Source: a virus (lineage: Duplodnaviria > Caudoviricetes). From it: a stretch of DNA of 44,282 bases. The stretch is taken from IMG/VR virus record IMGVR_UViG_3300024222_000003, positions 1-44,282 of that record; one strand, given 5' to 3'. The position numbers were made by a program, and so were the translations under genes. The notes beneath the pieces were generated by a model that saw only the letters and a list, made by a program, of their open reading frames with translations, was not told where the DNA came from and did no database searches. This document shows, in pieces, positions 1-44,282 of the stretch (position 1 is the stretch's first letter; every line of letters begins with the position of its first letter).

Positions 1-27
1 GGCTTCTGACTGATTCGGGGTAATTTC
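1..27 (+). repeat. Terminal direct repeat, left copy
   Basis: GGCTTCTGACTGATTCGGGGTAATTTC is identical to 44256-44282; most likely an assembly overlap of a circular or permuted genome. Confidence 0.95.
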
Positions 28-66
28 AGGGTTTTGAAAACGGCTGACCCCGCCAGCCCTTGACCC

Positions 67-936
67 CTAACGTACTGACGTGCTGTCGCCGACGACCCAG
101 TACAGCACGCGCGGCCCCGTCAGTCGCAAGTCGTCGACCATGTACTCGTGCGCTTTCGACTCATAGATCGGGTCGAGTCGAAACCCCGGCGCGACTGCGC
201 GACGCACCTCTCGCGCGTACGGGTAGCGCGTCAGCGCGTGGTACTCGAACGGCAGCCAGCCCGCGATCGCGTTGATCTCGCGCGTACGATCGTACCCCGC
301 GACCTGCAGCAGCACGACTCGACGAACGTGCGGGCAGTGCGCGCGCACCCCGAGCAGTATCCCCGCTGCAGTGATGCCCGCCCCGACCGGCACGACCACC
401 GTCTCGACCTCGCGCGGGATGTTGCGCGCTTGCTGCGACGTCGAGCCGAGTATCGCTGCAGAGTGGTCGCGCAGATTGATGCCAAACTTCACGTGGTAGG
501 CCGCGCCGTGGCAGCGCTGCCAGCTAGCGATCGCAGCAGTCAGGGACGTCTCGTATGCGACGCGCGCCGAGCAGTCGAGTGTCGTGTTGAAGCGCAGCGC
601 CGTGCGTAGCATGCGATGACGGTCGAGCGCCCCGCGCTGCGTCGTCGCGCCTATGAACAGCACCGTTCGAAGCCCGTACTCGTATGCGACTCGCGCAATG
701 ATGAGTCCTTGAGGAGAGTGCACACCCGTCGCCGTCAGCACGACCCCGTTCAGTCGTCGTCGAATATCGTCAGCGCTCGGGCCGAGTAGTTTGATTGCCT
801 GTCGCACCTTCCCGCCCGACAGCGGCACGTCGTCGAACGGAACGAACAGATCGTCGCGCTTGTAGTAAGTGCCGTCGTGCTGCTCGACGGGGGTCAGTTC
901 GTCGGGGTTAGTGATCACAGTTGCGAACTGTGGCAC
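67..936 (-). CDS. PLP-dependent enzyme, fold type II (ACC deaminase / D-cysteine desulfhydrase-like)
   Basis: KRDD..SGGKVRQ (Schiff-base Lys region), VPVGAGITAAG phosphate-binding loop and LDPIYESKA match this family. Confidence 0.85.
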   Translation of the reverse strand: MPQFATVITNPDELTPVEQHDGTYYKRDDLFVPFDDVPLSGGKVRQAIKLLGPSADDIRRRLNGVVLTATGVHSPQGLIIARVAYEYGLRTVLFIGATTQRGALDRHRMLRTALRFNTTLDCSARVAYETSLTAAIASWQRCHGAAYHVKFGINLRDHSAAILGSTSQQARNIPREVETVVVPVGAGITAAGILLGVRAHCPHVRRVVLLQVAGYDRTREINAIAGWLPFEYHALTRYPYAREVRRAVAPGFRLDPIYESKAHEYMVDDLRLTGPRVLYWVVGDSTSVR

Positions 937-949
937 ATGGATAGTTCAC

Positions 950-2413
950 ATGCCCGAGCAGCGTTCAACGTCAACACGAGCGCGCAAGCGTTCGTCAGCA
1001 TCCACCCCCGCGCCCGCGCCCGCACCCGAGCGAGACCCGTCGACTGACGCAGCAGTCTGGATGAGTCCCGACTTGCTGCAGCCGTGGGCCGACAACCCGC
1101 GCGACAACCACGACTCGGTTGCGCGCGTCGTCGCGAGCATCAAGCGGTTCGGGTTCGGCGCGCCGATCGTCGCGCGTCGCGAGAACCTCGAGATCATAGC
1201 GGGGCACACTCGATGGTTCGCAGCGCGTCAGCTGCAGCTCGTCAGCGTGCCCGTGCGCCTGCTCGACATCTCCGAGTACGAGGCGCATCTGCTCGCGCTC
1301 ACCGACAATCGACTGACCGAGCGCACCGAGTGGAGCGACAAGCTGCCCGAGCTGCTCGCGCGCTACGAGCTGTCAGACGTGCAGCTCGCAGGCTGGGACG
1401 ATCTGCCGATGCTGTCGCTCGCAGGCAGCGGCGCCGATGGCGAGCTCGGCGAGTCGACTGAACGCTCGCTCGCGTTCGACGTCTTCCCAGTCGCAATGAT
1501 CGCCGACGCGCAGGTCGAGTCGATGCTGAACGTGACACATGACGCTTACGCGCTGACGACTGGGGATGTGATGGTCGAGCTCAACCGCTGCGCGGCCGGC
1601 GGCAAGCCGCTGGTGGGCTGCGCTGACCGATGGTTCCCGCATCGCTATGACGTGCTCGCTGGCCAGTCGAAGCACACGCCCAACGATACGCTGCGCGATG
1701 CTGTCGCGCTGCGCGGGGTCGTCGAGATGTGCGCCAAGGTCGGGCGAGCGCCGAACTCAAGCGCGATCCTGAACGCGTCGCAGCTCTACCACGGGCGACA
1801 AGGCGCTCGACAGTTCCCGATACACGTCGCCCGCGATGTGTATGCGCGCTACTCGAGACAGAACGCGGCCGTGCTCGACCCGTGCGCCGGCTGGGGCGGG
1901 CGACTGCTCGGCTGGCTCTGCGCTCGCCAGGGCGGCACTTACTACGGGGTCGATGCGAGCTCGCAGACCGTCTCGTCATTCGGGCGCATGATTGGCGACC
2001 TCAACATTCACAACGCGACCATCGAGCACAGCGCTTTCGAGGACATCGAGTTCGAGCCCAACACGTTCGACTTCGCGTTCACGTCGCCGCCCTACTTCAA
2101 CGTCGAGCGCTACTCGGCCGACGCCGAGCAGTCGTGCGTGCGCTATCTCGATTACGACTCGTGGCGGCTGGGCTTCCTCGAGCCGCTCGTTCGACTCACT
2201 CTCCGTGCCCTGCGCCCCGGCTGCGCGTTCGCGCTGAACGTTAGCGACGCTCGCGAGAACCAGATCGCACGAGATGCGACAGCGATCGCTCGCGAGCTCG
2301 GCGCTGACATCGAACTGTCAGCCAAGATCGACGTCGGCGGCGGCGCGCCCGCTGGCAACATGGGCATGGTCGGCACAAAAGAAGATCTCATCCTGATGCG
2401 CAAACGGACATAA
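950..2413 (+). CDS. ParB/Srx N-terminal domain fused to an amino-(N4C/N6A) DNA methyltransferase-like domain
   Basis: NPRDN..SIKRFGF..PIV..IIAGHTR..DNR (ParB/Srx); VLDPCAGWGGRLLG (SAM binding) followed by FTSPPYF (catalytic motif IV). ATG950 chosen to avoid overlap with the divergent gene. Confidence 0.85.
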   Translation: MPEQRSTSTRARKRSSASTPAPAPAPERDPSTDAAVWMSPDLLQPWADNPRDNHDSVARVVASIKRFGFGAPIVARRENLEIIAGHTRWFAARQLQLVSVPVRLLDISEYEAHLLALTDNRLTERTEWSDKLPELLARYELSDVQLAGWDDLPMLSLAGSGADGELGESTERSLAFDVFPVAMIADAQVESMLNVTHDAYALTTGDVMVELNRCAAGGKPLVGCADRWFPHRYDVLAGQSKHTPNDTLRDAVALRGVVEMCAKVGRAPNSSAILNASQLYHGRQGARQFPIHVARDVYARYSRQNAAVLDPCAGWGGRLLGWLCARQGGTYYGVDASSQTVSSFGRMIGDLNIHNATIEHSAFEDIEFEPNTFDFAFTSPPYFNVERYSADAEQSCVRYLDYDSWRLGFLEPLVRLTLRALRPGCAFALNVSDARENQIARDATAIARELGADIELSAKIDVGGGAPAGNMGMVGTKEDLILMRKRT

Positions 2414-2417
2414 CAAG

Positions 2418-2843
2418 ATGAGACAGCGACGCAAGGCCAGCACACGCAGCGAGCTTACGCCCGAGATACACGCGAGCGTAGTCGCTGCGCTTCGAATGGG
2501 CGCATTCAAAAAACACGCAGCGCTGTCGAGCGGCATACCAGCGAGCACACTCGACTACTGGATAGCCGAGGGCAACCGGGGCAACGCGCCGTACGTCGCG
2601 TTCGCGACTGACTGCGAGCGCGCGATCGCTGAGGACGCAATGCGCAATCAGTCGATCATTACGCGCGCGAGCATGGGCAAAGTCGAAGGCGACTGGCGCG
2701 CTGCAGCGTGGAACCTCGAGAAGAAACATCCGAAGCTGTACGGGCGCATGGCCGAGCAGGCGAAGAAGGACGACGAGCGCGAGCGGCCATTCAGCCCCTG
2801 GAAGGTGATCGATGCCCCAGATGCGTTATCCAAACACAACTGA
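2418..2843 (+). CDS. Putative terminase small subunit
   Basis: N-terminal HTH-like segment (AALSSGIPASTLDYW) and DWRAAAWNLEKKHP motif seen in TerS-like proteins; lies upstream of TerL. Confidence 0.65.
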   Translation: MRQRRKASTRSELTPEIHASVVAALRMGAFKKHAALSSGIPASTLDYWIAEGNRGNAPYVAFATDCERAIAEDAMRNQSIITRASMGKVEGDWRAAAWNLEKKHPKLYGRMAEQAKKDDERERPFSPWKVIDAPDALSKHN

Positions 2844-3399
2844 GATCACGCCGATCATCCGCAGCGAAGGCCAGCGCATGTTTCTACATGTCGAGGGTTC
2901 ACTCGACGCGATAGCGCGCGAAGTCGGCGCGAAGGGAAAGCAGAGCATCAGCGAGTGGCGCTCGGGCCGTAAGATCCCGTCCATCGAGATGCGCGCGCGC
3001 ATTCAGTCAGCATTCGGCATACCCGCCGGCGCGTGGTCGAAGCGCCCTGCCGGCGCTGACGGCGTCGAAGCGACGAGCGTGCAGACACAAGAGGCCGAGG
3101 CACTGCCCAGCACGCTCGACGACTGTCTCGCGCTGCTCGCAGTCATTCGACGCGACCGCAAGCAGGACGGCCTACTCGCAGCAGAGCGCGTCAAACTGTC
3201 AGACGCGGAGGCGCGAATACTCGCACTGCGCGCGCGACTCGAGTCAGCGCACGAGCTCGCCGAAGATCGCTATGTGCGCGACCACCCCGCGTGGAAGCGC
3301 ATCGAGCGTCTACTCGCTGAGGCGCTCGAACCGTTCCCCGAGGCCGCGAAGGCCGTACACGCTGCACTGCTGCGCGCGCTGCGTGAGGTCGAACAGTGA
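2812..3399 (+). CDS. XRE-type HTH protein with helical C-terminus
   Basis: LDAIAREVG..QSISEWRSGRKIPS HTH pattern; stop overlaps the TerL start (GTGA). Confidence 0.65.
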   Translation: MPQMRYPNTTEITPIIRSEGQRMFLHVEGSLDAIAREVGAKGKQSISEWRSGRKIPSIEMRARIQSAFGIPAGAWSKRPAGADGVEATSVQTQEAEALPSTLDDCLALLAVIRRDRKQDGLLAAERVKLSDAEARILALRARLESAHELAEDRYVRDHPAWKRIERLLAEALEPFPEAAKAVHAALLRALREVEQ

Positions 3400-5057
3400 C
3401 CACATCGATCGCTGCAGAGGTCGAGGTCCGCCGCGGTCGACGCAGCGAGCCCGCGCGACTGTCGATGCTCGGCGCTTTGTTCGGCGTCGTCGCGCTCGTT
3501 CTCGAGCGCACGCTGCACATACGCTTCCCTGACCCCAAGTATCAGGCAGCGCCGATCGCGTTCGCGAACGACGTGCTCGGGGTCGACCCGTGGTCGCGAC
3601 AGGCCGAGATACTCGAGGCTGTGCGCGACTACGATCGCGTCGCCATCGCGTCAGGTCACAAGGTCGGCAAGAGTCACAGCGCGGCCATCATCGCGCTGTG
3701 GTTCTATTGCTCGTATCCAGACGCGCGGGTTGTGATGACGTCGACCACGAGTCGTCAGGTCGACCAGATACTTTGGCGCGAGCTGCGCATGATGCGCGCG
3801 CGCGGCGGGCGCTGCGTCGCTTGCAAAGCGCGCGACCCCGAGGCGCTACTGATACCCCGACCGTGCGACCACTCGACGCTCATCGAAGGCGAGATGGGCG
3901 AGCTGGCGCGTACGGGTCTCAAGTCGCAGGACTTCCGCGAGATCGTCGGTTTCACTGCGCGCGAGGCCGAGGCCGTCGCAGGCATCTCGGGCCGGCACTT
4001 GCTGTACATCGCAGACGAGGCGAGCGGCATCGGCGACGACATATTCGAAGCCATCGAAGGCAACCGCGGCGGCGGCGCCAAGCTCGTGCTGCTGGGCAAT
4101 CCCACGCGCAACGAAGGCACGTTCTATGAAGCTTTCACGAGCAAGCGTCATCTGTACAAGACACTACGCGTCAGCAGCGAGGAGTCGCCGAACGTAGTCG
4201 AAGGTCGCGCAGTGATCCCCGGCCTCGCAACGCGCGAGTGGATAGACGAGAAGCGCATCGAATGGGGCGCTGACAGCGCGCTGTACAAGGTGCGTGTGCT
4301 GGGTCAGCACGCCGAGCACGAGGACGCGAAGATATTCAGCGTTCACGCGATCGCGATGGCCGAGCAGCGATGGTCGACGACGCCCGCCGAGGGCCGGCTG
4401 TTTATCGGTCTCGACCCCGCGGGCGAGTCGGGCATGGGCGACGACACGTGCTTCGCAGCGCGCCGCGGGCTGAAACATCTAACACTGCGCATGCAGCGCG
4501 GTCTAAACGACGACGCGCATCTCGCGCATCTGCTGCTGCTTATCGGTGAGCTGAAACTGCCGCGCGAGACGCCTGTCGTCGTGCTCGACCGTGAGGGCGC
4601 GATCGGCTCGAGCCTGTTCGGGCGACTGCGCTCGTATCTCGAGACACACGGCAACGAGTTCGAGCTCGTCGCAGTGCGAGCGTCAGACCGCGCGCAGCGT
4701 AAGCCGATCGTGTACGACCGCATGCGCGACGAGCTCGCTGCGAATCTCGACCAGTGGTTCCGTGACGGCGGCGCGATACTCGAGGACGTGCGACTCGCGA
4801 ACGAGCTGCACGCACTCGAGTGGAAGCAAGCGATCAACGGCCGACTGAAACTCACGCCGAAGGACGTGCTGCGCAAAGCGCTCGGGCGCTCGCCCGACCG
4901 ATACGACGCGCTCGCCCTCAGCGTGTGGGAACCGCTGTCGCTGCAGGACGACCTCACCCCCGCCGCATCTGCAGCTGCTGCAGGCGAGGACTCGGGCGGC
5001 TACGCCGAGCAGACACTCGACCCTTACGCAGCGGGCAACATATGGCGCGGACGCTGA
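3396..5057 (+). CDS. terL: Terminase large subunit
   Basis: Walker A SGHKVGKS, Walker B YIADEASG, coupling motif LLGNP, nuclease motifs IGLDPAG..GDD and SPDRYDA. Confidence 0.93.
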   Translation: MTTSIAAEVEVRRGRRSEPARLSMLGALFGVVALVLERTLHIRFPDPKYQAAPIAFANDVLGVDPWSRQAEILEAVRDYDRVAIASGHKVGKSHSAAIIALWFYCSYPDARVVMTSTTSRQVDQILWRELRMMRARGGRCVACKARDPEALLIPRPCDHSTLIEGEMGELARTGLKSQDFREIVGFTAREAEAVAGISGRHLLYIADEASGIGDDIFEAIEGNRGGGAKLVLLGNPTRNEGTFYEAFTSKRHLYKTLRVSSEESPNVVEGRAVIPGLATREWIDEKRIEWGADSALYKVRVLGQHAEHEDAKIFSVHAIAMAEQRWSTTPAEGRLFIGLDPAGESGMGDDTCFAARRGLKHLTLRMQRGLNDDAHLAHLLLLIGELKLPRETPVVVLDREGAIGSSLFGRLRSYLETHGNEFELVAVRASDRAQRKPIVYDRMRDELAANLDQWFRDGGAILEDVRLANELHALEWKQAINGRLKLTPKDVLRKALGRSPDRYDALALSVWEPLSLQDDLTPAASAAAAGEDSGGYAEQTLDPYAAGNIWRGR

Positions 5058-5260
5058 CACGTGGGCACAGGCTGCTTAGGCTGCTCGTACTGCGCACGCA
5101 GGCGCAGGAAGTCGCTGCGCGCTGCAGAGTGTCACCGTCGCGTGTATCTGAATGGTTGACGGGGATGTGCAGCCCGTCAGAACGCGCGCGCGTCGTGCTG
5201 CGCGAGTGCTACGGCATCGACCCGGCCTGCTTTGACGAGCGCAGCGTTCGTCGACGCTGA
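5042..5260 (+). CDS. Small XRE-type HTH protein (72 aa)
   Basis: ATG5042 within ORF 4820-5260; QEVAARCRVSPSRVSEWLTG HTH; fills the TerL-portal gap. Confidence 0.65.
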   Translation: MARTLTRGHRLLRLLVLRTQAQEVAARCRVSPSRVSEWLTGMCSPSERARVVLRECYGIDPACFDERSVRRR

Positions 5261-5275
5261 CGCTATGACTTCCGT

Positions 5276-6940
5276 GTGTCGCTGCGTTGCGCGTGGCTGA
5301 CTGCGCTCGTGGCACTGCTCGACACCATCACCAGCGCGTTGCTGGGGCGCAGCATCTATGCGCCCGAGCGACCGCCGGACAACGGCAACGAGACAACGCT
5401 CGACAGCCCGAGCATCGTCGACATGCGCCGTCAAATGGGCGGGCAGCTGCAGATGCCGCCGTGGACGCAGTCTCGGTGGTATCTCGCCGATCTCGAGACA
5501 GCCGAACACTGCGCTGACTCGGGCGATCTGCGCATGGCCGGCCGCTTGATGAGCGCTGCGCGTCGCGACGGCATCATGGCCGGTGTTTTGTCGACTCGCA
5601 CAGGCGGCATGGTTCGACTGCCGCGACTGTTCAAGGGCGACGAGGAGATCGTGAAAGATCTCGACGTCGGTCACGGCAGCGTGCGCAGCGTGTTCGACGA
5701 GCTGCTGCCGCCCAGCGAGCTCGAACTGCTCGCAGCTGACGGCGTGCTGCTCGGGGTCGGCGTCGGCGAGCTCGTGCCCGTCAAGGGTCGCGACTACCCC
5801 GTGTTAGTGCGCTTGTCGCCCGAGGCGCTTCAATACATTTGGAGCGAGAACCGCTGGTACTTCATGAGCGCGCTCGGGCGCATCGCGATCACCCCAGGTG
5901 ACGGGCGATGGGTGCTGCACACGCCCGGCGGGCGCTATGCGCCGTGGTCGGGCACGTCGCTGTGGCGTTGCATCGGCCGCGCATACATTCGCAAGGAGCA
6001 CGCGAACCTTCACAAAGACAACTGGGAGGCGAAGCTCGCGAACCCCGCACGAGTCGCAGTCGCACCGCAGGGCGCGACCGAAGCGCAGAAGGAAGGCTTT
6101 TTCCAACGCATCATGGCGTGGGGGATAAACAGCGTTTTCGGCATGACGCCGGGGTACGACGTCAAGCTTATCGAGTCGAACGGCCGCGGCGCTGACTCGT
6201 TCGAGAAAACGATCGCAGCACAGAACGACGAGATGATTGTGTCCATCGCTGGGCAGCGAGTGACGACTGACGGCGGAGCGGGCTTCCAGAACAGCGACAT
6301 TCACAAGACCATCCGCGCCGATCTCATACAGTCAACTGCTGACAGTCTCGCGTACACAATCAATACGCAGTGCTTGCCCGTGTTCATTGCGCAGCGCTAC
6401 GGCGAGGCTGCGATTCTGCGTCGGCCCGTGGTGATGGAGTACGACGTCACCCCGCCGAAAGATCGTAACTCTGAGGCGCAGTCACTCGTCACGGTGGGCA
6501 ATGCGATTCAGCAGCTGACAGCGGCGCTGTCGGCCGCGGGGCGTACGCTCGACGTCGACGCGCTGTGCGAGCGCTTTGTCATCCCGACGACGCAGATCGA
6601 GGAAGTCGCACTCACTGGCGACGCGCCGAACCTGCGACTCGTTGGCGGTACTGACGTCGATGGCCCAGGCGACACAACTGCACCCCCGACCGAGGCCGGC
6701 GAATCTGCAGCTGACAACGCGCTGAACGGCGCGCAGGTCACGTCGCTCGTCGACATCGTTGTGCAGGTCGCAGGCGGCCAGCTGCCGCGCGATGCTGCAG
6801 TGTCCATCATCAAGCGCGCGTTCCTGGTCGACGAGACCGAAGCGAACGAGATGCTCGGCAGCGCCGGGCAAGGCTTCACACCTACGTCGAGCGGGAACGC
6901 GCCCACCCCCAAGCCCGCACCCGGTGAGGTCGCAGCATGA
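5276..6940 (+). CDS. Portal protein (Mu gp29-like)
   Basis: 554 aa between TerL and the protease; C-terminal LNGAQVTSL helical extension; family assigned from position and recalled similarity. Confidence 0.8.
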   Translation: MSLRCAWLTALVALLDTITSALLGRSIYAPERPPDNGNETTLDSPSIVDMRRQMGGQLQMPPWTQSRWYLADLETAEHCADSGDLRMAGRLMSAARRDGIMAGVLSTRTGGMVRLPRLFKGDEEIVKDLDVGHGSVRSVFDELLPPSELELLAADGVLLGVGVGELVPVKGRDYPVLVRLSPEALQYIWSENRWYFMSALGRIAITPGDGRWVLHTPGGRYAPWSGTSLWRCIGRAYIRKEHANLHKDNWEAKLANPARVAVAPQGATEAQKEGFFQRIMAWGINSVFGMTPGYDVKLIESNGRGADSFEKTIAAQNDEMIVSIAGQRVTTDGGAGFQNSDIHKTIRADLIQSTADSLAYTINTQCLPVFIAQRYGEAAILRRPVVMEYDVTPPKDRNSEAQSLVTVGNAIQQLTAALSAAGRTLDVDALCERFVIPTTQIEEVALTGDAPNLRLVGGTDVDGPGDTTAPPTEAGESAADNALNGAQVTSLVDIVVQVAGGQLPRDAAVSIIKRAFLVDETEANEMLGSAGQGFTPTSSGNAPTPKPAPGEVAA

Positions 6941-8316
6941 GCGGTCGCAGGTCCAGCGCGATGCGCCGCTTCGACAAGCGCGGCGCGCTCGCCATCGAAG
7001 CGAGCGCACTGCTCGATTCATTCTTTGTCGACGAGGACGCGACCCCGAACCGAGTCGTCGGCAACGCGACCATCATCGAGATCTGCGGGCCGCTCGAACA
7101 GCACCGGCACTCGTGGTGGGACTCGTACGAAGCGATCGCCGAGCGCGTTGCTGCTGCGTGTCTCGACGCCCCGTCGACGATCGCGCTGCACATCTCGAGC
7201 CCCGGCGGTGACGCTGCTGGCTGCTGCGAGCTCGCGCGTCAGCTGCGCGCGATGGCTGCTGCGCATCAAAAGCGCTTGATTGCGTACGTCGACGAACGAG
7301 CGTGCTCTGCTGCGTACGCGATAGCGTGTGCGGCTGAACGAATCTTTGCGGCTGACACTGCGCTCGTCGGCAGCATCGGCATACTCGCAACGCGCGTCGA
7401 CGTATCTGCACGCAACACAGCCGAGGGGCTGCGCGTGTTGTTCGTCGCATCGGGTGCACGCAAGGCCGACGGCAACCCCGAGCTGCCTGTGTCTGACGCT
7501 GAGATCGAATCGCAGCAGCGCATCGTCGACGGGCTCGCGATCGTACTGTTCGAGCTCGTTCGCGAGCTGCGCGGGCTCGAGGCCGAGCCACTACAGGCCG
7601 CTGTGTTCTGCGCGCGCGATGCGCTCGCGCAGGGACTCATCGATGAGATCGCGACGCTGCCTGTAGCGCTCGCGACGCAACGCATGGAGACACCTATGGA
7701 CGAGGAAACGGACGACAAGAAGGACGACATGGGAGCGTTGCGCGCGAAGCTCGCGAAGCTCGCAGAGTCTGACACTCCCGAGGGCCGCAAAGCGAAGCGC
7801 GCGCTCGCAGCGCTCGACGCTGAGGACGAGCCAGCCGCTGAGGGCGACGAGGAGGCCGAGCCGGCCGCGGAGGACGACCCGAAGAAGGAGGCCGCTCGCG
7901 CGTATACGATGGCCGCTCGCGCGAACGCTGCAGTTCACAAGCTGCGCGCCGAGGTCGCAGCCGAGCGCCTTTCGAGCGAGCGCGCGCAGCTGCTCGCGAC
8001 GCGTCCCGACTTCGACGCTGACTTCCTCAAGACACTGGCCCGCGCGCCGCTCGACGTCGTGCGCGAGCTCGTCAAGAGCACGCCACGGTTCAAGCCCGAC
8101 GCTGGCGCGAGCGCAGCACTCGCAGCGCAGCAAGTCGGATTCACGCGCGGCGACGAGACGCAGCAGCCCGTCAACCAGTCGTCGGCTGATGTGATCGCGC
8201 TGCTCGACCGCGAGATGGGTCTGATGACCGCGGTCACGGGCGTCGTCGAGACACCCTACAAGATGCAGCTCGGGGCCACTGTGCCTCGCTCGCAGCTGCA
8301 GAAAGGCGGCAAGTAA
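6937..8316 (+). CDS. S49 prohead protease fused to scaffold
   Basis: ISSPGG, ACSAAYAIA (catalytic Ser), VGSIG and SGARK (Lys) motifs; acidic, coiled-coil C-terminal half. Confidence 0.9.
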   Translation: MSGRRSSAMRRFDKRGALAIEASALLDSFFVDEDATPNRVVGNATIIEICGPLEQHRHSWWDSYEAIAERVAAACLDAPSTIALHISSPGGDAAGCCELARQLRAMAAAHQKRLIAYVDERACSAAYAIACAAERIFAADTALVGSIGILATRVDVSARNTAEGLRVLFVASGARKADGNPELPVSDAEIESQQRIVDGLAIVLFELVRELRGLEAEPLQAAVFCARDALAQGLIDEIATLPVALATQRMETPMDEETDDKKDDMGALRAKLAKLAESDTPEGRKAKRALAALDAEDEPAAEGDEEAEPAAEDDPKKEAARAYTMAARANAAVHKLRAEVAAERLSSERAQLLATRPDFDADFLKTLARAPLDVVRELVKSTPRFKPDAGASAALAAQQVGFTRGDETQQPVNQSSADVIALLDREMGLMTAVTGVVETPYKMQLGATVPRSQLQKGGK

Positions 8317-8318
8317 AC

Positions 8319-8729
8319 ATGGAGCGCATGGTCGACCGCGCAGCGTGGGGGTGGCACGACTTCGTGTTGAAGTCGGGCGTCCTCGCCGAGCGCGGCAAGC
8401 TCGCTTGCATCGATACTGCCGACGGCAGCATCACCAAGGGCGCGTTGTCTGCAACGCTCGTCCCGCTGGGTCTGTTCACTGAGACGCTGACCGGCGACGG
8501 CGTCAAGACAGTGCAGGTTCGCATGTTCCACGAGGTCTCGGCCTTCTGGTGGAACAACGACACTGCGGGCACGCCGCTGACAGCGGCCAGCGTCGGCAAG
8601 CTCGCATACATCAAGGACGATCAAACTGTCAGCGCCGTCTCGACGGGCGCATCGGCAGCGGGCCTCGTTCTGCAAGTCGACGCTCTCAAGGGCGTTCTCG
8701 TCTACTCCTCTTACCCGTTCAAGGCGTGA
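8319..8729 (+). CDS. Head decoration / cement protein
   Basis: 136 aa beta-rich protein between scaffold and capsid; VGKLAYIKDDQTV motif typical of this slot. Confidence 0.65.
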   Translation: MERMVDRAAWGWHDFVLKSGVLAERGKLACIDTADGSITKGALSATLVPLGLFTETLTGDGVKTVQVRMFHEVSAFWWNNDTAGTPLTAASVGKLAYIKDDQTVSAVSTGASAAGLVLQVDALKGVLVYSSYPFKA

Positions 8730-8740
8730 GGAACTGAGCC

Positions 8741-9766
8741 ATGCCAGCTATCACACCCAGCTTTATGTTCGACCTCGAGTCGCGTATGCGGCTCATCACC
8801 TCGACTGACTATCAACGCTTGAATAGTCAGCTGTGGTGGAAGACGGTCGCCAAAGAGATCCCGAGCGGCGCGAAAAAGGAGCGCGTCTCCTGGCTGCTCG
8901 ACACAGCGCGCATTCAGCGCACCGGCAAGGGCGGCAACGTCGAGTTCGAAGACGTCGTCGCGATGACGCAAGAGGTCGAGAACCTCAACGCTGCAGCCGG
9001 GCTCGAGGTCAAAAAAGAGCAGTTCGAAGATCTCGACGGCAACGGCATTGCAGTTGCTGGCCACTGGTCGAGGGGCATGGGCGCGTACAGTGCCTACTGG
9101 CCGCAGAAGTCTGTAGCCAAGGCCATTCTCGCGAACCCGCTCACATACGACGGCAAGACATTCTTTGCTGACGATCACGCAGTGAACCCGTACAACGTCG
9201 CAGCGGGCACGTACACGAACCGCTTCCACGGCACTGCGAGCGCGACGAACCCCGGCGCGCTGCCGATCGGCGCAGTCACGGTCGACGTCGCTGTCGCGAA
9301 CCTCGCGAAGGCTGTCGCGTACATTCACACAATCAAGATGCCCAACGGCGAAGACCCGCGCTTCCTGCGCGTCGCAGGTCTCGGCGTGCCGCCCGCGCTG
9401 CTGTCGCGCGCGCAGCAGCTGACTAACGCGAAGTTTATCGCACAAGCTGCAGCGTCGGCCGGCGGCTCGGGCGACGTCGAAGCTGTGATCCGCAACTTCG
9501 GGTTCGGGCAGCCGTTCGAGATGACCGAGCTGTCAGCAGGCTTCGGCGGGTCGGACGACTCTTACTACATCCTGGTCGAGGACATTCTCACGAACGAGCT
9601 CGGCGCGTTCACGTACCTGAACCGCGAAGCGTTCAGCATCCTGTACTACGGCCCGCAGAATGACGCGCAGCTCGCGCGCATTCGCAACTTCCAGTGGACG
9701 ACCGAAGGCCGGAATGTCGTCATGCCCGGTCACCCGTACCTGCTGTTCAAGGTCGAAGCGACCTAA
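8741..9766 (+). CDS. Major capsid protein (Mu gpT-like)
   Basis: VKKEQFEDLD, YDGKTFFADDH and LGVPPAL resemble Mu-like major head subunits; position; GAGG RBS. Confidence 0.88.
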   Translation: MPAITPSFMFDLESRMRLITSTDYQRLNSQLWWKTVAKEIPSGAKKERVSWLLDTARIQRTGKGGNVEFEDVVAMTQEVENLNAAAGLEVKKEQFEDLDGNGIAVAGHWSRGMGAYSAYWPQKSVAKAILANPLTYDGKTFFADDHAVNPYNVAAGTYTNRFHGTASATNPGALPIGAVTVDVAVANLAKAVAYIHTIKMPNGEDPRFLRVAGLGVPPALLSRAQQLTNAKFIAQAAASAGGSGDVEAVIRNFGFGQPFEMTELSAGFGGSDDSYYILVEDILTNELGAFTYLNREAFSILYYGPQNDAQLARIRNFQWTTEGRNVVMPGHPYLLFKVEAT

Positions 9767-9811
9767 TCGTTCACGCTCGCGCGTTCTAACTAGCTCGATT
9801 GAATAACAGTC

Positions 9812-10297
9812 ATGCCGGGTACAGTCGCATATCAGACGCTGGCGGAGTTTCGCACAGCGACATTGATGCCTGGGTCGTTCGTCGACGAGGTCGAGCAGAA
9901 CGATCCCGGCTTCGTTGATCGGCGGCTGTACCTCAATAGTGCGAAGATCGACGCGCGACTCGCGAAGCGATACGACGCACCGTTCAAGCAGCCCGCGCCC
10001 GCAGTCGTACTCGAGTGGCTGACGTCGCTCGTCACGTACGAGGTTTGGTTGAAGCGCGGCATCGCTGCGACTGACCAGCAGGCCGAGCAGTACAAGGCCG
10101 ACCGCGACAACGCGCGCGGCGACATCGAGTCAGCTGCGAACAGTGAGGTCGGGCTGTTTGACTTGCCGCTGCGCTCGAACACTGACGCGTCCGGCGTTAC
10201 GCGCGGGTTCCCGATGGGGTACTCGGAGCAGTCGCCTTACACGTGGATGACGCAGCAAGAGCAGCGCGGGCGCGAGGAAGATCGCAATGGATCTTGA
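9812..10297 (+). CDS. Head-tail adaptor (Mu gp36-like)
   Basis: SAKIDARLAKRYDAPF..P motif; directly after the capsid gene. Confidence 0.75.
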   Translation: MPGTVAYQTLAEFRTATLMPGSFVDEVEQNDPGFVDRRLYLNSAKIDARLAKRYDAPFKQPAPAVVLEWLTSLVTYEVWLKRGIAATDQQAEQYKADRDNARGDIESAANSEVGLFDLPLRSNTDASGVTRGFPMGYSEQSPYTWMTQQEQRGREEDRNGS

Positions 10298-10697
10298 CGC
10301 GCTCATCGCCTGCATTCGCGACCTGCCGCACGAGCTGATTCAGCGCGCAGCGCCTGACGTCGCCATCGCTGTGCGCGAGGCGCTGCTCGTGACCATTCGC
10401 GCGCATCAAGCGCCCGATGGCACACCCTGGAAGCCACGCAAGAAAGGCACGCGGCCCGTGCTGAACAACGCAGCTGACTCGATGTCGACGACGTCATCGG
10501 GCGGGCGCGTATACGTCACGGTGCGCGGTATCGAGGGCCGTCACCACAAGGGCGCAGTGCGCGGCAGCGTGCAGCGGCCGATCATTATCTATAAGAAGCA
10601 CGGCGCGAAGGCCATCACACCGCGACTCGCTGCAGCGATTAGCGAGGCCGTCATGAAACACTTTCACGCGTCGATCGCGAAGGCGGCTGCAGCATGA
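10287..10697 (+). CDS. Virion morphogenesis / neck protein (Mu gpG-like)
   Basis: PDGTPWKPRK..L motif, basic composition, position. Confidence 0.7.
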   Translation: MDLDALIACIRDLPHELIQRAAPDVAIAVREALLVTIRAHQAPDGTPWKPRKKGTRPVLNNAADSMSTTSSGGRVYVTVRGIEGRHHKGAVRGSVQRPIIIYKKHGAKAITPRLAAAISEAVMKHFHASIAKAAAA

Positions 10698-11254
10698 CGT
10701 CGAGGCTCGCATGGCCGACGCTGTATCAGATCGTCAGCGCGCGCTTCGTGGCTGAGAACGTGCCTTGCGTCAACATGTTCGGCTGGCGCGTGCCCGCGCA
10801 GCACCCGAAGGGCAATCGCATCGCGTGGGTGCCGGGCGATCCTAACGGGGTCGTTGGGTCGCTGCTCCCACCGCGCAACCCCGGCGGCGAGCCGCGCTCG
10901 CTCGGGACGCTCGACGAGGTGTTCACGATTGTGATCAACGGTCAGGACCCGACCGACCCCGAGAACGAGCTCGCTCAATACTCGATAGTTAGATATCTGC
11001 GCGACGCTTGGTTCCGCGCTGTGTACCACGCAGCGTACGGCGCGTTCGCGATTCGCAGCGAGCAGTGGGTGACGACTCGTCTCGAGCGTCGACACGGCGC
11101 TGCACTCAAGATCGGCGTAACGCTGCAGGCAGCGATCCCCGACGAGGTGTGGCCCGATGACGGCAAGCCCACCGAAGTCGACGTCGACGCTGCAGTCATT
11201 GATGTGAACGAGCTCGATGTGACCGACGTTTTGATAGTGACGAAAGGTGAATGA
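10694..11254 (+). CDS. Putative tail terminator / completion protein
   Basis: Directly precedes the sheath gene; ATGA overlap; assignment from synteny only. Confidence 0.55.
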   Translation: MTSRLAWPTLYQIVSARFVAENVPCVNMFGWRVPAQHPKGNRIAWVPGDPNGVVGSLLPPRNPGGEPRSLGTLDEVFTIVINGQDPTDPENELAQYSIVRYLRDAWFRAVYHAAYGAFAIRSEQWVTTRLERRHGAALKIGVTLQAAIPDEVWPDDGKPTEVDVDAAVIDVNELDVTDVLIVTKGE

Positions 11255-11255
11255 G

Positions 11256-12698
11256 ATGACTGTCCCTAACGTTAGGATCAATGAGATCGATGGCGCGCTC
11301 GGCATAGTGCCGGCGAATCTCGTCACCCTGCATGCGTTCATGGGCGGGGCGCTCGGTGGGCCGCTGAATACGCCCGCAGCGTTCGCGCGCGTCAGCGACT
11401 TGGTAGCGACGTTCGTCGGCGGGCCAGTGGTCGAGGCCGTCGCGCTGTACATCGTACAGACCGGCAACCCCGCGATCGTCGTGCGCGTGCCGACGACGAC
11501 GACGCCCGTACTCGGCACTGTCACGCACACAGGCACCGGCGCAGCGGTTGTCACTGTCGACCCGACGAGCACGCCCGACGACGACTATGAGGTCGTGTTG
11601 AAGATCGTCCTCGGCGGCGCAGTGGGCACGGCCGGCCCGACCTATCAGACGTCGCTCGACGGGGGTCAGAGTTTCAGCGCGACGACAGCGCTGGGCACCG
11701 CAACCAACATCGTGGTCGGCGGGGTGAAGCTGGCGCTCGTCGCGGCCGAGATGCTCGTTGCTGGCGACACGTACTCGGTGCGTGTGTCGGCCGCCACATG
11801 GCAGGGCACGGACCTCACGGCGGGGCTCGAGGCGCTGCGTACGACGTCGCTCGCGTGGGAGCAGCTAATCATGGTGGGCGCGATGGTGCCCGCTGCTGCA
11901 GCCGTCGTCGACGGAGCGATCGCGGGGTTCTCGAACAGCCCGGGCAAAGACTGCAGCTGGATAGGCCACGTTCGCGTGCCGAACACCGGCGAGTCTGACT
12001 CGACGTATCAGGCTGCGATGTCCACGGCATGGCAGGGCACAGCGACGACCTACGGGACGCTGTGCGCTGCAGCGTGTCGAGTGCCGAGCGGTGTGTCAGG
12101 TCGCAACTATCGGCGCTCGCCGCTGTTTCCGGTCGCTGTCGCGCAGTCGTGCAGCGAGGAGGTCAACATCGCGGACCCCAACCTCGGGCCGCTGCGCGGC
12201 GTGTCGATTCGCGACGCGAACGGCAATCTCGTCGAACACGACGAGGCCGCGATGCCGGGCCTCGACGACTCGCGCTTCCTGTCGCTGCGCAGCATCGACG
12301 GCTACGAGGGTGTCTATGTCAACCGCCCGCTCATACTGTCAGCGCACGGCAGCGACTTCGAACTCATCCCGCATCGACGGGTGATGAATCTCGCTAAGCG
12401 CACGCTGCGCGTTTACTTCGTGCGCCGCTTGAACCGGCCGGTGCGCGTCGCGCCGAGCGGATTCATCCTCGAGGCCGACGCCCTCGAGATTGAAGGCGGC
12501 GCGCTCGCGCTGCTGCGCTCGACGCTGCTCGCCAAGCCCAAGGCGTCTGACGTGCAGTTCACGCTCAGCCGCACAGACAACTTGCTGTCGACTAAGACGC
12601 TGACGGCCACGTGTCGACTCGTGCCCCTGGCGTACCCAGAGGCGATTACGATTGAAATCGGGTTCTACAACCCAGCGCTCGCAACGCTCGCAGCGTGA
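11256..12698 (+). CDS. Contractile tail sheath protein (DUF2586-like)
   Basis: VRINEIDGALG start and GYEGVYV..SDFELI.HRRVMN C-terminal sheath motif; AAAGGTG RBS. Confidence 0.85.
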   Translation: MTVPNVRINEIDGALGIVPANLVTLHAFMGGALGGPLNTPAAFARVSDLVATFVGGPVVEAVALYIVQTGNPAIVVRVPTTTTPVLGTVTHTGTGAAVVTVDPTSTPDDDYEVVLKIVLGGAVGTAGPTYQTSLDGGQSFSATTALGTATNIVVGGVKLALVAAEMLVAGDTYSVRVSAATWQGTDLTAGLEALRTTSLAWEQLIMVGAMVPAAAAVVDGAIAGFSNSPGKDCSWIGHVRVPNTGESDSTYQAAMSTAWQGTATTYGTLCAAACRVPSGVSGRNYRRSPLFPVAVAQSCSEEVNIADPNLGPLRGVSIRDANGNLVEHDEAAMPGLDDSRFLSLRSIDGYEGVYVNRPLILSAHGSDFELIPHRRVMNLAKRTLRVYFVRRLNRPVRVAPSGFILEADALEIEGGALALLRSTLLAKPKASDVQFTLSRTDNLLSTKTLTATCRLVPLAYPEAITIEIGFYNPALATLAA

Positions 12699-12711
12699 AC
12701 GGAGGCAGACC

Positions 12712-13194
12712 ATGGCTGACGCAATCAGAGTGAACAACAATCAGCTTAGCTGGGGCAGCATTCGGCTCACTTGCGACACCGAGCTGTTTACTGGCTTCAC
12801 CGGGATCTCGTACGCCGACAAGCGCGAGCGTGTGAAAGCCTGGGGCATGGGCAGACACCAAGCGCCCCGCGGTCGCAGCTCGGGCAAGTACAGCACCGAC
12901 CCGGTCAAGCTGACGGGTTGGAAGGACGCGATTCAGTCGCTTATCGAGGGGCTCGCGAAGCGCGCTGCAGACCAGCGCAGTTACGGCAACGTCGAGTTCA
13001 CCATCAGCGTTATCTATTCCGAGCCGCCGCACCCGCCGACGTCGGTACTCATCACAGGTTGCGTCATCGTCGGGCAGTCAGCGTCAGAGGAAGAATCAGC
13101 AGACCCATTGAAAGAGGAGCTCGAGATCGACTGCATGGCCATTCGACGCAATGGCCTGACGCTGTTCGATTCGAGCGAACTGGTGCCAGTGTGA
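12712..13194 (+). CDS. Tail tube protein
   Basis: Follows the sheath; GGAGG RBS; SWGSI..ISY.DK..PRGRSSGKY pattern; 160 aa. Confidence 0.8.
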   Translation: MADAIRVNNNQLSWGSIRLTCDTELFTGFTGISYADKRERVKAWGMGRHQAPRGRSSGKYSTDPVKLTGWKDAIQSLIEGLAKRAADQRSYGNVEFTISVIYSEPPHPPTSVLITGCVIVGQSASEEESADPLKEELEIDCMAIRRNGLTLFDSSELVPV

Positions 13195-13637
13195 GTGACA
13201 CAACAGACATACCCGACGAGCTCGCGCAGCGGCTCGAGGCGCTACGCGCCGAACGCGCTGCATTGAAGGCCACCATCAAAGCGCGGACCACCCCGACGCT
13301 CGACGAACAGCTCGCAGCTGAGGAGCGCGGTCTCGCTGGCGAGAAAGCGTTCGACGAGGCGCAGCGCAAGTACGGCGCGAAACAGGTGCAGCTGGTCACG
13401 ACCTCCGAAGGCAGTATTGTGATCCGCCGCCCGCACTGGGTCGCGTTCCGCAAGTTTCAAGACCAGAAGGAGCTGACGTACGAAAGCGCCGAGGAGCTCG
13501 TCAAGGGCTGCCTCATCTACCCAGCGCACTCAGCATTCGACCGTCTGCTCGAACAGCAGCCGGGGGTGATGACGAAACTCGCGAGCGTCTGCGTCGAGCT
13601 CGCCGGGTTCAAGCTCGACGACGTCAAAGCAAAATAA
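13191..13637 (+). CDS. Tail assembly chaperone
   Basis: GTG13191 overlaps the tube stop; lies between tube and tape measure; ends GCA AAA TAA. Confidence 0.75.
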   Translation: MSDTTDIPDELAQRLEALRAERAALKATIKARTTPTLDEQLAAEERGLAGEKAFDEAQRKYGAKQVQLVTTSEGSIVIRRPHWVAFRKFQDQKELTYESAEELVKGCLIYPAHSAFDRLLEQQPGVMTKLASVCVELAGFKLDDVKAK

Positions 13638-13840
13638 CAAGCCTACGTGCGCACGCTCGCGGTGACGATGCTGTCGCTGCGAGCTGCATTCTGGAAGCGC
13701 TCGGATACGAGGAGACCGATGAAACTGTCTCGACCGCGCGCGCGTACGTAGGCGCGATGAGTCTCGTTGATATCAGTCGAGACCTTACAATCGTTCGAAA
13801 GATCTTGATGGCCCTGGCGAAGGCACTGTCGAATGGCTGA
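13634..13840 (+). CDS. -1 frameshift extension of the tail assembly chaperone (gpGT-like)
   Basis: The -1 frame reads ITSLRAHARGDDAVAASCILEALG...ALAKALSNG* across the whole gap and stops just past the tape-measure start. Confidence 0.65.
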   Translation: MTSLRAHARGDDAVAASCILEALGYEETDETVSTARAYVGAMSLVDISRDLTIVRKILMALAKALSNG

Positions 13841-15935
13841 CGAGACAGTCACAGTTGGTATCGACATGGTCGACGGGGTCAGCGTCCCCGCCGAGTCGGC
13901 AGCGTCTGCGCTCGCCAAACTGCAAGACAGCATCAAGGCTGACACGAAAGCACTGGCCGACATGCAGCGCACTATGGCGACGCTGCAGAAGGCGACCAAG
14001 CCGGACACCGAGCAGATTCAGCGGCTCGAAAAGGCGATGGGGCAGCTGAAGGAGCGCGTGGCCGGCTCGCGTTCGAAGTTTATCGATCTGGGCGGTCAGT
14101 TCGGCCGCAACTATCGAGAGTCGAATCGGTTCAAGCAGAAGCTCGACGAGCTCGCGAAAGCAGCGTCAATCATCCCCGGACCGTTCGGGAACGTGCTGTC
14201 GCTGCTGCAGCGTCTCGCTGGTGCGAAGTCGCTCGCACGAGTCGCAGCGATCGCGCTCGCTGGCGCCATCGTCGCAATCGGGATCGCGACTGTCGTCGCA
14301 GGCAAGTCGCTGGCCGACTTCGCGATCAAAGCCCAAGAGGCGCGACGCAGCGAGCTCCTGATGCTTGAGGCGTCGACCAAGCTGCGCACTGCGACTGCGC
14401 TCGCGTTCGGTCTGTCAGCTGACAAGGCGACAGATCTGCAGAAGGCCGTCGACGAGGTGGCCGGCTCAGTGTCGATCGGCCGCGATAAGGTCGCAGCATA
14501 CGCAGCGCAGCTCGAACGCATGGGTGTGCGCGGGGCGAAGATAAAGCCGGCCCTCGAGGCTGTGTCGATCGCAGCGTCGGGCTTCGGCGAGGAGCAAGCG
14601 AACAACACTGCAGCGTGGGCAGCGTCGCTCGCGCTGACCGGCGGCAACATCAACAAGCTGGCGCAGCGCGTCAAGAACCAGATCGGCGGCGTCGTCGCGA
14701 AGCAGATGCTGTCGAGCGAGGTGCAAGCGCGAAAGCTGGCGGAGTCTTACAACGCGCTGTTCGCTGGCATCGACATCGAGCCGCTGCTGCGTGCGCGTAA
14801 GAGCTTCAACGATCTGTTCTCGCAAGCGACTGCGAGCGGGCAGACGCTGCGCCGTTTCTTGGGCTATCTCGTGCAGCCGCTGGTCAACGGGCTCGAGCTG
14901 CTGTCGCGCGTGTTCAAGATCGTTGTGCAAGAGATCATCATCGGCGCGCTGCTCGCCGAGAACGCGTGGCTGAAGTTTCAGATCGGGATTGAGTCAGCGA
15001 CCGGCGAAGTCAGAAAAGACTTTCAAGCAGTCGAGTCGACGATCACTGCGACGTGGCGAGGCATCGAGGACGTTCTCACGAAGGGCGTCGCGTTCGTGTC
15101 AGACCACTTCGACGAGTTCGCTGCAGTGATCGGCGGCATATCGTTGAAGCTCGCGGTTCAGTTCGCGCCCGCTGCCTGGGCGGCGACGGTCGCGCTCTAC
15201 CAACAGGCCGCTGCAGCAACTGCGGCCGGCCTCGCAGCGTCGCGCGATCTCGCAGTGGGCGTGTGGAAGGCCATCCCCGCGCTGCTCGCCGCTGGCGTGC
15301 AGGCAGCAGCGACGGGCATCGCGTTTCTCGTCGGGCTGCTGCCCGGCATCTGGGCTGCGATCACGGGCTTTGCGACGATGGCTGTAGGCGTGATCGCTGC
15401 CACGTGGCCGTTTCTCGCAGCGATCGCCGCAGTGTGGCTGTTGATCAAAGCGTTCAAGTACCTCAGCGAATGGTTCTCGACAGTCGACTGGGGTCAGGTC
15501 GGCATAGCGATTATCGACGGCGTGGTGAACGGCCTGACGACTGCAAAGAATGCGTTCGTGAATGCCATCAAGGGGCTCGCAGAAGTAGGGATCAAAGCGT
15601 TCACTTCGATATTCAAGATTGGGTCTCCGTCGAAGTTGTTCGAAGGCTTCGGCGGCGACATCACTGCGGGTCTGACTATGGGTGTCGAGGACGGCGCACC
15701 CGAGGCACAAGCGGCCATGGAAGGGCTCGCGCCGGGCTCGACCCCGTTCGCTGGGCTCGCGGCCGGCGTCGGGGCTGCGAGTGGCGGCTCGACTATCAAC
15801 ATCGCAGCGCTGAACGTGCAGGTCGGCGGGGGCGCTTCGAAGGCAGACGCGACGGGCATCGCTGAGGCCATCAAGCGCGAGCTCGAATCGATACTCGAGA
15901 CGGTCACTGTCCAGATGGGAGCGCCCGTCCCGTGA
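13833..15935 (+). CDS. Tape measure protein
   Basis: 700 aa, Ala-rich and helical with hydrophobic segments; C-terminal IGSPSKLF..G motif. Confidence 0.9.
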   Translation: MADETVTVGIDMVDGVSVPAESAASALAKLQDSIKADTKALADMQRTMATLQKATKPDTEQIQRLEKAMGQLKERVAGSRSKFIDLGGQFGRNYRESNRFKQKLDELAKAASIIPGPFGNVLSLLQRLAGAKSLARVAAIALAGAIVAIGIATVVAGKSLADFAIKAQEARRSELLMLEASTKLRTATALAFGLSADKATDLQKAVDEVAGSVSIGRDKVAAYAAQLERMGVRGAKIKPALEAVSIAASGFGEEQANNTAAWAASLALTGGNINKLAQRVKNQIGGVVAKQMLSSEVQARKLAESYNALFAGIDIEPLLRARKSFNDLFSQATASGQTLRRFLGYLVQPLVNGLELLSRVFKIVVQEIIIGALLAENAWLKFQIGIESATGEVRKDFQAVESTITATWRGIEDVLTKGVAFVSDHFDEFAAVIGGISLKLAVQFAPAAWAATVALYQQAAAATAAGLAASRDLAVGVWKAIPALLAAGVQAAATGIAFLVGLLPGIWAAITGFATMAVGVIAATWPFLAAIAAVWLLIKAFKYLSEWFSTVDWGQVGIAIIDGVVNGLTTAKNAFVNAIKGLAEVGIKAFTSIFKIGSPSKLFEGFGGDITAGLTMGVEDGAPEAQAAMEGLAPGSTPFAGLAAGVGAASGGSTINIAALNVQVGGGASKADATGIAEAIKRELESILETVTVQMGAPVP

Positions 15936-16465
15936 CGACCTGGAACCCTATCGAGCTCCCCGCGGACCGCTGTTTGCTCGGCGGCTACCCGACGCCCGGA
16001 CTGCTCGAGGTCTCGGGCGCGTCGTCGCCTCGTAAGTGGGACGAGCAGGCGGGGTACGCGATGACGGGCGCGATACTCATCTACCGCGGGATCGGGCTCT
16101 CGCATTTCACGCTGCGCTTCAAACTGCTGACAGTCGAACACTGGGAGCAGTGGGCGCAGATCCGCCCGATACTGCTGCGCCCCGCGATCGGCCATCGGGC
16201 GAGCGCGCTCGACGTCGATCACCCCGTGCTGAACGAAGTCGGGATCACACACATCGTCATCGAGGACGTCAGCGCGCCCGAGCAAGTCGAGGACGGCGTG
16301 TGGCAAATCGAGGCGAAGTGCATCGAGTGGCGACGCTACGGCATGGCGCTGGGCAAGCCCGACGGCGCCGAAGCGACGCCCGCGGACCCGCGCGAAGCAC
16401 GCATCAAGGAACTGAACGATGAAAACCAGGCGCTGCGACTCGCGCGCGACAAGGGGAACCCGTGA
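15932..16465 (+). CDS. Tail tube initiator / baseplate hub-proximal protein
   Basis: Directly after the tape measure with GTGA coupling; synteny. Confidence 0.55.
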   Translation: MTTWNPIELPADRCLLGGYPTPGLLEVSGASSPRKWDEQAGYAMTGAILIYRGIGLSHFTLRFKLLTVEHWEQWAQIRPILLRPAIGHRASALDVDHPVLNEVGITHIVIEDVSAPEQVEDGVWQIEAKCIEWRRYGMALGKPDGAEATPADPREARIKELNDENQALRLARDKGNP

Positions 16466-17679
16466 CCGAGGCTTCGACGTACGTCAGCGCCAACGGCCAC
16501 ACATGCGACCGTGCGCGCGTCACCGTGGGCTATGTCGGCCCGTGGACCGCAGAGCTGCACCTGCCGAGCGACGTCGAGCTGACGAGCCCGGTGACGCTGC
16601 GCATCGGCGCGCTGACGCTCGTCGGGGCGCCCGTCCCAGGGATGAACGGCACGTACGCCGAGCAGCGCACTGTGCGCATCGCAGGCGGGGCCGCGGGGTG
16701 GTCGCAGACCGTCGGGGGCAAGGGCTATCACAACGACGCAGGCGTCAAGGCGCAGCTCGTCGCGCAGGACGTCGCGAGCGCGGTCGGTGAGACGCTTGGC
16801 AGCTTCGTGCCCACGAGCGAGCGCGTAGGGTCCGACTACGCGCGGGAAGCCGGCCCGGCCGCTCGTGCGCTGTCGAACGTCATCGGCACGGGTGCTGCGT
16901 GGTGGGTCGACTATGCGGGGGTGACGCAAGTCGGCCAGCGGGTGCAGAGCGCGCTCGTGTCGAAGTCGTATCAGGTGCTGTCATTCAACCCGAGCGAGCG
17001 CACAGCGACGCTCATCGCGGACGACCCCAGCACCATCACGGTCGGGGCGCTGCTCGTCGAAGGCATCGACGCCCCGAGTGTGATTCGCGAGCTCGAGATC
17101 ACCGCGAACGGTGACGAGCCGCTGCGCTTTCACGTGTGGCTCGGCGGGGCCGACCAGCAGGCGGGGCGACTCGCGCAGCTGCTCGGCAACATAGTGCAGC
17201 GCGCGCTCGACGCTCGCTTGTACGGGGTCTACCGGTATCGGGTCGTGCAGCGGGCCGGCGACGACCGTCTCGACCTGCAGGCCGTCGACAGCGCGTTCGG
17301 GCTGCCCGACCTACGCAGCATCACCGTCATGCCCGGTGTGACAGCGACGCGCTCGCTCGTGACCCCCGGCGGGATCGTGCTCGTCGCGTTCGCTGAGGGC
17401 GACCGGGCCCGGCCTGTGGTCGTGTCGTGCGCTGCGTATGGCGCTGACGGGTTCGCGCCCGCCGCTGGGGCGACTGCGAAGCGCGTAGCTCGTGAGGGAG
17501 ATATTGTGCGCGTCGCGCTGCCGACGGGCAGCATCAGCGGGACGATCGGCGCGAGCACCCCGTTCACGGGCACGATCACCTGGCCCGGTGTCTACGCGAG
17601 CGGATACGTCATGCAGGGCAGCGACGTCCTGCTCGTCGCTGGCGCAGCGAAGCCTGACCCCGCGGGGTTCCCGCCATGA
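16462..17679 (+). CDS. Baseplate hub with fused spike OB-fold
   Basis: Hub-like N-terminus; C-terminal YRYRVV..DLQ..PG..VLVAFAEGDRARPVV resembles gpV/gp5 OB-folds. Confidence 0.65.
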   Translation: MTEASTYVSANGHTCDRARVTVGYVGPWTAELHLPSDVELTSPVTLRIGALTLVGAPVPGMNGTYAEQRTVRIAGGAAGWSQTVGGKGYHNDAGVKAQLVAQDVASAVGETLGSFVPTSERVGSDYAREAGPAARALSNVIGTGAAWWVDYAGVTQVGQRVQSALVSKSYQVLSFNPSERTATLIADDPSTITVGALLVEGIDAPSVIRELEITANGDEPLRFHVWLGGADQQAGRLAQLLGNIVQRALDARLYGVYRYRVVQRAGDDRLDLQAVDSAFGLPDLRSITVMPGVTATRSLVTPGGIVLVAFAEGDRARPVVVSCAAYGADGFAPAAGATAKRVAREGDIVRVALPTGSISGTIGASTPFTGTITWPGVYASGYVMQGSDVLLVAGAAKPDPAGFPP

Positions 17680-18152
17680 CGCCGCTCGAGACATTCATCG
17701 CTGACGAGCTCGCGCTGCTGCCCGTGGTCGATCGCGTCGCGCCCGAGGCGCTGGCGTACGGCACCGACCTGTCGTGCGTGCTCGACATAACCCCGACGGC
17801 TGACGAGGTCGATCCCGAATCGGTGGTCGCGCTCGGCGAAGCACTCGTGCGCCGGTTCATCTCGCCGCGTAACAGTGTGATCGACGACGAGTCATACGGC
17901 CTCGACTTGCGAGGACGATTGAACACGGGTGTGACACAGCAGGACCTCACACGGTTGAAGTCGCAGGTTCGCGTCGAGTGCCTGAAGGACGACCGTGTGT
18001 CTGACGTGAACGTGACGCTCGTCATCTCGGGCCGCTCGATGCGCGTCGCGCTCGCAGTCACACCGCACTCACCACTCGACACGTTCTCGTTGACCTTCTT
18101 CGTGACCGCTGACGGTCTGCAGCTGCAGGGGAGCATCGACCAACATGGCTAG
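17676..18152 (+). CDS. Baseplate wedge protein (gp25/gpW-like)
   Basis: D.SYGLDL and ECLKDDRVSDV motifs; precedes baseplate J. Confidence 0.75.
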   Translation: MTPLETFIADELALLPVVDRVAPEALAYGTDLSCVLDITPTADEVDPESVVALGEALVRRFISPRNSVIDDESYGLDLRGRLNTGVTQQDLTRLKSQVRVECLKDDRVSDVNVTLVISGRSMRVALAVTPHSPLDTFSLTFFVTADGLQLQGSIDQHG

Positions 18153-19314
18153 GCTGACGCTCGACGAGCTGACACAACCACTGACGCGACAGCAGGTCGA
18201 GTCGTCGATTTATGCCGTGCTCGCGCAGCTCGGCGTCAACACGACATCGTGGAAGCCCGGCGCAGTCGTGCGCACAATAATCGTGGGCGTCAGCGCTGTG
18301 TTCGCTGCGTTCACGCAGCTGATGGCGCTCATCGCGCGATCGGGGTTCTTGGCGCTGTCGTCGGGCGACTGGCTGACGCTCGTCGCTTTCTACGTCTACG
18401 GCATCGAGCGGCGCGCTGCGACGTACGCGAGCGGCAACATCACCCTGACGAACGGCGGCGGGGGTCTGTACATCCTCGACGCTGGCGATCTCATCGTTCG
18501 TAACTCGCTGACGGGCGCGACGTACCGCAACACGGGGCCGCTGACCCTCAGCCCGAGCTCGGTCGTCACTACGGGCATCGTCGCGACCGAGCCCGGCACG
18601 GTGGGCAACGCAGCAGCGCACGCTATCAACACGCTGGTGACGACGCTGCTCGGGGTCACGTGTGACAACGCAGCAGCGCTGAACGGCACCGACACCGAGC
18701 CTGACGCGACGCTTCGACAGCGCTGCAGTGAGATGCTCGGCGCGTTGTCGCCGATGGGTCCGTGGGATGCGTATTCGAGCGCGCTGCGCAACGCGACAGA
18801 CCCCACGGGCCGCAACCTCAACATCACCCGCGTGTCGCTCGTCCCGAACGGCTACGGGCTCGTCGATGTGTACTGCGCGACGAGTACGGGAACACTACCC
18901 ACCAGCGACGTGCCCTACGCTGACGAGGCCATTCAGCAGAACGCTGTGCCCCAGTGCGTGACAGCGGTCGTGCACCCCGCTGTCGAGCACATCATATCGA
19001 CGACGTTTACTGTCTACGCTTACAACACGAGCGGGATGACGACCCTCGAGTTCACGAACGCGATCAACGCGGCAGTGACTGCATTCATCATCGCGCAGCC
19101 TGTGGGCGGTAACGTCATCACAGCACCGACGGGCTACGTGTACACAGACGGTCTGCGCACTGCGATCGCGAGCGTCGCGCCCGAGGTGTTCCATGTCGAC
19201 ATCACACTGCCCGCGGCACCCGTCGCGCTGACTCCGGCTGAAGTCGCTGTGCCCGGTCCGATCACGATCACCGAACTCAAGCTCGTGCCCCCGCCCGAGG
19301 CTTTTCATCCATGA
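18145..19314 (+). CDS. Baseplate J-like protein
   Basis: GDWLTL..YGIERRAATYA, ATEPGTVGN and GTDTEPDATLRQR are canonical gpJ motifs. Confidence 0.9.
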   Translation: MARLTLDELTQPLTRQQVESSIYAVLAQLGVNTTSWKPGAVVRTIIVGVSAVFAAFTQLMALIARSGFLALSSGDWLTLVAFYVYGIERRAATYASGNITLTNGGGGLYILDAGDLIVRNSLTGATYRNTGPLTLSPSSVVTTGIVATEPGTVGNAAAHAINTLVTTLLGVTCDNAAALNGTDTEPDATLRQRCSEMLGALSPMGPWDAYSSALRNATDPTGRNLNITRVSLVPNGYGLVDVYCATSTGTLPTSDVPYADEAIQQNAVPQCVTAVVHPAVEHIISTTFTVYAYNTSGMTTLEFTNAINAAVTAFIIAQPVGGNVITAPTGYVYTDGLRTAIASVAPEVFHVDITLPAAPVALTPAEVAVPGPITITELKLVPPPEAFHP

Positions 19315-19997
19315 CAGCGCCCAAGCCGCCATTCAATCCTGACTCGCCCGTCATCACCTTCCGCGACACGGTGTGGCGCGCAGTGCCGCCGTGGCTCAAG
19401 ACAGGCACGGCTCAGCGCTTGCTGTACTCGATAGCTGTGCAGCTCGACGCAGCAGGCGACGCGATCGTCGCAGGCGTCAAGATGCGCTTCCCGAATCTGT
19501 ACTCGGCCGACTCGCTGTCAGAGATCGGCAACGAGCGTCGCATTCGCCGCGGGCTCGTCGAGACCGACCCGAACTACACAGCGCGGCTCGTGCGCTGGCT
19601 CGTCGACCACCGCCGGCGCGGCGGCGCGTACGCGCTGCTGACGCAACTTTGGTATCACTACGCGCCGAACAACTTCCCGATCGCGCTGTGGTACCGCTCG
19701 GGCACGCGCTACGAGATGGCGGTCGACGGCACGATCACACGCAGTCTGCCGCCTGTGCTGCCCAACTTCCCCGACTGGGCGCACTGGTCGCTGCTGTATT
19801 TCTCAGACTCGTTCACTGAGGCTGACGAGGACGATCTGATAGTCATACCTCGCGACTGGATAGCCGCGCATTGCTTCGGCGAGATCATCGTCATGCCCAC
19901 GGGCGCCGAGCTCTGGGACTACCCAGCAAGCGAGACGTGGAACGGCGCGGGGTTGTGGAACTCTGCAGACACAGGCTTTCGAGTGCCGGTGAGATAG
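19311..19997 (+). CDS. Baseplate wedge protein (gpI-like)
   Basis: LSEIGNERRIRRG..ETD..Y.ARL motif; follows gpJ. Confidence 0.7.
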   Translation: MTAPKPPFNPDSPVITFRDTVWRAVPPWLKTGTAQRLLYSIAVQLDAAGDAIVAGVKMRFPNLYSADSLSEIGNERRIRRGLVETDPNYTARLVRWLVDHRRRGGAYALLTQLWYHYAPNNFPIALWYRSGTRYEMAVDGTITRSLPPVLPNFPDWAHWSLLYFSDSFTEADEDDLIVIPRDWIAAHCFGEIIVMPTGAELWDYPASETWNGAGLWNSADTGFRVPVR

Positions 19998-20001
19998 TCA
20001 A

Positions 20002-20778
20002 ATGGCGCATACCATAGTCGAGACACCGTCGTTTGATCTGAACATCGTCGTGCCCGACGGCACTGACTCGCGCGCTGACGCAGCCGAGAAAGTCGCAGCG
20101 ATCGCGCAGAAGCTCGCGAACCGCACGCAGTCTATGAAGCTGGTGACTGACGTCGCTGCGAAGAAAAATGTCAGCAACACGTTCACCGCGCCGAACACGT
20201 TCAGCGTGCTGACGACGATGCAAACGTTGCATGTGAACAGCACGACCGAGGTCGCCGGCAACCTGTGGGTCGACTCGTCCAAAGACGTGCTGTACATGGG
20301 CACGGTCGTCACGGTGCACAAACAGATCTCGCTCGCTCGAGGTGCGCCCAACGTCAGCGCGGCAGTCGACGTCAACATACGTCTGCAGATTGCGAACCCC
20401 GTACTCGAAAACTTTGCGGCCATCAACGATGGCGTGTGGTTCGTGCCTATCGAACTGCCGTCGGGGTGCAAGCTCGTCGACGCACAGTTTCAGTACCACG
20501 GCGGACCGAGCGACGACGCGTTCGACTTCAACATCATGAGACAGACGATCACCGACTGGGCCGCGGACCCAGCGGGCGGGGCGAGCTATACGGGGATCGG
20601 CTCGGGCGCGAGCTCGCTCGCAGGCTTGCATACCGCTACGTGCTCGCTCGGCAACTACACGATCAACAACGCCAACGAGACGTATTACGCGCGCATCATC
20701 AGCAACGCGCTGGCCGACGACGGCAGCATCTGGGGCTTTCGAGTCGGGTTCACTAACTACGGCTTGAACAACCGTTAG
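20002..20778 (+). CDS. Putative tail fibre / baseplate-attached protein
   Basis: Position after gpI-like gene; QKLANRT coil then beta-rich C-terminus. Confidence 0.55.
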   Translation: MAHTIVETPSFDLNIVVPDGTDSRADAAEKVAAIAQKLANRTQSMKLVTDVAAKKNVSNTFTAPNTFSVLTTMQTLHVNSTTEVAGNLWVDSSKDVLYMGTVVTVHKQISLARGAPNVSAAVDVNIRLQIANPVLENFAAINDGVWFVPIELPSGCKLVDAQFQYHGGPSDDAFDFNIMRQTITDWAADPAGGASYTGIGSGASSLAGLHTATCSLGNYTINNANETYYARIISNALADDGSIWGFRVGFTNYGLNNR

Positions 20779-20795
20779 CTCGCAGAGGTGACAGA

Positions 20796-23324
20796 ATGAG
20801 CTTCCTCGACAACATACTGCAAGGCGGCGTCGCGTCAGACCTCGCGACGACTAACACGCCCGTGAACGTGTCGAGCTCGACGCCGCCGAACCCCGGCGAC
20901 GTGCTGACCGCTGTCGACGCTGAGAACGCTACTTGGCAGCCGGGCGGGGGCGCGGGCGGTAATGCTGGCGGTCTCGAGACAGCTGGTGATCCCGTCGACG
21001 TATCGGGCGCTCTGCCTCCCGTCGCTGGTCAGGTGCTGACTGCAGTCGACCCCGAGCACGCGGAGTGGCGCGTCCCCGGTCTGCACTACGACCCAGGGAT
21101 CAAGTTTTGGACGAGCAGCGCCGGGTCAGCGACGATCGGGCCGGGGTCGTGGGGCTTCATTCAGCAGCCCGTCGGCGGTGTAGACCCCGTGACCGTCTAC
21201 ATCGTTTCATCGCTCGAGGCGCCCCCGGTCGACTCGCGCTTCGGTCTGTATGTTGGACGCGATGTCACTGCGCCCGTGTTGGTGCAGGTGCTCGGCGCGT
21301 CGCAGATTCAAGGGCTCGATGGCGTGCTCGGCCCGAGCGCATCGCTGCTGCCCGGCGCTGACTATGAATGGGTGTTCTACCACGAGGACGGCGCGGCACT
21401 TTGGGGGCTCGTCAGCGACACAGCAGGCGTCGCGAAGCGCATCGCAGCCGCAGGCGGGACGGTCGAAGTCGCGAGCTCGGCAGCGCCGACCGCAGGTCAA
21501 GTGTTGGTCGCGCTCGACGCGGAGCACGCTGCATGGTCGGACGTGGGTCCAGCGGTCTGGCCGACGCTGGGCGATGCGTTCACGAACGCCATACATGTCG
21601 ACGCGATTGTGTCGTCAGACAGTGACCTCTACGGGAACAGCGGCGGGACCGAGACAGACGGTATTGGGTACGGCGTCGAGCTGACGGTGCTCGCAGTTGC
21701 TCAGAGCGACCCGAGCGAGAACGGCTTCTGGGTGACACACGACGGCACTTGGCCGCGCGGACTGCCGCTGCCCGAGGACACGCTCGTCGGACAGCTCGTC
21801 GTCGTCGACGACGGCACCGAGTTCGCGGGCTCGATGTGGACGTATCGCGGTGATGGCCAGTGGGACCAGATCTCGCCGGGCTCGCCGATCGCGGGCGGCG
21901 ACTTCATGGTGCGCGTCGGCAAGGAGATTCATCTCGTCGGGCCGATCACTGCTGGCGTGCATGGGAACCTCAGCGGGGGCGCGTTGCATGCTGACGCCAC
22001 GACGACAGTCAGCGGGTTCTTTTCTGGCGCGGAGAAAGTGAAGCTGGCGGGGATCGCTACAGGTGCTGCAGCTCTGGCGAACACGACGCCGTTTCAGATC
22101 ACGGCAGGTGCGGCCGCGTCAGCCGGCACAGACACAGTGGCGTCACGGCGGGATCACTTACACAGCATCTCGATTGCGGCGCCCGTTGCGCTAACTGTTG
22201 GAGGTTCAAACGGCTCGGGTTCAGCGACGAGCGTTCCGCGCTCCGATCACACTCATCAGCTTCCGGCGTTTGGCTCGACCACAGGCACGTTCGCGCAGGG
22301 AAACGACACGCGCTTCCTGAAAGCAGCGACGCTATCGAGCGCATCCGACGTTTCAATCGCTGGCGCTGGCACCCCGGTGACAGGACAGACCCTGGTGACG
22401 ACCGGCGCGGCTGCAGCCACATGGCAGTTCCCCGCGATGTTCGGCGCGCTGAATCAGTGTCGGCTGAGCGCGACGACGGACTCTATTCCGACGGTGGATC
22501 TGGCAACTGCGAGCACGATCTATCTGACGCCGCACTGCGGATCAATCATCACTCTGTACTCGTCCACGCTGGCACAGGTGGTGCCGATCTCAGTGGGCGC
22601 GGGCGTGTCGCTCGCGCTGACTGGACTAACGACAGACGTCGTCTATGACGTGTTCGCATATCTGACTAATCCTGCGGCGCCGCTGTCAGGCACTGTCGGG
22701 CTCGAGCTGCTCGCATGGACGAACACCACGACGCGAGCGACCAACATCGGACGCAGCACTACGAACGGGATGTGGACAAAGAATGGCGACGCGACGCGGC
22801 GATACGTGGGCACAATCCGCGCGCGCAGTGCGACGTCAATCTCGTGGCGACTGTACGGCTCAGACGGGAACCCTCCGAGGTTCGACCTGTGGAACGTGGA
22901 TAACCAAGTGCAGCTGCGCGCACGCTATGCGTGGAACACGGCGACGTTTTTTGCAGGTATCGCGAGCTCGTGGTTTGCAATCAACGGCGTGAACGGTCGG
23001 TGCGAGTTCGTGGTGGGCGTGCAGATGCAACACACGCTCGCAGATGCGTATCTCGCCGTCATGCCTGGCAACACAACGGACGTCGGTCTTTGCGCCATAA
23101 GCTTCGACAGCGGAGCAACGCCGAGCTCGACACGCACTCAGGTAAAAGCAGGCGGCGCGACCGAGTCTGCAGCGTCGATCGCGGCGTATGAAATACAGTC
23201 GCCGATCGGCTCGCACTATCTGCAGTGGATAGCTTTCGCGACGGCAACGGGCGTCACGTTCAAGGGCGCCTCTGTCAGCAATCCGTCCGAGGAGTCGGGG
23301 CTCAAGGTCACGCACTGGTGCTGA
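20796..23324 (+). CDS. Tail fibre / receptor-binding protein
   Basis: 842 aa, G/A/T/S-rich; four P..G(Q/D).L......A.W repeats; two DHxH motifs. Confidence 0.75.
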
Positions 23325-23327
23325 ACT

Positions 23328-24521
23328 ATGACTGAGTTCGTTATCATCGTCCCGAGCGCGCCGCTTCCACCGAGCGTCGTCGTGTCGCCGTCGCAAGCGC
23401 TCGCAGTCAGCGTGACCAACGAGCAAGGGCCGCAAGGTCCAGTCGGCCCGCAGGGGCCGCAGGGTGACGTGGGTGCGACGGGGCCGCAGGGCGACGTGGG
23501 CGCGACGGGCGCGACGGGCGTGCAAGGTCCGCAAGGCGAAGTCGGACCACAAGGCGACGCAGGCGCTGACGGCCTGCAGGGCGCAACGGGCGCGACGGGG
23601 GCGACGGGCGCGCAAGGTCCAGTCGGCCCGCAAGGCGCTACGGGGCCGAGTGGACCACAAGGCGCAACGGGTGCGACGGGTGCGACGGGCGCGCAAGGTC
23701 CAGTCGGCCCGCAGGGGCCGGGCTCGCTCCCGCCGTACGCTGAGCCGCCAGCGTCGCCGAACGCGTTCGACTTCGAAGCTCGCACGGCAGTGACTGCAGA
23801 TCTGGCAGCGCTCGGGTTCACGTTCCGACGAGTGACAGCGACTGCAGGCCCGATGGTGCGCGTCGGCGAGATCGACAAGTTTCGGGGACGGGGCACGACG
23901 ACGCCCGCGCTGGGTTCGCTCGAATACAGGTCGTCACTAAGCAAAGGTCGGCTCTACATTCAGCTGCCCGCGATCAATAGCTGCACGTACACGCTGACCA
24001 AGCCGATCACTGTCCCGACGACAACGGCCTCGCACGGTGCGATGTGCTGGGGCAAGGTCATCACCCCCGCGAACTATAACGGGTCGGGGTACTCATTCTT
24101 GCATCTCGTCGCGATGTTCAAGACAGCGGGCGGCTTCCCTGACGCTGCGACGCAACTGGGCGCTGGGTACTACCTGAACAACCACGTGCAGCAGCGCGTC
24201 TCGTACTTCGGGACAGTCACAGACAACGACCTCGGCCTGCCGGGCGTCGACATGCGCGACGTCAAGATCGTCACAGCGCGAGCGACCCCAACTAACATGA
24301 CTTGGTCTTGCGACTTCGCGTCGTCGTATACAGACGCGTATCTGATGTTCGGAATAGGGAACAGCGGCGGCGTCGCGTCGCTGCTGCAGCACGCGGGTCT
24401 ACATCTCGAGCCCGGCTCTAACTTCACCGCAGTTTGCGACGTCGTGCCTTGGCACTGCTGTATCGACTATCTGCGCCTGTACACAGGCGACCTGACGAAC
24501 ATCTGGGCGGGGAGCCTCTAA
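23328..24521 (+). CDS. Collagen-like fibre protein
   Basis: 32 consecutive Gly-X-Y triplets (about 23427-23714) followed by a globular beta-rich domain. Confidence 0.8.
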
Positions 24522-24525
24522 TAAC

Positions 24526-24879
24526 ATGCTGACACTCGACTTCACCCCAGCGTCGATCACCGTTCGCACGACCGTCGGCGCGTCGCTCGCGTTCAGCGTG
24601 ACCGCCAAGAATGCAGACGGCTCGCTGTTCCCGCTCGACGGGTACGACATCACAGCGCCGTTTCTCGCACGCGATGGCGTCGCTCCACCCGTCGACGCGC
24701 TGACTGTCGAGCTGACTGACGTCGCGACCATCAAGCTGTCGCTGACGAGCGAGCAGACGCAGCAGCTCGCAGCGGCCTACGTGCAGAGCCCGCTCGTGTG
24801 GAACTGGGCGACGTGGCTCGAAAGCGCAGCAGGGCGAATCGCGATGCTGCGCGGCGGGCTGATGCTCACCGCGCTGTGA
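24526..24879 (+). CDS. Small virion-associated beta-sandwich protein (BppU-N-like)
   Basis: FSVTAKNADGSLFPLDGY..IKLSLTSEQT pattern; last gene of the structural operon. Confidence 0.5.
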   Translation: MLTLDFTPASITVRTTVGASLAFSVTAKNADGSLFPLDGYDITAPFLARDGVAPPVDALTVELTDVATIKLSLTSEQTQQLAAAYVQSPLVWNWATWLESAAGRIAMLRGGLMLTAL

Positions 24880-24880
24880 C

Positions 24881-25375
24881 TCATATCGAACCGCGTCGCT
24901 CGACGATGCGCAGCTGCGCGGCCATGCGCACGCAGTCTGCAGTCACATAGTCCATGTCGCGATACGCATGCGACTCGACGATGTGCGGCGGCCAGTCGGC
25001 CATCAGGAGCGGCATGTAGTCCCACCCGTGGCCGCAGTCGAACCCGAACGTCCACGTGCCGTCGGTCTCGCACTGCGCGTACGTCACACCGCCGTGTACC
25101 TCGACAGCGAGACCGAGGCGCAAGTAGCCGTCATCGGGTGCGCTCGCTTCGAGCAGCAGTTCGAACGGTCCGGTTCGGTCCGTGACCATCAGCTCGTCGC
25201 GTGGCGGCGTTACGCGAGCATCAAGGTCGAGTCTCGCCCACGGGTGATCGCCGGGCACAGTGACGTAGCCACACAGCGCGCCCGTGACCCCGTTGCGGCG
25301 AATCTCGCACTGATAACTCAGCGCCTCGAAGCTCTTACTGTCGGGCTCGTGCAGCCAGGGCTTGTCATCAACCAC
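24881..25375 (-). CDS. Phage hypothetical protein
   Basis: LCGYV..P..HPW, VHGGVTY and FGFDCGH motifs recalled from an uncharacterised phage family; GTG start overlaps the upstream stop. Confidence 0.7.
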   Translation of the reverse strand: MVDDKPWLHEPDSKSFEALSYQCEIRRNGVTGALCGYVTVPGDHPWARLDLDARVTPPRDELMVTDRTGPFELLLEASAPDDGYLRLGLAVEVHGGVTYAQCETDGTWTFGFDCGHGWDYMPLLMADWPPHIVESHAYRDMDYVTADCVRMAAQLRIVERRGSI

Positions 25376-25706
25376 GACGAACCCCCGGCGCTCGGCGCAG
25401 CTCCTCGAGCTTGTGCGCGTCCTCGACTGCGAGCAGTCCCGCGTCGTCGATCGGTCGGCCTGACTCGCGCAGCTCGCCGAGTATGTCGTCAGCGACGACG
25501 TCACCGAGCAGCGCTCGCACGAGCACGTGGTCAGGGATCGTCGAGGTGATGACCGTGCTGCCGCTGCGCAGGTCGGCCGAGTGAACGAGGATGGTCACCC
25601 CGAGCTCGGCGAACAGTCCCTCGTGTTTGAGCAAGTGCAGCGCTGCGCTGCCGAGCGCGTCGGAGAGTAAGCGTCGTCGCTCGTTGTCGTCGTATTGGGT
25701 CGTCAT
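25368..25706 (-). CDS. Hypothetical protein
   Basis: ATGA-coupled in the leftward operon; protein-like composition. Confidence 0.6.
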   Translation of the reverse strand: MTTQYDDNERRRLLSDALGSAALHLLKHEGLFAELGVTILVHSADLRSGSTVITSTIPDHVLVRALLGDVVADDILGELRESGRPIDDAGLLAVEDAHKLEELRRAPGVRRG

Positions 25707-26359
25707 GTCAGCTCGTAGTCCCCCGCGGGGAACAGCCCGCGGTCTTGTGCGCCTCGTTCCATGCCTACGCGTCGCACCCCGTCGAGCTCGTGCAGTGCGT
25801 TCGAGGTGTTGAGTATCAAGCGTCGCAGCAGGTGCGTCGCGCGCCGGTCGGCGTCGACCATCTCGACGCGATACTGCTTAGGGACGTTATGCTTGCCGTC
25901 GTCGAAGTCGTCGCGCAGCTGCTCGGTCGTGCGGCCGATCTCGGAATACTCGACGCGACCAGCGAGCGCGAACCAGCTCCACCGATCGTCGAAGCACAGC
26001 GCGATCACCGCGCACACTGACTCGAGAACGCCCGCCGGGGTCGCGAGTGTGATGTCGCGCTGCGCGTCAGGCAGTTCAAGCACCCATGCGGGCCACGGGC
26101 TGCGCGGCCGACGATCGGGCGGCGACGCGATCATACGCTGCAGCGCGGCGGGCGAGAGGCGCGTCGTCGGGTTGCCCGAGCGCGCCCACGACCCAGCGAG
26201 CCCGAGCATCATCCACACAGCGAGGTCGTGCCCGTGCCCGCGCGCGCGGCCCTTGCGAATCTCAAGGCCGGCGTCGTGCCCGTCGGCCGCATAGCAGCCG
26301 TCCATATGCGCGCGTCGCCCGAGCTCGCGCAGTGTCGTCATGTCCCAACCGGCAATCAT
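25703..26359 (-). CDS. Hypothetical protein
   Basis: ATGA overlaps at both ends. Confidence 0.6.
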   Translation of the reverse strand: MIAGWDMTTLRELGRRAHMDGCYAADGHDAGLEIRKGRARGHGHDLAVWMMLGLAGSWARSGNPTTRLSPAALQRMIASPPDRRPRSPWPAWVLELPDAQRDITLATPAGVLESVCAVIALCFDDRWSWFALAGRVEYSEIGRTTEQLRDDFDDGKHNVPKQYRVEMVDADRRATHLLRRLILNTSNALHELDGVRRVGMERGAQDRGLFPAGDYELT

Positions 26360-26547
26360 CGGCCCCCCTGCCAGTGGTTGATGATTGACTGACAGTAGTC
26401 GCGCAGGCGGACGGCGACCTCGGGCTCGAGGACGATACGATTCGAATCACCGAGCCCGTTTGACGTGGTGAGAACGATCGCGTGCCCAATGAACTCGACG
26501 TACACCGAGTCCCCTATGTACCGCTTCGTGTCGACTGGCGCTGTCAT
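26356..26547 (-). CDS. Small phage hypothetical protein (63 aa)
   Basis: GGAGG RBS; YIGDSVYV..IVLTT.NG..N.IVLEPEV motif. Confidence 0.7.
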   Translation of the reverse strand: MTAPVDTKRYIGDSVYVEFIGHAIVLTTSNGLGDSNRIVLEPEVAVRLRDYCQSIINHWQGGR

Positions 26548-27002
26548 GCTGTGCCTCCCGCGCGTGTTCGTCGCAGCAGCTCGCGATGTGTCGCGAGCGC
26601 CTCGGCCTCGGTCTCGATGTCTACATCAAGCGACGACGCGAGAACATCGTCGCGATCAACTACCATCGTACGAAAGACCCGCGGGGGTTCGCGCTCGTAC
26701 TCGGTCGTGTCATAGCCTATCCAGAACGTGACGACCTCGAGCGAAGGCGTCGCGACGTCGCGAGCGACTGTTCGATACTCCTCGTCAGCGAGCAGTGTCT
26801 GCAGCTGCGCGAGTGTGACTCGTCGGCCCTTGCGGTCGCGAGCGTAGCGCCCGCGCGTCGCGCATAGCCAATCGACGGCAGCGAGTGAACGAAGCATGAA
26901 CGCGATAGCTCGTTCATGACAGCGCTTCGCGTCGAGCTCGTTCGACGAGCGCGCTGCGTACATGGGCGGGGCCGCTCGCGAGCGCGAGAACGCGAACGTC
27001 AT
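26544..27002 (-). CDS. Hypothetical protein (start uncertain: 27104, 27002 or 26897)
   Basis: C-terminal V.TFWIGYD..P.VFRTMV..EAEALATH is protein-like; coupled to the next gene. Confidence 0.55.
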   Translation of the reverse strand: MTFAFSRSRAAPPMYAARSSNELDAKRCHERAIAFMLRSLAAVDWLCATRGRYARDRKGRRVTLAQLQTLLADEEYRTVARDVATPSLEVVTFWIGYDTTEYEREPPRVFRTMVVDRDDVLASSLDVDIETEAEALATHRELLRRTRAGGTA

Positions 27003-27108
27003 GTACTCGCATTCGCGGGTGACGACGGTTGTCAAGCACCAACCCCCGAGACTGGTCTCGTAAAGTACGTCTGAAAAGACTTTCATGAGCACCATAGAAA
27101 ACATGAAT

Positions 27109-27122
27109 CGATGTTCTCATCA
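27109..27122 (-). promoter_or_regulatory. Operator copy (TGATGAGAACATCG) upstream of the integrase
   Basis: 13/14 match to the cro-promoter palindrome; TTGACG at 27131 follows. Confidence 0.6.
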
Positions 27123-27209
27123 AGATGTAGTTGACGATATGAGGGTGCGCCCGCAGTCTGACCACCGAACGGGCGCGCTGTGCGCTCGTCTGAGACGGAG
27201 AACCGACCA

Positions 27210-28574
27210 ATGGGACGTACTGCTACTGCGACCGAGATGCTGACGCCGGAGGGGCTCGTGACCCTGCGAATCACGCTGCGAGGCACGGACCGTATATCGC
27301 TGCCCACGCATCGACGGCCCGGCGACAAAGCGCTCGAGGTCCTGAAACCGAAACTGAACGCGTACGTGCGCGCGCTGTACGCGCAGCAGCGCTATTCGAA
27401 GGTGAGCATCGCGACGACGATGTCAGCGCTGTGCGAGAAACTCGGGACGATCACTGACTCGCAGCAGTACGTGCGAGCGTGGGAGCGCGTACTCGAGACT
27501 GACGTCATAGCAGTGCAGCTCAAGGAGCAGCACGGGTACTCGCGAGCTGAGATGCCGACCTTTGAAAAGATCGCGCGCGACTGGTGTCTCGGGACCATCA
27601 CTGCAGCGCACCCCAAAGTCAAACGGCGCGAGTCGTGGGAGACCGAGCTGAATCGATTCGAGACCTGGATATTCCCGCTCATCGGGCACATACGCATCGA
27701 CCAACTACGAACAGCGCACGTCGTACAGATATACAACGCAGCGGCATCGGGCTTGCGTGAGACGTCCCGCGACCACTTGTGGAGTCTATGCACTCGCGTC
27801 GCGTCGCTCGCAGTGTGGCCCCTCGAACTGCTCGAGGCGCATCCCATCCCATCGGTCGCGCGGCCCAAGCCCAGCGACATGCGACAGCGCCCGCAGCTGC
27901 GCCCGAGCGACGACCTCGAACTCATGCGCTGCCCGCTCGTCGACGTTCACGACCGTATCTACTTTGGCTTCCTCGCTCGCGAAGGTGTGCGCGAGATGGA
28001 GGGCTGCGCAGTCAAGTGGACTGACATCGACGAGCGCGGCCTCATACGCTGCTGGCACACCAAGACCAAGTCGCTCGACACGTGGCTGCTCGAACCCGGC
28101 ACGTTCGCTGCCTTGAAAGCGTATCGAGCGCTGCTCGGGGACGACGCTGGGCCGCTCGTGTTCGAGCGCATGACCGTCAAGTCGCAGATCGCGGGGCGCT
28201 ATCGCGACTGCCTCGAGGCCGCGGGCGTGCGCGAGCGTCGGCCCGAGCTGTGGGAGCACGAGGAGCAAGCGGGCGGGCGCACTCGCGTTGTCTGCCATAG
28301 TCTGCGCGCGCTGTTCGTCACGTGCGCGATCGCCATGGGCAAGCCCGACAGCTACATACGCACCCGCACGGGCCACAAGGCAGAGCGTCTCATCAAGCTG
28401 TACACGCGCGACGCTGACCAGCTGCTAGCCATGAACGACTACGAGCTCGTGCCGCTCGTCGACGCCATCCCCGAGCTCGCTGAATATCGTCAGAAAACGT
28501 CAGAGGCCGCTGACAGAACGCGCGCTCGCACGCTGACGTCAGCAGTGCGTAAGCGCGCGGCAGCCAGCAAATGA
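27210..28574 (+). CDS. int: Tyrosine recombinase / integrase
   Basis: Catalytic set: EGVREME (R), TKTK (K), HSLR (HxxR), TGH (H), LYTR (Y); core-binding domain IFPLIG.IRIDQL; GGAG RBS. Confidence 0.92.
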   Translation: MGRTATATEMLTPEGLVTLRITLRGTDRISLPTHRRPGDKALEVLKPKLNAYVRALYAQQRYSKVSIATTMSALCEKLGTITDSQQYVRAWERVLETDVIAVQLKEQHGYSRAEMPTFEKIARDWCLGTITAAHPKVKRRESWETELNRFETWIFPLIGHIRIDQLRTAHVVQIYNAAASGLRETSRDHLWSLCTRVASLAVWPLELLEAHPIPSVARPKPSDMRQRPQLRPSDDLELMRCPLVDVHDRIYFGFLAREGVREMEGCAVKWTDIDERGLIRCWHTKTKSLDTWLLEPGTFAALKAYRALLGDDAGPLVFERMTVKSQIAGRYRDCLEAAGVRERRPELWEHEEQAGGRTRVVCHSLRALFVTCAIAMGKPDSYIRTRTGHKAERLIKLYTRDADQLLAMNDYELVPLVDAIPELAEYRQKTSEAADRTRARTLTSAVRKRAAASK

Positions 28575-28655
28575 AGCTAAAAGCTGAACATGGGAGCGCA
28601 GCTGAGACCGCCCGCCGGGTAGTACACCGCGAAGTTGAAGCACATCTCTGGAGCA

Positions 28656-28669
28656 TGATGACAACATCA
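28656..28669 (+). promoter_or_regulatory. Operator copy (TGATGACAACATCA) downstream of the integrase
   Basis: 13/14 match to the consensus; TGATG-N4-CATCA palindrome. Confidence 0.5.
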
Positions 28670-28791
28670 GGAAAGCGCTTGTTTTCTAGCGAATGGCCAG
28701 CGCGCGAAGTTGTTAGAAGGCCCTGCGAGAGTCCGAATCGTCACTCGCGCTGACGATTCGAGCTGCGCGCGAGCGCGCTGACGGAATGAGA

Positions 28792-28826
28792 AACGCCCCA
28801 CACAGGCTGCATCTGTGTGGGGCGTT
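28792..28826. terminator. Hairpin terminator between convergent int and recombination operon
   Basis: 14-bp stem AACGCCCCACACAG / CTGTGTGGGGCGTT with a 7-nt loop. Confidence 0.7.
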
Positions 28827-28856
28827 GTCGTTCCGACCAAAGAACGTAGGGCGAGA

Positions 28857-29342
28857 CTAGCGCGCAGTCGGCCCGCGCGCCACGGGGCCGCCAGCAGTCA
28901 GCAGTGTCGTTCGATGGGCCACGTGTTCGAGCGCAGTCAGGCCGGACGCGAGCACGATCTGTCCAAAGAACGCAGCGTCGAAGCTGAGGACGCCGGTCTC
29001 GATGGCCGCCACCTGGCCCTTGACCCAGTCTCGCAAGATTGAATACACGGCGAGCGAGGCGACGCGCTGCGCCTCGAGCTCGTGCGCTTCGCGGGTCTTG
29101 TGCATTCGACGCGACCACGGGTGCGCAGCGAGCCACGACTTCGCATAGCCCGCTGTCGAAGCCTCGACATGAATCTGCCGCTCGCGACAGCGAAACTGCA
29201 CGACGAGCAGCCCGCGATCAAAATCCATCATCGAGCCGAAGGACTGACAGCCGAAGGACTGGAGCACGCGCTGCATGTCTGACAGCGCGCGCTCGCCGCT
29301 CGTCGCGTTCTCGTAGGGCAGTTTGCGTGTGGTGCGTTTCAT
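28857..29342 (-). CDS. Phage hypothetical protein
   Basis: LPYENATSG..LQSFGCQSFG and SILRDWVKGQ..AIE motifs; clean ORF at the operon end. Confidence 0.75.
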   Translation of the reverse strand: MKRTTRKLPYENATSGERALSDMQRVLQSFGCQSFGSMMDFDRGLLVVQFRCRERQIHVEASTAGYAKSWLAAHPWSRRMHKTREAHELEAQRVASLAVYSILRDWVKGQVAAIETGVLSFDAAFFGQIVLASGLTALEHVAHRTTLLTAGGPVARGPTAR

Positions 29343-29345
29343 GGG

Positions 29346-29576
29346 TCAGCGCCTCAGTACCCCGAGCTGAATCAGCAGCTCGTCAGTCGCGTCTCGTGGC
29401 GTCGTGTCGCGCGCTTCGCGCTCGATGGCCGACATCAGCAGCGCGGCCGGGATCGCTGTCGTGCGCGCGCTGAGGTGCAGCACGGGCACGTTGTGCTTGC
29501 GAGCGAGCGCGATGCAACGCGTCCACGACATGCCCGTCGCCGCCATCGCGTTGCGCGCTGTGATGGTGACTACCAT
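29346..29576 (-). CDS. Small putative DNA-binding protein, possible excisionase
   Basis: 76 aa, winged-helix-like pattern, GGAGG RBS, near int; function inferred. Confidence 0.45.
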   Translation of the reverse strand: MVVTITARNAMAATGMSWTRCIALARKHNVPVLHLSARTTAIPAALLMSAIEREARDTTPRDATDELLIQLGVLRR

Positions 29577-30760
29577 GCGACCTCCGCTGCGACGCGCTGC
29601 GCGAGTGTTGTCTGTCGCTTCGAAGCGTCGGTGCGCAGCGCGCGCTCGATGCCCTTCAAGTTGCCCACGAGGGTCACTCGTTGCTTTGCGCGAGTCACTG
29701 CTGTGTAAAGCAGACTGCGCGTCAACATGCGCGAGTGCTGCGAGTGGACGACGACGACCACGTGCCCGTACTCGCTGCCCTGGGTCTTGTGCACCGTCAT
29801 CGCGTACGCGGGCACGAGCGCGCGCGCTTGCTCGGGCGTGTAGTCGACGTCGCGCCCGAGCTCGTCGTACCGCACGAGCACGTGGTGCGACTTGGGCACG
29901 ATACCGAGCACGACGCCGTTCTCGCCGTTCATGACGTCGAGCTTGTAGTCGTTGACCGTCTGCATAACGCGCATGCCCACGCGCAGCGGCTGGTCACCAG
30001 GCGTGCTCGGGCTGTCGGGGTTGAACACGGGGCCGCGCCCGAACACGAGCTCGTCAGGTGTCGTCGGCCCGTACGCGTTCAGGATCGGGTCGAGCGCGAT
30101 GTTCAGAGCGTCGACGCCCGCACTGCCGCTGTACTGGGGCGCGAGCACGACGAGGTTCGGGTCGGCCCGCGCGAGCGTCACCACGACGTCGCGCACCTCG
30201 TCAGCGTCGTCGACATCGATGTGCACCCCGTCGAGCTCGAGGCGCTCACCTCGCAAGATGCGCGGGGCGTTGCGTACGACCCACGACCCCGCGGCCGCAC
30301 GGTGCTGCGTCGTCAGTCGCGCGACGGGCACGCGGCCCGAGTCGATGAGGTCGCCGAAGAAACGCCCCTTGCCGACCGGGGGCAGCTGGTCAGCGTCCCC
30401 GATCAACACGAGTCGACTGCAGCACGACCCACGCAGCAGCGCGACAGCGAGCTCGTAGTCAATCATCGACGACTCGTCGACGAACACAGTGTCGACCTCG
30501 AGCGGGCACTCGGCCGTGACTGCGAACGTCCACCCCTGATAGCCGAGCAGTCGATGCAACGTGACAGCGGGCTGCTCGGTCACTGCGGCCATACGTCGCG
30601 CTGCTTTGCCCGTGGGCGCTGCGAGCGCGTACGACCCCGAGTGCTGCGCGAGCACGCTGCGCAGCGTCGTGGTCTTGCCCGAGCCCGGGGGCCCGGTCAT
30701 CACTGCGAGCTGCTCGCGTTGCATGATGTCGACTGCGTGTTGCTGGCTGGCGTCTAACAC
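29570..30760 (-). CDS. RecD2-like SF1B helicase, motor half
   Basis: GPPGSGKTT, VDESSM, GDADQLPPVG, AYAMTVHKTQGSEY and LYTAVTRAK; GTG30760 has a GGAGAGGA RBS. Confidence 0.9.
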   Translation of the reverse strand: MLDASQQHAVDIMQREQLAVMTGPPGSGKTTTLRSVLAQHSGSYALAAPTGKAARRMAAVTEQPAVTLHRLLGYQGWTFAVTAECPLEVDTVFVDESSMIDYELAVALLRGSCCSRLVLIGDADQLPPVGKGRFFGDLIDSGRVPVARLTTQHRAAAGSWVVRNAPRILRGERLELDGVHIDVDDADEVRDVVVTLARADPNLVVLAPQYSGSAGVDALNIALDPILNAYGPTTPDELVFGRGPVFNPDSPSTPGDQPLRVGMRVMQTVNDYKLDVMNGENGVVLGIVPKSHHVLVRYDELGRDVDYTPEQARALVPAYAMTVHKTQGSEYGHVVVVVHSQHSRMLTRSLLYTAVTRAKQRVTLVGNLKGIERALRTDASKRQTTLAQRVAAEVAW

Positions 30761-30924
30761 TTGGGTATCCTCTCCGCGTATTGGTCGATCACTCCTGCGA
30801 CACTGCGCAGCACGGCGAGCACGCGCAGCAGTATGGCCATGTTGAAGTTGACGTCCTCGCCGCGCTCTGCCTGGTCGAGCAGAGCAGCAGCGAGGCGCAG
30901 CTGCTTTGCGGCGCACCTAAGCAC
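30754..30924 (-). CDS. Small helical protein between the two RecD2 halves (56 aa)
   Basis: VLRCAAKQLRLAAALLDQAERGEDVNFNMAILLRVLAVLRS..; AGGA RBS; overlaps both neighbours. Confidence 0.55.
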   Translation of the reverse strand: MLRCAAKQLRLAAALLDQAERGEDVNFNMAILLRVLAVLRSVAGVIDQYAERIPKC

Positions 30925-31813
30925 TGTCGATCCTGTCTCGCACACGGCGCGCGACTTCTGATTCGAGCGCGTCAGTCGCGATGCGGTACATGCGCACCGA
31001 GTCGCGCTCGAGGATGACGCCAGCGTGCAGCGCTTCGCCCACGCCCCTCATGATGACGCTCGTCGGCAGTGCGAGCAGCGCGCGCGCCTCGCGACGAAAG
31101 TCACCCGTGTCCATGTAGACGTGCCCCGCCAGCTCGTGCTCGCGCAGTGCGTGCAGCAGGCCGGCCTCGACACGCAGCGGCGACTCGCGCGAGATACCCG
31201 ACCGGGCAGCAACGACCTCGGCCCGCTGCCATCCGAACCCGCGCACGTCCTCGCAGAGTCGATACGGGTTCTGTCGTATCGCTGCGACTGCAGCGCGCGG
31301 CGAGTCCCACGCTACGAGACACTGTGTGATCTGACTTGAGGTCAGACCCCATGCGTGCAGCTGCACGTAGTCGTCCTTGTCCCGTTTCTCGGCGCTGTAG
31401 GTCTCGTGAATCTGCAGCGCCATGACGAGCGACACGCCTGTGACCTGCGTCAGTCGGTCGCACTCGTGCTCGATGATTCGCCATAGCTCGGTGACGCTGC
31501 CGCCGGCGACTTGGTCAATCAGCGCCCGAGCTCGCGCGTCGCCGATGCCGGGCAGGACCTCGGCCATCCACGCAGCAGCCCCGTCGATGCTTAGCGGGGC
31601 GCGCAGCGTCGCTGACTTGACCTTGAACTGTTCGCCCCATTTGGGATCGCGCTCGAGGCTGCCGTGCGCTTCGACGGCGTCACCCGCTCGGGCGCCGGGC
31701 AGCGTGCCCACGATCGCGAGCGTTGCGCCCTCGTCCGTGCGCAGCGTCCCGACGCCCCAGCCACTGAGCCCGCGAGGCCGCCATGCGGTCAGCTCGCCTT
31801 TGACTTGCTTCAT
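30917..31813 (-). CDS. RecD2-like N-terminal half (OB-fold + HhH domains)
   Basis: PKWGEQFKV, LPGIG..RA, NPYRL.EDVRGFGW..A and R.EAGL...L....GH.Y match RecD2 N-terminal domains. Confidence 0.85.
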   Translation of the reverse strand: MKQVKGELTAWRPRGLSGWGVGTLRTDEGATLAIVGTLPGARAGDAVEAHGSLERDPKWGEQFKVKSATLRAPLSIDGAAAWMAEVLPGIGDARARALIDQVAGGSVTELWRIIEHECDRLTQVTGVSLVMALQIHETYSAEKRDKDDYVQLHAWGLTSSQITQCLVAWDSPRAAVAAIRQNPYRLCEDVRGFGWQRAEVVAARSGISRESPLRVEAGLLHALREHELAGHVYMDTGDFRREARALLALPTSVIMRGVGEALHAGVILERDSVRMYRIATDALESEVARRVRDRIDSA

Positions 31814-32034
31814 TTGCGCTGACTCGCAGCTTCGAACGAGACAGCGAACACAGCGCCGCCGATGTGCTCGGGCTCGAGCCGGCCGAGCACGATCTCGGTG
31901 TGCACAATCGACAGCACGACCGCGAGTGTGAGGTCTGCGTCCCGTAGCGAGGTGCGCGCGTCGTCCTCGAACAGCACGCCGTTCGTCAGACGCTCGACAG
32001 TCGCTGCGATGGCGGGGTCAGCGGGGTCGGTCAC
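31810..32034 (-). CDS. Hypothetical protein
   Basis: Overlap-coupled on both sides; GAGGAG RBS. Confidence 0.6.
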   Translation of the reverse strand: MTDPADPAIAATVERLTNGVLFEDDARTSLRDADLTLAVVLSIVHTEIVLGRLEPEHIGGAVFAVSFEAASQRK

Positions 32035-32819
32035 GCCATCTCCTCGGGGTTGAAGCTCGTGTCACCCGCGACCTCGGCGCGGCCTTCCTTCAGAGCTTCG
32101 CGCAGCGCTTGCGTGGTCTCGCGGTACATGCGCGCCTCGTCGGGCGTGATCGCGTCGCGTCGCTCGAACACAGGCAGCGCGTGGTTGCCTGACTCGTGCA
32201 TGCGCAGCCGCAGCGACACTCGATACGTGTACATCGGCAAGTTGACGACGCGCTTGTCGGGCAGCTTGAGCTTCTTGTGATGGTGCTTCTTGATGTGGTC
32301 GAGCAGCGCGCGCTCGCTCGACTTCTTGAACGTCATCATGAACGGCTCCATCGACTCGAGGTTGACCGCGGTCACGTCGTGATAGTCAGAGCAGTTGACT
32401 GTGCGCTTGCCCTTCGCAGTCGTGTGCCACTCTGCGTCGGGGCAGCCCTTGCACGGGCGCTGGCGCGTCGTGCCCTCTTGGTCGACCACCTCGAGGCCGA
32501 CGACGCCGTCAGCGCTGCTGCAGTAGGTCGTGTACTTGTTTGCGGCCTCGTCGTACTCGCTGAATGCCTTGCGCGAATGAATGTGCGCGAGCACGCATTC
32601 GAGTACGGGCTGCAGCTCCTCGGTGTTCGAGTTGAACCACATGTCCTTGGGGATGCTGCGCCCGTTCGCGTCGAGCCCCTTAGCGTTCCACATCATGCGG
32701 GTGATGCGAATCTTTACCCCGAGCCCGTCACTGTAGCCGTCGTACCCGTCGACGAACTCGGGGTCGTCGAGCAGTGCTGCGAGTGCTGCGTCGTTGGTGC
32801 GTGTGATCTCGGTGCTCAT
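32031..32819 (-). CDS. Putative ssDNA-binding / annealing protein
   Basis: Lies between nuclease and helicase; C.S.DG..PCKGCP..W..C motif; acidic-aromatic tail GDTSFNPEEMA. Confidence 0.55.
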   Translation of the reverse strand: MSTEITRTNDAALAALLDDPEFVDGYDGYSDGLGVKIRITRMMWNAKGLDANGRSIPKDMWFNSNTEELQPVLECVLAHIHSRKAFSEYDEAANKYTTYCSSADGVVGLEVVDQEGTTRQRPCKGCPDAEWHTTAKGKRTVNCSDYHDVTAVNLESMEPFMMTFKKSSERALLDHIKKHHHKKLKLPDKRVVNLPMYTYRVSLRLRMHESGNHALPVFERRDAITPDEARMYRETTQALREALKEGRAEVAGDTSFNPEEMA

Positions 32820-33883
32820 AGTGTCTCGTCCTCCAAGCCCATACGGGCGATTGCAATCAGGTCGGGTGTCGCTTGCTGCTGGTAGCCATCGTTCAAACAG
32901 TCGCGCGCGAACGAGCAGCGGGTGCAGCGCTCGCCGGGCCGGTCGATGAATCGGCCGAGGCGCACAGTGCTGACTACGTTACGCAGTCGATGCGCGAGTC
33001 GAGGCAGGTCGAGCTCGTGCAGCGTGACCGGCATCCACGCGCCCCCGCGCATCTCGCTCGCCTTGTACGAGTGCTGCGTCGGTTCGCGGTAGCCGAAGTG
33101 CAGCATGTCCTCGACGCGCGACACGAGCTTCTTTCCCGCGCGCGAGTACGGCACCCAGTCAGCTAGATGGACCTGATACGCGCAGCTCGGGAACACGCCG
33201 TACGTAGGCGCGAACGCGGGCTCAGACTGCGCGCGCCGAATCAACATCGACTCGATGTCGTCGCGCGACATGTGGTTACGCTCGACGAACAGCCCGTGCC
33301 GAAGCGCAGCGCTGTACACGCCACCCTCCCAGCCGTGTTCGAGCTCGATGGGGTGAGGCTTCTGCGCGCCGGTCTTCCAGTCTGCGAGCGCGATCGACCT
33401 GTTCGGCCCGCTCGGGGCTTTCGTCGGCTCATAGATGAGGTCGATGTGACCGCTCAGCCAGTAGCCCGAGAACGGGGCGATGAACGCAGACTCGCAAGCG
33501 ATGACGCGCGCGACGTAGCGATCGACAAAGCGCAGCAGCCCGAGCACCATCGCGACGCGCTCGCCCACCATCTCGTTGCGGTCGTCGTCGTACTTCCACC
33601 GCAAGGGTTCTTGGATGCGCAGCCACTCGTCGAGCTGCTCGCGAATCGAGCGCTCGTTCGCGCTGCCGCTCGCGCGTGGGTGAGAGAGCAGCGTCGCGAT
33701 AACTTCGTGGGTCGCAGTGCCGAGGGCGCTGCGTGCAGATGTGATGTTGTCATCAGTGCGCGGCGCCTGCGTGCGCGAGTATTGAAACTCGCGCGGGCAG
33801 CCGTAGTCGCCTGTCAGCTTGATGAGATGCGACTTGTGAACGGGGTCGACCACCGACCCGTACTGCCGATAGTTCCATTGCAT
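32816..33883 (-). CDS. PD-(D/E)xK exonuclease, Cas4/AddB-like
   Basis: CP..F.Y, GTATHE, GHIDL, DWKTG and C-terminal CTRCSFARDC (four-Cys staple). Confidence 0.85.
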   Translation of the reverse strand: MQWNYRQYGSVVDPVHKSHLIKLTGDYGCPREFQYSRTQAPRTDDNITSARSALGTATHEVIATLLSHPRASGSANERSIREQLDEWLRIQEPLRWKYDDDRNEMVGERVAMVLGLLRFVDRYVARVIACESAFIAPFSGYWLSGHIDLIYEPTKAPSGPNRSIALADWKTGAQKPHPIELEHGWEGGVYSAALRHGLFVERNHMSRDDIESMLIRRAQSEPAFAPTYGVFPSCAYQVHLADWVPYSRAGKKLVSRVEDMLHFGYREPTQHSYKASEMRGGAWMPVTLHELDLPRLAHRLRNVVSTVRLGRFIDRPGERCTRCSFARDCLNDGYQQQATPDLIAIARMGLEDETL

Positions 33884-33907
33884 GAGAACGATATAACGTT
33901 CTCATCA
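33882..33907. promoter_or_regulatory. Operator / inverted repeat over the nuclease start codon
   Basis: ATGAGAACG-N6-CGTTCTCAT perfect inverted repeat; 33894-33907 is a 12/14 operator match. Confidence 0.65.
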
Positions 33908-33994
33908 AAACAACACAACATGAGACGTCAACGCAGCGCACACGTGCCCACCGTTGCGATGTGTGGCGGCTTGGTGCAGAACAGGGAACACCCG

Positions 33995-34363
33995 ATGTCC
34001 GCATGTGTAAAAACAACTAGCCCGCACGTTGAACCCGAGCAGTGGGCGGCCGAGCTCGGGTTATGGCTAATCGACTGTCACGCAACGATCGACCCGCCCG
34101 CTGGCAGAATCCCGCTGCGTGTTGATCTCACGACCCCGCTCGAACTGCAGCGCGCACGTATCGCGGTCGTGTGCGCGCGCGTCGAGCTAGGCGACGATCT
34201 CGACGTCGAGGAGATCGTCGCCGTCTGTGGGCAGCACTGCGGGCTAGACCCTAGCCACGTCCGGCACTACTTAGTGGCAGAGTTCGCTTGGGACGCTGGG
34301 GCTTTCGCTTTGGCGTACTCGATTGCTGACTCGCAGCGCTCGCCTTTAGAGCACGCTGGTTGA
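33995..34363 (+). CDS. Hypothetical protein, weakly ImmA/IrrE-like without HExxH
   Basis: VEPEQWAAELGL..LQRARIA; convergent with and overlapping the repressor 3' end. Confidence 0.4.
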   Translation: MSACVKTTSPHVEPEQWAAELGLWLIDCHATIDPPAGRIPLRVDLTTPLELQRARIAVVCARVELGDDLDVEEIVAVCGQHCGLDPSHVRHYLVAEFAWDAGAFALAYSIADSQRSPLEHAG

Positions 34364-34868
34364 TCGCTTCGTGGTAGCCGCGCTCGTCTGCGAGCGCAGC
34401 AGTCATGCCGTCAGCGCGCGACAGCGTAAACACCTCGACGTAGCGTCGCACGTAGTCAGCGTTGATGCGTTGATACTTCGCGACTGCGCTCGTGAGGTGA
34501 GCGCCGAACGCTGCGCGCGCCTCGGGGCTCGCGTCGATCGCGTCGAGCGTCGCAACGATGACGCGCTCGTCGCGCAGCGGGGCGGTCGGGTCCGTGGGCA
34601 CGGGCCGGCCTTCGTGACCGAATATGATGTCGTCAGCACTAACACCGAGCAGCTTCGATGCCGTCGCAAGTTGCGGCAGGCTGATGAGGTGCTTGCCCTT
34701 GTCCCAGTTGTTCACGATTGAATAGTCGAGGTCCATCGCTTTGGCGAAGTCGCTGCGCGACATACCCGCGCGTTCGTAGAATGCGCGTAAACGTCGATTG
34801 ATCGTCGGCTCGGACATCGGGTCGTCGATGCGAGCAGGCGGAAGTTTAGTCTTAGGCGGTCGCGGCAT
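34251..34868 (-). CDS. CI-like immunity repressor (XRE HTH)
   Basis: RRLRAFYERAGMSRSDFAKAMDLDYSIVNNWDKG..LGVSADDIIFG; divergent from a cro-like gene. Confidence 0.85.
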   Translation of the reverse strand: MPRPPKTKLPPARIDDPMSEPTINRRLRAFYERAGMSRSDFAKAMDLDYSIVNNWDKGKHLISLPQLATASKLLGVSADDIIFGHEGRPVPTDPTAPLRDERVIVATLDAIDASPEARAAFGAHLTSAVAKYQRINADYVRRYVEVFTLSRADGMTAALADERGYHEAINQRALKASAASQQSSTPKRKPQRPKRTLPLSSAGRG

Positions 34869-34973
34869 ACTTCTTCCGTGAGTGAGTTTCGTTTGACGAA
34901 AACATTCTCGGCCAAGTGGCCTTTGCGGGGCAAGGGCTCGCGAGCTTATTCGAACGAGCACGTGACAAGGGCT

Positions 34974-35045
34974 AGCTTGACCACGTCATCGATACGCTGT
35001 CAAGGTGACTCTCGTTGACATCAAATGATGAGAACATCATAACGA
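34974..35045. promoter_or_regulatory. Divergent cI/cro promoters with operator
   Basis: TTGACA on - (34998-35003) and + (35015-35020); TGATGAGAACATCA at 35026-35039 lies in the rightward promoter spacer. Confidence 0.7.
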
Positions 35046-35051
35046 TGCGCT

Positions 35052-35378
35052 ATGGACCTGTTCGTCTGGATAGAAAAGAACCACAAGACACTCGCCCAGT
35101 GCGCTGAGGAGTGGGGGATGCACTACGCGACCCTGCACCGCATCGCGACGCGGCGAGGCAAAGCAACGTACGCGACAGCGCTGCTTATCTCCGAAAAGAC
35201 AGGCGGCAAAGTCTCGGTCAAGGAACTGTGCCAAGCACAGCCGCGAGCGCGAGCTGCTGAACGCGCGCCGATGCGAGCAGTACCCATCGAGCCCGTGGTC
35301 GTCGAAGCGGCGCCCGCCCCGTCGAAGACCCCACCCAAGCGAAAGCGCCCGCGCGCTCGGGCGGAGGTGGCATCATGA
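35052..35378 (+). CDS. Cro-like HTH regulator
   Basis: TLAQCAEEWGMHYATLHRI..ALLISEKTGGKVSVKEL (Cro/YdaS-like); no RBS, possibly leaderless. Confidence 0.8.
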   Translation: MDLFVWIEKNHKTLAQCAEEWGMHYATLHRIATRRGKATYATALLISEKTGGKVSVKELCQAQPRARAAERAPMRAVPIEPVVVEAAPAPSKTPPKRKRPRARAEVAS

Positions 35379-35836
35379 GTTCGCTAAAAGCAGTCCCCAA
35401 AATCGAACACGAGCAGCGCGAGCTCGAGTGTGTACTGACCGATACCGAGTACGCGCAGCGCAGCGCGCGCATGTCGGCGTCAGAACTCGAGATCGAAGGT
35501 CTGAAAACGCAGCGCTCGTCGCTGACGCGTCAGATCAACGAGCTCGCAGCCGAGCGCAACACACTGGCCCACACGCTCGATACTCGACGCGAGTCTCGCG
35601 TCATCGATTGCGTGTGGGAGCGAGACTACGGCCGCGGGGTCGCAGTGCTGATGCGCAGCGACAATCGCGCCATCGTCGAGACGCGCGACCTCACACCCGA
35701 CGAACGTCAGCAGTCACTCGCGCTCGTCACTAGCCCTGACCCCGAGCCCGCACCCGAAACGCCCAAGCCAACGCGAGCGCGCAAAGCACCCACCCCGCGC
35801 AGCACGCACCACGAGCACGTACCGGAAGGGGCGTAG
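35375..35836 (+). CDS. Hypothetical coiled-coil protein
   Basis: GGAGG RBS and ATGA overlap. Confidence 0.7.
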   Translation: MSSLKAVPKIEHEQRELECVLTDTEYAQRSARMSASELEIEGLKTQRSSLTRQINELAAERNTLAHTLDTRRESRVIDCVWERDYGRGVAVLMRSDNRAIVETRDLTPDERQQSLALVTSPDPEPAPETPKPTRARKAPTPRSTHHEHVPEGA

Positions 35837-35842
35837 GCGTCG

Positions 35843-38428
35843 ATGGCCGATGACACTGAGGTCATCGAGCTACAGGACGCGAGAAAGAAACGGCAGACGA
35901 CGCGAGGCAGCGCATATCGCGCGCCCGCGTTGCCTGCCGTTCGCTTTCTCAGCGACGCGCATCGAGCACATCTGCGCGACACCTCGGGACTGAACGACGA
36001 GACCATCTCGCTGGCGAACGTGTACTCGGTCGACTCGCGCAACGAGGCCATCGAGCTACTCGGACGAGTGTCGAACCTGCCGCGGGGGTCGCTGCTCGTG
36101 CTGCCGTTCTACCTGCCGGGCGGGGCCGAGCCGTACGCGTATCGAGTACGGCCTGACGAGCCGCGGGTTGTGCGCGCTGCAGAGGGCGAGCAGAAGCCGC
36201 GGGTCGTCAAGTATGACCAGCCGTCGGGCGCGGGGGTCATGGTCTACTACGCGCCCCGAGCTCGCGCGTCGGGTGCGTATCGCGACGTCGCGCAGCCGCT
36301 GTACTGGACCGAGGGTGAAAAGAAAGCGCTCGCGCTCGACCAGCTCGGCTACACGACCGTCGGCCTCACTGGGGTGTGGAACTGGTCCGACCCCGAGGCG
36401 CGCAAAGCACACGCGTGGGCGCTGCACGCACGCATACGCGAGCACGTGCAGATCGCGGGGCGCGAGCATGTGATCGTATTCGACCGCGACGCTGCGACCA
36501 ATCGCGACGTCGCCCAGGCCATGCGACAGCTTGCACGCACGCTGCGCGCAGCCGGGGCCCGGTCCGTGTTCGTCGTGCTGCCGCCCGAGTACACCGAGGC
36601 GAAGGGCATCGACGACTATCTCGTCGCAGCAGGCGTCGACGCGCTGCGCGAGCTGCTCGCCTTTCGGCCGGCCGAGTACGCAGCGCACGACGCCCCGACC
36701 GATTCGAAGGTCGTCACCCTCGCGTCGCTGCCCGCGCTGCGAGACGCGCCGCTGCCTGACGGGCTCGTGCTCCCCGACGGCTGGGACGTCGACTCTGCAG
36801 GCCGAGTGTGGGCCGGCGGCAAAGAAGTCATGTCGAGGGTGATGGTCGTCGCGCGTCGCAGCGTCGACACCAACACGGGCGAGTGCTGGGCTGACTTGGT
36901 CTTTCACCCCGGCGATCGTCGAGGCTGGCAGGTGCTGACAGTGCCTCGACGAGCGCTGCTCGATGCGCGCGCGATGGCCGGAGAACTCATGCCTCGAGGC
37001 GCGCCGGTTCACGGGGGCACAGCACGCGGGGCCACGGCCTGGTTTCTCGCGCTCGAACTCGCGAACGCGCGAGCGCTCGAACCCGAGCGCAGCGTGTCGA
37101 GCACGGGCTGGGTCGGCTCTGACGCGTTCATGCTGCACGAGCTCGTGTTCGCGAACGAGGCACTCGGGCTCGTGCCCAGCCCGATACTGGGTCGACTAAC
37201 ACCCGCACTGACGCCCCGCGGCTCGGTCGACGCGCACGAGTCTGCGCTGCGTGCGGCGTGGGCGAGCTCGCCCGTGCAGCGCGTCGCGATATGTGCTGCG
37301 CTGGCCGCGCCGCTGCTGCGCCCGTTCGACTTGCGGTCGTTCGCGCTGCACTTGTGCGGGGACAGCTCGCGCGGGAAGACGACCATGCTGCGCATCGCTG
37401 CGAGCGTGTTCGGCGACCCGAACGACCCGCTGTGGGTGGCCAGCTGGAACGCGACGAACAACGCGCTCGAGTTTCGCGCTGCGATGCTGAACGATCTGCC
37501 GCAGTGCTACGACGAGGCGGGCGTCATCAGCGCTGACGACCTGCGACGCAACGTGTACACACTCATCAACGGCGAAGGACGCGCGCGCGGCAACAAGGAG
37601 CTGTCAGTGCGCTGGTCGCCTTCGTGGCGAACGATCGTACTGAGCAGTGGGGAGAGCGAACTGACCGACCCAGCGGGGCCGACGGGCGCGCAGGCGCGCG
37701 TTATCAACCTCATGGTCGACGGGTTCGGCACGCTCGACGGGGACTCGAACGCCATCGACGCGCTGCTGCGACAGTGCGCTGACAACGCGGGCATGTTCGG
37801 GCAGCGCTGGGTCAGCTGGCTCGTCAGTCAGACCGAGGCTGAGCGCGTCGACATGCGCGAGCAGCTGCGCGAGCTACAGGCCGAGTTCGTTTCACGAGCA
37901 ACGCAGCACCAGCGCAGACTCGCAGGCTACGCAGCGACGTTGATGCTCGTCGAGCGGCTGCTCGTCGCGGCGTTCGGGTTCGAAGCGGGCGACGGCGTGC
38001 TCGATGTGCTCGGCGGGTTGAGTCGCGGCGAGGAGTACACCTCAGTGCCGACAGCTGCTGACCACATGGCGGACGTACTCGAGGACTGGATGTCAGTCAA
38101 TCAGCAGGCGTTCCCAGTGGCCGAGTATCGACCGAGCGGCGCGTTCAAGGTGCGCGGCTCGCACCACGTGCAGCGCTTCGGCGTGCGCATCGTCGACAAC
38201 GACGATCGCGTCGTCGAGACGCTCATCGTCCGCAGCGAGTTCGACAAGCTCTGCCGATCGCAGCGTCGCAATCCCACGGTGGTGCTACGCGACTGGGCCG
38301 CGCGAGCTCTCATCGAGACCAGCAACGAGGGCGACAAACAGCGCTTCATGGTGGCGCGCAGCGAGTATCGGCAGACGCGTCAGCGGTGGATCGTTTGGCT
38401 CGGTCGAACGCAGCAGGAGCGCAGCTAA
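35843..38428 (+). CDS. Primase-helicase (DUF3854-like TOPRIM + DUF927-like P-loop helicase)
   Basis: TEGEKKA, VFDRD and KGIDDYL (TOPRIM); GDSSRGKTT, CYDE and NGEGRARG (helicase). Confidence 0.88.
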   Translation: MADDTEVIELQDARKKRQTTRGSAYRAPALPAVRFLSDAHRAHLRDTSGLNDETISLANVYSVDSRNEAIELLGRVSNLPRGSLLVLPFYLPGGAEPYAYRVRPDEPRVVRAAEGEQKPRVVKYDQPSGAGVMVYYAPRARASGAYRDVAQPLYWTEGEKKALALDQLGYTTVGLTGVWNWSDPEARKAHAWALHARIREHVQIAGREHVIVFDRDAATNRDVAQAMRQLARTLRAAGARSVFVVLPPEYTEAKGIDDYLVAAGVDALRELLAFRPAEYAAHDAPTDSKVVTLASLPALRDAPLPDGLVLPDGWDVDSAGRVWAGGKEVMSRVMVVARRSVDTNTGECWADLVFHPGDRRGWQVLTVPRRALLDARAMAGELMPRGAPVHGGTARGATAWFLALELANARALEPERSVSSTGWVGSDAFMLHELVFANEALGLVPSPILGRLTPALTPRGSVDAHESALRAAWASSPVQRVAICAALAAPLLRPFDLRSFALHLCGDSSRGKTTMLRIAASVFGDPNDPLWVASWNATNNALEFRAAMLNDLPQCYDEAGVISADDLRRNVYTLINGEGRARGNKELSVRWSPSWRTIVLSSGESELTDPAGPTGAQARVINLMVDGFGTLDGDSNAIDALLRQCADNAGMFGQRWVSWLVSQTEAERVDMREQLRELQAEFVSRATQHQRRLAGYAATLMLVERLLVAAFGFEAGDGVLDVLGGLSRGEEYTSVPTAADHMADVLEDWMSVNQQAFPVAEYRPSGAFKVRGSHHVQRFGVRIVDNDDRVVETLIVRSEFDKLCRSQRRNPTVVLRDWAARALIETSNEGDKQRFMVARSEYRQTRQRWIVWLGRTQQERS

Positions 38429-38429
38429 T

Positions 38430-38846
38430 GGCGGCGTATCACTGCGTGAGTTCCGGCCTGACTTGGCTAAAAACGACGCTCCCCGAGACACCCTCGAGAT
38501 GCGTCAGCGATTCAGGAGCGATGTCGGATGCTTAGCTTCGATTTTAGGTCCGTGGTCGCTGTACCACTGCCGGCCGCGTTCGGTACTAGGGGCGTGTATA
38601 TGAGTTGTATGCAGCTCGCTCATAGCTTGCATTGGCTGGTCGCTCGAATAGCTAACAGTGATGTGACTAGATGGGGGTGACAGTGTCAAACGATGAGTTA
38701 GGTGCGCTTTACGTAGGCCTATTAATTAAGAGTGGAGCAGTGGTACACCTCTCTCTAATTATACCCGCATACATCAAGCATCTCGCCGACTTACGAGCTG
38801 CCCACCAACACCAAAACGGGCTGGCCGCGGCGGTACAGGGGCTGCG
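38430..38846. other. Putative replication origin
   Basis: Lower-GC gap after the primase-helicase with an AT core (TATTAATTAA) and an 11-bp inverted repeat at 38560-38570 / 38737-38747. Confidence 0.5.
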
Positions 38847-39407
38847 ATGACTGCAGCGGGCTCGAACGAGCGACTTCGCAGCGCGCTTGCAGCGCTGAAA
38901 GCCTCGAAAGCGCAGAAGCTCGATTCGCGTTCGAGCGCTCCCGCAGTGTCCGAGTCGCCCGAAGGGCAGCAGCCGCAGGAGGGGTCAGCAGCGCAGCACG
39001 AGCTCGCCGCTGACGCGCGGCCGAGGGCCGTGCTCGATGTGCTCGGGTACCCGGCCGCCTCGCTCGTCGAGCTTCCTGTCGACTTCGTGCTCGTGCTCGC
39101 TCACCCGCAGGCCGGCACGTTCTATGCTCTAACGCGCCTCGCGTATAGCAAGCTGCGCGCCAAGCGTCGAATAGTGCTGACTGGTGCTGAATGGTTGGCG
39201 CTGTGTGTGGGCGCCGAGAGTGAACGAGCGTGTGCAGAACTCGGGGTGTGGCTCCTACGTAAGCGCACTGAGGCACACAACGAGCTGACGCTCGACCAAA
39301 CACTCGGCCAAGTCGCGTCAGTCACTGCAGCTAATCCGAGATGGTCAACGGAGCGCGTCATCCGAGCGTGGGACGTTTCTCTTACGGACGTAGTTTTTAC
39401 CGAGTGA
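38847..39407 (+). CDS. Hypothetical protein
   Basis: 186-aa ORF co-directional with the replication operon. Confidence 0.65.
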   Translation: MTAAGSNERLRSALAALKASKAQKLDSRSSAPAVSESPEGQQPQEGSAAQHELAADARPRAVLDVLGYPAASLVELPVDFVLVLAHPQAGTFYALTRLAYSKLRAKRRIVLTGAEWLALCVGAESERACAELGVWLLRKRTEAHNELTLDQTLGQVASVTAANPRWSTERVIRAWDVSLTDVVFTE

Positions 39408-39444
39408 CTGAACTCGAGCTCGCGTCAACATTTAGCTCTCTCAC

Positions 39445-39987
39445 GTGATACCAATGATCAAGCTCGCGAAAGCACATCCATACGCCGTCCTGGGTATCGA
39501 CACTGCAAGCATCAGCGGCTGGGCCGTCCGCAATGAGGGACGCTTGATTGCGAGCGGCATAGTCGAAAGTAAGGACGCGTCTGCCGTGAACGGCGTACTC
39601 ACCACTTGGTTACGTCGAGCGGGCACGCTGACGCCGCTCGTCGTCCTCGAGCGCGCGTTCGGCGGTCGTCGACACACGGTCGTCGGGTTGGCCATGGCGC
39701 GCGAGCGCTGGCTAGTCGCGCTGCGCGCACTGCACGTCCCCGAGCGGCGCATCGTCTCAGTGATGCCCAACGAGTGGCGGCGGGGTTTGTTCGGCCGAGC
39801 GTGGGCTCGTGCGCGTCGCGATGACATTCGAGCGTACGAGCTGCTGAACGCGCGCGCCGAAGTCAGCTGCGAGATCGACCACGACGAGGCCGCTGCGATA
39901 TGCATCTCGAGGTGGGCCGCGAACGCGGGCGAGCTCGCCCCGCAAACGATCGGCATCTCGAGATCTCGACCACGGAGCACGCGGTGA
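39445..39987 (+). CDS. RuvC-like Holliday junction resolvase
   Basis: VLGIDTAS.SGWA, VVLE, P.EWR and DHDEAAAI acidic motifs. Confidence 0.8.
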   Translation: MIPMIKLAKAHPYAVLGIDTASISGWAVRNEGRLIASGIVESKDASAVNGVLTTWLRRAGTLTPLVVLERAFGGRRHTVVGLAMARERWLVALRALHVPERRIVSVMPNEWRRGLFGRAWARARRDDIRAYELLNARAEVSCEIDHDEAAAICISRWAANAGELAPQTIGISRSRPRSTR

Positions 39988-39997
39988 ATCGCCATCT

Positions 39998-40753
39998 GTG
40001 TCTCGCGCGCGAGCGTGCTCGATGACGCTGCAGCACTGCAGCTCGCACACGCTCGCGCAGCGGGTGCGGGCCGAGCTCGGGCGCGTCGACAACGTCATCG
40101 CAGATCCGCCGTTCTCAGAGCGCGTCAGTCGAGGCAGCTCGAACGGTCGACGACGCGACAGCTCGACGGGCGTGTCGACGCGCGGTCTCGAGTACGCGTC
40201 GTGGTCGAGCGACGACGTTCGCGCGTTCGTCGCTGACTGGGCGCCGCTGTGCGCGCGCTGGTTCGCCGTGCTTTGCAGCCACGATCAAATACATACGTAC
40301 GAGCGCGAGTTCGCGAACGCGAAGCGCTACGTGTTCGCGCCCGTACCGTGCGTTGTCACTGGCTCGAACGTGCGGCTGTGCGGCGACGGGCCGTCGAGCT
40401 GGACGAGCTATCTCGTCGCGAGTCGGCCGCACGCTATGACGCCGCGCTCGGGCACGCTGCGCGGCGGGTACTGGGGTCCGCGCGAACGGCTGCTCGTCAG
40501 CGGGGGCAAGCCGCTCTGGCTGATGCGCGATATCGTGCGCGACTACTCGCGCCCCGGCGAGCTCGTGTGCGACCCATGCGCGGGCTCGGGGACGACGCTG
40601 CTCGCAGCGCGCATCGAGCGTCGAGCGTTCGTCGGCTGCGAAGCGGACGCAGGCAGGTTCGAGCGTGCTCGCGCACGACTAACGCGACGTACTGACAAGC
40701 GCGCAGTACACAGCGAACGCGAGCACGACGCACCAGCCGACAAAGATCGCTAA
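39998..40753 (+). CDS. Orphan DNA amino-methyltransferase (beta class)
   Basis: IADPPF precedes KP..LM..IV..YSRPGELVCDPCAGSGTT; start may be ATG40022. Confidence 0.85.
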   Translation: MSRARACSMTLQHCSSHTLAQRVRAELGRVDNVIADPPFSERVSRGSSNGRRRDSSTGVSTRGLEYASWSSDDVRAFVADWAPLCARWFAVLCSHDQIHTYEREFANAKRYVFAPVPCVVTGSNVRLCGDGPSSWTSYLVASRPHAMTPRSGTLRGGYWGPRERLLVSGGKPLWLMRDIVRDYSRPGELVCDPCAGSGTTLLAARIERRAFVGCEADAGRFERARARLTRRTDKRAVHSEREHDAPADKDR

Positions 40754-40819
40754 CTCGCGCAGGCGTGGGGGCATCGTCTGCAGTGGACACATCATCGAGC
40801 GTCGAGCAAGCTGCGCGGC

Positions 40820-41098
40820 ATGACAATCGACCCACGCACCGACGACGAGCCCGCCCCTGACAACGAGCTGCCACCCGAGCCCGAGCCCGAGACTGAACCC
40901 GAGCCCGAGCCCCGAGACGCGATCGTTGTGATGACTGCGCAGCAGCTGCGCGAGTGGTGCGTGAACCTGACCGTGCACCCGGTCGCGCTCGGCGACCAGC
41001 CTGTGATGGTCAAGCTCGACGCGACAACGATCGTCCCGATCGTCGGCATCTCGTGGTCGCCGGGCGCGCCGCTGTACTTGCTCGCGTCTATTGCGTGA
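40820..41098 (+). CDS. Hypothetical protein with Glu-Pro repeat
   Basis: PEPEPETEPEPEP segment followed by a small globular domain. Confidence 0.55.
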   Translation: MTIDPRTDDEPAPDNELPPEPEPETEPEPEPRDAIVVMTAQQLREWCVNLTVHPVALGDQPVMVKLDATTIVPIVGISWSPGAPLYLLASIA

Positions 41099-41633
41099 CG
41101 GTGAGCGCGCGCTGCGCGAGACACACGCCCGCTCGATGCTCGATAGCGCCGCTCGTCGCGACGACGGTCACGTCGCATGCGTTGCCCTCACCGCACGGCA
41201 GGGGCGCCGTGTAGCGCGGACCCCAGCCGAGGCCGTCGGCTGCGCTGGGGTCGGGCGAGCGCAGCACGCACGACCACGAGACGCTGCGAGCGCTGTACGT
41301 CACGTTGCCCGCGGGCTCGCCCTTAGCTTCGAATGTCTCGCAGCCCCAGGTCTTGCCGTCGCTCGTGCGACAGAACGGGGCGCGTAGCGCGTACTCGGTC
41401 GCGTAGCTCGTCGACTCGGGGCACGCGGGCGCAGTCGGGCACTCGACGGGCGCGGGGCACGCGGGCGCTGACGGGCACGCAGGACACGCGCTGCAGCCAG
41501 CGCACGAGCTCGCTGGCGGGCAGCTCGCAGCACCGGCGGGCGAGTACACGTTCGCGGGCGAGCTCGTCGCTGCGTCGCTGCACGCAGCTGCGAACGCGAC
41601 TGCGACTAGTACACACACTGCTCGGGGTGTCAT
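41088..41633 (-). CDS. Cys-rich predicted lipoprotein
   Basis: Signal peptide with lipobox (FAAAC), CP..PACP repeats, Cys-rich C-terminal domain. Confidence 0.7.
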   Translation of the reverse strand: MTPRAVCVLVAVAFAAACSDAATSSPANVYSPAGAASCPPASSCAGCSACPACPSAPACPAPVECPTAPACPESTSYATEYALRAPFCRTSDGKTWGCETFEAKGEPAGNVTYSARSVSWSCVLRSPDPSAADGLGWGPRYTAPLPCGEGNACDVTVVATSGAIEHRAGVCLAQRALTVTQ

Positions 41634-41746
41634 CTGACGAGACTAAGGCGACGTCGAGCTCGAACCCAACTTCGCGGCACACACGTGTAGTGAGTGCTAC
41701 GCTTGAGTCGCCCCTCATTGTGACATCGCGCTGACGACGCAAAACG

Positions 41747-41791
41747 CGAGCGCCCCGACTTGACGACGTGACCGTCAAGTCGGGGCGCTCG
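41747..41791 (-). terminator. Intrinsic terminator
   Basis: 19-bp stem CGAGCGCCCCGACTTGACG, 7-nt loop, TTTT shortly after on the - strand. Confidence 0.8.
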
Positions 41792-41806
41792 TTGTGTTTC
41801 AGCTGT

Positions 41807-42265
41807 TCAGCGCTTGCGCTTGCTCTTGATTGTCAGCTTCGCGCCGCTGCTCGTCATCGACACATTGCCGAGCATGTCTGCTGACAGCTTGCCGTCGAGA
41901 CAGAGGTCGACAGCTTCGTAGAATGAGACTTCGCGCTCGCTCGCGTCGTCGAGCTCACGCTCGATAGCTTCGTACACTTCCTCTTCGACGCGAGCTGCGA
42001 TCATTCCGTCGCGCGCGGGGTTGCTCGTCGACGGGGTGGCCACGATCGCGAGCGCTGCAGTTTTCAGCTTGTAAGCTTCGACTGTCTGCAGCTGCGCAGC
42101 GCTGCGCTTGACGGGGCGAAGCTCGGGACGGCCGACTCGATGACACGTGAACACGAGACCACGACGAGTCTCGCGAACTGCGCTGCTTTCGACGACGACG
42201 CGCGTCAAGCGATTGTTGATGCGCGTTACGTAGATGCCACCGATGACGACGTGTGCTTGTTTCAC
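41807..42265 (-). CDS. Hypothetical early protein (cassette A)
   Basis: Bounded by its own promoter repeat and terminator; GAAAGCAGTA upstream of GTG. Confidence 0.75.
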   Translation of the reverse strand: MKQAHVVIGGIYVTRINNRLTRVVVESSAVRETRRGLVFTCHRVGRPELRPVKRSAAQLQTVEAYKLKTAALAIVATPSTSNPARDGMIAARVEEEVYEAIERELDDASEREVSFYEAVDLCLDGKLSADMLGNVSMTSSGAKLTIKSKRKR

Positions 42266-42271
42266 TGCGTG

Positions 42272-42354
42272 TACTGCTTTCGTTCTCGCGTCAGCGACGC
42301 GCTGACTTGATATCTAAACAGTATCAGAACTGCAGCACGCGTCAATGTGACTGC
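42272..42354 (-). promoter_or_regulatory. Repeat promoter-hairpin-RBS unit A
   Basis: TTGACG-N16-TACTGT with extended TGn; GTCAGCG stem at 42290-42306. Confidence 0.8.
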
Positions 42355-42389
42355 GAGCGAGTTCGTCGAGCGCTGACGTCAGAAAACGA

Positions 42390-42425
42390 CTGCGCCCCGT
42401 CGAGCTTGTACTCGACGGGGCGCAG
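42390..42425 (-). terminator. Intrinsic terminator
   Basis: 15-bp stem CTGCGCCCCGTCGAG, 6-nt loop, T-tract on the - strand. Confidence 0.8.
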
Positions 42426-42444
42426 AGTGTGAGGTGTGCGCGTA

Positions 42445-42801
42445 TCAGTGATTCACGAGCTCGTCAGCGCAGTACAGCTCGAACGCGCGCAGCACGTGCT
42501 TAGAGGTCCAGCGCTTCCCCGAGGGGGGCGCGAAGCGTTCAGCGTTCAGCTTCTTTGCGACTGCTGCGAAGTCGTCAGCGCGCGGGGCCTCGTCGTTTGT
42601 GCGAACGCGCAGCGTCTCGACTGCATGCACGAGCTTGCGTTGAATCTCGTGCTCGCGACATGCTTCGACGTTGCACGCATCGCACTCTTGACAGCGCTCG
42701 CAGTGCGACTCGAACGAGCGGCCGTCCATGTCGTGCGTGGGCAGCGCTGACATGTCTTGAGTGTTGCACTTACCGCAGCATGTGTGATTCGCGAGCTTCA
42801 T
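42445..42801 (-). CDS. Cys-rich protein with a C-terminal recombinase-type DNA-binding motif (cassette B)
   Basis: CCGKC..CERCQECDAC; VAKKLNAERFAPPSGKRWTSKHV resembles the serine-recombinase Recombinase domain. Confidence 0.7.
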   Translation of the reverse strand: MKLANHTCCGKCNTQDMSALPTHDMDGRSFESHCERCQECDACNVEACREHEIQRKLVHAVETLRVRTNDEAPRADDFAAVAKKLNAERFAPPSGKRWTSKHVLRAFELYCADELVNH

Positions 42802-42808
42802 TCTGACT

Positions 42809-42889
42809 TACTGCTTTCGACTACGTCAGCGACGCGCTGACTTGATATCTAGACAGTATCAGAGTCGCAGCGCGCGTCAATGTGACTGC
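42809..42889 (-). promoter_or_regulatory. Repeat promoter-hairpin-RBS unit B
   Basis: Near-identical to unit A: TTGACG-N16-TACTGT, hairpin 42825-42841, GAAAGCAGTA. Confidence 0.8.
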
Positions 42890-42913
42890 GCGCGAAGCTT
42901 CGACGAGCACAAA

Positions 42914-42959
42914 AGCGCAGCGCCCCGTCGAGCTGCTGAACTCGACGGGGCGCTGCGCT
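42914..42959 (-). terminator. Intrinsic terminator
   Basis: 19-bp stem AGCGCAGCGCCCCGTCGAG, 8-nt loop, T-tract on the - strand. Confidence 0.8.
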
Positions 42960-42982
42960 GGTGTGCGACTACTGCGACGAAC

Positions 42983-43195
42983 TCACTTAGCGTCGCTGGG
43001 GTCGATCCCAGCGTTCAAGTCGCGACACATGAATCGAGCGTCGTCACACGACGTCGCAGCGCGCGAGCGATAGTTGAATGTATTGTACGCAAAGTACGTC
43101 GTCTGCGCGTTGTTCGGCCCCGCTGGAACGCTCATGACGATCCATGTCTTGCTGCTCGTGCTCGACGTCGACTTGCTGCTGCTGCGCTTTGTCAT
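42983..43195 (-). CDS. Hypothetical early protein, 70 aa (cassette C)
   Basis: ATG43195 follows the shared GCAGTA leader; terminator downstream. Confidence 0.65.
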   Translation of the reverse strand: MTKRSSSKSTSSTSSKTWIVMSVPAGPNNAQTTYFAYNTFNYRSRAATSCDDARFMCRDLNAGIDPSDAK

Positions 43196-43198
43196 CTG

Positions 43199-43279
43199 TA
43201 CTGCTCGCTCGTTCTCGTCAGCTCGATTGCTGACACTCATACTGTCGCACGCTCGTCAGACTCGCGTCAATGTGACTGC
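43199..43279 (-). promoter_or_regulatory. Repeat promoter-hairpin-RBS unit C
   Basis: Same 15-mer (43265-43279) and GTCAGC hairpin (43217-43234); weaker -10. Confidence 0.7.
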
Positions 43280-43335
43280 GCGCGCATTCGACTGACTGCT
43301 CGTCGAACGCGCGCGCTGCGTGTGCTGGTGTGTGA

Positions 43336-43587
43336 CTACTCGTCGCGCTGCTGCGCTCGTCGACGAACGTGCGAGACGCTCGACGCTGCAGCGTTGCGCG
43401 CTTGATGCGCAGCGCAGCGCGTCTGACCTTCAAGCGCGAGCTCGTCGCACTCGTAGCATCGCGCTTGAACGCGACGCGCTGCGCGCAGATCGCGCATGTA
43501 CGCTGCTCGTGCAGCTCTGCAGAGCTCGCAGCGCGCGCTCGTGTGCTTGCATGCTTCGCATCTGAAACTGTCAGACATCTGATTCAT
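43336..43587 (-). CDS. Small Zn-finger-like protein
   Basis: CEAC, CELC, CYEC and CAAH motifs; overlaps the upstream gene. Confidence 0.65.
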   Translation of the reverse strand: MNQMSDSFRCEACKHTSARCELCRAARAAYMRDLRAARRVQARCYECDELALEGQTRCAAHQARNAAASSVSHVRRRAQQRDE

Positions 43588-43924
43588 CCTTGCGCACTAG
43601 TCGCAGATGCGAGCGTCGCTCGTCGACTGCTGCGCGCTCGTTGTGTCGTCGCATCGCTAAGAGCGCGCGCTTGCGCGTTCGTTCTGACGCAGAGTGAATC
43701 GCGAGTGCTGCGCACGCACCAGCTGACAGAGAGTCGACGTCGAGCTCGTCGCTGTGCTCGACGAGCTCGCTCGCGCGCAGCATGACGTAGTTGCTCGTGT
43801 CGGGGCCAGTGAGCGGTTGAACGAGCTCCTTGCGGCCCTTGCGCTGTACGAGGATGACGAGCTGAGGCACTCCGTCGATGTTCGCGCGATACACAAGGCC
43901 GTCGCTGATGACTGTACGCTTCAC
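43571..43924 (-). CDS. Hypothetical early protein (cassette D, first gene)
   Basis: GTG43924 with GGAG RBS (ATG43945 is an alternative start). Confidence 0.6.
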   Translation of the reverse strand: MKRTVISDGLVYRANIDGVPQLVILVQRKGRKELVQPLTGPDTSNYVMLRASELVEHSDELDVDSLSAGACAALAIHSASERTRKRALLAMRRHNERAAVDERRSHLRLVRKDESDV

Positions 43925-43946
43925 TGTGCAGACTCCGATTCGCATG

Positions 43947-44013
43947 CAGCGCTGAACTGCGCTGTTCGTTCATTCATAGTCACATTGATGCGCGCGCTCG
44001 TCAATGTGACTGC
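43947..44013 (-). promoter_or_regulatory. Repeat promoter-hairpin unit D
   Basis: 15-mer at 43999-44013; TTGACG-N17-GACTAT; CAGCGC hairpin at 43947-43964. Confidence 0.7.
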
Positions 44014-44255
44014 TGAGATGCTCGACGAGCTCGAGGTCGCTTGACGTGCTGAACCCCGCCATGGCGGGGATGGTTGGCGAGCGCGCTGCACGGGGCTGGC
44101 GCGGGCGGTGGCGGGTCTGGCTCGTGCTCGACCTAGCGGGGATGGTAAGCGCCACGGCTGGGCTGGCTGGCACGCGCCAGGGCTGGTGCCATGCCTGCGG
44201 TGGCTGGGATGGCACCCCGGCCCTTACAGTGCAGAGCGGCGCAGGTACGCGTGCA

Positions 44256-44282
44256 GGCTTCTGACTGATTCGGGGTAATTTC
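44256..44282 (+). repeat. Terminal direct repeat, right copy
   Basis: Identical to bases 1-27. Confidence 0.95.

Follow-up and report, generated by a model that had tools for sequence, protein, structure and literature searches.

The PLP enzyme gene and the SAM-dependent transferase gene that open this phage genome are one widespread module. It quite probably makes a linked modification of some non-methyl kind, and our preferred reading, which we hold tentatively, is aminocarboxypropyl transfer to a base amine followed by decarboxylation to an aminopropyl group. The transferase accompanies the PLP gene in all eight near-complete IMG/VR genomes that carry the latter, the two are often fused in a single protein, and the PLP enzyme belongs by sequence to a family whose characterised members act on amino acids attached to DNA.

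The two genes and the phage that carries them

The window (the whole 44 kb stretch of DNA that was analysed) is a complete circular temperate phage genome with a 27-base terminal repeat, and it encodes Mu-like portal, capsid and baseplate proteins and an integrase. The initial annotation had placed a fold-type-II PLP gene head-to-head with a gene for a ParB-SPPY methyltransferase-like protein, ahead of the terminase, and this arrangement is confirmed by the ORFs and domain matches, as follows.

67..936, minus strand: PLP enzyme gene, an ORF of 289 aa with a possible start at GTG 918
810-808, minus strand: Schiff-base Lys43 of the PLP enzyme, placed by alignment with gp226 K92
950..2413, plus strand: ParB_N-transferase fusion, whole ORF of 487 aa with a possible start at ATG 1061
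1064..1309, plus strand: ParB/Srx N-terminal domain (Pfam PF02195, ParB_N, aa 39-120, E-value 2.2e-8)
1202-1213, plus strand: GHTR of the ParB domain (aa 85)
1520..2413, plus strand: SAM-dependent amino-methyltransferase-like domain, a predicted aminocarboxypropyl transferase
1877-1903, plus strand: motif I, DPCAGWGGR (aa 310-318), including Arg318
2084-2095, plus strand: SPPY (aa 379-382)
2418..2843, plus strand: terS, terminase small subunit (phrog_4102, E-value 2.6e-18)
3396..5057, plus strand: terL, terminase large subunit (phrog_2, E-value 1.3e-26)

The PLP and transferase genes are divergent, with 13 bp between their longest starts and 142 bp between the alternative starts at GTG 918 and ATG 1061; the transferase ORF also has an upstream GTG at 869 that overlaps the PLP gene. 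Only 5 bp separate the transferase stop from the start of terS. Neither inverted repeats marking an inversion of the PLP gene nor a sigma-70 promoter match was found in positions 1-2600. The divergent layout is not kept elsewhere: at loci L005, L008, L009 and L010 the PLP gene is followed by the ParB-methyltransferase gene on the same strand, and in genomes G001 and G002 the two genes lie about 17 kb apart.

On its sequence, the PLP enzyme is a member of the phage ViI gp226 family and not an ACC deaminase or D-cysteine desulfhydrase. Its best PHROG is phrog_3650, the family of gp226 (E-value 3.8e-27; gp226 itself, 2.5e-241), and it matches ViI Vi01_182/orf00226 in a tblastn search (E-value 3e-5). 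Identity to gp226 is 23 %, with Lys43 aligned to K92, the Schiff-base lysine of gp226 (PMC8989533), and with SPQ, Tyr128, YExK and WxVG common to both; the motifs of the window protein are KRDD (aa 26), GGKVR (including K43), HSPQ, YESK and WVVG. The match to Pfam PALP is slightly below the cut-off (E-value 1.9e-8; 34.5 bits, cut-off 35), and a phmmer search of the PDB and a plasmid search each returned no matches. ViI gp226 and M6 gp52 are reported to be decarboxylases of DNA-attached amino acids that require a free amine (Lee et al., PMC8989533), and the PLP enzyme of the window is predicted to be a decarboxylase of a base-linked amino acid. At an E-value of 1e-3 it matches 333 of 50,697 annotated phage records and, among the matches listed, nearly all of these phages are ViI-like, with genomes of 150-165 kb. 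The search for PLP loci gave no matches with a single protein query and needed an alignment-based query; 393 PLP homologues were found.

The nearest solved relatives of the enzyme are ACC deaminase and D-cysteine desulfhydrase, with profile matches to 1J0A (E-value 9e-9) and DcyD (E-value 1e-6), and automatic names follow them; it is nevertheless scarcely credible that an ordinary enzyme of either kind is carried here as a metabolic gene, since the protein reaches 37.2 of 289.4 bits for TIGR01275 and 26.4 of 550 bits for the other curated family, has SPQ in place of the SNH/QSN loop, and is tied to the transferase. The initial annotation had itself raised the ordinary deaminase or desulfhydrase as a danger to its proposal, and the phrog_3650 match, the cut-off failures and the SPQ loop together speak strongly against it.

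The enzymes that supply gp226 with its substrate in ViI were not recognised in the initial annotation, and the searches agree with this: no match to a 5hmdU synthase, a 5hmdU kinase or an amino-acid:DNA transferase was found in the window, with two controls positive for the synthase family. The amino-acid:DNA transferase family PF18724 was over its cut-off in none of 31 PLP records outside ViI and Montesquieu, the window included, in a search that matched ViI and missed the annotated transferase of Montesquieu and so is not fully sensitive. With the Montesquieu enzyme (aGPT-Pplase2) as query, ViI was matched (E-value 5e-21) and the window, G002 and AlanGrant were not. The thymidylate-synthase family (dUMP hydroxymethylase) was found in none of 17 carriers and in both of the two thymidine-pathway control phages, and the 56 window ORFs gave no TET/JBP match and no Pfam match to a 5hmdU DNA kinase.

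ViI and Montesquieu, for their part, have the thymidine pathway and lack the SPPY enzyme. In a tree of 35 rows their two PLP enzymes fall among the transferase-linked ones, both on long branches, and AlanGrant gp2 is sister to the Montesquieu enzyme (support 98/91). The tree and the distribution of partners together indicate that decarboxylases of a single family work behind two different upstream enzymes. The window enzyme shares its protein family, Schiff-base lysine and motifs with the ViI/M6 type described in PMC8989533, whereas the searches found neither a synthase and kinase for 5hmdU nor an amino-acid:DNA transferase in the window, which supplies a SAM-dependent SPPY enzyme as partner; the base, the linkage and the amino-acid donor must therefore differ from those of ViI and M6.

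Linkage of the PLP gene to the transferase

A survey of gene neighbourhoods for co-occurrence had been proposed in the initial annotation, and its outcome supports a single module. The genome-level survey covered 32 of 50 genomes, namely 29 IMG/VR records together with AlanGrant, ViI and Montesquieu. The transferase is present in 21 of the 29 IMG/VR records with a PLP gene (ten of the 21 lying outside the profile rows), in all eight such records that are at least 90 % complete and in all 19 that are at least 20 % complete; the eight records without it are all at most 16 % complete. AlanGrant has the transferase, and ViI and Montesquieu do not. At the level of loci, the transferase was seen in 35 of 92 PLP groups (80 % identity), within 300 bp in 23 of them. 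Of 41 groups flanked on each side by 3 kb or more, 19 have the transferase inside the locus, a proportion that weighs against the proposal. Bacterial and archaeal assemblies with a PLP gene, for which 21 of 23 loci were covered and completeness was not stated, have the transferase in 12 of 21 cases (two partial), and the nine without a match weigh in the same direction.

Fusion provides a second line of evidence. The transferase is fused to the PLP enzyme in 57 of 59 longer PLP homologues, in three orders: the PLP domain is inserted between the SAM-binding half and the catalytic half in 33, follows the transferase in 21 and precedes it in three. Cultured carriers are the Mycobacterium smegmatis phages AlanGrant and Vincenzo (gp1 and gp2 in each) and Pam4, and gp70 of the last is a nested fusion. 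We note separately that ZS04 gp7 is a split transferase with a weak PLP match in the insert.

Relatives of the window phage, sampled through the terminase or portal (33 of 54 loci), provide a third. None of the 33 has the PLP gene, none of the 14 that are complete has the transferase, and a single marginal match (E-value 9e-4) to the transferase was seen among the 33. Since relatives without the PLP gene are also without a real transferase, both genes come and go together within this phage family. Co-occurrence, fusion and joint absence from the 14 complete relatives thus uphold the pairing on which the initial annotation was built.

The converse does not hold. The PLP gene was found in five of 50 transferase records and in one of ten that are near complete (50 of 80 records covered); this is an undercount, the short, divergent PLP gene beside the transferase at L229 having been missed. 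The dependence is clearly one-way, in that the PLP gene needs the transferase and the transferase often stands alone, and this is the pattern of a first step and a tailoring step.

Proposed chemistry and its alternatives

The transferase domain has a class I Rossmann (SAM-enzyme) fold in its AlphaFold model (pLDDT 91.6). The model has no close solved structure, the best TM-scores in the fold search being about 0.5 or less, and RNA methylases (Trm11, METTL5 and others) stand high in that search. Among solved sequences, the closest are beta-class DNA amino-methylases, which align in permuted order, the SAM motifs of the transferase lying ahead of its catalytic motifs. The domain shares its class I SAM fold, motif I and (D/N/S)PP(Y/F) with N4-cytosine/N6-adenine methyltransferases, and it scores 20.6 bits against Pfam N6_N4_Mtase, below the cut-off of 26.7.

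The Asp, Gly and Arg of motif I and the sequence PPYxxxExY (Glu386/Tyr388) are invariant in all 37 aligned homologues. The arginine lies eight residues past the Asp and occurs in 90 of 95 distinct motif pairs of the transferase type; the five exceptions are fusion proteins in which stricter inspection found it, and it is present in 56 of the 57 fusions. Motif I of ordinary amino-methylases ends at this point in Thr or a hydrophobic residue, and none of five ordinary methylases from the same loci, the whole control set, has the arginine. Our guess, by analogy with an arginine of CmoX, is that it might hold the SAM carboxylate. SAM aminocarboxypropyl transferases such as MccD and TYW2 form several unrelated groups (PMC10491745), and none was among the 14 sequence matches or the Foldseek matches listed for the transferase.

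In the reading that we prefer, the SPPY domain would move the 3-amino-3-carboxypropyl arm of SAM onto N4 of cytosine or N6 of adenine, an exocyclic amine in either case; removal of the carboxyl group by the gp226-family PLP enzyme would then leave a positively charged 3-aminopropyl base, and the ParB domain would aim the enzyme or couple it to DNA near packaging. The argument runs from the PLP enzyme backwards: an enzyme of the gp226 type requires, on a base, an alpha-amino acid whose amine is free; its one constant partner uses SAM and has SPPY, an amine-activating motif; and the 3-amino-3-carboxypropyl arm of SAM carries such an amino acid, which leads to aminocarboxypropyl transfer. The amino-acid need of this partner and the invariant arginine together point to transfer of a long arm rather than of a methyl group, and such a scheme would also leave the transferase able to stand alone and the PLP enzyme unable to. 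The order of the two steps and the target base are those that we infer. The initial annotation had offered aminocarboxypropyl transfer followed by PLP chemistry as one of two options, and of this the outline stands as the best reading, with the chemistry inferred and the rest of the probability divided among the alternatives below.

Two described systems offer parallels. MccD and MccE put an aminopropyl group from SAM on microcin C (PMC10491745) and, as proposed for the window, pair a methyltransferase-fold enzyme with a PLP decarboxylase; acetyltransferases lie near some loci. Their substrate is a small molecule, whereas the window combines a fold-type-II PLP enzyme with an SPPY enzyme built on a DNA amino-methylase scaffold, and neither MccD nor MccE was among the matches. 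CmoX is described as a phage DNA methyltransferase homologue that moves a non-methyl group from its SAM cofactor and has an arginine for the carboxylate (PMC12783734). The CmoA/CmoX/CmoY system would resemble the window in that arginine, and does so in an adjoining tailoring enzyme and in ParB fusions; but CmoX is a C5 enzyme (SPPC) that uses carboxy-SAM and is followed by an amide ligase, whereas the window enzyme is of the amino type (SPPY) with a PLP partner, and no CmoA was seen. Neighbours of the transferase fit a modification with an amine or carboxyl handle: GNAT acetyltransferases lie beside it at L185, L190, L227 and L248 (four of 45 groups, the chance rate not being set), and a Mom-family gene, an Asn-synthase and a SAM synthetase were each seen once.

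The alternatives are taken in decreasing order of probability. It is unlikely that the SPPY domain simply makes m4C or m6A in DNA and that the PLP enzyme, though linked to it, has some other purpose. In favour of this, the transferase retains SPPY as in normal amino-methylases and has ordinary DNA methylases as its closest relatives among solved sequences (both points count against the long-arm reading), its family is automatically annotated as N4-cytosine methylase, it is common without the PLP gene (about 4500 stretches are estimated in IMG/VR), and ParB-methylase fusions ahead of terS are ordinary. A methyl group would, however, give the PLP enzyme no amino acid, the 57 of 59 fusions, the nesting and the eight of eight co-occurrences would be left unexplained, and the ordinary methylases seen here lack the arginine and are not fused to PLP enzymes.

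A reversed order of steps, with free SAM decarboxylated first by the PLP enzyme and its aminopropyl group then passed to the base by the transferase, also has a low probability. The 33 proteins in which the PLP domain is nested within the SAM-binding domain would suit cofactor hand-over, transferases without a PLP partner could use decarboxylated SAM of the host, and this order is left open even for MccD/MccE (PMC10491745); against this, the characterised relatives of the PLP enzyme act on DNA-linked amino acids (PMC8989533), and transferases have the candidate arginine for the carboxylate whether or not they are linked to a PLP enzyme.

Unlikely too is a scheme in which an aminocarboxypropyl or other amino-acid arm is installed and the PLP enzyme catalyses a reaction other than decarboxylation, for example gamma-elimination or deamination, to give another adduct or erasure. 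That the nearest solved relatives are lyases, that identity to gp226 is so low and that the substrate arm would be one carbon longer than serine are in its favour, but the family motifs and the lysine match those of gp226, which decarboxylates.

A substrate other than DNA for the same two steps, whether RNA, protein or small molecule, seems more doubtful still. The RNA methylases in the fold search, the RNA ligase neighbours at L014 and L247 and the continued avoidance of restriction sites in many carriers would agree with such a substrate; the closeness of the sequence to DNA amino-methylases, the ParB fusion, and the location of the genes, near those for terminase or DNA replication and next to TAGT and 2OG-Fe oxygenase genes, argue against it. 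Motif IV, the family and the position among packaging or replication genes suggest instead that DNA would be the substrate.

ParB domain, base composition and significance

The ParB domain probably has an accessory role, judging from its distribution. ParB_N (Pfam) is present in six of 30 PLP-linked transferases and absent from the other 24; AlanGrant gp1 is annotated as ParB-like, but Pfam detected no ParB_N in it. In the relative G114 a ParB domain 57 % identical to that of the window is joined to a beta-class methylase of the ordinary kind directly ahead of the terminase genes, in the slot before terS, and the PLP gene is absent. Phage fusions of ParB and an N6/N4 DNA methylase (phrog_498) likewise have ParB_N ahead of the methylase domain directly before terS, but the ordinary ones have the catalytic-then-SAM (beta) order, no motif-I arginine and no PLP partner, whereas the window fusion has the SAM-then-catalytic order, the arginine and PPYxxxExY. 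The domain is likely to be an accessory for DNA targeting or for coupling to packaging, dispensable for the chemistry; a ParB role in directing modification at packaging has been suggested (PMC8256090).

The second option of the initial annotation, ParB-dependent phosphorylation followed by PLP beta-replacement onto a base, fares badly. SbnI and SerK are ParB/Srx serine kinases, and SbnI is paired with the PLP enzyme SbnA. The module does contain both a ParB/Srx fold and a fold-type-II PLP enzyme, but an SbnI/SerK-like kinase feeding beta-replacement is very improbable: ParB_N is seldom present in PLP-linked transferases, G114 has this ParB on an ordinary methylase and lacks the PLP gene, and the constant partner is the SPPY domain, so that the idea fails on distribution.

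The initial annotation also named the CC/GG context, which this genome avoids, as a possible target. The depletion is real and genome-wide, with an observed/expected ratio of 0.54 in the window and 0.39-0.61 across 8-kb blocks. Three same-family carriers have the lowest values (0.54-0.57), 14 relatives without the module have 0.60-0.93 (two measured on the first 40 kb), other high-GC carriers have 0.44-0.72 and low-GC carrier loci 0.76-1.39. Of 492 words, CC/GG is the sole one lower in all three same-family carriers than in all 14 non-carriers, by a small margin; G001 and G002 are one lineage, so that a single lineage in this comparison is independent of the window. A rank test over mixed regions and phage types (p 0.002) is confounded and was not relied on. 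The expectation that carriers share the depletion holds for same-family and high-GC carriers and mostly not for low-GC ones, and relatives without the module are also depleted; the depletion is mainly a lineage trait, perhaps with a small extra effect, and CC/GG as the target of the module is not established. The window also has a low GGA/TCC ratio (0.48), a candidate that was rejected as tracking the module because G001 and G002, which have the closest transferases (59-60 % identity), are at 0.99-1.01.

Eight of 11 carriers are nearly without three to ten six-base palindromes; the window lacks one, and G001 and G002 lack none. Because avoidance of restriction sites persists in several carriers, the mark does not relieve the pressure of restriction, and it is likely to be limited to sites rather than genome-wide, or to serve packaging or a specific defence.

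No description of a paired PLP-transferase module, or of an aminopropyl or aminocarboxypropyl DNA base, was found in the open full-text literature; nor was a description of the module found in PMC4472886, PMC13444090, PMC13458397, PMC5463345 and a 2023 glycosyltransferase preprint. It is apparently unstudied. If the proposal is correct, the module would make a new DNA base (aminocarboxypropyl- or aminopropyl-cytosine or -adenine) by a two-enzyme route that uses only SAM, would account for gp226-like PLP genes, often mislabelled as ACC deaminase, in phages without the thymidine pathway, and would offer a primary amine on DNA that can be genetically encoded and used for labelling. A broader and more speculative extension, possible rather than probable, is that the whole family with the motif-I arginine and PPYxxxExY, now annotated as N4/N6 methylases, consists of DNA aminocarboxypropyl transferases that need no pre-modified nucleotide, with PLP enzymes tailoring the arm to aminopropyl and GNAT or amide-forming enzymes tailoring it otherwise. 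Thousands of viral 'methylases' would then be re-annotated, and the family would represent an undescribed branch of DNA hypermodification that places an amino-acid handle on canonical bases.

Variant layouts of the module

The arrangement of the PLP and transferase genes varies among the homologous loci.

L003:3316-4107, + strand: another kind of methylase, carrying DPPW, filling the slot between the PLP gene and terS in the closest relatives
L203:6130-6915, L229:6798-7499 and L256:3998-4753: a short, divergent clade of PLP genes adjoining the transferase
L014:6642-9888: a TET-associated glycosyltransferase gene, immediately upstream of the PLP and transferase genes

In the closest relatives, as at L003, the ParB-transferase gene lies about 17 kb away from this slot, and the DPPW methylase that occupies it is probably MT-A70-like. 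The short PLP protein of L229 matches phrog_7093 (E-value 4e-35), and at that locus the ParB-transferase gene comes first, followed by the PLP gene, the gene of an HTH protein and probable packaging genes. The glycosyltransferase gene adjoining the pair in L014 hints at combined modifications.

PLP genes in other settings

L162:4943-7453: phage Montesquieu MONT_42-40, a thymidine-hypermodification cluster

The Montesquieu gene annotated as an ACC deaminase adjoins aGPT-Pplase2 within this cluster, and both it and the neighbouring 'ABC transporter' look misannotated. PLP genes are also found in bacterial island-like regions (L130, L133, L143 and the Bacteroidales loci L274-L281), where the neighbours are type I restriction-modification, OLD-like nuclease and IrrE-like genes and where there is often no transferase nearby.

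Other features of the window and of compared genomes

39998-40753, + strand: a second DNA methylase, of the ordinary beta class, with DPPF and a motif I ending in Thr
29570-30916 and 30917-31813, - strand: a RecD2-like helicase, spread over two adjoining ORFs that share a reading frame

The beta-class methylase stands apart from the PLP/ParB-transferase module. A lone stop codon separates the helicase ORFs, which may reflect a split gene, read-through or a sequence error. Compared genomes G003, G004, G005 and G007 almost wholly avoid 7-10 six-base palindromes (CTCGAG in G003, for example, is observed 0 times against 126 expected), in which they differ from the window.

The 15-base motif CGTCAATGTGACTGC occurs in four exact copies (42340, 42875, 43265 and 43999), all in the gene-poor right end of the window; two of the four lie inside a 72-base repeat (92 %), and hairpins are found close to the copies, which are likely to be operator or promoter sites.

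Follow-up and report, generated by a model that had tools for sequence, protein, structure and literature searches.

Near-total local loss of CC/GG steps from predicted early genes of an uncultured soil phage tracks a phage-encoded ParB-transferase

Local avoidance of short motifs in phage genomes is normally taken as escape from host enzymes. The virus genome considered here, a stretch of 44,282 nt (hereafter the window), raises the question of what removes a word from DNA when the missing word follows, and changes with, an enzyme of the phage itself. The window is the complete temperate myovirus genome of an uncultured soil phage, which likely belongs with a Myxococcota host. Its left end and packaging direction are fixed because the terminase genes lie at 2418..5057. 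Contigs from runs X3, X5, X6 and X8 (four runs, three studies) end at 44245, the record begins at 44256, which equals position 1, and a candidate 10-nt cohesive end is placed at 44246-44255. The cassettes listed in Table 1 occupy the last 2.6 kb before the likely right virion end, and in lambda-like phages the right end enters first.

Table 1. Positions of the CC/GG-poor array, the candidate modification genes and the packaging functions in the window
Feature	Position	Strand	Remarks
PLP-dependent fold-type II enzyme, candidate tailoring enzyme	67..936	-	invariant SGGK lysine
ParB-N fused to SAM-dependent amino-methyltransferase fold, candidate mark writer	1061..2413	+	DPCAGWGG, TSPPY
terS, HTH gene, terminase large subunit	2418..5057	+	terS 2418-2843; large subunit 3396-5057
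Bidirectional terminator-like hairpin	41747..41791	.	end of array
Wider CC/GG-poor zone	41800..44050	-	four promoter-leader-ORF(-terminator) cassettes, predicted early
e5, 152-aa ORF	41807..42265	-	5' part aligns to unpurged G002 cassette gene
Promoter-like unit D + leader	42266..42389	-	repeat 42341-42354; 0 CC/GG
Terminator-like hairpin	42390..42425	-	
e4, 118-aa Cys-rich ORF	42445..42801	-	homologue in unpurged G002
Promoter-like unit C + leader	42802..42906	-	repeat 42876-42889; 0 CC/GG
Terminator-like hairpin with T run	42907..42966	-	stem retains CCCC/GGGG
e3, 70-aa ORF	42983..43195	-	homologue within GGC-purged operon of G007
CC/GG desert core, 4 steps in 657 nt	43144..43800	.	counts, simulations
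Promoter-like unit B + leader	43196..43335	-	repeat 43266-43279; 1 CC/GG
e2, 80-aa Cys/Arg-rich ORF, putative zinc-binding	43336..43578	-	1 Gly, no Pro/Trp, 1 CC/GG
e1, 117-aa ORF	43571..43924	-	GGAG Shine-Dalgarno upstream; matches no family
Promoter-like unit A	43926..44050	-	repeat GCAGTCACATTGAC at 44000-44013, then inverted copy
Packaging region, GG-rich	44051..44255	.	GGCCC..ACAGTG motif common to relatives

The desert core has a G+C content of 62% and holds exactly four CC/GG steps, namely GG at 43327 and CC at 43427, 43588 and 43719, against a zero-order expectation of 127; both the hand count and the expectation of over 100 in the original prediction are thereby borne out. Windows of 657 nt elsewhere, at the genome's own biased rate, contain 76±12.6 steps with a minimum of 48, and in Markov simulations of order 1, 2, 3 and 5 (10 genomes each) the lowest window anywhere held at least 39. 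Compared with the remaining genome, CC/GG is the sole depleted dinucleotide and is lost across every flanking context; k-mer decomposition singles out no 4-6-mer and leaves the dinucleotide as the unit. A general homodinucleotide or purine-pyrimidine alternation effect was ruled out, as AA/TT is not depleted relative to the genome. The loss coincides with the cassettes, with 52 steps against 197 expected from 42266 to 44050 when the hairpins are excluded, and what remains falls in hairpins of the terminator type, in codons for Gly or Pro and in Shine-Dalgarno boxes. It is equal on the coding and template strands, which rules out a template-strand-only block, a pattern that would also have identified the modified base.

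The depletion extends to the encoded proteins, as the five cassette genes use Gly, Pro and Trp about half as often (3.5, 2.6 and 0.4% vs 8.3, 5.3 and 1.6%). Amino-acid content does not explain it: with amino acids fixed the depletion exceeds codon usage, and the Cys/Arg gene e2 has 0 optional CC/GG steps vs 24 expected. RNA-level selection in highly expressed genes, acting against Shine-Dalgarno-like GG and proline stalling, could draw on the halved residues and on GGA being the most avoided triplet genome-wide. This explanation is largely refuted and hardly credible, since untranscribed promoter DNA is purged too (the four promoter/leader stretches together keep 3 CC/GG per 494 nt), both strands are affected, GGA is enriched inside the desert of the relative G007, and the capsid genes, which are late and highly expressed, show no purge.

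A milder CC/GG bias runs through the whole genome, with O/E values of 0.50 for CC, 0.58 for GG and 0.54 combined. The original prediction had noted this bias correctly, but as evidence for a modification module it fails, because relatives without the PLP gene (0.52-0.60) and the bacterial chromosome G215 (0.58) show similar values; it is a separate host-lineage signature. Neutral completion of this bias in small genes and spacers under weak constraint would agree with these genome-wide values and with the most extreme stretch consisting of orphan genes. It is nevertheless very improbable and largely refuted: the 428 kb of G215 contain no 657-nt stretch with an O/E below 0.35 and no gap longer than 89 nt, vs about 0.03 and 185 nt in the window, and DNA outside long ORFs stays at 0.50-0.67 in the window and close genomes. 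Moreover, homologous cassettes in the relatives G002, G774 and G779 retain CC/GG, and the bias predicts neither GAC deserts nor GGC-but-not-GGA deserts, which the relatives described below contain.

Within the array, unit A carries a TTGACG -35-like box and a weak -10, consistent with promoter activity, and a sigma70 scan called none of the repeat-inferred promoters, unit A included. The promoter repeat gave 118 single matches in viral contigs, 0 of them within CC/GG-poor loci. The argument that the leaders had chosen GAAAGCAG over GGAGG finds no support, as the same leader is used by G002, a relative that does not avoid GG. The supposed 83-aa protein does have one Gly and no Pro or Trp, but the likelier start is ATG 43578, giving the 80 aa of e2; CC 43588 is kept because an AAGGA Shine-Dalgarno box precedes this start. 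Homologues of e2 at about 42% identity occur in G774 and G779. A weak zinc-ribbon lead is the sole family hint among the cassette proteins, which otherwise match no known family, and homologue searches with e1 and e2, as well as single-query searches with the PLP gene and the integrase, gave nothing useful. The strain variants number seven among those listed, too few to give the direction of mutation.

Comparison with relatives connects the desert to the ParB-transferase. An early-operon desert is present in five of the five complete genomes with a close ParB-SPPY transferase, in which the transferase domains of the desert-bearing genomes share 55-59% identity. Such a desert was found in 0 of the 11 complete relatives lacking the enzyme. 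The missing word is GG in the window, GGC/GGT (GGY) in G006, G007 and G775, and GAC in G774. The GC-adjusted log10 p is -22.5 for CC in the window, -21.9 and -17.8 for GGY in G007 and G775, -10.5 for GAC in G774 and -8.7 for GCC in G006, the last barely outranking G005 (-8.4) and G004 (-8.2); best scores of the 11 relatives without a close transferase range from -5.1 to -8.4. The scores of the two groups are fully separated in rank (p 2.3e-4, ignoring kinship), with desert words chosen post hoc by scanning and n=3 independent enzyme-bearing lineages, as a primase tree puts the five genomes at three places, among or next to relatives lacking the enzyme. The total CC/GG count misses the deserts of G006 and G007, which the all-word scan reveals as GGC/GGY deserts. 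Apparent deserts in G005 (GGA), G004, G782 and G784 were rejected as simple repeats or compositionally odd stretches.

The desert thus tracks the transferase clade, with the word changing with the clade. With amino acids fixed, the window, G006, G007 and G775 have their most depleted genes in the early operon, and the five GAC-poorest genes of G774 adjoin in its cassette region (0/6.8, 2/7.5, 2/6.1, 3/8.0, 2/4.3). The e2 homologues hold 1 CC/GG and 11 GAC/GTC in the window, 40 and 0 in G774, and 31 and 8 in the enzyme-less G779, and the cassettes of G002, also without the enzyme, have 262 CC/GG vs 214 expected. The deserts of G006, G007, G775 and G774 lie mid-genome, after TTG-type promoter-like sites. 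As these deserts are mid-genome and two of the relatives lack the PLP gene, the deserts are tied to the transferase and to early expression rather than to the PLP gene or to being injected first. A second methyltransferase at 39998-40753 was ruled out as the driver, since a 61% homologue occurs in G005, where no desert is present. Phages with PLP and a distant SPPY transferase (31-37%) show no clear desert (G008 and G011 complete; G009, G010 and G013 partial), and 102 further loci around distant transferases, scanned over ±10 kb, show no consistent one (106 scanned, 4 of the close clade).

The first-injected region of T5, its first-step-transfer DNA, is known for motif avoidance. The purge in first-entering or first-expressed genes might similarly be driven by a host defence (of restriction, PAM, phosphorothioate or ADP-ribosylation type) that recognises short G-purine words as the DNA enters; the transferase would then be a counter-measure against that same host enzyme, and its co-occurrence with the desert would not be causal. 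This alternative is unlikely. It fits the layout of the window, where contigs end at 44245 next to the cassettes and the lambda-like order of entry would bring them in first, and differing hosts could account for differing words; the mid-genome position of the four other deserts counts against it. Excerpts of PMC12455610 describe a comparable avoidance in Murciavirus facing type I R-M, where the loss of a short word is likewise confined to a variable array of small early genes, which here sits at the likely leading end. Unlike in that case, the purge here concerns a word of 2-3 nt, prevails over codon and amino-acid choice, is found mid-genome in the relatives and goes with an enzyme of the phage instead of the host. 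Leading-region R-M avoidance concerns 4-8-bp recognition sites, and here every GG context is lost. Similarly, CC-PAM depletion in I-F-targeted phages, as excerpted from PMC12174588, affects the same dinucleotide on both strands, but as a lower frequency across the targeted genomes, in contrast to a near-total local loss with other words in relatives. Type I-F Csy3 occurs in 6 of 301 genomes of the inferred host family, many of them incomplete, and the actual host may differ. Furthermore, the 11 enzyme-less relatives are unpurged, some with homologous cassettes, and DNA protected by a phage methylase should need no purge. The proposal that first-injected DNA evades CC/GG-keyed defences, less likely than marking by the phage's own enzyme, suits the layout of the window but does not fit the mid-genome deserts, the GAC word and the scarcity of Csy3.

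The candidate writer gene sits immediately upstream of terS, which the gene also adjoins in G774. CAGWGGR and SPP are invariant or nearly so among 48 sequences of this class I methyltransferase (Rossmann) fold, and SAM motif I combined with a (D/N/S)PP(Y/F) motif IV is the arrangement of amino (N4-C/N6-A) DNA methyltransferases. The order of SAM-binding motif and SPPY is that of PF01555 N4-cytosine/amino-methyltransferases, and the deserts predict a target site. Weak matches were N6_N4_Mtase (below the Pfam cut-off), 2zie and a Vibrio phage 'N-4 cytosine-specific DNA methylase'; the searches turned up no close relative that has been characterised, and the relatives in cultured phages reach 23-29% only. 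In two cultured-phage regions no neighbour is annotated as a PLP enzyme, the DAC16 neighbours all being hypothetical. Among the best matches listed for 383 genomes from the family that likely includes the host, mainly to the ParB domain, none is to the close-clade transferase domain. The segment ahead of motif I differs among the three word classes. The PLP enzyme has a lysine, K43, that is invariant in 46 sequences and aligns with the lysine of 1j0a, and an SPPY transferase lies within 5 kb of the PLP gene at 42 of 79 PLP loci. However, the PLP enzyme is not required for the desert and is ruled out as its driver, since G774 and G775 have deserts without a PLP match; low-GC PLP loci are not CC/GG-poor. 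Of the earlier proposal that the PLP/ParB-methyltransferase module underlies the purge, the methyltransferase part is supported and the PLP part is not.

The reading that we favour with moderate confidence is that a phage enzyme marks virion DNA at the desert word and that the genes transcribed ahead of replication have been kept clear of the mark. The ParB-methyltransferase-like enzyme, presumably made late, would modify DNA destined for packaging, leaving a mark at GG/CC steps. Its target would be the G:C pair opening 5'-G-purine(-pyrimidine), most simply at C-N4 in view of the SPPY motif, or possibly at G-N2. On either strand the mark may hinder promoter opening or polymerase passage. Host RNA polymerase is predicted to transcribe the cassette array directly off incoming DNA, and selection would leave this array with almost no GG/CC; pre-replication genes would drop the word unless it is needed for a hairpin, a Shine-Dalgarno box or Gly/Pro, and later genes would be transcribed from fresh unmarked copies. 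Such a pattern points to a cost of self-modification apparently strong enough to rewrite promoters and proteins. It also suggests a general sequence-only route to the modification motifs of uncultured phages. Three enzyme-motif predictions follow, GG, GGY and GAC, testable without culturing phage. No description of such an enzyme-linked early-gene word purge was found in the literature searched, with most subscription papers outside its scope.

Several observations count against this mechanism. The integrase (148/158), repressor and replication genes of the window must act early and are not purged, and the integrase-like recombinase of G006, G007 and G775 is. The 5' 125 nt of e1 are not purged while its 3' half is, and the promoters are inferred from repeats. 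The virion-like DNA assembled normally in short-read runs, and the distant-transferase phages and low-GC PLP loci described above lack the corresponding depletion. Additionally, RNA polymerase usually tolerates plain methyl groups and many major-groove adducts.

Another possibility is that the phage makes the mark but pays for it because some protein, of the host or of the phage, binds or cuts DNA that bears the mark, the cassettes being mark-free for early expression of inhibitors. This would account equally for the match of enzyme, word and desert and for strand symmetry, and nucleases sensing diverse hypermodifications, as well as phage inhibitors, exist according to excerpts of PMC12191111. 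It appears quite improbable, as a nuclease would cut the marked rest of the genome, the purged gene of G006, G007 and G775 is a recombinase rather than an inhibitor, and the cassette proteins match no known family beyond the weak zinc-ribbon lead.

Returning to marking of virion DNA with avoidance by early-read genes, the nature of the mark is more speculative. The group may tentatively be bulkier than methyl, a SAM-derived aminocarboxypropyl that is PLP-trimmed to aminopropyl where a PLP gene is present. The pairing has an analogue, in chemical logic only, in MccD/MccE of microcin C, where, in excerpts of PMC10491745, a SAM methyltransferase-fold enzyme and a PLP decarboxylase yield aminopropyl, though on a peptide-nucleotide instead of DNA. 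A SAM transferase and PLP pair recurring in many phage contigs would possibly make a new DNA base. The fuller picture is likewise doubtful, namely a ParB-SPPY family with switchable 2-3-nt specificity (GG, GGY, GAC) installing an undescribed bulky aminocarboxypropyl/aminopropyl base on virion DNA, with PLP decarboxylase trimming, and silencing all of the incoming genome but one operon recoded to lack the mark. In that case a phage's own modification motif could be read straight off the word that its early genes lack.

Known hypermodification systems share parts of this arrangement. The 7-deazaguanine motifs of phage CAjan are GA and GGC. PA5oct carries 7-deazaguanine at GA and/or GG (excerpts of PMC12191111), and the G-purine words of both phages are similar to those found here; DpdA/Que (transglycosylase, preQ0) genes are absent from the 57 ORFs. 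In ViI and M6, thymidine hypermodification uses an amino-acid:DNA transferase and a PLP decarboxylase, and excerpts of PMC8989533 present ViI gp226 as a DNA-acting decarboxylase modelled on 1j0a. The PLP protein of the window, a fold-type II enzyme with a catalytic lysine, also matches 1j0a and is a distant relative (23-28%) of proteins of 157-kb ViI-like phages; its partner, however, is a SAM transferase of the SPPY type, and the word is G:C-based. An hmU kinase, aGPT-Pplase (aGPT-Pplase2) or thymidylate-type enzyme had no match among the 57 ORFs (PHROGs, Pfam), many of which are unannotated. ParB-fused phage modification enzymes are known as ParB-dependent T-dioxygenases (excerpts of PMC13229309), which the ParB-N domain beside terS resembles. 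A 5mYOX dioxygenase or TAGT glycosyltransferase is absent from the window, and the relative G002 carries ParB and TAGT instead.

The CC/GG desert of the small-gene region, i.e. a stretch nearly free of this short word, is real and selected. Both the count of four CC/GG steps in its core and the positions originally given for them were confirmed, and the base composition of the core yields an expectation of 127, in line with the well over 100 originally predicted. At the genome's own rate, 76±12.6 are expected for other 657-nt windows, the minimum being 48, and no such window in 40 Markov-simulated genomes dropped below 39. CC/GG is the sole shortage in the desert relative to the rest of the genome, and every context is affected. 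Large deficits also remain when proteins are fixed and codons resampled: among the small cassette ORFs, optional CC/GG numbered 0 against 24 expected in e2, 5 against 13 in e3, 12 against 28 in e4 and 12 against 43 in e5. This null is lenient because ordinary genes too drop to 41–67% of it. In a genome-scaled ranking of 47 genes, three early genes fall within the four most depleted, and the lowest four CC/GG ratios all belong to cassette genes. Moreover, the promoter stretches contain only 3 CC/GG in 494 nt, and the residual steps of the cassette zone are mostly forced by Shine-Dalgarno boxes, Gly/Pro codons and hairpin stems. The replication genes, repressor and integrase of the window are unpurged. 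The purge is equal on the template and coding strands; selection at the RNA level is given only a minimal chance.

The milder genome-wide CC/GG bias is present as originally noted, but it is no sign of the modification module, since it is shared by relatives without the PLP gene (GG O/E 0.52 in the partial G001 and 0.60 in G002) and by chromosomal DNA of G215, a bacterium with a related prophage aboard (CC/GG O/E 0.58). This bias is ordinary for the lineage. Low-GC loci of the PLP family show no CC/GG depletion. Of 301 genomes from a single family, to which a Myxococcales MAG belongs, 29 contain relatives of the major capsid protein, and thus a Myxococcota host is likely; the runs best holding the phage are soil metagenomes. 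Across 428 kb of G215, no 657-nt window goes below 0.35 and no gap exceeds 89 nt, therefore host bias cannot make the local desert, and neutral drift is highly improbable. The CG O/E of G215 (L279-L281, L314-L333) is about 1.6.

As judged from sequence, the desert is tied to a phage-encoded transferase, a fusion of ParB-N with an SPPY methyltransferase-like domain. The comparison set comprised all records at least 90% complete from TerL and primase searches, taken whole. By total CC/GG, no desert showed in the nearest relatives with both the transferase and the PLP gene, G006 and G007; a scan of all two- and three-letter words exposed one in each. Across the promoter, small genes and integrase of G007, GGC/GCC is reduced to 21 against 117 expected, GGT/ACC is partly lost (21 against 50) and GGA is enriched, with a weaker version in G006 (32 against 93). 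In the complete G775, GGY is reduced (22 against 92), whereas the complete G774, with another transferase subgroup, keeps GG; the word depleted across its array of cassettes is GAC/GTC (15 against 62). The 11 complete relatives without a close transferase domain (G002-G005, G777-G783) have no comparable desert. Best desert scores range from -8.7 to -22.5 in the five carriers versus -5.1 to -8.4 in these 11, a full separation of ranks whose p of 2.3e-4 derives from scan minima picked post hoc and from kin that are not independent. A tree built from the primases of 15 genomes (G004, with no primase hit, is excluded) puts the carriers at three separate positions, and well-supported branches force at least two of these. 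The cleanest control is a single gene: homologues of e2, a Cys/Arg-rich 80-aa protein, at about 42% identity hold 1, 40 and 31 CC/GG in the window, G774 and G779, and 11, 0 and 8 GAC/GTC, respectively. The proposed association with the module thus stood for the close transferase but not for the PLP gene, which has no match in G774 or G775. The argument from leaders found no support, as G002 has homologous cassettes and the identical GAAAGCAG leader, yet is unpurged.

The window record is a complete phage of 44,255 bp with a 27-nt overlap, encoding primase, repressor, integrase, contractile tail and Mu-like head genes; the PLP gene, ParB-transferase and terS lie at its left end. Contigs end at 44245 in four sequencing runs (X3, X5, X6, X8) from three studies, whereas 44256 is where the record begins. 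G002, G005, G006 and G007 share with the window a GGCCC..ACAGTG motif that precedes terS, and relatives' contigs break just after it. A fixed virion end with a 10-nt cohesive stretch, placing the cassettes at the right end, is therefore likely. This position fits the proposed evasion of defences by first-injected DNA, but the deserts of the other carriers lie mid-genome, and hence the common feature is early expression rather than first entry. The cassettes are predicted early promoter units with three hairpin terminators within the array; a sigma70 scan over it left the four repeat units uncalled, and -10 boxes are weak.

Coordinates of the desert core and neighbouring features in the window
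Feature	Position	Strand	Description
Desert core	43144-43800		657 nt
Cassette array	44050 down to 41800	minus	four repeat copies ending TTGAC, each with a leader and then 1-2 small ORFs behind it
Promoter-like unit A	43978-44013		inverted repeat copy, operator-like layout; B-D without such a copy
Candidate 10-nt cohesive end	44246-44255		contig stops and record start; GGCCC..ACAGTG just upstream
Exported-protein gene (predicted)	41088-41633		Cys/Pro-rich; C-terminal part 83% identical to G002 counterpart

A related strain in run X6 diverges into other sequence once past the 42443 terminator (no CC/GG in the 30 letters available), and one X6 contig joins promoter repeats C and B (42872-43263), which suggests that cassettes swap via these repeats. 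The identity of the exported protein to its G002 counterpart far exceeds the 38–66% of core genes, and its gene is possibly a recently shared moron. Additionally, AGTACT, CTGATC/GATCAG and AAGTTC/GAACTT are absent across the window, likely ordinary restriction-type avoidance.

Folded as a class I methyltransferase, the ParB fusion carries DPCAGWGG and then TSPPY, and it weakly matches N4/N6 DNA methylases. Its segment preceding motif I differs among GG, GGY and GAC carriers, as might be expected of a recognition region. All that the purged words have in common is the G:C pair opening G-purine(-pyrimidine), which makes this pair the likely target. The modified position is most simply read as C-N4; G-N2 is possible because such motifs are found in RNA G-N2 methylases, and Trm11 is among the fold hits. 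The PLP protein has the conserved lysine and matches 1j0a as well as proteins of 157-kb phages, which we take to be ViI-like. According to the available text of PMC8989533, the ViI counterpart decarboxylates an amino-acid adduct on DNA. No amino-acid:DNA transferase occurs among the 57 ORFs of the window, and an SPPY transferase lies within 5 kb at 42 of 79 PLP loci. By analogy with MccD/MccE, where SAM donates aminocarboxypropyl and a PLP enzyme trims it (available text of PMC10491745), the DNA mark might tentatively be a SAM-derived aminocarboxypropyl trimmed by the PLP enzyme.

We moderately favour a mechanism in which the transferase would mark virion DNA at its own word, genes needing readout from the incoming molecule would be selected to lose that word, and later genes would be read from new DNA copies. 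That a host defence reads the same word, the phage enzyme being a counter-measure, is rather unlikely; in the likely host family, 6 of 301 genomes have Csy3 of type I-F. Less likely still is that the host reads the mark made by the phage. The favoured link to the transferase yields three testable motif predictions, GG, GGY and GAC. Leading-region motif avoidance, in the available text of PMC12455610, works alike, but differs in the length of the avoided site and, as to the relatives, in its position. Gene content places the window outside the ViI/M6, Dpd and TET/TAGT systems. No description of early-gene purging driven by self-modification was found in the literature searched, supplements lying outside the search.

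Results with distant transferases speak against the favoured reading, as do the unpurged integrase, repressor and replication genes of the window. No clear desert was seen in the complete G008 and G011 or the partial G009, G010 and G013, with the PLP gene and a 31–37% transferase, nor in G012, with the PLP gene and a weak transferase match alone. A scan of 106 loci surrounding relatives of the transferase gave clear GGC/GGY deserts at the three G006/G007-type loci; about a dozen others passed 1e-7 for mixed words, among them L404 and the loci with depleted GG-containing words described next. A low-GC viral contig has a strong GA/TC desert (L404:11400-13000, 93 against 208) adjoining a distant SPPY transferase. 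GG-containing words are locally depleted near such transferases at L345/L346, L354, L368, L392, L428/L447 and L454, the L345 depletion (G784) falling in an acidic, compositionally odd gene. In G005, a GGCAAGGCA-type simple repeat of about 550 nt lies past the RecD gene (L036:16680-17230). G002 carries a ParB-like gene and a TAGT glycosyltransferase (L028:1559-3186), no TET match being seen there, a pair that points to another type of modification module in this near relation of the window; its GAT/ATC is mildly low (22/41 in cassettes, 23/35 in integrase). Furthermore, the methyltransferase in the slot upstream of terS varies among relatives: it is MT-A70 in G006/G007 (G006: L238:59-613), whereas G781-G783 (L548, L553, L554) have a beta-type N6/N4 enzyme with ParB either fused to it or next to it.
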